Notes: a model not told the origin generated them from the letters alone. A stretch of DNA of 64,000 nt from Octopus sinensis (GCF_006345805.1 NC_043002.1:51956001-52020000); one strand, 5' to 3'. Shown: positions 1 to 64,000, counted from the first letter of the stretch. Numbers and translations are program-made.

Positions 1-105
1 ATAATAATAATAATAATAATAATATAATAATAATAATGATAATAATAATAATAATAATAATAATGACGATGATAATAATAATAATAATGAATAATAATGA
101 CGATG

Positions 106-154
<49 letters not shown>

Positions 155-156
155 CG

Positions 157-214
<58 letters not shown>

Positions 215-252
215 CGATGATAAAATAGTATAATAATAATAATAAGACGATG

Positions 253-288
<36 letters not shown>

Positions 289-303
289 TACTAATTGATG
301 ATG

Positions 304-358
<55 letters not shown>

Positions 359-411
359 CGATGATAATAATAATAATGATAATAATAATAATGACGATGA
401 TAATAATAATG

Positions 412-442
<31 letters not shown>

Positions 443-444
443 CG

Positions 445-476
<32 letters not shown>

Positions 477-489
477 TATAATAATGGCG

Positions 490-529
<40 letters not shown>

Positions 530-531
530 CG

Positions 532-588
<57 letters not shown>

Positions 589-618
589 TAATAATAATGA
601 CGATGATAATAATAGTAA

Positions 619-652
<34 letters not shown>

Positions 653-1330
653 GATTGTAAGAATGATTAACAATAATCATGCTGGATTATGGCGAGGAAT
701 TCTTCACTTGCCACAAGGGCGCCAAATGGAAATAACTTTGCAAAAACAGTCAATAAAAAAATAATGGTTTTATTTTTAAAAAGAAGTGGTCGTGCTGGTC
801 GTGGTGGCGGCGGCGGCGTCAGTGCTGGTAGTGGTGTTGCTAGTGGTGATGGTGGTGGTGGTAGTGGTTTTGGTGGTGGTGGTAGTGGTTTTGGTGGTGG
901 TGGTGGTGGTGGTGGTAGTGATGCTGGTGCTGGTGATGGTACTGGTGTCGGTGCTTGTGGTGGTGATGCTGCTGTGATGACACTTGTAGCTATGGTGGTG
1001 GCGATGGCGACGCTGCTGCTGCTGGGGATAGTACTTGTGGTGCTGGGGCAAATGCCAGTGGGGCTGGGGCTGGCTCTGGTAGTGGTGATGGTCGTCGTCG
1101 TTATTAACTTTATTAAGGTGATGGTGATGATGATGACGACGAAGACGAAGATGATGATGATGATGATGACGACGACGAAGATGAAGATGATGATGATGAT
1201 GATGTTGATGGTGATGATGATGACGACGAAGATGATGATGATGATGACGACGAAGACGAAGATGATGATGATGATGGATGATGATGATGTTGATGATGAT
1301 GATGATGATGATGATGATGACGACCATGAC
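1..1330. repeat. Compound trinucleotide microsatellite: (AAT)n with GAC/GAT interruptions, then (GGT)n, then (GAT/GAC)n
   Basis: Directly visible repeats; they generate the poly-N/I/G/M/D ORFs in the track. Confidence 0.97.
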
Positions 1331-1519
1331 CACAATGACCATGACAAATCTTGTAAATTTCTCTTAACTGTTTCGTTCGAATCTATCAAAAGTATATTTT
1401 TAAAATGGTATTTTTTTAAAAAACCAAATTTAGCTTTACTTACAATTTGGTCGAATATATTTTCAAAATCGTTCCCTCCTCTTTTGATACGCCCATCTTA
1501 ACAAAGAGTTAGGGTCCGG

Positions 1520-1905
1520 TTTTGGAACACATTCTCAAGGGCAGTGCGCAGGTCACCTAGCGAATTCTCTTCGATCTTCTCAACCGTCTGACATCAGTGA
1601 GCTGTCAGATGCGGGTCGGCGGATTTTGTAGGACAAAACACTCTGTAGATTCCAAATCCGAAAAGCATGACAGCCGAAGAAAGAGTATCGTCGTCTACTC
1701 TATCAAAAAAATTACGTGTTAGGGGTGTTGCATGAGTAGGTGCGATGTCGATGGGCAACATCCAAGTTTTGTACATCTGTCCGTAGGCCTTCTTCAGAAA
1801 GTTTTCGCCAATCAGACAGCAGCTTCTTACTGATGAGAATTCAGTTTTCTTTTTTGTAAAACTGTTAGCAAGTCGCAGCATAAATTTTGCAGCAACACGA
1901 AGTAT
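1520..1905 (-). mobile_element. Degenerate mariner (Tc1/mariner) transposase fragment
   Basis: Minus-strand translation gives RVAAKFMLRL, WMLPIDIAPTHATPLTRNFF and QTVEKIEENSLGDLRT. These resemble mariner RVAAKFVPRLL, WxLHHDNAPAH and FQTIEEIQEN blocks. Internally deleted and decayed. Confidence 0.65.
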
Positions 1906-2168
1906 ATTTATCTTGACTGCAACCATGCTGGAAAACTGTCTTACAGGATCTAGTCGAAGAAAACAAACCCTGGGGCATATGTTTAAAGTTTGTCATTTTT
2001 TCTATCGGTCTCTTTGCCGAGCCGCTAAGTTGCGGGACGTAAACAAACTAACACCGGTTGTTTGGAGGGGCAGACGCAAACACACATACACACACTCACA
2101 TACACACACTCACACTCACACATGCACACAAGCATACACACACACATTATATCTATTTATCATCTATC

Positions 2169-2262
<94 letters not shown>

Positions 2263-2264
<2 letters not shown>

Positions 2265-2660
2265 CGCAGGAGTGGCTGTGTGGTAAGTAGCTTGCTAACC
2301 AACCACATGGTTCAGTCCCACTGCGTGACATCTTGGGCAAGTGTCTTCTGCTATATGAGTGGATTTGGTAGACGGAAACTGAAAGAAGCCTGTCGTATAT
2401 TTGTATATATATATATATATACGTGTGTGTGTGTGTGGTGTGTGTGTGTATTTGTGTGTCTGTATGTGTCCCCCTAGCATTGCTTGACAACCGATGCTGG
2501 TGTGCTTACGTCCCCGTCACTTAGAGGTTCGGCGAAAGAGACCAATAGAATAAGTACTGGGCTTACAAAGAATAAGTCCCGGGGTCGATTGGCTCGACTA
2601 AAGGCGGTGCTCCAGCATGGCCACAGTCAAATGACTGAAACAAGTAAAAGAGTAAAAGTG
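2263..2660 (+). mobile_element. tRNA-derived SINE, family A, with internal (TA)n(TG)n tract
   Basis: Head GGCGCAGGAGTGGCTGTGTGG with A/B-box-like motifs, CTTGGGCAAGTGTCTTC core, tail CCAGCATGGCC.CAGTCAAATGACTGAAACAAGTAAAAGA. More than ten related copies occur in the window. Confidence 0.85.
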
Positions 2661-2878
2661 TAAAAGATATATATATATATATTTATTTATTTATTTATTT
2701 ATTTAGATGAGAGAGATCAAAGTGTATGTACGCCGCTATATATATATATATCAAAATACAAAATGGGACAAGAAGGCAAAACATAGGTCTATCTGGATGC
2801 TTTGTTGTCCCTTTTTGTATCACCTAGCTGTCCGGATATTTTGTGTTCTTGTCCCATTTTGTATTATATACATATATA

Positions 2879-2914
<36 letters not shown>

Positions 2915-2989
2915 TATGTATATAAGATCTAATAGAGGTAGAATCAACAAGAAAAGTACTCCATCAAGTGGTGAGAGATAAATATCAAT

Positions 2990-3189
2990 TTAAATATACA
3001 ACCGAAAGAGCTACTAACAGTTTCATGCTTTTATGATACTTGAACAGGAATATTTATAAAATATACTATGTGTCCAAAAGCAATCTTTGAGGCTCTCGCT
3101 TTAAGATACATGGTATATTTTATAGATATGCCCGTTCAAGTATCATAATAGCATGAGACAATTAGTAGCTCTTTCGGTTGTCTATTTAA
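2990..3189. repeat. Small foldback/MITE-like inverted repeat (about 58-bp arms)
   Basis: 2990-3048 is the reverse complement of 3131-3189 with about 6 mismatches. Confidence 0.8.
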
Positions 3190-3202
3190 TTTTATAAATG
3201 AA

Positions 3203-4487
3203 CTAGCAGCATAGCCCGGCGTTGCCCGGGTATGTAAGAGCCCCTAGTAGGCAACGACTAACCCCGATCTAGTCCTTTCCCTCTAGGAAGCGAAGGCGCA
3301 TGTGTAGGTTGCAATGTCTTCTATTCACTCCAATACTTCTGTGTATACGACGTTCCTAGTTGTCCCTTTGGGCGAAAACATGAAAACATCATTGCGCCTC
3401 CCAACGCGTGAACAGCCCACGTAGAGTTGACCATGGGTGAAGCACTGTTCGCCCAAATGTAACCCAGCGACTTGTAGCGTTTGGCCTTGGGATTTATTGA
3501 TGGACATTGCGAAGCAGAGTTTAACAGGAAACTGAGAATGCCTGAAGTGGAGTGGTAGGTCAGCGCCCGACGGTTGAAGGTGCATGCGTGGAATGAAGAC
3601 GTCCTCTCCCTTCCCACAACCGGTAAATATTGTGGCCGTTATTAAATGTGGTGCCAAATTTTTCACAACCGTTGCACTGTTTAGGTGGAACCAAATTCCT
3701 GATGAGCATAATGGTAGGAATTGGTTCACCAAAACTGAGGTTTCGATGTAATCTTTGGTTTGTATATGGGATACCTTGAAGATAAGTCTAGATTTCCTCC
3801 TGTGGGTTGAATTATCGATAGCTGTTTGATAGTTATTTGGGGGAGTAAGAGTTAAAGAAGGTCGAGTTGCGTCCCCTAGACAGTCTGTGGTTTGTGTTTA
3901 ATACACAAATCGGTTTGCTATGTGTGCCACATATGATTTAATTAACCGATTTTTTCCAGTAATAAAGTATCCTACTGGAATATAAAGGGCCATATAGCTC
4001 CTTGGAGCAGGCATGATGCTCGCTGTGAGTTTTTAAAAAAATTCCTGCCAATTTGTTAAAGATATTGTTGAAAATATGTCATCTTGAATTTGAACGCGAT
4101 TTCCCAAAATGGCATGATTTTATCGATTTTTTCTGATGGTAAGGTATTGCATGGAAAACTAACGTCAGAATTAAGTTTCTTAGGGTAACATTAAGCTTCA
4201 CCATGAGTTTGGTGAAAATCGATTGCAAGTTGCGAAAACTACAACAGAAAATGTGTTGCATATGAAAAGCTTAGATTCTCGACCCCATGTCGAATTTATC
4301 GATTTTTTCAGAACTGGGGGAACTTTGCAAAATTTTCGCTGCGTTAGTTTTGAATTATGACATTGGGCTATGTGTGTGTCAAGTTTCATTAGAATCGGTT
4401 GAAAGCCGTGGTCAGAGTGAGGGTACAACCTGACAGACACACAGACAGATACACAGACAGACAAACTGCCTTTTATATAGAGAGAGA
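3203..4487 (-). mobile_element. Non-autonomous Helitron carrying a helicase C-terminal fragment
   Basis: On the minus strand: 5' TC after A (TCTCTCTCTATATAAAAGG), 3' hairpin CCCGGGCAACGCCGGG then CTAG followed by T. A/T insertion site without TSD. Confidence 0.9.
3325..3732 (-). pseudogene. Helitron Rep/Hel PIF1-like helicase C-terminal fragment
   Basis: ORF contains VFIPRM, QFPVKLCFAMSINKSQGQT, HGQLYVGCSRV and TRNVVYTEVL, the PIF1/Helitron helicase terminal motifs. Confidence 0.9.
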
Positions 4488-4518
4488 TAAATAAATAAAT
4501 AAATATATATATATATTT

Positions 4519-5150
4519 AATCAAAATAAGCAACAGGATATCAAGGGGTAATGCAGTATGACCGTTTCAAGCGACTCCATTTAAACAATGTAATCATGAC
4601 ATAAATTTAAATGCAGGGCTATCCTCAGCTGAATAAATAGAATTTTCGAATCAGTTGGACACATTAATATAATTTTATTCAAATTCTCTGCCCAGCCTCC
4701 TTTATAGAAAATTACTTATACATTTCCTAAAATCCTGACAATATTTATGACCATACCCAATTATAAACTGTCAAGTCATTCCGTCTATACATTCTAAGCA
4801 AGCACCGTCCCCCTAGCCTTAGATTTGTTAATTGATAAAACGAGACTAATAAATCAAAAATGAACCACAATTCTTTACAAGCTATAACCCTAACAAATTT
4901 CATACAGTTCTTACAAGTGCAGTATATTTTGAGCTACATTAGTAGCAACATGGACTTTTTCCCTATTCTTGCTCTATTAGAGAATTTGAGTAAAATTATA
5001 TTGTGTCCAACTGATTAAAACATTCTATTTATGCAGCTGAGGATAGCCCTGCATTTAAATTGATGTAATGATTGTATTGTTCAATTAAATGGAGACTCTT
5101 GAAACGGTCGTACTGCATTACTTCTTGACATCCTGTTGCTTATTTTGATT
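4519..5150. mobile_element. Foldback/MITE-like element with about 170-bp inverted arms
   Basis: 4519-4688 is an imperfect reverse complement of 4979-5150; 290-bp spacer. Confidence 0.75.
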
Positions 5151-5189
5151 TTATTCATCTTACTTTGAGTTGTACGGTTTTTTAATATT

Positions 5190-5637
5190 CCTTTCTACTA
5201 CAGTAAAAAAGCCTGAAATTTTGGGAGAAGGTGATAGTTGATTACATCGATCCAAGTGCTCAAATGGTACTTATTTTATACAGCCCGAGAGGATAAAAGA
5301 CGAAGTCGACCTCGGCGGAATTTGAACCCAGAGCGTAAGGACGGGAGATATGCTGCTAAGCATTTTGCCAGGATTGCTGACGATTCTGCTTGTTCGCCGC
5401 CTTGAATGGTTTTGTAATATTGGTTTCAAATTATGACACATGGCCAGGAATTTTATGGGAGGGTGCTAGTCGATTACATCGACCCCAATGTTCAACTGGT
5501 GCTTAATTTATCGACCTCCGGAAGGGATGAAAGGCAAAGTCTACCTCGGTGGAATTTGAACACAGTACGTGCAGACAGATGAAATGCCGCTAAGTATTTT
5601 GCCCAGCGTGCAAACGATTCTGCCAGCTCGCCATCTT
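5190..5637 (-). mobile_element. Two tandem SINE family B copies
   Basis: Reverse complement of GGCGAGCTGGCAGAATCGTT...GAGGTCGACTTTGCCTTTCATCCTTTCGGGGTCGATAAA..AAGTACCAG. The central block resembles the MetaSINE core (from memory). Confidence 0.8.
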
Positions 5638-5649
5638 AAATGGTTTTAT

Positions 5650-5871
5650 AATATTAGAACATATTACATGTGATCCATGTACACCTCATCAGATTAGGTA
5701 TTGTTATTTAGCTTTGTCTGATGAGATGTACATGGATTACATGTGATATGTTGTAATATTACGAAACTATTTCTTCATTATTTACATTATTTATATTTGA
5801 CGGATATTTGTCTTCATCAAACAAACAAGATGAGAACAAATATCCGTCAAATATGAATAATGTAAATAATG
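5650..5871. repeat. Two adjacent hairpins (5650-5760 and 5776-5871)
   Basis: 44-bp and 43-bp stems with 23-nt and 10-nt loops. Confidence 0.85.
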
Positions 5872-6749
5872 TACATAATTCCTCGTCTCTTAAATATAGA
5901 ACTGCATTTCTATCCTTATTTGTATTTATATTCATGAAAAATATATCTACCAAATATTATCATATAGTCGAAGCGCACGTAAATAGGGTTTAAATGTAAT
6001 ACAAAAATTCCATTCTTAGACTAGATATGTGTATGTGTGTGTATGTAGATATATATATAAACATACATATATGCATACGTGCACATACGCATAAGCACAT
6101 ATGTGTGGCGCGAGTGTGTGTGTGTTTGTGTGTGTGTGTCTGCATGTATATATATATAAGAAAACGGAGGAGGAGAATTTCGGTCTCCACGTTGTGAGTT
6201 GTAATTCGAAAAATATATAAAAGAAAAGAAAAATGCACACAGTTTACATAGTTTTAATATATTTGTAAATACATTTTATAAGTGAGATAGTATTGCGTTT
6301 GTCGACCGCTAACGCTTTCGCTAATCATGACATTGAAATTATTGTAATTTCGTTTTCTCATAAGATCTTGGATGTTCTTGGAAGGAAGTTTGTGAATGAA
6401 TCAACAACTAGAAAAATCTAAGGGCAGGTAAACTGGCGATCGTTATTATTCGGAACAGGGGAGGTAATTTCTCATTGTTTTTGTTTTTTTGCAGGGGAGG
6501 ATAAATTATTATATAAAAACTCAAAAACTAAAGTAATGAGATGATATATGTACAGTGATGGATATGTGATCATGAATTAGAATATATACTGAGACCAAAG
6601 TTGGTTATGCGTTCATATTTAGGCGTGTTCTGTATTTTCTTCGATAAATAACTTTTTTTTTGTTTGTTTAAGCGCTCTTGTACAGAAATTATTTCTTTGC
6701 ACTGGTAGATGGAGAAAACTGTAAAGTTTGGTTGGATATTACCTGCACA

Positions 6750-6782
<33 letters not shown>

Positions 6783-6799
6783 AAAAGAATAAAAGAATA

Positions 6800-6970
6800 T
6801 ATATTTCTTTACTGCCCACAAGGGGTTAAACACAGAGGGGACAAATAAGGACAGACAAAGGGATTAAGTCGATTACATCGACCCCAGTGCGAAACTAGTA
6901 CTTTATTTATCGACCCCGAAAGGATGAAAGGCAAAGTCGACCTCGGCGGAATTTGAACTCAGAACGTAAA
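6800..6970 (-). mobile_element. 5'-truncated SINE family B, tail variant B2
   Basis: Family B core plus tail TTTGTCCCCTCTGTGTTTAACCCCTTGTGGGCAGTAAAGAAATA; 5' junction abuts (GATA)n at about 6975-7025. Confidence 0.85.
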
Positions 6971-6972
6971 AG

Positions 6973-7025
<53 letters not shown>

Positions 7026-7860
7026 CATATGTAGGGATTGGTTATAAAAGAAGTCATTCGATTTAGATCTACGTTATTTTATTCTGGGTTTTTCTCAAAG
7101 ACAAATGTACTCTATTTGTTCTGGGAGTTTCTGAAAGACAGATGTAAGGAAGAATTAGTATATAGCTCTCTTTCTCTCACAATCTGGAACATTGTTCTTA
7201 AACATCCCAGTATTTTTACACAATAATATTCATTGTGGAGTACATCATGAAGAACGTTTTTTACTTTTGTTGGGGTTTTTTCCTTTTCTGTTCTTTGCCT
7301 TATGCATGTCCTGCGGTCTTTACTTCATTGATAAAGAAAATTTCAAGTTGCTGTGTTATATAAAGAAGGAACATAACACTTTCATCCTCCATCGCTGGAA
7401 CAAGTGTTTGGAAAACCTGTAAAGAAACAATGTAGTGAAGTGGACATGGACATTATACCGTTATTCATGTTGGTAAAAAAAAAAAGGTAGAAATATGCTA
7501 AAAGGTGGTAGATTGATTAGTAAGGCGGGTGATTCTGACTTCCATGGGTGTTGTGCTATCAGAACTTAGATATCACTGCGTTTTATAGGTATTGCTGGCA
7601 GAAGCAAACCAAGCTTTAAGTGTCAACACTGTGAGGTTAAAAACGAAGAAAATCTCTTTGAAATTCTCAAAACAAGTTTAAAAAAACTCGATTGAATGAT
7701 AAGGATATTATCACATCTTGGCTACCATCCAGAGCATCTCGTTTACAGTATTGATTTGGAACGAAGATTTTAATATAACGTATTTTCTTTGTAGATTGTA
7801 ACAATCATCTACGAAGAAAACATCAGAATCAGTTATGATATATATATATATATATATATA

Positions 7861-8245
7861 CTAGCAGTATCGCCCGGTGTTGCTCGGGTTTGTAAGGGAA
7901 ATAACTATAAAGCATTTTTAGAGAGTTATAGCCAAAAATTAGCAAAAAACTGCATTAAAAATGAAAAAAATATGATGGTAAATTTTTTTTTAAATCGTTG
8001 ACCATCGTAGACATTTTTAGAGAGTTACTTCCCTTAGCGAAAAAATGCATTAAAATGGAAAAAATGATGGTAAATTATTTTTAAAATCGTAGACTCATCG
8101 TAGACGCGCGCTAATACCCAGAAGGGCTCGATATGAATCACGACTATAAGATACCCGGTTTTGGTTAAACTGCACCGCAAAATGTGGGAGTAGTTAAGAA
8201 TCTAAATCGGAGTAGACAGACACACAACCTTACTTTTATATATAA

Positions 8246-8248
<3 letters not shown>
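7861..8248 (-). mobile_element. 388-bp non-autonomous Helitron inserted in (TA)n
   Basis: 5' A|TCTTTATATATAAAAG, 3' hairpin CCCGAGCAACACCGGG then CTAG|T. Termini resemble the 3203-4487 element. Internal tandem duplication of about 95 bp; (TA)n on both sides. Confidence 0.85.
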
Positions 8249-8307
<59 letters not shown>

Positions 8308-8994
8308 TATATATATAGGTATAACAAGGGATTCTGAAGTGTTAGAGTAACAAATATGTTACTTTCTAAACCTTTAAAAAATATTATGTATATATTATGC
8401 AATATGATTACAATAAAGGTAACAAATCAAATTTAAGTACAGTAGTAATGTTCTTGCCAAATAGATAAATAGATAAAGTCAAAATATAAAGCAATAGTAA
8501 AATAAATATACAGATAGTAAATCTCATGACAAATTGTCAATGATTTTGTTTTAAATGTAAAGAAAACATACAAAGTAAATTTACAATATGAATTATTGCT
8601 TTGATATTTTGTACTAAATTTAACGAAATTCAGTATGTTCTTTCCGAATGTCGTTTGTGCTTTCCAAGTAGTTTCTCCATAAAAACAAAAATGATAGCTG
8701 GACAATATGGTTAGCATTAGGATACGAGTTTCAGGTTAGGGTCAGGATAAGTGTTATGGTTAAAGATTATAGTAATATTACTGTTAGTTTGGGGTTTTAA
8801 AGTTAAAATTTAAGATTAGTAAAGTTTAGTGCAAAGCTTGAAAGTTAGCATTACGATTTATTGCTAAATGTTAGAATTAAGGTTAAATAATTTCAGCAAG
8901 TCTTTTAATCATTATTTAGGAAAGAAAAATGTTTAATGAATGCTTTTTTTTTTTTTTTTTTCAGTGTTATACTAAAATATTCAATACTAAATAT

Positions 8995-9392
8995 TCTTTT
9001 CTACTCGAGGGACAAAGGCCCGAAATTTTTGGGGAGGAGGCAAGTCGATTACATCGGCTCCAGTACGAAACTGGTTCTTAATTTAATCGACCCCGAAAGG
9101 ATGAAAGGTAAACTCGACCTAGGCGGGATTTGAACTCAGAACGTAACGACAGACGAAATACCTATTTCTTTGCTACCCACAAGTGGCTAAACACAGAGAG
9201 GACAAACAAGAACAGACAAATGGATTAAGTCGATTAAATCGACCCCAGTGCATAACTGGTACTTATTTAATCGACCCCGAAAGGAGGAAAGGCAAAGTCG
9301 ATCTCGACGGAATTTGAACTCAGAAAGTAAAGACAGACGAAATCCCGCTTAGCATTTCGCCCGGCGTGCTAACATTTCTGCCATCTCGCCAC
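8995..9392 (-). mobile_element. SINE family B dimer (B1 and B2 tail types)
   Basis: Two consecutive family B cores; the B2 tail joins at the GACGAAATAC motif of the neighbouring copy. Confidence 0.8.
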
Positions 9393-10000
9393 CTTACACC
9401 ATGAAATAGGAATATTATCAAAAGGTATTCAGAGAAGTAGCATTATACAAGAAATAAGACAGTGTAAGTTTGAGTACACATCTTTCAAATGCAATTAGCA
9501 TGTGTGCATCCTAAAATTTAGGGTTGCAAACCCATAAAAAGTCACAGCTAAAGCGCAGATCAAAAGATTATTCGGTTTACCAGTGTCGTGTTATAAGTCT
9601 ACTCAATCAGAATTGCCCTAGGATACAAATCAATCATTTATATGAATTACCGAGAGAAATAATTTAATAAGTACTACAAAGAGCTTGCTGAGAAACTGAG
9701 ATAAAAATGACAGAATTGAGTCATGGGGGTAGTAAATAACATCAAAAGATTACCAAAGTTTATTGGGCCGAGAAAAGGAAGGAAATTTTAGATGTGACAA
9801 AAATAAAAACCTATATCTCCAATTTGAAAGAAGATTTAGTCTTGATCGCAGAGAACGAACAGCATGTATGGACGAGTTTAAATAAAGATTTATAGCACAA
9901 ACAATTAATTCAAGCTTCCTCAGAGAATTAAAAAAAGACACTATTGTAATAAGAAGTAAAATGAGAATTTAATTAAGTCAGACTATATAAGACATTACGT

Positions 10001-10300
10001 GGAGGCACATGGCCTAGTGGTTAGAGCAGCGGACAGGGGGTCGAAGGAACGCGGGTTCGAATCTCAGAGGGCGGTGTGTGTGCTTATGAGCAAAACACCT
10101 AAGCTCCACGCGGCTCCGGCAGAAGGTAATTGCGAACTTTTGCTGACTCTTTCGCCACAACTTTCTTTCACTCTTTCCTCCTGCATCTAGCAGCTCACCT
10201 TCGACGGACCGGCGTCCCATCCAGGTGGGGAACCTATACGCCAATGAAACCGGGGAAACCGGCCCTTATGAGCCAGGCATGGCTCGAGAAGAAACAACAC
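10001..10300 (+). mobile_element. tRNA-derived SINE, head X with tail 1
   Basis: A box GGCCTAGTGG, B box GGTTCGAATC; head shared with the copy at 32477-32856. Confidence 0.75.
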
Positions 10301-10432
10301 ATATAGAACATTATTGAATGGAATGGGTTGAAATCTGAAATAAAAATCATTAAAGTAGTAACTACTGCACAAACTTTGACACAATATAGGCAATGCTAAC
10401 CATTATCAAGCATGTGTGTGTATGTGTGCGTA

Positions 10433-11299
10433 CAGGCTGCGATGGGCAAATTGTCGCCATTTTATAATTCTTAATTTCGCGCATGCGTATTGTTTTTTTT
10501 TTTTATTTTGTCGACTACACAGTATAGCAGGGTCAGTTGGGCACCGTCTGTGAGAAAAACAGCACCATGACGCAATTCACTCTGCCACAGATTTGGAAAC
10601 GACATGCTGTGCTGCTTGGCGTTTGCGCCGGAAACGCCAGTACAAACATTTCAGAGTGTTTGGATGTCAATCTGAGGATAGTACAATTTGAGGACATGTA
10701 CCGAGAGTGATAAAAATCAAACATGCAATCAACATCATGGTGTTTGAAGTGATCACTAATGATGGCGACGTTAAGCCTCCAGTCATCTTCCAACACAGCC
10801 TCAGACTCAACACGGAGGCCTACATCAAGTGCTTGGTGGAGGTATTGCTGCTCTGGGTCAAGAGGGTGGCTGCTGGATGGCCTTATGTCTGGCAACAGGA
10901 CTCTGCACCATGCCACACAAACGGGAGAACCCAGTCATGGCCGTCAGACAATTTCTGTGACCTCATCACCACTAACATCTGGCCACCTAACTCACCAGAC
11001 TCAACCCCCTTGATTATTATGCTTGAGGCGCAACTGGGTGACAAAACCAACAAAATTCCTTGTAACACCAAAGATGAACTGAAGGCAAAGGTTATGGCAA
11101 CAATCACCAAATTAAACAAGGAGACCGTCCAGAAGATTTGCAGGAGATTCCGAAGTCGTCTGGAGCCCGTGGTTGAAGCCAATGCTGGTTTATTGAATGA
11201 ATTTACTCTTTAGTATTTTGAGAACTATATCTGTGAAAATGATATGTCAGTGTTATTTTCATTTTTGCCAGATTTAGACATTTTATTCATCGTACCCTG
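10433..11299 (+). mobile_element. Internally deleted Tc1/mariner DD37D (maT-type) transposon with both TIRs and TA TSD
   Basis: TA|CAGGCTGCGATGGGCAAATTGTC ... GACATTTTATTCATCGTACCCTG|TA. Transposase C-terminal half WQQDSAPCHT...WPPNSPD has 37 residues to the third Asp once a 1-nt frameshift in AACCCCCTTGATTATTAT is corrected. Confidence 0.88.
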
Positions 11300-11351
11300 T
11301 ATGTATGTATGTATGTATGTATGTATGTATGTATGTATGTATGTATGTGTG

Positions 11352-11393
<42 letters not shown>

Positions 11394-11407
11394 ATATAAT
11401 ATATATA

Positions 11408-11641
11408 TAATATGTGACAATTATTCGGTAGTCATAATAAAACTCCGAGTTTCGGATGTCGAGGCGGAAACCCACGCCGGCATCTCTTTAGTTACAGGGC
11501 CATCAAAAAAATGCCAGGTCACAGAAAGGCATTTTTTTTTTTTTGATGGCCCGATAACTGAAGAGATGCCGGCGTGGATTTCCGCCCCGATATCCGAAAC
11601 TCGGAGTTTTATCATAGCTACAAAATAATTGTCACATTATA
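11408..11641. repeat. About 234-bp imperfect palindrome (hairpin MITE-like)
   Basis: Arms 11408-11515 and 11528-11641 are reverse complements around a 12-nt loop; mirror-image ORFs appear on both strands. Confidence 0.9.
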
Positions 11642-11715
11642 TTTACAGATAAATTCTTCTATTTACATAATATCGAGGTTTCTTTCATTCTTTTGTAGTC
11701 TTACCATTTCTATCA

Positions 11716-11747
<32 letters not shown>

Positions 11748-11766
11748 ATGTATGTATGTATGTATG

Positions 11767-11800
<34 letters not shown>

Positions 11801-11818
11801 TGTATGTATGTATGTATA

Positions 11819-12002
11819 GGCGCATGCGTGGCTATGTGGTAAGAACCTTGCTTCACAACCATTTCCGGTCTTAGTCCCACTGCGTGGCACCTTGGGTAAG
11901 TGTCTTCTACTATAGCCTCGGGCCGACCAAAGCCTTCTGAATGGATTTGGTAGATAGAAACTGATAGAAGCCCGTCATATATATATATATATATATATAT
12001 AT

Positions 12003-12042
<40 letters not shown>

Positions 12043-12231
12043 TTCACCATCGCTTGACAACCGATGCTAGTGTGTTTATGTCCCCGTAAATTAGCGGCTA
12101 GGCAAAAGTGAATATATATTAGGCTTACAAAGAATAAGTCCTGGGTTCAATTTCTTCGGCTATAAGGCTTTAAGTCGGTGCTCCTGCATGTCCAGTCAAA
12201 TGACTGAAACGTGTAAAAGAATAAAAGAATA
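11819..12231 (+). mobile_element. SINE family A, full length
   Basis: Same head, internal (TA)n(TG)n and tail as 2263-2660. Confidence 0.85.
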
Positions 12232-13632
12232 TGCCTAGAACCCTTTTCAGAATCTCCATAATTTCTGGGAGAAATCGGGTAACATGGTGAACTTTGCTAA
12301 AGGTACTCGAAGGGCCATGTGGTCACATTATTATTAAGCCGGGCGGGGGAATAAGTTTACCAGCAACAGCAAAGTACCGGAATATATACCATAAGACATT
12401 CCAACCGACGCTCTAACAATTCAGCCAGTCAACCGACCTTGATTAGTATTTTATTTACCGACTCCGCCCAACTTCAGAAAAAAAAAGAAAAGTATAAAAA
12501 ATTGACTTATCGGGATTTGAACTTGAAATACACAGAACTGGAGTAAATACCTCAGGACATTTCTCCTTATACTAGAGCTACTCTGCCAAATCGACACTCG
12601 AAGTATTTTGAATTAGCAGAGTAGTTCTAATTGAAATGGTCCTAATTTGGAAACATCGGAGTTCTTACTCAACAACCATAATCACAAATTAAATCGCTTT
12701 CGTTAATTTTACACTTTTTTCCTGCTTTCATTGGTTATGGTCATTAAAATTCTGGATTTGTTTCAAATTTCACCAACTCCATGTTAAGTCATTTTCGACG
12801 CTTACAATTTTTTTTACCTCTTCCAAAATCCCCTTTAAAAACTTTTACCAGAGGGCTTGGAGACGTTTAGCAATATGAGGTTCCTTTGGAATGATGCGTA
12901 TTAGAGTAACTGCGTATATCTTTGTGTACATGTGTGTGCAGTCTTAATAAACCAAGGTTGTTCAACCCGGATAGTAAAAGAGAAAAAAGAATTCATGAAG
13001 AATTCTATTATAACTATCCAGCTATTACTTTCTTTTGATTTGAAGGCCTGCTGAAAATGGTCAAGAACGCCAGGGGGCATAAATGAACGCTAATCGTCCA
13101 TTGATTTGCGAAATTAATGACCTCAAGTAGAATAGAATACAACCAAATCACGATGTAGCCAAGTTTGTAATGGAAGGAAATACGCAATCATGCAGGTGTT
13201 GGAACATCAAGCATGAAACATGAAACTCGTTGTATGTTATCCACAAACATAAAAGTTCACCTTAACATTAGATACTCGCTACAAACCAATAACAGATGTC
13301 TTTATATAACTGCGCATGTCATAACGCCTTTGCGTAGTGTTTACTTTAAGGTTTCATTTCGGATTTCCTTACAGACACTTGAAAAGAAGAAAATAGTCTT
13401 TTATTCTTTTACTTGTTTCAGTCATTTAACTGCGGCCATGCTGGAGCAGCACCTTAAAGAGTGTTAGTCGAAGAAATCGATCCCATGACTTATTCTTTGT
13501 AAGCCTATTACTTATTCTATCGGTCTCTTTAGTATTATTATTATTTTTTAAAGATATTTCATTTCCCTTGGTCTAAATGGGTATCTGCAGTAAATGAGTA
13601 TCAACCGATTACTGGTATACCCGCTCTCTCTT

Positions 13633-13684
<52 letters not shown>

Positions 13685-14980
13685 AGCTGTGATATCCCGG
13701 ATGTGTAATAGGTCCAGGCTGAGGGAAGCCGAGAAGGTATTTATGTCAGCTAACAACTACAAAGGTAGCTCGAACAACACGGTACATGGTACCAAGCCAT
13801 TACGCACTGGGCTTGAGAGATGTAAATGACTTGGCGATAAATACAATGCAGTGCTGTTGGCAGTATACGGACCACTGATCCTTCGGCCAATAGTCTTATA
13901 GCTTATCGATTGGGCCAGATAAGATCTACACAAAAGAGATTAACAAGTCAAACTGCTTGAGTGACAACTGGCTGCACATGTGTTGGCAAGCGTTTTTCAT
14001 TTTTCGGTACTCATATCAGAGCCGACTTAATAGCATTATAAGTTCCTGAGCGAATCAGTGCATTAGACCCTATAGCCACATCAAACATAGATTAGAAATG
14101 GGCCCCTAAACCTATGAGGAACCCTGGGCAACTGCCCAGTGTACCCATGTCTTAAGACACCACTGACTTATAAGGAAAATGTTTCAAGTAAACCACAAGA
14201 TATAACAAACAAATCCTTTTTACATTTTACTTTTTCAACTTATTTTTATTTTTGTTTCCAAGTGGGGTGTTTTCACCCGTTTAAAACTAAAGTTTGATAT
14301 TTCAAAATTGTATCCGGAGATGATCATAGATTATCTTAGTCGAAATACATAGCAAATATAATATTGAGTGTCTGGGGTGTGGATTTCACACCAATACATG
14401 CGATTAGATTTAAGGTAGTATCCACGAAACTTGTTATTTGGCTCCTGGTTAGCTCTGATGAAGCAGACCTGTAATCAAAGCATTCTATGACCATTCTTTC
14501 TTATTTTCAGACGGCGTTTCCAGGACTAATTATCCAAAATATCTCCTTCTTTTGAAAGATACAAATAGATTTAAGGGAATTTAGCTATTTCTAGAAAGCT
14601 AGACAGCCACGTGGAAGCCCATCATTGATTCATGGCCCGCTTGATTACATCGGCAAATTGGCAGATTCGTTAGAACAGAGTTGTTAGAACGTCCAATGCC
14701 CTAACATTCCGTCAATTTACCGTACTTCATTCTATCTGACAATGCAATATCCATTTTTTAAATCTTTTACTTGTTTCAATCACTGGACTGCGGTCATACT
14801 GGGGCACCGCCTTGAAGGATTTAACCGAACAGATCGATACTTAATACTTTTTTTTTTTTTTTCTGGCTCTTAATTTATCGGTTTCTTTTGCCGAACCGCT
14901 AATTTACATGGACATAAACAAACCAACATCAGCTGTCAAGCGTTAGAGGTTGACTAACACGAATACACACACACACACAC

Positions 14981-15021
<41 letters not shown>

Positions 15022-16869
15022 CACACACAAAACAAGCTTCCTCTCAGTTTCTGTCTACCAAATTCACTCACTTGTATTTATAATAATACATGCATATGAT
15101 CCTTATTGTTACTTGGATTTACAGAAGAGTGATGGATTGGCAGATTCGGTGGACAGGTCCACAAAACATCATGCAGTATCTAATTATGTATTTTACGTTT
15201 TCAATTCAAATTCTGCCGAGTCGATAGAATCATAACCAATCCCGTACTGGAATCCATCCAAACATTATATTATTCCGTGTTCGCTTTGTACTTACGTCAG
15301 AAATCTCTAATTATTCGTTTGATTAGTTATATATAATATCTTCTAACACCACTTTAGTTTTTATTTGTTTCGTTTCTTTTTAAGCGAAAATTGAAACAAG
15401 AATAGTTCCTATCAAAGCGACACCTCATCCCGCAGCAGAATGATGTCATAGTAATTCAGAAATACATGACTAAAAATCCCTAAATAGATGAATTTGTAAA
15501 CAGAAAGCCATTAGCTTTATCATGAAAAACTTTCAATAGAAACCCGTCATTTTCATTTATAGACCCATTATTTCATTTATTTGTATTTCTGCTTATGGAT
15601 GAGCCGCTGTTTTGAATGCTGATAAATTCTTTCAATTTTTAAGACACATTTTCCCTACTGCAGATCAATCATTTCAGCTGCCGATTCATTGTTCCGATTC
15701 ATCAATTCTTAGCAATAACTTTACGTGTTGATCCATCATTTTAATTGTCGATTCAGTGCTTCGTTTTACTGATCAACTATCTTAATTGCTGATCCACAAT
15801 ATCTAACATTTTGATCAATGAACCATCTCTCAATACACCATTTACGTTGTCAAGTGACCGTATCATTTGTCAGTTTAACGTTTTGCTTGTCAATCTGCCG
15901 TTTGGATGATGAATCCATTTCATGATTATATGGGATTTTACCATACAAAATCTCCGCACAAGCATGATAAGCAATGGCATCGCTTTCTCTCTCTCCCCCT
16001 CTCCCCGACCACAATCTCCCTCCTTCATCTATTTATCAATATAAAGACGACTCGATCAGGGCTAGACTGGGCCTAACCAGATCTATCTACTTGCCCATTT
16101 GTCCAGCGTTCATTGTATTCGCTATCACCTTCTCTCCATTCCCACCAATCTCTCCTACGACTTGCCAGTTAGATTTCAATGATCGGCATTTTGATTTGTT
16201 AATCTCTTTTGTGTAGAGCCTTATCTGGTCCAGTCGATAAGTTATGGGACTATTGACCGAAGGATCGATGGTTCGTATACTGCCAACAGCACTGCATTTT
16301 ATTTATAGCCTAATCATTTATATCTCTCAAGCCCAATGCGTGTACTATGGTGGGTCTACGATGGGTATATATCATAGTAAAAATACTGTATAATTGATTT
16401 CTAACAAAGGCACACGTTCACAAATTTAAAGGATGGGTATCGTTAATTATGTTGTATTAGTTCGTATTTTATTGACTTTGAAATATTGAACTCCAAAAGT
16501 CGATCTTGGTGAGATTCGAAATTAGAACATAAAGATTCGTAATAAATACCACAAGAATTTTGTCTATCACTCTTTTGATTCCTCAATTCACCACCGAATT
16601 ATTGCCTAATTATTAAGTACTTCATTAGCTTACCATATATGCATTATACAAGAGATCTCCTAACCGTATTTCAGCATTCGCTTACATGGCCAGCACCATG
16701 AAAGAAGATTCCACATTATCACGCAAAAGAAATAATAGATAAATTTGAAGAACCGATATAAACTGTATAAATAGGCACAGAAGTAAATTTAATATGAACG
16801 ATATTAAAAGAGAAGCATACAGCCAAGCATTTTTCAAAAGTTGCTGTGAATCATTAATATAATTTATTG

Positions 16870-17094
<225 letters not shown>

Positions 17095-17391
17095 GCTCCG
17101 GTTGGAGCCGAGCAACCGGACATCTTCAGGCATCCAGAAGTATTCTTGAGAAAACCAGCTCCTTACTCTTAATGGGTGATGAAGCAAACCTGTAATCAAA
17201 GCATTCTATGACCATTCTTTCTTATTTTCAGACGGCGTTTCCAGGACTAATTATCCAAAATATATCCTTCTTTTGTAAGATAGAAATAGATTTAAGGGTA
17301 ATTTAGCTACTATTTTTAGATATCTTATGATGGAACGTTGTGGGAGTTGTTGAGTGTTTCAGTAGTCAGAAACTTTCAATTATCAATTTCA

Positions 17392-17670
17392 AAAGGCGGC
17401 AGAAACGTTAGCATGCAGGGCGAAATGCTTAGCAGTATTTCGTCTGCCGCTACGTTCTGAGTTCAAATTCCGCCGAGATCGACTTTGCCTTTCATCCTTT
17501 CGGGTTCGATTAAATAAGTACCAGTTACGCACTGGGGTCGATATAATCGACGTCATCCGTTTGTCTGTCCTTGTTTGTTCTCTCTGTGTTTAGCCCCTTG
17601 TGGGTAGTACAGAAATAGGTATTTCGTCTGCCGCTACGTTCTGGGTTCAAATTCCGCCGAGGTCGATTTT
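17392..17670 (+). mobile_element. SINE family B (B2 tail) followed by a partial second head
   Basis: GGCGGCAGAAACGTTAGC...GGTTCGATTAAATAAGTACCAG...TTTAGCCCCTTGTGGGTAGTACAGAAATA. Confidence 0.8.
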
Positions 17671-18577
17671 GCAGAGGAGGAGAGAGGCCGATGAACAACA
17701 TCAGAGGCAGCAGAATTGATTAAGCAAATCCCAGAGACACCATCAGTACCGGCACCGATTGCACGTCCGAGAACTGCAAAAGAAATCACATCTCCAGTGC
17801 CAATAACTGATGACCAGTGGTTACTTCCTACGGCCACAACTAATAGTACCGTTGTCTTGAGACAATGAGAAAAGGCAGAGAGAAGGAACAAGGGCTGTAA
17901 ACTAAGAAAAAAAAAGACCTAAACAAAAAGCGAATAAAGCACACGAAGATGAGCCCATAACCAACCACATTGGAAGTTATGAAATCCGCAGTGTTTTGTG
18001 TAGCTAACGAGGTCCTGGTGATAACTTTTGACATGCAGAAAGAAAAAGACGAAGTACAGTCTGAGAAGTTTTGACTCCACACGCAACAGACAGCTTATAA
18101 AAACAATTTATTTGTGCAAGGTGAGTTATACAGTAACCTCGAGGAGGAAGCGAATCCTTTCATACCCACCTAGACACCAGAGTTGTGTCCTGGCACCTTA
18201 GGGACAACCAATTCGTGTATCTAGATGTGGAAGATGCGGAGGATAGGAAAGCGAAAATTTAACAAGAGCTGGAGGAGGGGACAAACGAAGGTGACAACTT
18301 CTCGCTTGTGTGTGCGTGGGAAACTCTTAATTATTGCCAGTATTTTTTTTTTAATTATATTATTATAATATTGAGTTTATAAATATTCATTTAATCATTT
18401 TGCGTAATTTATTATTTTTTTGTACATTCCAATACATTTTTCTCTCCCTCGTTATACCTGACATGTCTTTGTAACATTTTTGTAACACATTTCTTTTTTT
18501 CTGTTGTATACATGACTAGGTCTTGATGGCAATAAAACAAAAAATAATAATCAATATCACCATCATCATCATTTCTG

Positions 18578-19885
<1,308 letters not shown>

Positions 19886-19900
19886 CATCTTCTTCTTCTT

Positions 19901-19978
<78 letters not shown>

Positions 19979-20021
19979 GTTATTATTATCATCATCATTA
20001 TCATTATTATTATTATTATTA

Positions 20022-20218
20022 GGGCGGCAAGCTGGCAGAACCGTTGCCACGGCAAGCGATAATGCTTAGCGGCATTTTATCTAAGTTCAGAAATCGCGTG
20101 TTGACTTTGCCTTTCATCTTTTCGGGGTCGATAAAGTAAGTACTAGTTACGCACTGGGGGCGATGTAATCGACTAGCCTCCTCCCACAAAATCTAGGCCT
20201 TGTGCCTATAGTAGAAGG

Positions 20219-20288
<70 letters not shown>

Positions 20289-20493
20289 GGGCATTGAACT
20301 GGCGGAATTGTTAGTACGTCGAGAAAAATGCTTAGTGGCATTTCGTCTGTCTTAACGTTCTGGGTTCGACTTTGCCTTTTATTCTTTCGCGGTCGATATA
20401 TTAAGTACCAGTAAAACACTGGGGTCGATGTAATCGACTAGTCCCCTCCCCCCAAATTTCAGGTCTTTCTCTTTAGTAGAAAGGATTATTATA

Positions 20494-20549
<56 letters not shown>

Positions 20550-21131
20550 GGCTCGAACTGGCAGAACCGTTAGCACACCAAGCATAATGCTAAGCGGTAC
20601 TTCGTCCGCTAAGTTCAAAATTCACTGAGGTTGACTTTGCCTGTCATCCTTTCAGTCGAGCACTGAGGTCGATGTAATCGACTTAGCCCCTCCCTCGAAA
20701 TTGCTGGCCTTGTACCTATAGTAGAAAACTGGCAGAATCGTTAGCACGCCTTGCAAAATGATTAGCGATATTTCTCCCGTCTATCCGTTCTGAGTTAAAA
20801 TTCCACCGAGGTCGACTTCGCCTTTTATCATTTCAGGGTCGATTAATTAAGTACCAGTAAAACACCGGGGTCGATGTAGTCGACTTACCCCTCCCCACAA
20901 AATCCAGAGCTTTTACCTATATTAGAAAACTGGCAGAACCGTTAGCACGCTGGAAGAAATGCTTAGCGGTATTTCGCCCGTCACTACATTCTGAGTTCAA
21001 ATCCGACGATGTCAACTTTGCCTTTCATCCTTTCGGGAGCGATAAATTAAGTACCAGTTGCGTACTGGGGTCGATCTAATCGACTGGCCCCTACCCCAAA
21101 ATTCCAGGCTTCGTGCCTATAGTAGAAAGGA
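20022..21131 (+). mobile_element. Head-to-tail array of five SINE family B (B1 tail) copies
   Basis: Copies at about 20022, 20289, 20549, 20728 and 20929; the first two are followed by (ATT)n, the last three are directly fused. Confidence 0.88.
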
Positions 21132-21166
21132 TTATTATTGTTGTTGTTGTTGTTGTTGTTGTTGTT

Positions 21167-21229
<63 letters not shown>

Positions 21230-21247
21230 GCTGTTGTTGTTGTTGTT

Positions 21248-22279
21248 ATATGTTTGACTTTTGCTTTGTAGTTGTACAAGTTGACTCCAAATTTCACCCA
21301 GACACCTCAAGAGACAAGTTAGAAGTTCAAGTTGGTGTTATGCCTAGGATGTCATATATTTGGTTTGGCACATAGTATCATTCTAGAGAATGTTTAAGAA
21401 AACATAAGAAAATTATAAGTTTGTTTTAAAATTTGAAATTACATAGATAATATTTTACGTAGGATATGGGCAGTTCCCATGAGCACTATCTTTTGAATTT
21501 CTGCCAGTTTGGGGTTTCGTGGTATCTGAGCTAGGTAAGAATCAGCCCCTTTTTCTGTTATTCCTAGGACGCTTATGACAACAGGTATTGTTTTAGTCTT
21601 GAGGTTCCACATTTTGCCAATTTCTATTTCAAGATCTTTATACTTGCTAAGTTTTTGGTAGGTCTTAGCAGATACATTTATGTCGATTGGGACAGTCATA
21701 TCAATGAGGAGGCATTATTTTTGTTTGAAGTCTTTCAATATAATGTCTGGCCTATTCTCATCTTTCTTTCTGTCAATTTGAACGGCGAAGTTCCAGAGGA
21801 GTGAGATGTGGTCATTTTCAAGCACTGGAGGTGGTTTGTGTTCCCACCAGTTTTTATCGTGGGGCAGATCCAGGTTTTTTCAAATTACCCAGTGAATATA
21901 CTGTGCTGCTCTATCATGACTTTTGAGATACTCTGAAGGCGCAAGAAGACTGCATATGGAGACAACATGATCAATGATTTCATTTTGTTGTTTACATACA
22001 CGACATGTTGGGCTACGGCCGTTCTTTAATATGTTGACCTGGTAGTTCCTTGTAGGTAGGCATTGATCTTGAACTGCTATGATAAACCCTTCTGTTTCTA
22101 ATTTTAAGCAAGACGACACTAACCATTGATGGGTAAGGGCTTTGTCAATATCGGCATTATTACCTATCTTTGGATATTTGCCATTGAGAGATTTTTCTTG
22201 CCATTTATCAGTAAGAATATCTAAGGCAGTAGTTTTTGCGCGGGTTTTCATACGCATAGCTTTTTCTGTGCTTGTTTAT

Positions 22280-22280
<1 letters not shown>
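21248..22280 (-). mobile_element. 5'-truncated R4/Dong-like non-LTR retrotransposon
   Basis: CRVCKQQNEIIDHVVSIC (CCHC), NRPDIILKDFKQK*CLLIDMTVP...KLSKYKDL (PD-(D/E)xK-type nuclease) with an in-frame stop. (AAC/AAT)n on both sides. Confidence 0.9.
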
Positions 22281-22318
<38 letters not shown>

Positions 22319-22338
22319 GCTGCTGCTGCTGCTGCTGC

Positions 22339-22399
<61 letters not shown>

Positions 22400-22615
22400 A
22401 AGGCAGCGAGTTGGCAGAATCGTTAGCACACCAGGCAAAATGCTTAATAGCATTTCGTCCTTCCTTATGTTCTGAGTTCAAATTCCACCCAGGTCGATTT
22501 CACCTTTCATCCTTTTGGGGTCGATGAAGTAAGTACCAGTTTAGTACTGGGGGACGATGTAAACGACTTGTTTCCTCCCCAAAATTTTTGACCTTGTGCC
22601 TATAGTAGAAAGGAT
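22400..22615 (+). mobile_element. SINE family B (B1 tail)
   Basis: Full head, core and CCTATAGTAGAAAGGATTATT tail. Confidence 0.85.
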
Positions 22616-22644
22616 TATTATTATCGTCATCATCATCATCATCA

Positions 22645-22708
<64 letters not shown>

Positions 22709-23657
22709 CATTATTATTATTTCTATTTTTGTCTTTCGGATAGTGTTCCTGTTTTTCTTTTCTTTCATAACTAAGCGGATTGTTGTAATCAATCTTAGAG
22801 TTTGGCTATTATATATAATAACTATGTTGTTACGTGTGTTTTTGTCGGTGCATTCGTACGTGCCTGCGTAATAACTGCACACCAAGTAGTTATGCTAATT
22901 TGCAAATATGCAAAGGTCTGTCGTTCGTTTCAGTTTGGTTTATTTTCCTAATGATGTGGGTACTACCCAAGGGAACAATTTCCTTGGATTTAAGGTTGCT
23001 CTGATAAGGTACTATTTTGTAGCCCATTCCCTTCCTGAATTCTTACCACAACGGCTATGACTATTGTATGTATCCAAGCCTCCATATTCTTGTTACGTCT
23101 ATCAATAAATCTATCTGTATTTCACGTGTTTTGTTTTCTGTATAATTTGATTGATATGTTCCTGTCCACAGGACATGACACATCAATCATACTGTACGTT
23201 CTGTTCTAATGATATTTTTTATTTCTTTTTTAATATTTTTTTAACCGTATCCGGTCGATTGACTAAGATCTCCTTGTCAGTGTTCACTTAAAATTATGAT
23301 TATGATTGTTATTACTGACGGCAGTGGTTGTCAGAGTTGGTAGAGCATCTAAAAAAAAAGTATCTTGTGCCTTTAGTTACGGCTCTCATTGTTTCGAGTT
23401 CGAATTTACATCCTTCCGAGATCGATATAATACCGCTCCAGTCAAATAGTGGATGATCGTGCCCAAATTAGAAGCAATTATTGAGGGCAGAATTTTCAAA
23501 GAATGGAGCTAAATAAAAATGCCTTGCGATATTTAGTTACGCCTGAGTTCTAACGTCAAATTTGCTATTTATCCTTCTAGGGGCCGATAAAATAAAAATC
23601 AGTCTAGTTGTGTAGTAGCTGTGATCAACTAACCCCCTCCTTCTAAAATAAGTGGCC

Positions 23658-23697
<40 letters not shown>

Positions 23698-23745
23698 CCA
23701 CCACCACCACCACCATCATCATCATCATCGTCATCATCATCATCA

Positions 23746-23965
23746 TGGCAAGCCGGCAGTATCGTTAACGCGCCGGAGAAAAATAATTAGCAGTATTTCT
23801 TCCCACTTTATATTCTGCGTTCAAATGCCACCGGGGTCGACTTTGAGTTTCATCTTCTCGGCGTCGATAAATTAAGTACCAGTCAAGTACTGGGGTTGAT
23901 TTGATCGAATTGTCCCCTTCCTCTAAAATTTCAAGCCTTATGCCTATTGTAGAAGGGATTATTAT
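23746..23965 (+). mobile_element. SINE family B (B1 tail), diverged
   Basis: Core GGGGTCGACTTTGAGTTTCATC...GTCGATAAATTAAGTACCAG with ATT tail. Confidence 0.8.
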
Positions 23966-24072
23966 TATTAGTATATTCGTTGAAAACTGCTCGAAAGACA
24001 AATTAGTTGAAAGACATATTTGTAGGAAGGAAAATTGGTCGAAGGTAGATGTCTAGAAAAAAAAAATTAACA

Positions 24073-24455
24073 CAGGTGCAGGAGTGGCTGTGTGGTAAGA
24101 AGCTTGCTCCCCAGCCACATATTTCTGGGTTCAGTCCCACTGTGTGGAACTTTGGGCAAGTGTTTTCTATAGCCTCGAGCCAACCAAAGTCTTGTGAGTG
24201 GATTTGGTAGACGGAAGTTGGAAGACCGTCGATGTATGTGTGTGTGTGTGTGTATGTTTCCTTGACCTTCACTTGACAACTGGTGGTGATGTGCTTACGT
24301 TCCTGTAAACTAGCGGTTCGGCATGAGAGTCCGATAAAAAAAAGTACCAGGCTTTAAAAAAACAATACGTACTGGAGTCAATTCGACTAGAAAAAGCTCT
24401 TCCAGTCTGCGTGGACGCAGACTAATAATAAAAAATAAGTAAACGATTAAAAGTA
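24073..24455 (+). mobile_element. SINE family A
   Basis: GGTGCAGGAGTGGCTGTGTGGTAAG head and internal (TG)n. Confidence 0.8.
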
Positions 24456-24891
24456 AAAGATTAAATTGCATCGAAACTGAATATCGACTAATTATTAAAC
24501 ATCCTATTAGTAATTTTGAAGTAAGGATGGAATGTTTTTCAAATGAAATATACTTTCAATTTTTCATGTTGTCAATTTTCATTTCATGGAAAGATAAATA
24601 TAGAAAATATCGAATATTAATCTCGTATAACTTTTTAAAAATTACTTATCATAATTTTATAACGATAAGAACAAATTGATTTTGTTTTGTTTTTTCAAGG
24701 AAATGTATTTTAATTGTTTTATTTTTATGTTTGGGTGTTTAATATGTATATCGTCCGGCAATGTTTTAACTTCTTTGCTTGCAATAATCTATATATTAAT
24801 ACAATGGTATGTTCCTACATACTTTTCATGTTACGCTAAGTAATTCATATAGAGTAAGAAACAGTTGGTAGTTATGGTAGTGGTGGTGGTT

Positions 24892-25220
24892 GCATGGCTC
24901 AGGGGTTAGAGCGTCGAGCTTACGATCGTGAGGTTGTGAGTTCAAATCCCGGATCGGGCTGTGTGTTGTGTTCTTGAGCAAGACACTTTATTTCACGTTG
25001 CTCCAGTTCACTCAGCTGTAGAAATGAGTTGCGACGTCACAGGTGCCAAGCTGTATCGGCCTTTGCCTGTCCCTTGGATAACACTGGTGGCGTGGACAGG
25101 GGAGACCGGTATGCATGGACAACTGCTGGTCTTCCATAAACAACCTTGCCCGGACTTGTGCCTGGGAGGGTAACTTTCTAGGTGCAATTCCACAGTCAGT
25201 CATGACCGAAAGGGGTCTCA
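24892..25220 (+). mobile_element. tRNA-derived SINE, head Y with tail 3
   Basis: GGCTCAGGGG A box, GAGTTCAAATCC B box, TTGAGCAAGACACTTTATTTCACGTTGCTCCAG core. Confidence 0.75.
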
Positions 25221-25479
25221 ACGGTGGTTGCATCGGTGGAAAAGGCACCTTTTTAACGGTGAATGTAGAAAAGATACAGAGAGAGACAGAGACAGACAGA
25301 CAAACAGACAAAGTAGTAAACTATAAAGACTAAAAACATAATAAACAGGGTATGAGTGAGTGAGAAAAAACAGGGAGATGCGAAAATAGTGACGTCAATT
25401 AAGAAATGAAGAGAGAAAATATGGGAGAAAAGAAGAAAATAGATAAATCCCCCCCAAAAAAAACATAAGTATATGATAA

Positions 25480-25692
25480 CTCTTTCTAATAAAGGCACAA
25501 GGCCTGAAATTTTGGGGAAACGGGCTAGTCGATTACATCGACCCCAATGTTTCACTATTACTTCGTTTATCGACCCCGAAAGGATAAAAGGCAAAGTCAA
25601 CCTCGGCGGAATTTGAACTCGGAACTTACAGACGGACGAAATACTGCTGAGCATTTTACCCGGCGTGCTAACGATTCTGCCAGCTCGCCGCC
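25480..25692 (-). mobile_element. SINE family B (B1 tail)
   Basis: Reverse complement of the family B consensus. Confidence 0.85.
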
Positions 25693-26045
25693 CTAACAGA
25701 AGTCATCGTAATAAACACAAGTATAACTGGAAGGTTTTGCAGCCCCGTGGTTTCAGGTTCGGTTTCCATTCCGCGGTACAATGGGCGTTTTCTATTATAG
25801 TTCCGGGCCCAGACGAAAACTGTGGTGTGTGTGTGTGTGTGTGTGTGAATTGCTCGAAATGTGGAGCAGATAAACAGCAGACAACTGATGAAAGGTCGTT
25901 CTTTATGTTACTTGTCTTGTTTTCCATGTTTCTTTCGTTGTTCGCAAAAAAAGGTTTGTCTTCGTATTTCATATTGTTTTTCGTATTTCGGATTTCATGT
26001 TTACGTTTTTTGACGTCTTGTACCCATATATGCATATATATATAT

Positions 26046-26107
<62 letters not shown>

Positions 26108-26818
26108 GTGGTGGTGGTGGTGGTGATGTTTAAACTGAAAGGCCAGTGAATATGAGTGAGAAGAGAAAGAGATAAAACTAGCTCAGAATCGTAATTGAAG
26201 ACGAACTGAAAGAGAGAGACATGGAAAGAAAATCTTTAAGACAGAGTATTATATGAAGTGAGAAGCTTAGTGCCTCATTTGAAAGGATCTTGTGTCCCAG
26301 TGAACTATAGTAAGAAGTTTATAACCTCAATTGGTTTTATAAAATAGAAAAAAAGAATGTTTTTGGAAAGCCTCGATCGGCGGGCGTCGTCTGCATTATC
26401 TCATCAATATCATTATTTTGCTCATCATTCATTTCATTTGTGTTGTTGTCCAGCCCGCATTTGCTTCTATCTATGTAAAGCCTTTATGGCAAATTTGGTG
26501 AAATAGAGAAGCTATATGAAGAGCGAGACTTAAGTAAACATGCGAGAGAAAGAACATACAGTAGAAAGTTGGGAGAATAAAAGTGATACCGAGATGGAGA
26601 AGGAAGAGTGAATACGTAGCGAAGTTTGTGATGTCATAGTGTCTTTCGTTGTCTAATCCTTTCATTATTTCATTACTTCTTCTCTCTCTCGTACTCTTTC
26701 TCTCTCTTGTCCTCATCTGTGTTTGTTTGGAGTATTCTTGAAGTGTATCTTTGCATATAAAATAATTGCATGATTAGTTGAAAGTAGTAGTTCGCTACAC
26801 GTGCAAAATACAATGCTA

Positions 26819-27192
26819 AACAAGAGCCCTCAGAGAGCGCAAACTTCCGCCAAGGCAACACCAACGTCCTCTCAACGATTAGCCAGAGATGATTTTTATA
26901 ATGAGTATATCTGAAATAAACTCGACTGCTCTCAGAAACGAGAATACTAAAATGAACCCGACCACTCTCAAAAATTATGTAAAAAAAAAAAAAAACAGAA
27001 AAAATAATCCAGAATCCTTATCCGGTATCGGATCGACCCCAAAATTTAATCAGCTCGTGCCAGTCACGAGGCCAAACATAGCTGAAAGTGTCATCCGAAT
27101 CCATCCAGCGATTCTTGAAATATCTTGTCCACGGACAAATAAACAAACGCGACTGAAAACAATACCTCCGCCCTAGCGAACGCGTAGGTAAT
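26819..27192 (+). mobile_element. Helentron-associated (HINE/DINE-1-like) non-autonomous element
   Basis: Starts AACAAGAG...GCGCAAACTTCCGCC and ends AAAACAATACCTCCGCC...AGGTAATAA. This is a subterminal repeat plus terminal stem-loop layout with no coding sequence. Confidence 0.55.
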
Positions 27193-27260
27193 AAAGACAT
27201 CTGTGTGTAGATATATGCATATGTGGGTGTGTAAGTGTTTAAAAATAAGTATCAAATTCT

Positions 27261-27573
27261 GGCACTCCGTTGTTTACGATGACGAGGGTTCCAGTCGATC
27301 AGATCAACGGAACAGCCTGCTCGTGAAATTAACGTGCATGTGGCTGAGCACTCCACAGACGCGTGATCCTTAACGTAAGTTTGCAGGAAATTTGAGTGTG
27401 ACCCAAAACGTGACAAGGCTAGCCCTTTGAAATACAGGTACTACTCATTTTTGCCAGCTGAGTGGACTGGAACAACGTGAAATAAAGTGTCTTGCTCAAG
27501 GACACGAGTCACTGGGAACTGAACTCAAGACCTTACGATCATGAGCTGAATACCCTAACCACTAAGCCACGCA
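27261..27573 (-). mobile_element. tRNA-derived SINE, head Y with tail 2
   Basis: Head/core matches 24892-25220; tail matches 32477-32660. Confidence 0.8.
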
Positions 27574-28364
27574 CTTTCACGTATAAATGCAGATATTTGC
27601 TAAAATCTTTAACTTTCAACCATACGTTTTAAATAATCATATTAGATTTTATCATCCAGCAAGTGATGGATGAAATTCGTACACCTTAAAAGCTTATACT
27701 ATAAATAAAATGTGGGCGAAAGATTAATATATAAATTCATATGCATCAAATGTAATAGCCCCAGAGATTGGAGCACCTAGATTTGATGCTTATATATATG
27801 GACTGACTTTTTGTTTCTCTAAGAATGGTCAAGTGATGTAGACACCTCTGATGAAACCCAATAAGAGTCAAAAATCGATAAAGGTTATTCATAATTTTTT
27901 TTAGTTTGCGGTGAAATAGGTAAAAACTGAATATGCTTATATGCCTACTGCAGTTGTTTACTCTCACACACACACACACACACACACTAATATGACCACT
28001 TGCTCATCAAGATATTTGTAAGTCTGATTTTTTAAAAAAATTTTATAAATTTCCTCTTTAAAGATAATCAAACCAAATGGTCATCATTTTGAGCCACTCA
28101 CCCATTGAGTATTTCTGCCAAATACGGTGAAAATCCGTTCAGCTGTCGTTGGGAAGCAAGCTTCTTACCACACAGCCATGCCCGCAAAGCTAAGTATGTC
28201 ACTGCTCTAGTTTCACAGTTCCACTTCTTAATGTGACTGTTAAAGTAAAATCATGAGACCTGAGTAGCGACTCAGTTTTGAATAAATATTATTCTTACTC
28301 AACTTCACTGCACTGAGTGCGTTGCTTACAACTCTCTCGGTCAAATGATGATTGTCTGGTTTCG

Positions 28365-28685
28365 CAACCACATGGTTTCAGATTCAGCCACACTACACAG
28401 CACCTTGGGCAAGTATCTACTTCTTAAGACACTTGCTAATCAATACTGTGCCGATCAAAGCGTTGTGAGAGAATCTGGTGGACTGAAACTGAAAGAAGCC
28501 CGTTATATATAAGTGGACAAACGAAAGAAGAGCATGCTACAAATCTATTGGGAGTTCCATGTACGGATCAAAACACTTTCAAGCGTAACGCTAGTCTTCA
28601 GCCTACGCATGAAACTCGGTGTACCAACGAATTTGAATCAAACTGTTTTGATCCAGCCATCTATCCATCATCCATTATACATACA

Positions 28686-28741
<56 letters not shown>

Positions 28742-28888
28742 GGGGGCGGTCTTTGTGTCTGTGATTGTCACCCCAATACTACATGACAACCGGTGTTGGT
28801 GTGTTTATGTCCTCGTAAATTAGCGGTTCGGCAAAAAAGCCGATACAATCTAGGCTTTACAAAAAAGTCCTGGGATCGATTTTTTCAG

Positions 28889-28890
<2 letters not shown>
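28365..28890 (+). mobile_element. SINE family A with about 170 bp of foreign sequence in its internal (TA)n
   Basis: 5' half ends GAAAGAAGCCCGT, then insert 28510-28680, (TA)n, then 3' half. Confidence 0.7.
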
Positions 28891-28972
<82 letters not shown>

Positions 28973-29042
28973 ACATATATATACATATATATACATTATA
29001 CATACATACATACATACATACATACATACATACATACATACA

Positions 29043-29109
<67 letters not shown>

Positions 29110-29711
29110 CATGTTTTGCAAGTGACAGGTTATCTGAGATCTTGAATTGAAACTGAAGTAATATCATCTTACAAAGCCATTGAATCCACTTAAGGACAGA
29201 CAGAATCTGTTACATTCACGTTTCGTTTACTTCTTCATTGCACTGTCTACTATAAAGCTTCAACCAGTTTCATCGCACTTCTGCAGGCTGATCTCACTGG
29301 CACAAGTGAAATGCGTCTGTTGAACGATAGATACATGCCTGTTTTTCTAAAGCTCGTAAATTCTATCCCCCTCTCCCTCTCCCTCTTTCTCTCTCTCTCT
29401 TTCTCTCTCTCTCTCTTTCTAGTTTATGTCTTTTCTTTGTAGCATTTCTCTTTAAATATGGCAGCAGTTAATATCTTTGGCAAATCACTAAGATCTATAA
29501 AGTAATTCCTTTATGTTTTGCTGGTGAATTGTCCTCTTGTATATAAATGACCTTCCTCTTTTCTGAAATTTGAACTTGTAGATCTATTGTTGTTTTCAAA
29601 TTTACTTCCTTTTCGTTTTCCTTCTCTTCTTCTCTTCCCCCCTCCTTTCAATTTGTTATCCGTTATATTTGTTTCGTTTTTTTTTTCATTATTATTATAT
29701 TATTATTAGTT

Positions 29712-29768
<57 letters not shown>

Positions 29769-30049
29769 TTCTTGTCATGACTGTCGGATGATTTGTTGGT
29801 GATGTCGTTCATTACATATTTTATAAATTGTCTCAACATTTATCTAAAATCACCAAACGGTTAGTTTTATCAACGCAGTAATATGACTTATGTTATTGGC
29901 AGATATTGTAAACGTGTTTCTGAGACAATTATATATAGATATATGTAATACATACATACATAAAACCCATACATATATACATATATATATACATATACAT
30001 ACATACACTATATAAACACACACACGTATATATATATACATATTATGTG

Positions 30050-30086
<37 letters not shown>

Positions 30087-30795
30087 ATATATATATATAT
30101 AAAACATATACACATATGCATTTATAAATATACATACATACTTATACATATATACTTGCATTCATTATATTGTATGTATGTATGTATGTATGTATGTATG
30201 TATGTATGTATTAAACCACTTGAGGGACTTTAGCAATATGTATCTGGAACCTTTAACATAATCAATTAATAACTATATCCACTATGGAACAGAACAATTT
30301 GTACTGTTGACTGTCTTTTTTGTGTATTTGTATATATTTTTTCTTACTTTTTGCGTTTTTTTTTTTTCTGAGTGTATGTTTGTTTCAGTTTTGTTGTTGC
30401 TGTTGTTGTTGTTGTTGTTGTTGCTGTTGTTGTTTTTTTATTTGTGGAGGGTTAGTGGTGGCGGAGGTGTTCGCTTTTCTTCAAAAAGTATGTTAGAATT
30501 TGATATGTCTTTTTATCGGTGGACAGAAGACGCTTGTTTTGTAACCATGGTTACCGGGTTTCCTGTGACACAACCATTCATTCATTCATTCATCCCAATG
30601 CTCAAACGATTATGTATATTTCTGTTGTTATCTGTTTAGATTACGTATGAGATATGTGAATATGTCGTAGACGTTTTGACTGCTCGCCTTAATACATTAA
30701 TCTTTTAGAGTAATTGATAGGCCTGCTTCTTTCCTTGCCCTCCCTCTTTCCTTTCCTATTATTTCCCAGTTTCTTTAATTCTCTTGAGATCTTTC

Positions 30796-30844
<49 letters not shown>

Positions 30845-31017
30845 GTCTCTTATTTTCACTCTCGGAGTCACGCTCTCTCTTTTTCTCCTCTGAGACTTTC
30901 ATTGCCACCTTTTCTTACTCTCTCTCTCTCTCCTGCGTCATGTCTTTTGCTACTACCCTCTCCCTTTCTATCTCAGTATATTTATCTCCGTCTTTCCCTC
31001 TCTCTCCTTCTTTCTTC

Positions 31018-31058
<41 letters not shown>

Positions 31059-31169
31059 TATTTATCTATCTCTTTTCCTGGTTGGGTTTCAAATGTGTAT
31101 GTGAAAATAAATATGTGGTGTATTTCAGAGAATATCTGTGAATGCGTCTATAAATGTGCGTGTACGAAA

Positions 31170-31204
<35 letters not shown>

Positions 31205-31908
31205 TGTGCGTGTGCGTGCATGAGCGCATGTGTGTGTGTGTGAATGTGTTTGTAAGTGCTTGTGTGTGGACATGTGTGAGGGGCGGAGATAGTGTGAATG
31301 GAGAATAATTGTGGTGATGAGTGATGGCTTGAATTGAATGATTGGTTGGGTGCGGTACTGGTATTGATAGCGAGAAACTGATGAGGGTTTGTTATTATCA
31401 GTAAATTAAAATGATGCTGATTACGGGCGATGGGTCACGTTGATGGTGGAAAATAGAAAACGGAGTGAGTTCATTTTTCAGTTTAGTCTAAAAGAGGGTG
31501 AGTTGCGTGTAGGTGATCTTTGCAGGTCCTTCGAGATTAAATGACATCAGTATGGTTCATAGGCAAAAGTATGGTTCCTATGCTAAAGTCTAAGGAGAAG
31601 AATTAGGCAGTGGGAGAATTCCAGAAGGTTAGGGCTTCGGAGAAGAAGGATCAATAAAATGATTAGTATGAGGGCTGAAGAGGGGAGATAAAGTAGGGGA
31701 GACGAAAGAACAAGAGATTGGGGGTTCTAGGGGGGGGGGGTCTTGTTGGAAATGGTATGCTAATAGTTAACTAGCATACCATAGGTGTGTTGTTAGAGAG
31801 GTGGAAAATACAGAGAAAGAAGTACAGTAAAACTCTGGGACCAGTGGTTGTAGTGTGTTGGAGAAAGAATATCTGCCAGTCGTGTGTGTGAATGAGTGTG
31901 AATGTTGT

Positions 31909-31945
<37 letters not shown>

Positions 31946-32093
31946 CCAGACAGAACAGACAGAGACAGAGGCGGGGAATAAATTAATTCATCTTTGTTGA
32001 GAGAAAGTGAACAACTGATCTAAGTTAATGTATTTTCTAATCCTGAAGATTTGTGGGCGAGTGTGTATATTTTGAGGCTGAGGGCAAAAGCAA

Positions 32094-33008
32094 ATAATAT
32101 GGAAGAGTTCTCCACGGGAGTGCTTCTTCAGGAGTCATCATAGTTGTTGAATAGAACAAGGGATATAAAACTATTATCAATAACGACGGCAATGCCACTA
32201 AGAAGAAAATATAAAAATGAATACGGCAAGTAGTAGTAACCTGGTAAAAGAATGTTTACATAAAATCATTGTATACAAATGTAGTGTTAGAACGCGTGAA
32301 CATGTATATACATATGTAGGTACAACGAACGACAGTTTCAAGAACCGATGGAGAAGCCACATCGCATCTTTCAGGAAAAATTGTAAAAGACAATGCACAA
32401 TCATCGCAGACCTTATATAGGATCTCAAACAGAAAAAGAGACAGTACAGCACAACTTGGTATGTATATATGATGATGGCGCTCCGTCGGTTACGACGACA
32501 AGGGTTCCTGTTGATCCGATCAACGGAACAGCCTGCTCGTAAAATTAACGTGCAATTGGCTGAGCACTCCACAGACACATATACCCTTAACGTGGTTCAC
32601 GGGAAGTTTCAGCGTGACACAGAGTTTGACAAGGCTAGCCCTTTGAAATACAGGTACAACAGGAACATGAAGAAAGAGTGAGAGAAAGTCGTGGTGAAAG
32701 AGTACAGCAGCGTTCACCACCACTCCCTGCCGGAGCCTCATGGAACTTTAGATGTTTTCGCTCAATAAACACTCACAACGCCCAGTCTGGGAATCGAAAC
32801 CGCGATCCTACGACCGTGAGTCCGCTGCCCTAACCACTGGGCCATTGCGCCTCCACAGTATGCATATATAATGCATACTCAAAACATCTAACCTATGCCT
32901 GGAAACACTAGGCATAATATTTTCAATGATAACATCATGTCCAAGCACTTTGAAATTGTTCTAATATGGAAGAGTTCTCCATGACAGTACTACTTAAGGA
33001 GCCATCAT
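32094..33008 (+). mobile_element. Penelope-like element fragment (GIY-YIG endonuclease) interrupted by a SINE
   Basis: CLHKIIVYKC...YTYVGTTNDSFKNRWRSHIASFR before the SINE and SNLCLETLGII after it. A roughly 47-bp direct repeat at 32094-32140 and 32962-33008 resembles a pseudo-LTR. Confidence 0.75.
32477..32856 (-). mobile_element. tRNA-derived SINE, head X with tail 2
   Basis: Head GGAGGCGCAATGGCCCAGTGGTTAGGGCAGCGGAC as at 10001; tail as at 27261. Confidence 0.8.
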
Positions 33009-33449
33009 GACTGGTAAACAACATGCACGCACGCGCAAACACACACACACACACATATATACACACATATATACATGCGTACATACGTACATACATACCT
33101 ACGTACGTACGTAAGTACGTACATGCATATATTCGATAGGCTTCCACTCAGTTTCTGTTCAAATTAACTCGTAAGGTATTGGTCGGCCTAGAAATATAGT
33201 AGAAAACACTCAAGGTACCTTGCAGTGGGACTGAACCCGAATCAATGTGGTCACAAAGCGAGCTTCTTAACTAGAGCATTGCCTGCGCCTGTTGAAGAAT
33301 ATCATATCTCTTGTTTAACTGCCACGCACATACCGATCAAAAATACTACTAATCATTCCAGTTGTGACCGTCACTTCCGTTTGGTAGAAATGGTATATTC
33401 TTAACTATATTATCCAATCTGTCCTTTAAGACATTAGAATATGGTTTAC

Positions 33450-33950
33450 TCTTTTACTTGTTTCAGTCATTTGACTGTGGCCGTGCTGGAGCACCGCCTT
33501 TAGTCGAGCACATCGACCTCAGGACTTATTATTTGTAAGCCTAGTACTTGTTCTATCGGTCTCGTTTGCCAACCGCTAAGTTACGGGGACGTAAACACAC
33601 CAGCATCGGTTGTCAAGCGATGTTGGTGGGAGAAACACGGGCACCCAAACATATACACATACATACATATATAAATACATATACATATATACGACGAGCT
33701 TATACACATACATATATACGATATATATAGTGAAGGTCAAGGAAACACACACACACATACATCGACGGTCTTTTCTTTAATTTTGTTTCAGTCATTTGAC
33801 TGCGGCCATGCTGGAGCACCACCTTTAGTCGAGCAAATCGACCCCAGGACTTATTCTATCTTTTTGGCGAACCACTAAGTTACGGCGACGTAAACACACC
33901 AACATCGATTTTGTCAAGCGATGTTGGTGGGGGACAAACACAAACATACA

Positions 33951-34028
<78 letters not shown>

Positions 34029-34720
34029 TCAATATAGGGTGGCAAAAAAATTTTGTAGAATTTTTTGCCACCAGCGGCCTAGTGGGAAAAAATTAAATAG
34101 TCATAGACCATTTTTAAGTTCAACATCAACAATCAAGGAACGGCCATAATAGGCCATTCACCCACTAGAAATAACAGCCAAAGCTTCAACCGCAAATAAA
34201 AATTAATTCCGTAAACCAGGAGAAAATTTAAAAAACATTTACCCTGTAATTACAGGGTAAATGTTTTTTAAATTTTCTCCTGGTTTACGGAATTAATTTT
34301 TATTTGCGGTTGAAGCTTTGGCTGTTATTTCTAGTGGGTGAATGGCCTATTATGGCCGTTCCTTGATTGTTGATATATATATATATATTATATATATATA
34401 TTTACCCTGTAATTACAGGGTAAATGTTTTTTAAATTTTCTCCTGGTTTACGGAATTAATTTTTATTTGCGGTTGAAGCTTTGGCTGTTATTTCTAGTGG
34501 GTGAATGGCCTATTATGGCCGTTCCTTGATTGTTGATATATATATATATATATATATACGACGGGCTTCTTTCAGTTTCCGTCTACCAAACCCATTCACA
34601 AGGCTTTGGGTGGCCCGTGGCTATAGTAGAAGACACTTGCCCAAGGTGCCACTCAGTGGGACTGAACCCAGAACCATGTAGTTCGTAAACGAGTTACTTA
34701 CCACACAGCACTCCTACACC
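33450..34720 (-). mobile_element. SINE family A segments; one copy is split by a palindrome-containing insert in its (TA)n
   Basis: 3' halves at about 33450-33630 and 33780-33935; 5' half at 34557-34720. Confidence 0.8.
34125..34537. repeat. Perfect 250-bp palindrome (34125-34374) plus exact 138-bp tandem copy (34400-34537)
   Basis: Centre ACCCTGTAA|TTACAGGGT with no spacer; 125-bp arms with no mismatch seen; 34400-34537 equals 34237-34374. Confidence 0.93.
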
Positions 34721-35534
34721 TATATTTGAGGGAAATTTGTTGATATTTCTAACGGATCGAGCGAAAATGTTAAGTCTCCCTTGTTGGCTCATTCAAATTT
34801 TTGTGATTGGGAACTGTTGTGATCATCACAATAACAAAGATAGCTGTTTCGCTAATATTGCGTCTCCAGCTCGACGAACACAACGTCTTGGTAGATACAA
34901 TATCAAAAGCAAAAGCAGTATTTCAGACATTGGAGGATGATATTGTAGTGGTAGAAGATGGAAACGGCAAGCGTAAGATCGGTGTCAAATAGCTAATACT
35001 ACGGACATTTTAGAGACAAAAATAGATTCTTTGAAAGACTTACTCCATTCTAATAACGAGTGTTTCCAATCTGAAGATTCTTATCTCAAAGACCATGGAT
35101 AATTCCTAGTCATCTTTCTCTTGATGCTATTATCAAATTATCATTCCCTTTCAGGATACTTCAATTATGTAAAAGTATGTGGAAAACTTATTGACGCTAA
35201 TGTGGTTCGGAAACCGCGAATTTCTCGTGGGTATTGTTCCTTTACTTTATTTAGATAAGATTGTATCAGATGTATTTCTGTATTTGGCAGCGACTACGTA
35301 TAGACGAGTATGCTGATGTAATCATGTCTGAATAGGAAATTAATACAAAGCAATTAACTTCTATAAATTGAGCCGATGTAAGACACATAATTCTTTGTTT
35401 TAAAATATTGTTTTATCGTTTAAAGTTAATACTAAAATTAACAGATGGGCTGATGGATTTTTATTTATTTTTGTCTATGTATATGATTATTTTCGACGAG
35501 TATAGAACAAAATAGTCTACAAAATCTTCGTACA

Positions 35535-35970
35535 GACATGGTTGTGTGGTTAAGAAATTCACTTTGTAATCAACACGTTTCAGTTTCAATCCTGCTGCGT
35601 GGCACTTTCGGGAAGTATTTTGTAGTATAGCCTCGAATCGACCAATGCTTTGTGAGTGAATTTTAAAGACGGAAACTATGTTAAAGCCCGTCGTATTTGT
35701 GTGTAGGAGGGTCTTTGTGTCTATATTATTACACACATACACACACACACACACACACGCACGCATACACACATACACACACATACAGTTTGATAAACAG
35801 GTTAGTTTTGCTTATGTCCCTGGAACTCAGCGGTTCGGCAAAAGAGACCGATAGAATAAGAACCAGACACAAAAAAAAGATACTGAGTTCCAGTTGCCAG
35901 ACTAAAAGCCTTCAAGGCGATACCCCAGCATGGCCAGAGTCCAATGACTGAAAAACATAAAAGATAAAAA
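35535..35970 (+). mobile_element. SINE family A, diverged
   Basis: Head, (CA)n interior and CCAGCATGGCC tail. Confidence 0.75.
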
Positions 35971-37399
35971 ACATAAAAAAATCTCTATGCCACCAGTCAA
36001 CAATACATCTCTTTCTCAGCAACACCGACTCCATAGCGACTTTTTTTCTCTTTTTCTATTGAACTGAGAGGTTTTTGTCTAGTTAGTGCCACTGTCCAAA
36101 CAGAATGTTTTTATTCAAAAGGGCTTTGTCTGTATCCCACTTAGCGGCTCGGCAAAACAAAACCGATAGGATAAGTACCAGCCTTAAAAAAAAAGTACTG
36201 GGCTCGATTTATTCGACTGAACCCCTCAAAACGGTGTCACAGTAGGGCCGCAGTCTAATGGCTGGAACAAGTAAAAGATAAAAAGATAAAGGCTATCTCT
36301 GTTTTTTTTATGTGTTCCAGTTTCCTCGAAATATTTTTTCTATCAGCATATAAATCATTTATATTTTTCATTATCTAATATATTTATTCAAGAATATTTC
36401 GGTGGATAGGATTGAAGATGACTAGATAAGCTAAAATGTGTCTTCAAAAGCTCTCATTTTTCTATATTCTCAATTTGGTAATGTGTTTCTTTGCTTTTAT
36501 GTCCATTTTTGCGTCTCATGCAGCCTTCAGTTAATTGCACAAACCCGTTCTTCCATATACTCCCTGCATATCGGCACCCCTGCATCTTTTTGCTGTCAAC
36601 TACTGATGCATGGTAGTATCAAGTCAAAGGTCATAAATACTATTTCCCGCTCTTATGCCTACGTTTTAACTAAATAAGATGTCTTTAGTAAAAAGACAAC
36701 TAAAAAAACGTCTCCAAGAAAGCAGACGGTAAAAGGAAATATAAAAGAAAAGAAAAAGAAAACAATTGTGTTGCCAAAATGTCGGAATATAAGATTTATT
36801 ATTTAAGATGTAAAGTAAAAGCAGACGACATTTCTCAAGTGTCTTTAAGATTGAGTGGTATCTTTCGTTTTATGACAACGGGTGGCGTGAGAAGTGAGAA
36901 CATAGATCATCCGGGTATTTCTGGAAGTCACATCATTTCAATGAATTCATGGCATGGTCAAAAATTATAACTAAAGCAATTAACAACGAGGCTGAGTAAA
37001 AGAGTGTTAACATACCAGACTGATGACTCATAGACTTTGAGTTCATTTCCCTATATTAGTGGGATGAATTACGGATCCACGTTTCATTTTTAAACTATAT
37101 TTTCATTGCTGTTATTCTACTGTCAGCATATTGTCAAGTTTTCCACTGGATCAGACTAATACGATCAATCTGAATTTAATTCTTACTCCTCCACTTAAAC
37201 ATCTGAGTACTTCAGTCCAACATTCACATTGCTCATTACATCTTACTAACATATTAATCAAAAATATTTTTCTATAAACACATATATCAAAACCCTTTAG
37301 CATTCAACCATCCGTTGTCCAGACTATACTCTATAATCTAAATTCTTTGCAAAAAGTGATATCCGCTATCCCTAATATTCTGCAGTTATTTTTTCAGGA

Positions 37400-38045
37400 T
37401 ATCCTCAACAGGGCTGCCTACTCAATGATCTCATGTCGCTTGATCTTGATGCAATAGCCATCAGCAAGATTAAGATTTCCGTCAAGTGGTCCCTTGCACT
37501 TCAAACTAACAACGAAGAGTTGATATCTTTTTGTTGACCTGGATCGTATGAGGAGTTAATGTTGTTTAGGAAAGGACTAGGACTTGAGTTAAGACGAGCT
37601 TTTAGGGACTTGGGGTCTGGTTGGAGTCAAATATTCAGGTGGATAGGAACAGGGGCCAGATTATGATTAGGCTGACCAGTCTTACCAAAATATTGACTGA
37701 ACGAAATTTACTGAATGATCGAGAAGAAATGGTCAATTGTAACATAATCACTTTAATACGTAATCGCCTGACCAACACACCTCAATTCAGATTTCATCTG
37801 GCCAGCCTTCGATGTCTACCCTTTCGCTTCTTTTGGAAGCGTCGGGTTCTTCTGACCAAAAGGTTCACCTGCCACCAACACCTTCACGGAAGGCTCTGTT
37901 TTCCATGGTTGATGATGCACAGACATACACTGAAGTTAGAGTATTTAGAAAGATTTCCAAACGGTGATCCGTTTGTGAAACACACTCTATCACCATTTGT
38001 GTCTTTGACAGAGCTGCAGTTCTAGATCAAGTGAAGACCAATATT
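37400..38045 (+). mobile_element. Old decayed Tx1-clade LINE relic
   Basis: FRFFWKRRV...CHQH..GRLCFPWLMMHRHTLKL...PFVKH...VSLTELQF aligns with the 44929-46041 ORF. The upstream LLNDLMSLDLDAIAI may be an endonuclease N-terminus (weaker). Confidence 0.7.
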
Positions 38046-39559
38046 AAATATCTGACAAATGGAATGTTCTCAAGCGCTCACACTCCTCTATTATTCAAGT
38101 AGCACGTTGGTAAAAGATATTCTCGACTACCATTCTATGGAGACTGTGTAGCGTATATGGGCGACAATATACTCTGTGACACGCTGGGGTCATCATAGAA
38201 CACCTAAGCAAACTATTCTGGAGGATTTTTGTGTCTGAGAATATGGGTATCTTTTTGTTTCATAAACAAATAACTACCTAACAGACGGGAAAAAAAGCGA
38301 GCATATTTTTTTTCACGCAAAGGAATTTTGGAACCAAAATATAAATTATATGGAGGTGTGATCGTCAACAGAAAGATAGTGATTTTAAATCTTGAAAGAA
38401 TATCATCAACTCCGATGCAGACACGTAGGGAAGGATAGAAAGTTATATAAAGACGAAGGAACTGTAGAAAAGATTATTATACTTCAAATAGGGACAACTT
38501 AAAAATTTACTGAACATAAATCATTGTAATTTTGAATCTTGTAAGAATCTCATCTCCGATAAAACTGAGTTCTTTCAATCATGTATATTTACACTATATA
38601 ACCAAGCTTCTGTGATCTATTTTTGCTTAAAGACTTGTGAGATTTTTGTCTGTAAACCTATTTTGCTTATTTTAAAATATCATTCATGTTATTGGACCCA
38701 GCGGTATCGTTTTGTGTCTGTTCTGGATTGTGATAGGATTGGCTCGAAATCAAACAAAATAAGCGAACTCGGCATTAGCAGCTAACGAAATGTTCGTTTT
38801 TCTTACATTCATGAAGATGAAACTTTTCCAGCATGTTGAACTTACTTTTGACTAGGTGAATTGGTGGTGGTTAATACTTAAATAAGGACACAGCGCAGTT
38901 TTAGAGACAAGATACGAACCACCAAGTCCTCTTGGAAATATATACCATATTATATTTAGGTGAGTAATATCATTTATTAGGCGTATAGATGACGAGTTGG
39001 TAGAGTCGTTAGCGTGTCGGATAGAACGCTTTGTGATACACTTTCCGACATTCTGAGATCAAAATTACCTTTCCTTCTTTGAAGAATCGATAAATTAAAT
39101 ACCAATCCAGTACTGGAATCTATACGTCTTCTCTGGAAGAAATTGGCGTATTCAGACCTGGAGAGGGAAAGAGCTCCTCCGTGTTTAACATATCCGAGAC
39201 ACGCTGTATGTCATGACAACCCTGCGATTCCATCATTAATAAAGGACCCCAAGATATTAGGTATATGTAAGCATATTCATTTCAATATAAATGGTAAAAT
39301 GAATATATTTATGTCACCCTGCACTTTACTGAATTAACATGTTAATTCACCGTTGTGTGGTCTTTTCTATTATTTTAGACGATCATCCGTTTTCAAAACT
39401 AGATTACATGAGAATAAGTTGCACTGGAGTCTCTTTCTTCTTTTATTGGCCTAAGACTGATAAATAACTAAGAATTATGCCCAGAATATCTATTACGTAC
39501 CCCTGACGTGTTTCTGATAACAAATGAACTAAAGAATTTACCCACACACACATACACGT

Positions 39560-39560
39560 A

Positions 39561-39643
<83 letters not shown>

Positions 39644-39645
39644 AT
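39560..39645. repeat. (TATC)n microsatellite
   Basis: Directly visible. Confidence 0.95.
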
Positions 39646-40269
39646 ACACACATACACACACTCACTCACTAATCTGTGGCAATATATATGTGTGTGTATG
39701 TATGTATGTTAGTACTATTTGCAGCACATGTTGATCATGCAACTGTTCTTTATTTCAATGTTATTATTGTAAGCTATCCTTCTCCGGGTTTCAAGCGTTA
39801 TTTTGAAAATATTTTAAAACGTCTTTGCATTTTGTTGAGAGATGTCGTACATAACAATTTCCCTTCAACGGTTTCTCAAATTTTACTAAGTAAAAGCTGT
39901 ATCACAATACGTCATCGGTCCCACAATAAAACACGGAGCTACAAAACAATATAGTGATAAAAGAAAAACTAGGAATCAAAGGGGGAGATATCATAGATAA
40001 GTCATGAAAGCTAAGTCATGAAAACTGCATTACCATAGTTATGCTGTAGACGTACTTGTACATTTCCCGAGTGACTGGTGTGTAATTTATGCACACGCTC
40101 GTGCACCGGAGAAGTACTCAATGCAAGCGTAGAGCTCACAGTTTATACATATATAGAGAGAAACACTGGCCTGTTACGTATACATATAGAATAGCAGCGG
40201 TCTGTTATGCATGTATCTAGAAAAAATAGTGGCTTGCTTTTCAGTATGTGTGTGTGTTCTCATTAATTT

Positions 40270-41915
40270 AGAATGAATTTTGACCGGTAGCAAGGTTGTG
40301 TTCATCAGCCTCTAAATCTTATAAAAGATCTTACAGATTTTTATAGTCTCAGCTATCGTGATCAGTTTTAGTTTATGAATTGAAGATTTGCGTACTCTCC
40401 CAAAGAACACAAGTTCAGTCATACTTTGCTCCAGATGAGTTGGTATGTATCCTCTTGTTCCAATGATAATAGGTATGAAGCTGAATGTATATCTTGGATA
40501 CTGGATTTGCAAGCTCCATATCAATGGTCCATAGATGTCCTCTTTCTCCTTTATTTTTCTAACTACATTGGTGTCCAGAGGGCAGCTGATTTCCTCTATG
40601 TATGTATGTATGTATGTATGTATGTATGTATGTATGTATGTATGTATGTATGCATGCATGCATGCATGTATGTATGTATGCATGCATGTATGTATGCATG
40701 TATGTATGCATGTATGTATGTATGCATGCATGTATGCATGTATGCATGCATGTATGTGTGTGGGTATGTATGTATTATGTATGTATGTATGTATGTATGT
40801 ATGTATGTATGTGCATACGTGTGTGCGTGTGTGTTTAGTGTTATTAGAAGCACAGCCTGCCGCATTGTCGGGCCGTTGACGACTAATCCGGCACCCCTAC
40901 CAAGCCTGCTTTTTCTTTGATTTCCAAAGAGGTATCTATATCTGTAGGGCAGCTGACCTCTATGATGGTACATGCTTTTGCCCCTCTGTCCCAAGCAACA
41001 ATATCGGCCTGCTATGTTTACATTTTTTAACAGAAGATTCGATGGGAATATTCCACCAGTATTCCTTGAGTTGGAATTTATGAATGTATTCCATAACAGA
41101 GGGATTTTCTAAGTTTATTTCAGGATAGACTTTTTGGCGGATGGCATTATAAATTGTTTTAGCAACAACATTGTGCCACATAAAGAGGTAGTACCGTGAC
41201 GACATTTTAGGGCAGCTGCTAATCACATGCGTGATGTCTTCCGCAGAAACATGACATAGCCTACACATGCGGTTGCACCTTGGGATTACAAGAACATGAC
41301 TATCTTTCTTGTTCACCAGGTACTTTGTATCTCTTGTTCTTGGATTGCAAACGCTTAGCCCTCAAAGTGTGATGTGATGCAGTGGTCTTGTGTCCAAGAG
41401 AGGCTACGCTTCATGTCAATTCTACTGTCTTCTTCAAGATTCCGGGCAACATACCCATGCATAGTCTTTTTTTTTTTGTATGCTGAGTGCTCTCCATCCA
41501 GGTCTGCTCTGAGGTAAGAGAATCCAGCTGTTTTGGGGCTGTATAGATCATCAGGAAGAGACTACTTCTTGAGGTGCTCACTGCCAGCTCGTACAATGTT
41601 GCTCAATTCACTTTCCAGCACTGCATTTATATATTTATTTATGCTGCTGTTGTTTAGCAAGTGCTGCCTGAGTGATACCATACTGCATTCGAAGGCCTTC
41701 CGCATTGATCTCAGACGTCTACCACCTTCATTGCTTCTTAGGTAGAGCCTATCAACATTATCATAGTAATGCTGTTTCTGTGGAGGTTGTAAGTTGTTGT
41801 CACGATTTTGTTGGTTTTGATATCTATGGAGTGGATTTCCTCTACAGATCAATCAAGTATCCCAAATGTTGGGATCAACTCTATTCCTTGTGTGTGTGTA
41901 TGTGTGTGTGTGTGT

Positions 41916-41952
<37 letters not shown>

Positions 41953-42400
41953 ATTTGCAAGCTCCATATCAATGGTCCATAGATGTCCTCTTTCTCCTTT
42001 ATTTTTCTAACTACATTGGTGTTCAGAGGGCAGCTGATTTCATCTATGTATGTATGTATGTATGTATGTATTCTCTTACATTTTTAATTGTTTGAAGTAT
42101 TTTAAGGAAGGAGATGGTTTAAGCCAAAGATACAAAGCTCCATTGTTGGAATGAAAATAATAAAAACAAATTCACATTTCGAACTCGAGAAAAGTTTCGC
42201 ATATTTTTATTGCTCTATTTACAGATTGTATTTGCATTGTGCAGATCAGTTGGTTAATTTCTTTTTCTTGAAATGCTAAATAGGTATTTACCCACAAAAC
42301 CAGAGCACCAATTATTATTGTTGTTAATATAAATTTATAGTCTAGGTATAGAAACTTGTGGTTTCGAAGCAACAGTCTTTTGTTGTCCAAATTCATTCAC
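40270..42400 (-). mobile_element. Mosaic of decayed restriction-like-endonuclease LINE fragments
   Basis: DNVDRLYLRSNEGGR, CRLCHVSAEDITHVISSC (CCHC), HSRP/IIEVSCP and EEISCPLDTNV...FIPIIIGTRG fragments, separated by (TATG)n and (TG)n. Confidence 0.8.
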
Positions 42401-42509
42401 AACGCTTTGGTCGGCTCGAGGTTATTGTAGAAGACACATGTCCAAGGTATCACGCAGTGGGCTTGAACCCGGAACCATGTGGTTGGGAAGCAAATTTCTT
42501 ATCACATAT

Positions 42510-42655
42510 ATTTCTTTATTGCCCACAAGGGGCTAAACATAGAGGGGACAAACAAGGACAGACAAACGGATTAAGTCGATTACATCGACCCCAGTGCGAA
42601 ACTGGTATTTTATTTATCGACCCCGAAAGGATGAAAGGCAAAGTCGACCTCGGCG
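42510..42655 (-). mobile_element. 5'-truncated SINE B2 nested in the head of a family A SINE
   Basis: Family A head is split at CATA (42375-42510 and 42655-42680). Confidence 0.8.
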
Positions 42656-43003
42656 CATAGCCACGCCTGCGCCCTTGTATGTGAATGCCTCTGATCGCTG
42701 TATATCAGTTTACCACTGTCTGTCGTCGCGTACGTATATATATGTATATCATACATGTATATATATACATATCGTATATATATCGTATACATATATGTAT
42801 ATCATATATGTGATTATGCAAGAGAGAGGTCTTCACGTAAAGCAAGTTAAAAGAAGTTATGACAGTGAGAAAGAGAGAAAGAAAGCTTCAGAAAATGTTC
42901 GAATGTGAAAGAGGGAAAGATGGAGTGCATGCTGAAGTGTGTGTGTGTATGTGTGTGCGTGCGTGTGTGTGTGCGTGCGTTACTGGTAGTGTCTAGCTGT
43001 ATG

Positions 43004-43041
<38 letters not shown>

Positions 43042-43129
43042 CCTGATTGTGTATTGTGTGCGCGAGCGCATTTATGCCTGCGTGTATGTTTATATACGAA
43101 AGGAAAATAATCTTGACAGCCAACAAATG

Positions 43130-44170
43130 AGAAAAGGAAGGAAGAAAGAAAGGAAGAAAGGAAGGAATAAGGAAGGAAGGAAGGAAGGAAGGAAAAAAGG
43201 AAGAAAGAAAGAAAGGAAGGAGGAAAGGAAGGAAGAAAGGAAGGAAGAAAGAAAGAAAGGAAGAAAGGAAGGAAGAAAGAAAGGAAGAAAGGAAGGAAGA
43301 AAGAAAGGAAGAAAGGAAGGAAGAAAGAAAGAAAGAAAGGAAAAAAGAAAGAAAGGAAAAAAAAGAAAGAAAGGGAAAAGGAAGAAAGGAAGGAAGAAAG
43401 AAAGGAAGAAAGGAAGGAAGAAAGAAAGGAAGAAAGGAAAAAAGGAAGAAAGGAAGAAAGAAAGGAAAAAGGGAAGAAAGGAAGAAAGAGGTTGTAAGAT
43501 TAGGAATGTTGATGGAAAAGAAAAGAGGGACGGATAGGAAAGCAATACAATGAAGGAGAAAGAGGATGCTGGAGATAAAGTGGGAATGGTCCATAAGAAT
43601 GGAAAAAAGAAAAGGCGAAAACAAGCGGATGGTGAGTGAGAAATAATGAAAGATAAACAGACATTAAGATGGGAAAGAGAGAAGGGAAAAGGAGTGTGAA
43701 TGTGTGAGTGAAAAAAAAGGAAAGAGAGAGGGCGGGAGAGAGAGAGGGAGGAAGGAAGGAAGGTAAGAAGGTGAGAAGGAAGGAAGGAAGGGAAAGAAAA
43801 GGAAAGGAAGGAAGGAAGGGAAGGAAGGGTGGGAGGGAGGAATGAAGGAAGGCAGGGAGGCAGGAAGGAAGGAAGGAAGGAAGGAAGAAAGGGAGGATGG
43901 AAGAAAAAAGAAAGAAAGAAGGAAAGAAAGAAAGAAAAAAAAGAAAAAAAGACAGAAAGAGAGTTGTCTAAGAAAAAGATATTGTAGTAAGAAAGATGAA
44001 GATCGGAAAAGGGAGAGGCGGGGAGAAAGAAAGAGGGTGCGGTCGGTAGGTAAGTAAATGATAAGTAGGAGGGGAGGAAGAGAGGGAGGAGGGGAGGGAA
44101 GAGGGGAGAGAGAGAAAGAATGAATGAACGAGTAAGTGAATGAAAGAAAGAAGACAAGGAAGAAAGTGAG
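43130..44170. repeat. Long polypurine (GAAA/GGAA/GAG)n tracts
   Basis: Directly visible; source of the K/E/R/G and F/L/S/P ORFs. Confidence 0.95.
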
Positions 44171-44475
44171 TGAAAGTGCGAATGAGTGGAAGTGCGTGCG
44201 GTCATGTATATGCGTGTGTGTTAATATTGCACATTCTGTGCGTTTGTGTATGTGTATGTGTGTGCGTGTGCGTGCGTGCGTGTGTGCGCGTGCCTTCGTG
44301 TGTGTGTGAGGAACAAAATGCGAACGAGCAAAAATTAAAGATGACAGAAGAGAAAGGCAGAGACTGACAGGCATTGACAGACAGATAGATGAAGAGTTGA
44401 AGAATGTGACGATGAGACAGTTACATATGGTGGCAGTGGTTGCAAGGACGATGGTAGATAGATAGAGAGAGAGAG

Positions 44476-44530
<55 letters not shown>

Positions 44531-44534
44531 TAGA

Positions 44535-46040
44535 TATGTTTCTTTATTAGCCACACAGGGCTGCACACAGATAGAACAAATTACAAGGTAGAGCTTTTCT
44601 TTTGAAGGTTTAAAAAAAAAAAAAGAAAAAGAAAAGAAAAAAGGAAGGGGGGAGTTTCGATCAAAAGGGATCGTAAAAGGAGAGAAAGAGGACAAAAAGA
44701 AGGGGGTTAAAAAAAAAGGGGGAGAGGAAAAAAAAAAATTTGATCAATAGGGATCGTTATCACAGAAATGTCAATATGAAGTGTAAAGGGGAGGACAGGT
44801 GAGGTTTACCCGTGGAAAGAAAAGCCTACGGAAAAGACCACGGTAACCTCGGTCAATGGAGTCACATGTTATATTTCTTTTTTTTTTTTTTTTGCAAATA
44901 AGCAACTCTCTGTTTTCAATTTCTGGGTTCATAGGATCATGCTCAAGGTGGCTTCGTCATTCATACGTGCCATTCTTGCTACATTCACCCATCTTTTTTT
45001 AAAACATTCGCTAGACAAAACTTGCCTCTCTACTCTCACTTTCATTTTCAAGTGGTACTTGAAGAAGTTGATGAGAGATTGACCAGAGAGGAAAGTGTTT
45101 GTCTCCAATCCTTTCAGACGCGTCCACCAGATACATTCTTTCGCCATAGCCACAAGGATGATGAAAATAGCTCTTCCTTCCCGTTTGAAGGAGGGAGGCG
45201 TGACAATATTAACGATAGACTCAGCTGATAAACCGACTCGTCCCACACGTGACAGCAGTTGTTCGACACAAGCCCACAGGTCGGAAATTGTTGGACACTG
45301 CACGAGTGCGTGCAGAACGGTTTCGTCGCTCTGACCGCATCTCGGGCAGGTCGGCCCCGTGTTTCTCGAGCCGTGTCTGTAGAGCTTATCCCGAACGGGT
45401 AGCGCTTCTCGGTAGCACTGCCAGGCCAGGGATCTCTGGAAGTTGTCCATGGGCCCTGGCCCGAAAGTCGTCCTGAACAGGCGGGTCAGGTACTCCTCGT
45501 CGACGTCCAGGTTCGCCCCGAGCTCGTCGTCGTACCTCCCCTCCACTAAACCCCTATAGAATGCTTTGGTTGTGTTGAAGTCACTCAAGGTCGACCCAGG
45601 ACGGCAGAGTTGCTTGAGAGCAACGCGACACTCGCGGTGCCATTCGCCCTTCTTCGGCCTCTTTTTGATCCACGACTGCAGTTCGGTCATGGAGACGAGC
45701 TGCGGGAAAGCGTGCCTCACAAACGGCGACCACACCTGTTCACCGTCGTCTACATAGAGCCAGAGATGTCGCAGTCTCAGCGCGTGTCTGCGCATCATCA
45801 ACCACGGCATGCCCAGCCCTCCTTTTAACGGGTGTTGACAGCAAATGGATCGCCTGACCATCGGGACGCATCCTTTCCACAAGAAGCGAAAGAGAATGCG
45901 TTGTAGTTTGGTGATGGTAGGGTCGGGACAAGGTACGACGGTCAGGCGGTAGTAGATGACGGACGCGATGTACGTGTTCGCCACCTCCGCCCGACCTTTT
46001 AGGGACAGTTTCCTCTCGGCCCATTGCCGGGCGAGAGTGA
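44535..46040 (-). mobile_element. Young 5'-truncated Tx1-clade (L1 superfamily) LINE inserted in (GATA/GACA)n
   Basis: Uninterrupted ORF2 C-terminal part, about 390-bp 3' UTR ending AATAAAGAAACATA. (TCTA/TCTG)n lies directly on both sides in the same orientation. Confidence 0.9.

Positions 46041-46041
<1 letters not shown>
44929..46041 (-). CDS. Tx1-like ORF2 C-terminal 370 codons (post-RT region with zf-RVT-type CCHC knuckle); no start codon
   Basis: [27 protein letters not shown] and [18 protein letters not shown] motifs; no internal stop; visibly GC/CpG-rich relative to flanks. Confidence 0.85.
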
Positions 46042-46761
<720 letters not shown>

Positions 46762-47454
46762 GTTCTAAGCAGTGTTGCAGGAGGTGAAGAAGAAGAAAAA
46801 AAAAATAGTGGCGACGGTGAAGGAAGTAATTTTTAAATAATTTAAAGGTGGGTTGGAGTGCAATGTTTTTGAGGCCAGAAGTTGGAGCTGCAGAATTGGA
46901 GAAAGCTGTCACAATCGAAGGATTTACGATTGTTATCTGCGAATGACAAGAAGCAAAGCCAATTTAGACGTCTAACATGTTGGGCGTGCCAGCGGTCGAG
47001 ATTATTATTTGAGGGTGTAAGATTATAAGAGAGTCGAAAATGAGATTTCTTCTGAACTTATTTCTCTACGAGTCTAGTCTAGTCTAGAAAGATTTTTTTT
47101 CTTTCTTATTTTTCTCTTCGTTTCTTCTTATTTTTCTCCTCCTCTTTCTTCTTCTTCTCCTTCCGTTTCTTATTCTTCCTCTTTATTCTCAGAGCAAAAG
47201 CTAACTTTAAACTAGGTGAACTTACTGAACTGATGAAATCAGAAACTGTCTGCATTTTGCTCTTTTCTTTCTCACTCTGGTCGCGTTGGTGGCGGGTAGG
47301 GTGGGAGGGAACGTATACGGATGGCATATGTATGAGTGCGTGCGCGTATGTATGTGTGTGTGTGTGCATGTGTGTATATGTGTATGTGTGTGTATACATG
47401 TGTGTGTCTGTATGTGCGCATGTTTTTTTGTATGGATTATGCATATATTCTTTC

Positions 47455-48247
47455 ATTTCTTTCAGTCATTTGACTGCGGCCATGCTGGGGCCGCGCTTTT
47501 AGTCGGACAGATCGACCCCAGGACTTTTTTTTTGTAAGCCTAGTACTTATTTTATTGGTCTCTTTTGCCGAACCGCTAGATTACGGTGACGGAAACACAC
47601 CAACATCGGTTGTCAAGCGATGGTGGGAGGGGACCGAAATTGCGAAGATGATCCGGTTCTTGACTGAAGATCGAAGGCTTCGAATGTTACGTCCGTTTTT
47701 TTGTATCGTCTTCTAAATGTTTTGCGTTCTTGTCCCAGTTTGTGTTTTTTTATATTTACCTATATATATATATATATACTGTTTTACTGTTTTACTTGTT
47801 TCAGTCATTTGACTGCGGCCATGCTGGAGCACCGCCTTTAGTCAAGTAAATCGACCCCAGGACTTATTCTTTGTAAGCCTAGTACTTATTCTATCGGTCT
47901 CTTTGACGAACCGCTAAGTGACGGGGACATAAACACACCAGCATCGGTTGTCAAGCGATGTTGGGAGGACAAACACAGACACACAAACACACACACATAT
48001 ATATATATACACATATACATATATACGACGGGCTTCTTTCAGTTTCCGTCTACCAAATCCACTTACAAGGCTTTGGTCGGCCCGAGGCTATAGCAGAAGA
48101 CACTTGCCCAAGGTGCCACTCAGTGGGACTGAACCCAGAACCATGTAGTTCGTAAACGAGTTACTTACCACACAGCACTCCTGCGCCTAATATATATATA
48201 TATACGACGTATATATATATATTATATATTATATATATATATATATA

Positions 48248-48324
<77 letters not shown>

Positions 48325-48478
48325 ACGGGCTTCTTTCAGTTTCCGCCTACCAAATCCACTCACAAGGCTTTGATTGGCCCGAGGCTATAGTAGAAGACAC
48401 TTACCCAAGGTGCCATGCAGTGGGACTGAACCTGGTAAGCAAACTACTTACCACACAGCCACTACTGCGCTTATGCAT

Positions 48479-48512
<34 letters not shown>

Positions 48513-48681
48513 ACCTGTGTTTGTTCGTTCGTCTGAGCATGCAGTGCATTTAGTATGTCTTTCCGCCTGCTTGTTTAAATAAGAAGCTTTCGGGTTCAGT
48601 CCCACTGCGTGGCACCCTGGGTAAGTGTCTTCTACTATAACCCAAAGTCTTGTGAGTGGATTTGGTAGACGGAAACGTGTT

Positions 48682-48732
<51 letters not shown>

Positions 48733-48885
48733 TGTTGGTGTGTTTATGTCCCCGTAACTTACCGGTTCGGCAAAAGACCGATAGAATAACTGATAGGCTT
48801 ACAACGAATAAGTGCTGGTGTTGATTTGTTCGACGTGCACCAGCATGGCCGCAGTCAAATGACCGAAACCAATAAAAGAATATAT
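47455..48885. mobile_element. Cluster of four SINE family A copies or halves
   Basis: 47455-47635 (-), 47785-48190 (-), 48322-48470 (-), 48590-48885 (+). Confidence 0.85.
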
Positions 48886-48907
48886 GTAAGTACACACACG
48901 CACGCTC

Positions 48908-49019
<112 letters not shown>

Positions 49020-49370
49020 TTTACAAGGCCAATTCACTGACATAGATGGAACCACAAAACTTACATTGGGATTGCTGAAAATACCTTCAAGGAAAGATAC
49101 ACGCAGCACTTTATTTCGTTTAGAGATAAGAATATAAGACGCGACGTTTTTGTTTAATATGGTTTGGAACCTTAAAGATAGGAAGGTAGACGACCCCAAA
49201 ATAAACTGGCGCATCATAGCCAAAACCATGAGATATAAGGAACGAGGCAGTAGATGCAATCTCTGTAGTACAGAGAAATTAAATATTACTTCACCAGCGA
49301 ACATTTAGAACAGTAATACAGAAACTTCCTCCTAGGGTTTGCACAAATAACAATCTAAACTGAAAAATGT
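49020..49370 (+). mobile_element. Penelope-like GIY-YIG endonuclease fragment
   Basis: TYIGIAENTFKERYTQHFISFR...WNLKD...INWRII...CNLCSTEKL; frameshifted; 5' junction at (TA)n. Confidence 0.8.
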
Positions 49371-50552
49371 CATGCATGATCCCTCGTTGATCTTCCTATC
49401 TATCAAACCAGAATAAAGCTAATATATAATAATGTTAATATATATAATATTCATGATATGCATAATAAAAATATACACTCTCGATTCGATCTCAGAAACT
49501 CATGCTTCAATTCAAAACTGTGTACATATATAACACACATATAAGACATCATACGATTTGTTAATTATATTTTCATGAGCATACAATTTCATGAACTTAT
49601 AAACGTTTAAAAACTTTGTAACCCTCCAGAAAAGATCAGTATACACATGCATATACAGTCACAAAAGTGTTATATAACATATGTTGTATACATATAAACA
49701 TCTGTAGTTTATTTTACTGACCCAAAGGATGAAAGGTAAAGTTGGCTTCGGCTGTATTTGAACTCGGAATGTAAAGAGCGGGAAGAAATGGTGCTAAGCA
49801 TTTTGTTCGACGCAGTAATTGTTCTGCCAGCACATTGCTCTTGAAGCAAAACTTAAGAGGTATTTCAAAGTTAATGTTAAATGGTATCAGCTTAATATCT
49901 ATAAAGAATTATTGTCTACAATCAAAGAAATTTAGTTGTACGTAGAAAAAATGGTTAAGTTTGAAGGATATAAATGTGTTGGGAAAAAAATCTTTCGATA
50001 TTTTATATTTTAAAAAATAAGAAGCTAAAGAAAAGTAAATTATTAGTATGGTAAAAGAAAGTGGTGAAAATTTATATATCTAATAAAATGGAAGTTACAT
50101 TTCCTATAAGATAAAAATCGAAGGAACAGAAAATTTAAAGCTAAGATGAATAATTATGAAAAACCCTTTGAAATTAAAGCAAGAAAATATTAGAGAAAAA
50201 ATTAAATAATAAACCAGTAAAAGGTTTTAAAATATCTAATTAAATAAATTAAAGAATCTAAAATGAAAGTTATGTCATCTATCTTAACTAATAAATACGG
50301 AAAATAATTTTTTTTATTGAATAAAGGAAGCAAGAACACTAGAAGGAAGTTAGGTTAGAAAGTAACGGTTGTTGTTTAAAGTCTAAATTATTATAAATCG
50401 AGACAAAATCGATGTCAAAACACGTAAGGTCGTTGAAACAAATGTATTAATTGTATAATTACATGATTGTAAGAGGGTTTCTGGAATTGGAGGCTAACGG
50501 TTTATGATCGTGTTTAGTTTAAACAAATTCAGAAGTTGTATTATATCATTTA

Positions 50553-50765
50553 AGGCGGCGAGCTGGCAGAATCGTCAGCACACTTGGGAAAATGTTTAGC
50601 GTCATTTCGTCCATCTTCACGTCCTGAATTCATATTCCACCGAGGTCGATTTTGCCTTTCACCCTTTGGGGTCGATTAAATGAGGACCAGTTGAGCACTG
50701 GGGTTGATATAATTGACTTATACCCTATCCCGAAATGCTGGTCTTGTGCCAAAATTTGAAACCAC
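50553..50765 (+). mobile_element. SINE family B
   Basis: GGCGGCGAGCTGGCAGAATCG head and core. Confidence 0.8.
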
Positions 50766-51053
50766 TTGTTCGGACCTTCTGTGTGTATTTGTTAGACGGA
50801 AATTGTATGGCAGTCCTTCATACACGTGTGTGTGTGCGTCTTTGTGTCTGTATTAGTCCCCATCGCTTGACATCCAGTGTTTGTTTGTTTACGTCGGTGT
50901 AAACTTACCATTACAGCTAAGTAGACCGATATAATAAGTACCAACCTTTAAAAAATAAATAACGGCGACGATCAGTTCACCTAAAACTCTTCAAGACGGT
51001 GCTCTAGCATGGCTGCAGTCTAAAGGCTGAAGCAAAATATATATATATATATT

Positions 51054-51117
<64 letters not shown>

Positions 51118-51615
51118 CAGCAAAACTTTAGATTCAAATGAATATGGTACTTAATTTAGATGCACCAGAATTCTGTATGGTGTTATCCATAAAAATCCGT
51201 GAGGTGATTATAATAAAAATAAGCAGCAAGAATGACTCCGGTAATTTGGTACGATCGTTTCGTACTACATCATTTTATTAAATGTTGTAAGTATTACAAC
51301 AGTTTTAAAATGCTGAGCACTCATCAGCCAATTATATATATATATATATATATAAACATTATTGCTTTTAAATCTCTCAACGGGAGACATTCAGTAACAG
51401 TACCTTAAAGTAAAGATTATTTGCCAATATAATGCGGCAGTCTCGGTTGGGACGAATGTTACTGTTGTTTAGCCCCAGTAAACATCGTCTCCAGCTGGCT
51501 ATACGACACACTATCTGTGTCTTTATATTTTTGAACAGGGGAATTTAGCACCCCTACCCAGTACAAAGCAGTATCAGATGTATGTATGTATGTATGTATG
51601 TATGTATAATGTATG

Positions 51616-51648
<33 letters not shown>

Positions 51649-52115
51649 TATATATGTATATATATGGCCGACTACTGAGAATAAAGAGCGCAAAATAATT
51701 CTGAGAATGAATAAAATATTTAATCTAGAATCTTTTATTTTGTCGAGCAAACGACTATGCATTAAATATAATTTATCTGTGTGCATGTGTGGTGTGTGTG
51801 TGTATACACACACACACATACATTTATATATATATTATATATATATATGAATATATATATGTATGTGTCTGTGTACATATTTACATTTACATATGTATAT
51901 ATACTTATATATACACGCACTTACATACGAAACAATGACGATCAAAATAACGACTTGTACATTGCACTACAACGTGGAAGATATCCGCAGCAAGACTTTT
52001 GTCTCGGTGATAACCGAGCATTGAATGACGTCAGCAGACTTTCAGATACGTGTTTCGAGGTTATTATTCCTCCTCCCGGTTAGAATTTCTGTACGTAAAA
52101 GTAAACAGCAAAACA

Positions 52116-52625
52116 CCGTAAATCCTCGAGTATAATTCGCATTTTTTTCCCAAAATTTAAAAGTCAAAATCCCTAGTGCGTACTATATACGAGGTTAAAA
52201 ATGAAAATATTTTCTAAGCAATGTCCGAGTCTCTATTTGCTGTCTGGCTATGTGTATTCAGACGCATTTTGTGATGTCGGGCGTGAAAATATCTTAAGCT
52301 AAGCCAGAAAGCAATAAAGTCATAAAAGAATCATCCATAACTTGCAGTAAGCAACATTTATTAAACGTTATTACTATTATTTCTTTATTTTCTGCAAACA
52401 AAATGCACAAAAAAGCTATACGTTTGCATTATGTTATATATACAATAATAATAAAGGACGTTACCGTATACATTTTCACAAACCAAGGACGTTATATAGA
52501 CCTTCTTGACTCAAGTTAGAGAAGGGGTACGTATTATACACAAGGTTTAGGGTTTTCAGAGGTAAAGCCCCCTAAAAATCCCTGCGTATTATACTCAAGG
52601 GCGGACTATACTCGAGGATTTACGG
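52116..52625. mobile_element. pogo/Tigger-like MITE
   Basis: TIRs CCGTAAATCCTCGAGTATAATTCGC / GCGGACTATACTCGAGGATTTACGG, with repeated subterminal GCGTA(C/T)TATA motifs. Confidence 0.8.
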
Positions 52626-53875
52626 CACTTTACTGATGTGTACTGCGGCTTTGTCACGTTGTAAGTTATTCATAATAAGTACAGGAAACAGTGACAATTA
52701 AAATAATGAGGTGTACATTTATATTTAATGCGTTCTGTACATCAGAACATGGAAGGCGTTCGCTGCGGTACTCTCAACACGGAGAAATTTTTCTCTTTAT
52801 AGATTTTGGAAATAAACTGAAACATTGTCTTTCATCGAGGCGGCATAAACACGCTAAAACATGTTTCTGACAATGTTGATGCCACTCACATCTCAGCTCG
52901 ATGTGTTTTTATGAACCAAGACTAGAAAATTTTCTCAGAGACAAGAGTCCCGCAGAGAACGTCTTCCATCTTCTAGTGTATAGAAGAGTATTAAATATAT
53001 GTATACACACGCCGTTAATTTGATCGCCCTTACTTCGAGTGCTTATTACGAATTAACTACAATTCAGCTACGCATCAGTACTCATCAGAAAATGTAATTT
53101 TTGATCTTTACATAAAGGAACAAAAGTTAGAACCGGGCTATGAATGACCGGGGCGGTGTCTTGTTACTTAGGGGGCCTAGTCACGCCGAAACACGTGTTT
53201 GGTATCCCGCTGGGTTATTCAGAACCCCGCTCGATGTGTTTTATACACGAAATCAATAACGAGAAACTTTTTTCTATCCATAATTTCTCAACGCATTCAT
53301 TCTGAAATTATTACGCGGGAGACTTGAAAAAGTATTGAATAGGCTCTTTGGACAAGTTTGTTCCTCAATCACATGATTCCAGGTTCAGTACCGCTGCGTA
53401 GCACCATGGGAATGTGACTTCTACTATAACTCTGAGCCGACCAAATAAATACTGGAATCGATTCGTTCTACTAGAATTCTTCCAGGCGGTTCCCCAGTAT
53501 GACTGCAGTCTAATGACTGAAACAAGTGAAAGATAAAAGATAACTGGATATAACACTAACAAAATTCGCAGAAATTTTCGATCAGGAGTCGCGATGAGAA
53601 CAGTTGTACAGTGAATCACAGTGCTACGATTAATTATATCGAGAACAACCTTGTATTTTAAGGATCGAGTGGGTAACATGTCGATGAAATATCACTGTGG
53701 TGGAGTAGAGTGGGCTATACGTGATGAGTTTACCATGAGAATGAACTGTTATATACCACTACTTGGAATACTCTATTCAGAACCAGATCCGTATTTAATG
53801 GCACACCGAGGCGAATTGTGGAGTCTTATCTGTTGGTGTGTATTCCCCGACAGTCGAAAAAACTGAGGTAATGTA

Positions 53876-54339
53876 CGGGGTAGGCCAAAATTCACGCACC
53901 AAAACATTTTACCTATATTACATTATTGTTATTATCATTCATTTAGTTCATCATGTACAAGTACGAGGTGCGGATGCTGAAAAGTTCTTGTCTTTAAAGG
54001 TGTCGCGAAAGGCCTGGTTTGGAAGCCCAAACTTCCAAGCACTTTTATGGGGCTTAGAAAAACTGAAGGACCGCTGCAGTAACTGTTTGAATCAGAGAGG
54101 GAAATATATTGAATAAAATTATAATTAATTGATCCACCTGAATCTGAGAGGGGAATATAATACTTTGAATAAAATCATATCCTGTATTTCCTTTCACTCA
54201 AAACCAGGAACTTTTCTGTACCCCTCGTACGTGCGTATTCATCGTTATTTTATTTAATTTTAGAAAAACTTAAGCATGTCTTTGAGGTAATCCTGGGGCG
54301 TATTGAACTTATTTTGTGCGTAACTTTTGGCCCACCCTG
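53876..54339. mobile_element. Tc1/mariner-type MITE (outer)
   Basis: TA|CGGGGTAGGCCAAAATTCACGCAC ... GTGCGTAACTTTTGGCCCACCCTG|TA. Confidence 0.75.
53964..54227 (+). mobile_element. mariner-derived MITE (inner, nested)
   Basis: TA|CGAGG..GCTGAAAAGTTC ... GAACTTTTCTGTACCCCTCG|TA; carries the transposase tail GLEKLKDRCSNCLNQRGKYIE. Confidence 0.8.
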
Positions 54340-54589
54340 TATTTCTCAAAAACAGAAAAACACCAGAAACCAACTCGAACTTCTTGCTTCTTGACTAGAT
54401 ATTCTAGTTTCTTATCTCCTTCGCCATCTCACCTCTATGTCACCAAAGTAAGACCAACGCAGTCATCTACAAAATTGGTTTTGTTTTTAGAAAACAAATC
54501 ACTGCCGCTGCTACTCACTCTCGGCATCTGAATATAAATCAATCTCATCGGTCTTAACAATATTTGCTTGTGTCTACGCTGTTTTCTAA

Positions 54590-54730
54590 ATCTTTCGGCC
54601 CCCATCACTCCAATAATTTTTCTTCTCTTTATCAATGACCTCCTGTCAATCACCAATAACCCCATAAGAATCTATACAGATGGTACAATATTCCATTATC
54701 ACACATCTTTTAAATTTAACTTACTATCTA
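54590..54730 (+). mobile_element. Decayed CR1/L2/Jockey-type reverse transcriptase fragment
   Basis: PIIFLLFINDLLSITNNPIRIYTDG resembles LFLLFINDL...YADD. Confidence 0.6.
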
Positions 54731-56303
54731 TCCACTTCAGTCTGACATTTTCATCGTCTTCCATCAACGTTGAATTTCACCGTTTTATACTATGGGCATT
54801 TCTTTCACAATTTCGGTAATGCTTAATGACACCATACGTAAACGTTTCTTCTTTTAAAGACTCACACCATATTCTTAATTATCATGATCGTCACCCAATT
54901 TACAATTCCCAAATGGCCTTTCGTGCAATCTTCGTTTTCTCGGCATTGTAAAAACCGGATCAATACTTTTTCCTTTAAAACTAACAAATATTTGTAACCC
55001 CGGTCTAGCTTATTCTTTACAAAACCCGCCGTCATCATTGACATCGTAGATTGCATGCAAGAGATAAATATGCAATTTTCTTATTTGAGAAACCTTAATT
55101 TCCATTGTCATACTGAAGCTGTCTTTGCTTCAGATGTTCTGTTTCTTAAAACTTCAAGCTAAACTTCAAGTCGAATCTCAATGTTCAGACTACAGCCCGA
55201 TTTCTAAACACCAGTGTGTTACTTTTCTCAGTAAAACTCGATTCGAGTATTATATGAATCCCACTTTTTTTTTCTTGAAGAGTGAGGCACCCTTTCGGTC
55301 AAAACTAACCAAGCACCAATCTGCGCATCTATGCACAATCCAGGACTAGATTTAAAAAAAAAAAGATTGGAAGTTTCCCAAGCGTGCATGTTTCAGCCTT
55401 TCCATACCACATTTTATCCAATAGAAAGCGGGCCACCTTTGGGCCGATATAGCATGGTACTAAAGTTGAAACAGACGTTGCTGTTAGAATGCAAATATCC
55501 GGCGAAACCGATACAAGGCATCCCTTCCAGCCTTGTATCAGTTCCATCAAACCACTATTCTGGATAGGTACTTTATTTATCGGCCCGGAGAGAGTGAAAA
55601 GAAGAATTCACCTCGATGGGATCTGAACTCAGAGCGTAGAGATTCAGAATACTGCAAAGTTCTAAAGATTCTACCAATTTATCGCCTTATCGTGGAAACT
55701 CAACATTCCAACCACTGAGTCTCAGCGCTCCTTTTCCTCACAGCCGGAAAGGATGAAGGGCAAAATTCACCTCGATGGGATTTGAACTCGAAGCACTGAG
55801 AACTCAGAACAAATAGAGCCAGGCATTCTATTCAAAGCTTTAACGGTCTTGCCAGTTCGCCGCCTTAACCTATTTATCAAGGAACCTCAACATCTCAGCC
55901 ACTGAGCCATCACTGCTCTCTTCCTTTTCCTAATAAAACGATTGTAACTGCAACATCTAAAACACAAACAATAGGAAAATCAAAAATAACAACAAAAACA
56001 ACAACAACAACAACAGCAAAAACAAAAATATATTTATTCCATTTCGTTTATAAAATATTTAGCAATCAAATTCTGTTGTATTTATCGTCCATTTGTCTTC
56101 CGTGTGACATTGATTAAGCGGACAGATCGAACAGTCGGTCAATCGATCAGGCCAGTCAACCAATCAATCAATGAACAGTTCAAATTAATACATTAATGAA
56201 AAGCTCCAAAGAGTCAGTCAATCAGACATTGGTCATATCGATCTTCGTGGTGGGTTGAATTTGGAAGATGAGTAAAACCGACAGACTATTCTTTCTTTCT
56301 CTC

Positions 56304-56335
<32 letters not shown>

Positions 56336-56985
56336 CCTCTTGTTCCTTTTCTATTGTCCTTTCAAATTCTTTTTCACTACATACACAAACGCACGCACAC
56401 ACAAAACACACACACACGTTCCTTTTATATTGTCTTTCTAATTCTCTGTCACTCCTACACACACGCGCGCGCGCACGCATCATCCACACACATACGCCCA
56501 CACACATGCGCACAAACATATGCCCACACACATATTTACACGCACGCACATGCACACACAAGTCAATTCGCCTTACACATCCAAATACACATGATTAATT
56601 TCTACACCACATATAGATACTCTCTCACACACATACCAGTTCTCTCTCTCTCTCTCTTCTCTCTCTCTCCTCTCTCCCTTTCTATTAGTTCAATACATGT
56701 TTCTAACACATCCATTCATATATACTTCGTCGGTTTTCTTGTTAGTGTGTCTTCCCAGTCCACACACACTACACCTCTCTCTCTCTCTCTCTATTCCCTA
56801 TCTATCACCGTCTCTCTTTCTCTCCTACTCTTTCCATAGCACTATCTCTCACCCCCATACACCCACCCACGCTCACACACACACATATACACAGAAACAG
56901 ACGTAGCCCCCCCACCCACCCAAACACTGCAAACTGACACACAAACACAAACTCAAGACACCAACGAAAACCAGGGGTTAAGTGT

Positions 56986-57079
56986 TCACTTCGACTTCGG
57001 TAGGATATTCATGTATTTACAAATGATTGACAGCATCACTTCATCAGCGCCAGCTCCGATGGAAAGTAAGCGGAAGTCT
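56986..57079 (-). CDS. Acyl-CoA dehydrogenase, terminal coding exon
   Basis: Acceptor tttttctgccag, phase 2 (AG|A = Arg); encodes DFRLLSIGAGADEVMLSIICKYMNILPKSK*. Confidence 0.93.
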
Positions 57080-57534
57080 CTGGCAGAAAAATAGAATGCA
57101 TATTACATATATATACATATACATATATATATATAGTGAAAACTTGGGTTACAAAAAAAATGTTTTTAGTATAGGCCTGCATATAAATAAATTCATATAT
57201 GAGAGAGAGGGAGAGAAAGAGGTGGGGGAACAAATTAATGGATATACCACTTTTTATATTGTTACTTTTTTTTCTATTGGCAATATGACAAATTCAAAAC
57301 TGTTTTTGTCTGTATATACGTGTTCATTATGCATTATGTATGCCTTGTAATTCCTGAAGTAGCCTACTGTTGTGTTTCTTTGTATTTTTGCTGGTGTCTA
57401 TTTTTTTCTTTTTTTTTTTTTTCAGATATATATTTTCAAATAAGTTAAATTGCATGACTTATCTCATCTCCAAAGAAGACAAAATGTTGGAGCATCGATG
57501 GCTGGAGGTTCAGTCACTAAAACTACCGAATTAT

Positions 57535-57730
57535 TTAACTCTTTAACATTTAAACAATCAGGCCTTATCCAGCCCATACAGTTGACCTGTTTTATGTTCA
57601 AACTGGCCAAATCTGATCTCTCATAACTATTCTACAATGTCATTCTAAAAGTAAGCAATCACACAAGCAGGCCATATCAGGACCAAATAGTTGACCTGCA
57701 TTATGTTCAAACCGGTCAGATCTGGAGGAC
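57535..57730. repeat. Partial TTAA-type (piggyBac-like) MITE with internal duplication
   Basis: TTAACTCTTTAACATTTAAA start and a duplicated AGGCC.TATC...TTGACCTG..TTATGTTCAAAC unit; second terminus not seen. Confidence 0.4.
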
Positions 57731-58155
57731 ATTCTATCAGTCTGTTTTGTCAAACCACTAAGTTAGAGGGACATAAACACATCAATGTATACTTTGGCTT
57801 TCGTCCTTTCAGGATCGATAAATTAAGTACCAGTTGCATACTGGGGTTCATCTAATTGACTGGCCCCCTCCCCCAAAATTTCAGGCCTTGTGCCCAGAGT
57901 AGAAAATATTATTGGCACTGTTTATAGCTGCCACATTTTTGGTAAATGAGAGAATGAGAAAATGAGATTCATAAGATTCTTTATTAATCACAATGATCCC
58001 GTTACAACCTATCCTGCATTGGTCCCTCACAAGTGAGATTCTAGACAACTGCTTGAGGTGCATCCTTCAGTGCAGATGTATTTTGTCAGGTGACTTTACA
58101 AAAAGTATCTCACTCAATAAACTTGATTTCGCAAATTTTAATTAAGTACTGTATA

Positions 58156-58204
<49 letters not shown>

Positions 58205-58362
58205 ACCTGGATAATAACCTTATAGTAGGCTTTCCAAATCTCTTCTACAGATATCGGTTACCACATTCTATCATACAGCAGGGATTCTCCTTTTACTGGA
58301 TATTTATGTGGAAATCCATTAACATTTGCAGATATTTCCTGTTTTATAAATTACATATATAT

Positions 58363-58592
58363 ATATTTCTTTACTACCCACAAGGGGCAAAACAGAGGGG
58401 GACAAACAAGGACAGACAAACGGATGAAGTCGATTATATCGACCCCAGTGCGAAACTGGTACTTTATTTATCGACCCCGAGAGGATGAAAGGCAAAGTCA
58501 ACCTCGGCAGAATTTGAACTCAGAACGTAATGACAGATGAAATATGGCTACGCATTTCGCCCGGCGCGCTAACGTTTCTGCCAGCTCGCCAC
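58363..58592 (-). mobile_element. Young full-length SINE B2 in an intron
   Basis: CpGs intact; TTACATATATATATAT on both sides, consistent with a target-site duplication. Confidence 0.85.
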
Positions 58593-59090
58593 CTCAACAT
58601 TACATATATATATATATATGATCATTTTAGTGTTTACTTTTCCAAACTTGAAGAGTCAAACAGAGTTTACTGTGGTCAGATGCCTTTCCTGTCATCAACC
58701 CTTCCCTGCTTCCAAGCAAGGTGATATTTCCCTATGCCCAGACATGTTTTTTTATGTCTTTTGTAGAATAATGACTGTGTGTGTATGTGTGTGTGCGTGC
58801 GTGTGTGATTTTCTGCTTGTGTTTGTTCCCTGGCCACTGCTTGACAACTGGCATCGGGTTCTTTGTGTCTCTGGAATTTAACAGTTCGGCAAAAGAGACC
58901 AACAAAATAAGCACCAGGCTTAAAAAGAATAGCTACAGGATCAATTCAGTTGACTAAAATTCAAGGCAGTGCCCCAGTATGGCCACAGTCTAATGAATGA
59001 AACAAAAGATAAAAGATACAGACATAATTCAGATTGGAGAGAAATTAGTTCCCTCATTAGAGAAAGATCTTATGCTTAATATATATAGAC

Positions 59091-59723
59091 ATGGGCATCT
59101 GGTTAAGAAGTCTGCTTTCCAATCACATGGCTCTCATTTTCATCCCACAATGCAGTACATTAGCCACGTGGCTTCTGTTATAGCCTTGAGAATGGAATCC
59201 AAGTAACAGAAACTGTGAAGGAGCCTTTTATATGGATATGTAGAAAAGCACCTGAGACTGTGTCACGTACAAACGCACCCATGCTGGTGCCATGTAAAAG
59301 GTACTCATGCCAGTGTCACATAGAGAGCATTCATGCTGGTGCCATGTAAGAGCATCAATGCTAGAGCCATGTAAAGGTACCTGTGCTGGTGCCACATAAA
59401 GGTACCCATGTCAGTCCCATGTATAAAGGACCCATGCTGGTGCCACATATAAAGCACTAGTACCTATGTCACATATAAGGCACCAGTGCTAGTGTGACAC
59501 ATAAAACACTTGTGCTGCTTCCTCATATAAAGCACTCATATCAGTACCACATAAAAAGCACCCAATACACTCTGTAAAGTAGTAGTCTTTAGGAAGGGCA
59601 TCCAGCCATAGAAACCATGCCAAAATAGACAATTTGAACCTGGACAACTCTCCAGCTGGCCAGCTCTAGTCAAACTGTCCAACCCACGACAGCATGGAAA
59701 ATGGACGTTAAATGATGATGATG
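59091..59723 (+). mobile_element. SINE-like element with an internal roughly 24-bp minisatellite and (GAT)n tail
   Basis: Family A-like head, about 11 CATGCTGGTGCCA(C/T)(A/G)TAAA units, AGGAAGGGCATCCAGCC...GGACGTTAAATGATGATG tail. Related tails occur at about 59960-60120, 60790-60985 and 61665-61765. Confidence 0.7.
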
Positions 59724-60445
59724 TTCCTTTTCTTCAGAGATTGACTTAATCTATCACCCTGTTTAACACTACCATTTGGCCCTTGAGCACTTCTAAAAGA
59801 GTCCATTTTGTGGAAATCATTCTGGTCAGGGCTCCAGTCTAGACTGCCATTTGCAGTGGTATTCACCTGGAGTAAGTTGAGCCAGCTCTGACCAATGAGT
59901 TCACCACATCCCTCATGAATGTTGACCACATCCAACATTCAGCCATAGCATTCCAGCAGGCAAAGTAACTCTTCATCATTTAGCATTCGTTTTCCATGCT
60001 GGCATGGATTGAACAGTTTGACTGAAAACTAGAAAGCTTGGGAGCTGCACCAAGTTCCAATCTGTTTTGACATGGTTTCTACAGCTTGATTCCCTTCCTT
60101 ATGCCAACCACTTCAAAAATGCAAATTTGACAAATGCCCTATTGGGAGAGCAAGAATGTGAGATAGCATGGATGCCCTAGCTGTAGCCATCATTCGTTGT
60201 TGAGGCATAGAGTTCATGTTCAGAGTTTCAGTGGGAATATATCTAGTCTAAGGATAACCTTTGAGTCATTATTTCTTCCTTTCTTTCTCATACCAGTTTT
60301 TGAAGCCCTGATAATGAACATGGCACTACCTTCTCTCCTCTGACCAAACCATATGAAAAAACAATGCATACTGGCAATCATTTAACAATCATCATAAAGA
60401 AAGAAATAATTCTCAGAAGAAGGTTTTTGTCCTTTTTTAACTTAC

Positions 60446-60596
60446 CTATAGCAACGGCTTACAAACACTTCGTCTGTGAAGCCCATGCCACCCCAGTACT
60501 GTAAGCAGGAGTCAGATACCTCACGAGCGAGACGACCTCCTTTTAGCTTGCACATTGAAGCATACTTGGTAACGTCATTTCCAGCTATGTACAACC
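60446..60596 (-). CDS. Acyl-CoA dehydrogenase, penultimate coding exon
   Basis: ttttttcag acceptor, AG|gtaag donor, 151 nt; encodes LYIAGNDVTKYASMCKLKGGRLAREVSDSCLQYWGGMGFTDEVFVSRCYR. Confidence 0.95.
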
Positions 60597-61499
60597 CTGA
60601 AAAAAAAAAGAAAAAAGGGTGAGAGAGAGAGGATAAATTAAATAAACTATTTAGTAAAATATTCTGTAGAAAAATTCACCCAGGTTAAAGGTTATAAGGT
60701 GACTGAGTTGAAGCACTGACCCACCACCTTTTCTGTAAACCCACTCAGTCAAATGGGGGTTTTACTTTTGTGAATTACATGACAACCTCATTAGTGTTGG
60801 TGCCATGAAACAAGTACCCGAGTACACTTTGTAAAGTAGTTGGCATTAGGAAGAGTATCCAGCTGTAGAAACTATGCTGGAGAAAACATTAGAGTATGAC
60901 AAAGTTCCTTGGCTTGTTGGATTCTGTTGTACTGTCCAACCCAAGCCAGTATGGAAGACAAATGTAAAATGACAATGATGATGGTGGTGGTGGTGGTGGT
61001 GGTGGCGGCGGCAGTAGTGTGGTGGTACATGCTTTCATCACAGGAAAAGTTTTGCTCAATGCAGTGCTCCAGCATGACTTAAACACAAAAAAGACTAAAA
61101 CAATAACAAAACTTTTGTGAACACTGACTACTGATAAGTGAGTAACAAAATTCTTATTTTTTTCTTATTTATTTATTTATTTAATCTTCCCTGTTCAGTA
61201 AGTGTTATTCTCCTATTTGCTTCCATCTAGAAACCAAAGCAAATTACTACTATTCCTTCAAAGCAAAGTCTGAAGAAAATAATAGCCAGTTTTCATATTT
61301 TCTAGGGGTAAGCATATAGGAAATAACAGCTGTCCCCCTACAACAAAAATCATGTTACACAGTGATAATGAGAGGGAACAGCACTACAGCATATCTGTGA
61401 TTTATACTTTTATTTAGTTATCTCTTGGGCTTTAGGTATTTTATTTTTTACATGATTTAATATTATACCCTTATTGCATCCATATATTTTTTTCTTTTT

Positions 61500-61665
61500 A
61501 TTTCTTTTATTTGTTTCAGTTATTTGACTGTGGCCATGCTGGAGCACCACCTTTAGTCAAACAAATCGATCCCAGGACTTATTCTTTGAAAACCTGCTAC
61601 TTATTTTATCAGTCTCTTTTGCCAAATTGCTATGTTATGGGGACATAAACACACCAACATCAGTC
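61500..61665 (-). mobile_element. SINE family A 3' half, CpG-decayed
   Basis: Matches the family consensus with most CG changed to TG/CA. Confidence 0.8.
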
Positions 61666-62696
61666 GGCACCTGGGCAGCTCTTCAAGTGGCCAGCTCCTG
61701 TCAAACTGTCCAACCCATGCCAGCATGGAAAATGAATGCTAAGTGATGATGATGATGATGATGGACTAAAAATGAAAAATTCTAACAGGACTGAAGGTAC
61801 AAAAATTACGAATGTGATGTGTCTCGAATTATGACACTTAATCGTGCTTGCTCATGTTTGTCTAGTTTTAAGCAGGAAGAACATCCAGCTATGAACAGCA
61901 ATTGCTTCAACAAATAAAGCATTCTACTAATATGCAAAAATGGAAAAATACAAAAGAAACAAAGTAGAAAAATCAACAAAAGAACAAACAAACAAAACTG
62001 TTGCATCAATAGAAAAACTTGATCTATTGATTTGTTCCAGCCAGGTATGAAATGTTTTGATACAGCCATTTTGATGCCACTGATATGACATCAATGATTT
62101 GATGCTGACTTATTTGACATTAGACGTTATAATGTTTCTCTTGTTTTCCCTGCTCCCTCACTCTCTCTTTCTCTACTTCTATGTGTGAGTATCTAGTTAC
62201 ATTTGTATGTATGTGTTAATGTCTTTCTCTCTTTCTCTGATTCTATCTGTCTGTCTCAACCTTTCTCTGCTTCTGTCTGCTTGTCTCTCTCTCCCCCCTC
62301 TCTCTCTCTCACACACACACTCACTCTCTATATATGTATATTTCTGCATCTGCATGTACATGTGTGTGTGAGTGTTTACCTCCAGCGCCAAAATGTACCA
62401 TCACCAAAAAAAGGTTGAATGTCCAATCAACTGTGCCCAAGTCGTCAGTGCCCAAATATCTATGCCCAGCTATCATATTCCAGCTCCAACCACATTATAA
62501 GCAATTAGATCTGTTAATTCCCCTCCAGGTCCCCTTCTTAACTTCAGTTAAGTCTTTTTGTAGAAAAAAAAAAAAGATTGCCCAAAATCTGTTTTTTGAA
62601 GAACTATCTTCAATCAATACCAAAATATTATCACAAAGATACCATTGCAAGTGAGACAGCATTGCACCTATCCCAACTCACACCTGGGATACTTAC

Positions 62697-62858
62697 CAAC
62701 ACATTTATGAAAGAGTGCTTTGTACAATTCCATCTCTGTCGCCAGCTCAGCAAGTCTGAAGTGTACCACTTGGTGGTCAAGAACAGACTTATCAAAGATT
62801 TTCCGACCAGCTGTATACTCAATAGTTTGTTCAATTATTTTCTCCAGAGGCTTAATCA
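62697..62858 (-). CDS. Acyl-CoA dehydrogenase, internal coding exon (earlier exons lie beyond the window)
   Basis: tgtctgcag acceptor, G|gtaagt donor, 162 nt; encodes IKPLEKIIEQTIEYTAGRKIFDKSVLDHQVVHFRLAELATEMELYKALFHKCV, including the family motifs Y...R..F and Q.V.F.LAE. Confidence 0.93.
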
Positions 62859-62961
62859 CTGCAGACATAAAACAAAAAAAAAAAAAAACAAATGGTATGT
62901 TAACTCAACTCTGAAAGAGAACAATTAAACATTGGTACATTATAAATCTTTAAACTATTTA

Positions 62962-63556
62962 CAGTAAAAGTTCTCAACTATTTTTTACTTAAGGACCCCT
63001 TTGATTCCATTTAACTTGGGTGAACCCCCATAATCATTTGATCTTTTAAAAATCCTATTATATTTTTATAATTACATATTATTAGGACTTGTATAAAAAT
63101 TGTTCACATATTTTGTTAAAATTGTTGAATTATTAAAATATTGTGGACATATAACCAATTTATTGCACATAAAATTAGGGTTAGGGTTAACAAAATCTTA
63201 TATGGACTGCCAAGGGTCATGTGGACTTTAGTTGGGAACCACTAGACCAGGGGTTCTCAACCGTTTTTTATCTATGGGTCCCTTTGATTAATATTTTTAT
63301 AGATACTTCTTTCAAAATTCCATTTTTTTTTTTCAAACATTCACCTGTGTAGGTTGAACTAAGTAAAATGTTAGAGAAAGAAACCTGTTTCTTACAATAT
63401 ATACCAATACACACATGTAGAGCAAAATTTTTTTTTCTGGGGCCCTTAAAATACTATTGTGAATCTCCAACTTACTATGTTGTTATACAGAATGCCCCCC
63501 ACCAAAATCTTATATGGACCCTCAGGAGCTATATGGACCCCATTTCAGAACCACTG
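62962..63556. mobile_element. Two tandem hAT-type MITEs
   Basis: CAG..GTTCTCAAC starts and GAACCACT(A/G) ends at 62962-63244 and 63248-63556; shared CTTATATGGAC block. Confidence 0.65.
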
Positions 63557-63719
63557 GTTGACAGTTTTAACTATGTTAGCGATTTCATAGAGGAATCAGA
63601 TACGGCTAGATTTGGCTGGTTCAAACAAATAAAGGGGAATAATTTTCCGCAAGTTTTGGCCAGTCTAAACACTAATGGGTTAAACACTGTTATTCTCATA
63701 ACTTGCTTAAAATCAAAGT

Positions 63720-63925
63720 TCAAGACAGCGACAAGATAGCAGAATTGTTAGAATGTTAGGCATTTGTCTTTATGTTCTGAATTCAAAATTCCACTGAGGT
63801 CAACTTTGCCAGTCATCATTTCAGGGTTGATAAAATAAGTACCAGTTGAGTACTGGGTCAAAGTAATTGACTTATCTAAGCCCTGCGAGCTTGTTGGTCT
63901 TGTACCAAAATTTGAAACCAATATC
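63720..63925 (+). mobile_element. SINE family B, CpG-decayed
   Basis: Core GAGGTCAACTTTGCC..CATCATTTCAGGGTTGATAAAATAAGTACCAG. Confidence 0.75.
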
Positions 63926-64000
63926 AAAATTCAAGTTATTCCTTCTTTGGGCACCTGAAAACAAAAGTTTCACAGAAAGTAGTTCTAGATAGAAATGTCA

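Follow-up and report, generated by a model that had tools for sequence, protein, structure and literature searches.

It is well established that a SINE takes over the 3′ end of the LINE that serves as its partner (Ohshima et al., 1996; reviewed in PMC3747384), and the experimentally tested stringent-type pair is formed by UnaL2, a LINE of the L2 clade, and UnaSINE1 of the eel (Kajikawa and Okada, 2002, in PMC3747384). Pairs of the L1 clade sharing a 3′ hairpin are described for maize, where ZmSINE2/3 accompany LINE1-1_ZM, and for Chlamydomonas, where SINEX-3_CR accompanies L1-1_CR (PMC3472496, PMC3747384). Among 58 surveyed pairs, those of the L1 clade come only from maize, sorghum and Chlamydomonas, and the same survey contains neither a Tx1 pair, nor an animal pair of the L1/Tx1 group, nor a mollusc (PMC3747384). 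In crocodilians SINEU was linked to Tx1-Mar by their shared target preference (Mariner-N4_AMi), these SINEs ending in poly(A) (Kojima, 2015, PMC4494074). Octopus genomes are dominated by the RepeatMasker classes tRNA-Core and tRNA-Deu, whose names carry no LINE-tail suffix (PMC8967140); papers on octopus repeats list SINEs as tRNA-Core, tRNA-Deu or unclassified without naming a partner, and in one of them an RTE element is singled out as the active LINE (PMC8967140, PMC13282606, PMC9115989). A study of SINE partners in bivalves makes no mention of Tx1, and our search of the literature, with Repbase and Dfam outside its scope, returned no published partner for octopus SINEs. Octopus SINEs account for about one tenth of the genome, and the lineage is marked by their expansion. 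Three of them, OK, OR1 and OR2, were reportedly described by Ohshima and Okada in 1994.

Here we consider a LINE copy and SINEs of the subfamily B2 in a stretch of Octopus sinensis DNA of 64,000 nucleotides (NC_043002.1:51956001-52020000), hereafter the window, together with their relatives from other assemblies. As in the eel pair, LINE and SINE in octopus have in common a terminal module of about 50-60 nt, which probably includes a small conserved stem-loop and, in the LINE copies, precedes a short repeat; the SINE copies, as those of UnaSINE1, have TSDs and 5′ truncations. Unlike in the eel, the LINE falls into the L1 group rather than into the L2 clade, and the repeat is (TCTA)n or (ATT)n instead of (TGTAA)n; moreover, the eel pair was demonstrated experimentally, whereas the octopus pair is known from sequence alone. 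With the maize and Chlamydomonas pairs it has in common an L1-group LINE whose 3′ end, sequence-specific beyond poly-A, is shared with (here putatively) tRNA-derived SINEs and probably adopts a hairpin with compensatory changes, while those pairs belong to plants and green algae and terminate, unlike the octopus one, in (T)n or (A)n. A Tx1-clade LINE was proposed as SINE mobiliser for SINEU too, but there the link is target preference and here it is a shared 3′ tail. OK, OR1 and OR2 as well as the classes tRNA-Core and tRNA-Deu come from the same host group and possess a comparable box A/B-like head, although the names of these classes assign no LINE partner.

The LINE copy lies on the minus strand, and the following features were delineated at and around it (coordinates are counted from the first nucleotide of the window).

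44456..44534, minus strand: (TCTA)/(TCTG)n microsatellite directly past the LINE 3′ end, read directly; (TCTA)n is also found in the relative L011
44535..44587, minus strand: terminal tail of the LINE at its 3′ end, about 53 nt, with homology to that of SINE B2 (35/46; 38/53), in sense orientation ACCTTGTAATTTGTTCTATCTGTGTGCAGCCCTGTGTGGCTAATAAAGAAACATA
44549..44562, minus strand: predicted tail hairpin AGCC-CUGUGU-GGCU (minimum-free-energy fold), and, downstream of it, AAUAAAGAAACAUA with an internal AAUAAA signal
44588..44928, minus strand: remaining part of the LINE 3′ UTR, about 340 nt, of low complexity, with collinear counterparts in L009 and L011
44929..46041, minus strand: C-terminal part of the 5′-truncated LINE ORF2, about 370 aa in an unbroken frame, bearing a zf-RVT CCHC domain (Pfam PF13966)
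46039..46760, minus strand: long (TCTA)/(TCTG)n tract that adjoins the LINE at its truncated 5′ end and is oriented like the tail repeat

The stop codon of ORF2 occupies 44929-44931, and the 3′ UTR extending from it to 44535 totals about 390 nt. The zf-RVT domain is recognised with E = 3.3e-08, and the entire ORF2 part aligns as one tblastn segment with residues 547-912 of P0013 at 69% identity; homologues of this C-terminus are 61-82% identical and include one Octopus bimaculoides protein, Argonauta hians and metagenome contigs. A profile of this C-terminus drew no relative from a collection of metagenome contigs in which cephalopod DNA is evidently missing. No LINE-like sequence was found upstream of the repeat tract 46039..46760. 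Another LINE fragment of the window (37609-38109, plus strand) is followed by sequence too degraded for placement of a 3′ end.

Whether the element ends at 44535 was assessed by comparison of 3′ ends in contigs encoding close homologues of the ORF2 fragment. Two of them, L009 (82% protein identity) and L011, have the 3′ UTR of the window type from the stop codon onward, with the block TTGACCGAGGTTACCGTGGTCTTTT...TTTCTTTCCACGG.TAAACCTC being nearly identical in all three copies; L011 is collinear across the terminal 75 nt and ends with ...TTCTGTGCTGAGCACTGCGTGAATAATAAAAAAGAA followed by (TCTA)n, while L009 covers the first 20 nt of the tail, up to the end of its contig. A second subfamily (L001, L002, L003 and L004) is characterised by a different 3′ UTR, homologous among these four, and those of its copies that reach the terminus (L002, L003 and L004) finish in the same tail motif, exemplified by ...GGGCCCTTGTGGCCAATAAAAGAAATC(ATT)n in L004 and ...GTCCCCTCTATGTTTTTGCCCTTGTGGCTAATAAAAGAAATA(ATT)4 in L003 from Argonauta. 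The Argonauta locus L008 harbours one LINE (L008a), whose 3′ UTR is of this second type, ending with ...TTCTGTGTCAGCCAGGTGGCTAAGAAAGAAAT and, directly past it, a heavily 5′-truncated copy consisting of the 3′ UTR only (L008b) and ending with ...TTCTGTGTCGGCCCTTGTGGCTAATAAAGAAATCTAT. Altogether the tail occupies the end of collinear 3′ UTRs in eight LINE 3′ ends from at least five assemblies and two genera; besides the window copy, it is carried by L002, L003, L004, L008a/b and L011 and, partially, by L009. L001, L007 and L010 stop short of the LINE terminus and were left out of the tail set, and in the more distant L005 and L006 a 3′ end was not identifiable. Since the same motif closes independent copies, including those of Argonauta, after collinear 3′ UTRs, the tail is regarded as the intrinsic end of the LINE. 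Judged by this collinearity, the 5′-truncated L1/Tx1-type LINE on the minus strand does have its 3′ terminus at 44535, exactly where the first-pass annotation of the window had set it.

The affiliation of the LINE was approached through its proteins. In the nearly full-length Argonauta copy L003 an upstream ORF of 639 aa, presumed to be ORF1, has no Pfam match, and ORF2 combines APE (PF03372), RVT_1 (PF00078) and zf-RVT (PF13966) domains. The best solved relative of the LINE ORF2 is human L1 ORF2p (E = 3e-50 versus 4e-24 for R2); NCBIfam gave only a weak match to group II intron RT, and the homologue search with P0002 yielded 342 relatives under names that specify no clade. By domain architecture and closest solved structure the LINE is a member of the L1 group. 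Among the LINE classes recently active in O. vulgaris, we take L1-Tx1 to be the only one with the APE, RT and zf-RVT architecture. These classes are RTE, Dong-R4, CR1, L1-Tx1, Hero and R2, with L1-Tx1 as the sole representative of the L1 group (PMC13282606), and no other L1-group class is reported in octopus (PMC13282606, PMC8967140). The LINE probably belongs to L1-Tx1, an assignment made on architecture and elimination rather than on an RT tree; the name "Tx1" proposed in the first-pass annotation holds as far as the L1 group, to which the three domains and the similarity to human L1 ORF2p lead.

SINEs are short, dispersed and non-coding in the window, where at least 5 copies of B2 and more than 12 of B1 or B3 are present. 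The B2 copies relevant for the comparison are given below.

58364..58598, minus strand: full-length SINE B2 with a perfect 14-bp TSD TATATATATGTAAT (58350-58363 and 58599-58612)
42507..42654, minus strand: 5′-truncated SINE B2 inside a SINE of another family, the copy whose tail was originally compared with the LINE end
6798..6966, minus strand: 5′-truncated SINE B2 with an 8-bp TSD TTCTTTTA (6790-6797 and 6967-6974)
8996..9393, minus strand: B2-B1 dimer SINE composed of a B2 unit (9163-9393) and a 5′-truncated B1-type unit
17395..17670, plus strand: a further B2-B1 dimer, joined at the same sequence (17609-17630) and truncated at 17670

In the first dimer the junction AAAGAAATAGGTATTTCGTCTG is located at 9150-9173 and the B1 tail lies near 8996-9011. 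The head of the SINE contains an A-box-like TGGCAGAA and a B-box-like GAGTTCAAATTCC motif. Its body is common to B2 and to B1, which has more copies, as far as ...CACTGGGGTCGATGTAATCGACTTA or, in another delimitation, to ...GGGGTCGATGTAATCGACTTA; only B2 continues for about 65 nt past the shared part, ending with ...TTTGTCCCCTCTGTGTTTAGCCCCTTGTGGGCAGTAAAGAAATA. We assume that this body resembles the CORE-type octopus SINE. Neither ARAGORN nor Rfam (E <= 1) detected a tRNA in the head, and the putative tRNA origin follows from the box motifs and from the literature on octopus SINEs (PMC8967140). TSDs of 14 and 8 bp, together with the 5′ truncations, are what target-primed reverse transcription by a LINE of the APE type would leave.

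The LINE and the SINE copies at 6796, 9163, 42507 and 58364 are all on the minus strand (the copy 17398-17670 is on the plus strand), so that the stretches compared are 3′ ends of both elements, and the shared tail is in register at the 3′ terminus of each. Without gaps, the LINE end 44535-44580 and the SINE B2 end 42507-42552 (plus-strand coordinates) are identical at 35 of 46 positions, and beyond this match CAAGG comes after a 3-nt gap in the LINE; both particulars reproduce what had been noticed initially. The tail motif TTGTGGSYARTAAAGAAA occurs at 6804, 9165, 17598, 42511 and 58366, where B2 copies had been announced (about 6800, 9165, 17570, 42510 and 58363), and at 44539 in the LINE; with up to 3 mismatches it has 8 matches against 0.54 expected. 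The sample for further comparison comprised the eight LINE 3′ ends of the L1-type family and about 35 SINE tails. Semi-global alignment of consensus tails evaluated against dinucleotide shuffles, the check suggested by the first-pass annotation, turned out positive, giving 38/53 identical positions (72%) and z = 10 for B2 and the window LINE. For B2 and the Argonauta LINE L003 it gave 40/52 (77%) with z = 8.7, the L003 tail having an exact 15-mer, GTCCCCTCTATGTTT, in common with the SINE B2 copy at 42507, and for the tails of L004, L008b and L011 from 33/51 to 41/59 with z = 5.9-6.7. None of the eight LINE 3′ ends recovered exceeds 77% identity to the Octopus B2 tail.

Two other explanations of the match deserve consideration. 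The A+T content of the window, 63%, and its abundance of simple repeats might produce chance similarity between two A/T-rich ends of low complexity. Nevertheless, the score of 35/46 was never reached when the SINE tail was shuffled 200,000 times with its dinucleotides preserved (mean 13.6, maximum 28), and when all 46-mers of the 64-kb window were scored on both strands against this tail, the top was made up by five SINE B2 copies (37-46) and the LINE end (35), the best unrelated 46-mer having 26; besides, the motif was seen again in LINE and SINE ends of another genus. The match is not accidental, and we leave to coincidence only a negligible chance. Alternatively, 44535-44587 may be a short diverged fragment of a 5′-truncated SINE B2 that has fallen beside the LINE fortuitously. 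SINE copies are indeed very dense here, 5′-truncated B2 copies do exist, and the low-complexity 3′ UTR aligns poorly with some of its relatives. Against this, L009 and L011 from other assemblies share the 3′ UTR of the window copy and run collinearly into the tail, and five further LINE copies, including those from Argonauta, close their 3′ UTRs with the same motif. With the tail conserved at the ends of a LINE family, the stray-fragment origin was set aside as very improbable, and the tail is considered below as belonging to the LINE.

Outside Octopus the same arrangement is found in two Argonauta loci (25 kb in total) with over 12 SINE copies that represent two or more body types. All these copies end with ...TTCTGTGTTCGGCCCTTGTGGCTAATAGAGAAATCTAT, irrespective of body type, and one of the types is homologous to the body of Octopus B2. 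The tail of the Argonauta SINEs and that of the Argonauta LINE L008b are nearly identical (z = 14.3), so the pairing of LINE and SINE appears even cleaner in Argonauta than in Octopus.

At the RNA level the tail can be folded into a 4-bp, G+C-rich stem closed by a CUUGU loop and followed by AAUAAAGAAAU and a short repeat. Its variants are as follows.

Octopus B2 tail: stem GCCC / GGGC, loop CUUGU
L004 LINE tail: stem GGCC / GGCC, loop CUUGU
Argonauta SINE and LINE tails: stem GGCC / GGCU, loop CUUGU
Window LINE tail: stem AGCC / GGCU, 6-nt loop CUGUGU

Across 28 homologous LINE and SINE tails the 4-bp stem is paired in 85% of cells versus 6-48% with a slid partner. One compensatory event is clear, namely a lineage-wide double change from GC to CG in B2, and overall one or two such events are independent. 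Addition of the B1 and B3 tails, which assumes their homology, leaves 82% of cells paired and reveals double changes at all four pairs. The hairpin is present in most minimum-free-energy folds of the tails, with fold energies (z = -0.1 to -1.5) that do not surpass those of shuffles. Some folds show in addition an extended lower helix, UCUGUGU with AAUAAAGA, which was not relied on because indels shift the register between families. Taken together, the hairpin is likely real and typical of stringent-type LINE ends, short of being proven.

At the family level the partnership of LINE and SINE is well supported by these comparisons. The match of the SINE B2 tail to a LINE 3′ end, noticed in the window alone, is sustained by independent LINEs, Octopus B2 and Argonauta SINEs carrying the same tail, and the proposal that a Tx1-type machinery mobilises B2 holds in part: the tail family is shared, but the window copy, being only about 72% identical to B2, must be a relative of the tail's source and not the source itself. 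In the explanation we favour, the LINE RNA would end in a module of about 50 nt consisting of a pyrimidine-rich run, the 4-bp G+C stem, a CUUGU-type loop, AAUAAAGAAAU and a short repeat, either (TCTA)n or (ATT)n depending on the subfamily, and B2 would be a SINE body with box A/B-like motifs to which this module is attached. The LINE ORF2 protein, equipped with APE and reverse transcriptase, would recognise the 3′ module on the SINE RNA in trans, nick the target and prime reverse transcription at the nick, and 5′-truncated copies with TSDs of variable length would be the outcome. By analogy with the tested stringent-type pairs, recognition of the SINE tail by ORF2p is likely; the LINE subfamily that actually drove B2 was not met with among the eight LINE 3′ ends recovered. 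As a whole, the explanation by a tail module of an L1-group LINE on the B2 body, recognised in trans, seems to us highly probable.

Its main competitor regards the tail similarity as a relic, either of common descent or of a SINE captured by a LINE, and ascribes the movement of B2 to RTE, CR1 or Dong-R4. Elements of these clades are abundant or recently active in octopus (PMC13282606, PMC9115989), no LINE tail recovered comes closer to that of B2 than 72-77% identity, and B2 is devoid of the terminal repeats of the LINE copies. However, the near identity of SINE and LINE tails in Argonauta (z = 14.3) argues for ongoing sharing rather than for a relic, the tails correspond in register right at the 3′ terminus, the site of recognition, and in none of the loci examined was the tail of another clade attached to the motif. 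Judging from these loci and from the eight LINE 3′ ends of a single family, we consider a driver from another clade rather unlikely and adhere to the recognition of B2 RNA by a protein of the L1 group.

Understood so, the shared tail suggests that B2-type SINEs, at the least, have an L1/Tx1-type LINE as their partner in both Octopus and Argonauta, and it offers a concrete RNA element, a hairpin with a GAAA-rich end, accessible to mutation in retrotransposition assays. It is also relevant to a problem posed by Ohshima (2012/2013), namely whether sequence-specific recognition of the 3′ end is ancestral in the L1 group, earlier examples of such recognition in this group being limited to plants and algae.

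The tails of B1 and B3 are less easily accommodated. B1 ends with ...CCCCTCCCCCAAAATTTCAGGCCTTGTGCCTATAGTAGAAAGG(ATT)n or, in a shorter form of the tail, with ...CAGGCCTTGTGCCTATAGTAGAAAGG(ATT)n, and the third variant, B3, with ...TGGTCTTGTGCCAAAATTTGAAACCA. The stem-CTTGT-stem design is kept in B1 (AGGC/GCCU) as well as in B3 (UGGU/GCCA). With its (ATT)n tail, B1 had been assigned in the first-pass annotation to some other partner; the repeat does not show this, since the LINE copies L003 and L004 end with (ATT)n too. Semi-global alignment of the B1 and B3 tails with octopod LINE tails is not significant (z <= 3.1), and for this reason a demonstrable derivation of these tails from the LINE family was dropped and kept as a lead. 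In L012, a relative from cuttlefish with 36% protein identity to the LINE, CTCGGCCTTGTGCCACATTTGTAC and also GGCCTTGTGCC are found near the end of the 3′ UTR, and the B1 and B3 tails are weakly similar to the tail of L012 (z about 3.2). Ends of the (TAA)n type are a known feature of R4-clade elements. B1 may be served by a sibling of the present LINE family or by another clade such as Dong-R4, for which high activity is documented in O. vulgaris (PMC13282606). Because their hairpins follow one design and their stems covary, and in view of the cuttlefish GGCCTTGTGCC, B1 and B3 can be brought into a broader scheme, in which one L1/Tx1-type LINE family would have driven the octopod-specific SINE explosion through the stem-CUUGU-stem and the GAAA-rich end; we put it forward tentatively, as a possibility that is more doubtful than probable. 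If correct, it would represent the first stringent 3′-end recognition described for an animal L1-group LINE.

The repeats following the tail differ between subfamilies. At the end of the window LINE stands (TCTA)(TCTG)n, and as L011, assigned to the same subfamily by 3′-UTR homology, ends in (TCTA)n, this repeat is regarded as the LINE's own type of tail; in the other subfamily (L003 and L004) its place is taken by (ATT)n. Argonauta SINEs and one Argonauta LINE copy both end with TCTAT, while Octopus B2 terminates as ...GAAATA(TA) and, unlike the LINE copies, has neither (TCTA)n nor (ATT)n. The truncated 5′ end of the window LINE adjoins about 0.7 kb of (TCTA)/(TCTG)n oriented as in the tail, that is, the copy is flanked by the same repeat and sits in a microsatellite matching its own tail. 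From this single case, the tail repeat could anneal to targets of the (TCTA)n type. The flanks of other LINE and SINE copies are unrelated, and a specific target shared by the octopus SINE and LINE was not seen in the loci examined. As for the (GATA)n thought to mark the 5′ junction of the SINE copy near 6800, it does adjoin the element, but the 8-bp TSD TTCTTTTA lies in between, which makes it a part of the neighbouring DNA and not a feature of the junction. Genomic LINE copies have no poly(A) although their tail holds AAUAAA, a signal that would direct cleavage of the pol II LINE transcript just downstream; this combination fits a start of reverse transcription at the tail or terminal repeat rather than at poly(A).

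The composite architecture of two SINEs, in which a B2 unit is followed by a B1 unit, places the B2 tail, homologous to the LINE 3′ end, at an internal position and leaves the B1 tail at the end of the element. Since both window copies share an identical junction and the same internal and terminal positioning of the two tails, a dimeric source element has itself been copied.

SINE and LINE-derived features of the window
20200, 21111, 22594 and 25500: B1 SINE tails, stem-CTTGT-stem
5441, 50744 and 63900: B3 SINE tails, stem-CTTGT-stem
8996-9393, minus strand: B2-B1 dimer SINE, copy 1, junction AAAGAAATAGGTATTTCGTCTG
17395-17670, plus strand: B2-B1 dimer SINE, copy 2, junction AAAGAAATAGGTATTTCGTCTG
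2262-2660; 42400-42506 with 42655-42690; 47420-47630: second SINE family
37609-38109, plus strand: second LINE fragment, degraded, 45% protein identity to the same ORF2 region
21883-22275, minus strand: ORF fragment, zf-RVT match below threshold
40963-41361, minus strand: ORF fragment, zf-RVT match below threshold, adjoining a (TACA/TGCA)n tract

The stem-CTTGT-stem layout is retained in B1 and B3 tails, while the sequences of the stems differ. GGCCTTGTGCC is close to the 3′-UTR end of a cuttlefish LINE relative (L012, about 6560-6620), the similarity of B1/B3 tails to this LINE end being weak overall (z about 3 against dinucleotide shuffles). In another SINE family, also abundant, the head reads GGCGCAGGAGTGGCTGTGTGGTAAG and the tail, which differs from that of the first family, reads GGCCACAGTCAAATGACTGAAACAAGTAAAAG; one copy of this other family was invaded by the B2 SINE at 42507.

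A single large (TCTA)/(TCTG)n microsatellite (44456-44534 and 46039-46760) encloses the 5′-truncated LINE copy, and both of its flanking stretches are oriented like the repeat in which the LINE itself ends. The copy may have inserted into a target that matched its tail, or the tail repeat may have expanded. The 3′ end of the degraded plus-strand LINE fragment was sought and could not be located. The sequence downstream of both ORF fragments is of a kind typically seen at the C-terminus of another retroelement.

The arms 34125-34249 and 34250-34374 adjoin directly, their complementarity being 100%, and 34125-34262 forms a second perfect inverted repeat with 34400-34537. The segment 34125-34537 is a perfect palindrome or else arose as an artefact of assembly.

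Public metagenome assemblies contain cephalopod LINE fragments (the ORF2 protein homologue P0006 and loci L001, L002, L004, L009 and L010 encoding relatives); annotation of one such fragment as a Herbaspirillum MAG protein suggests that host DNA has contaminated these entries.
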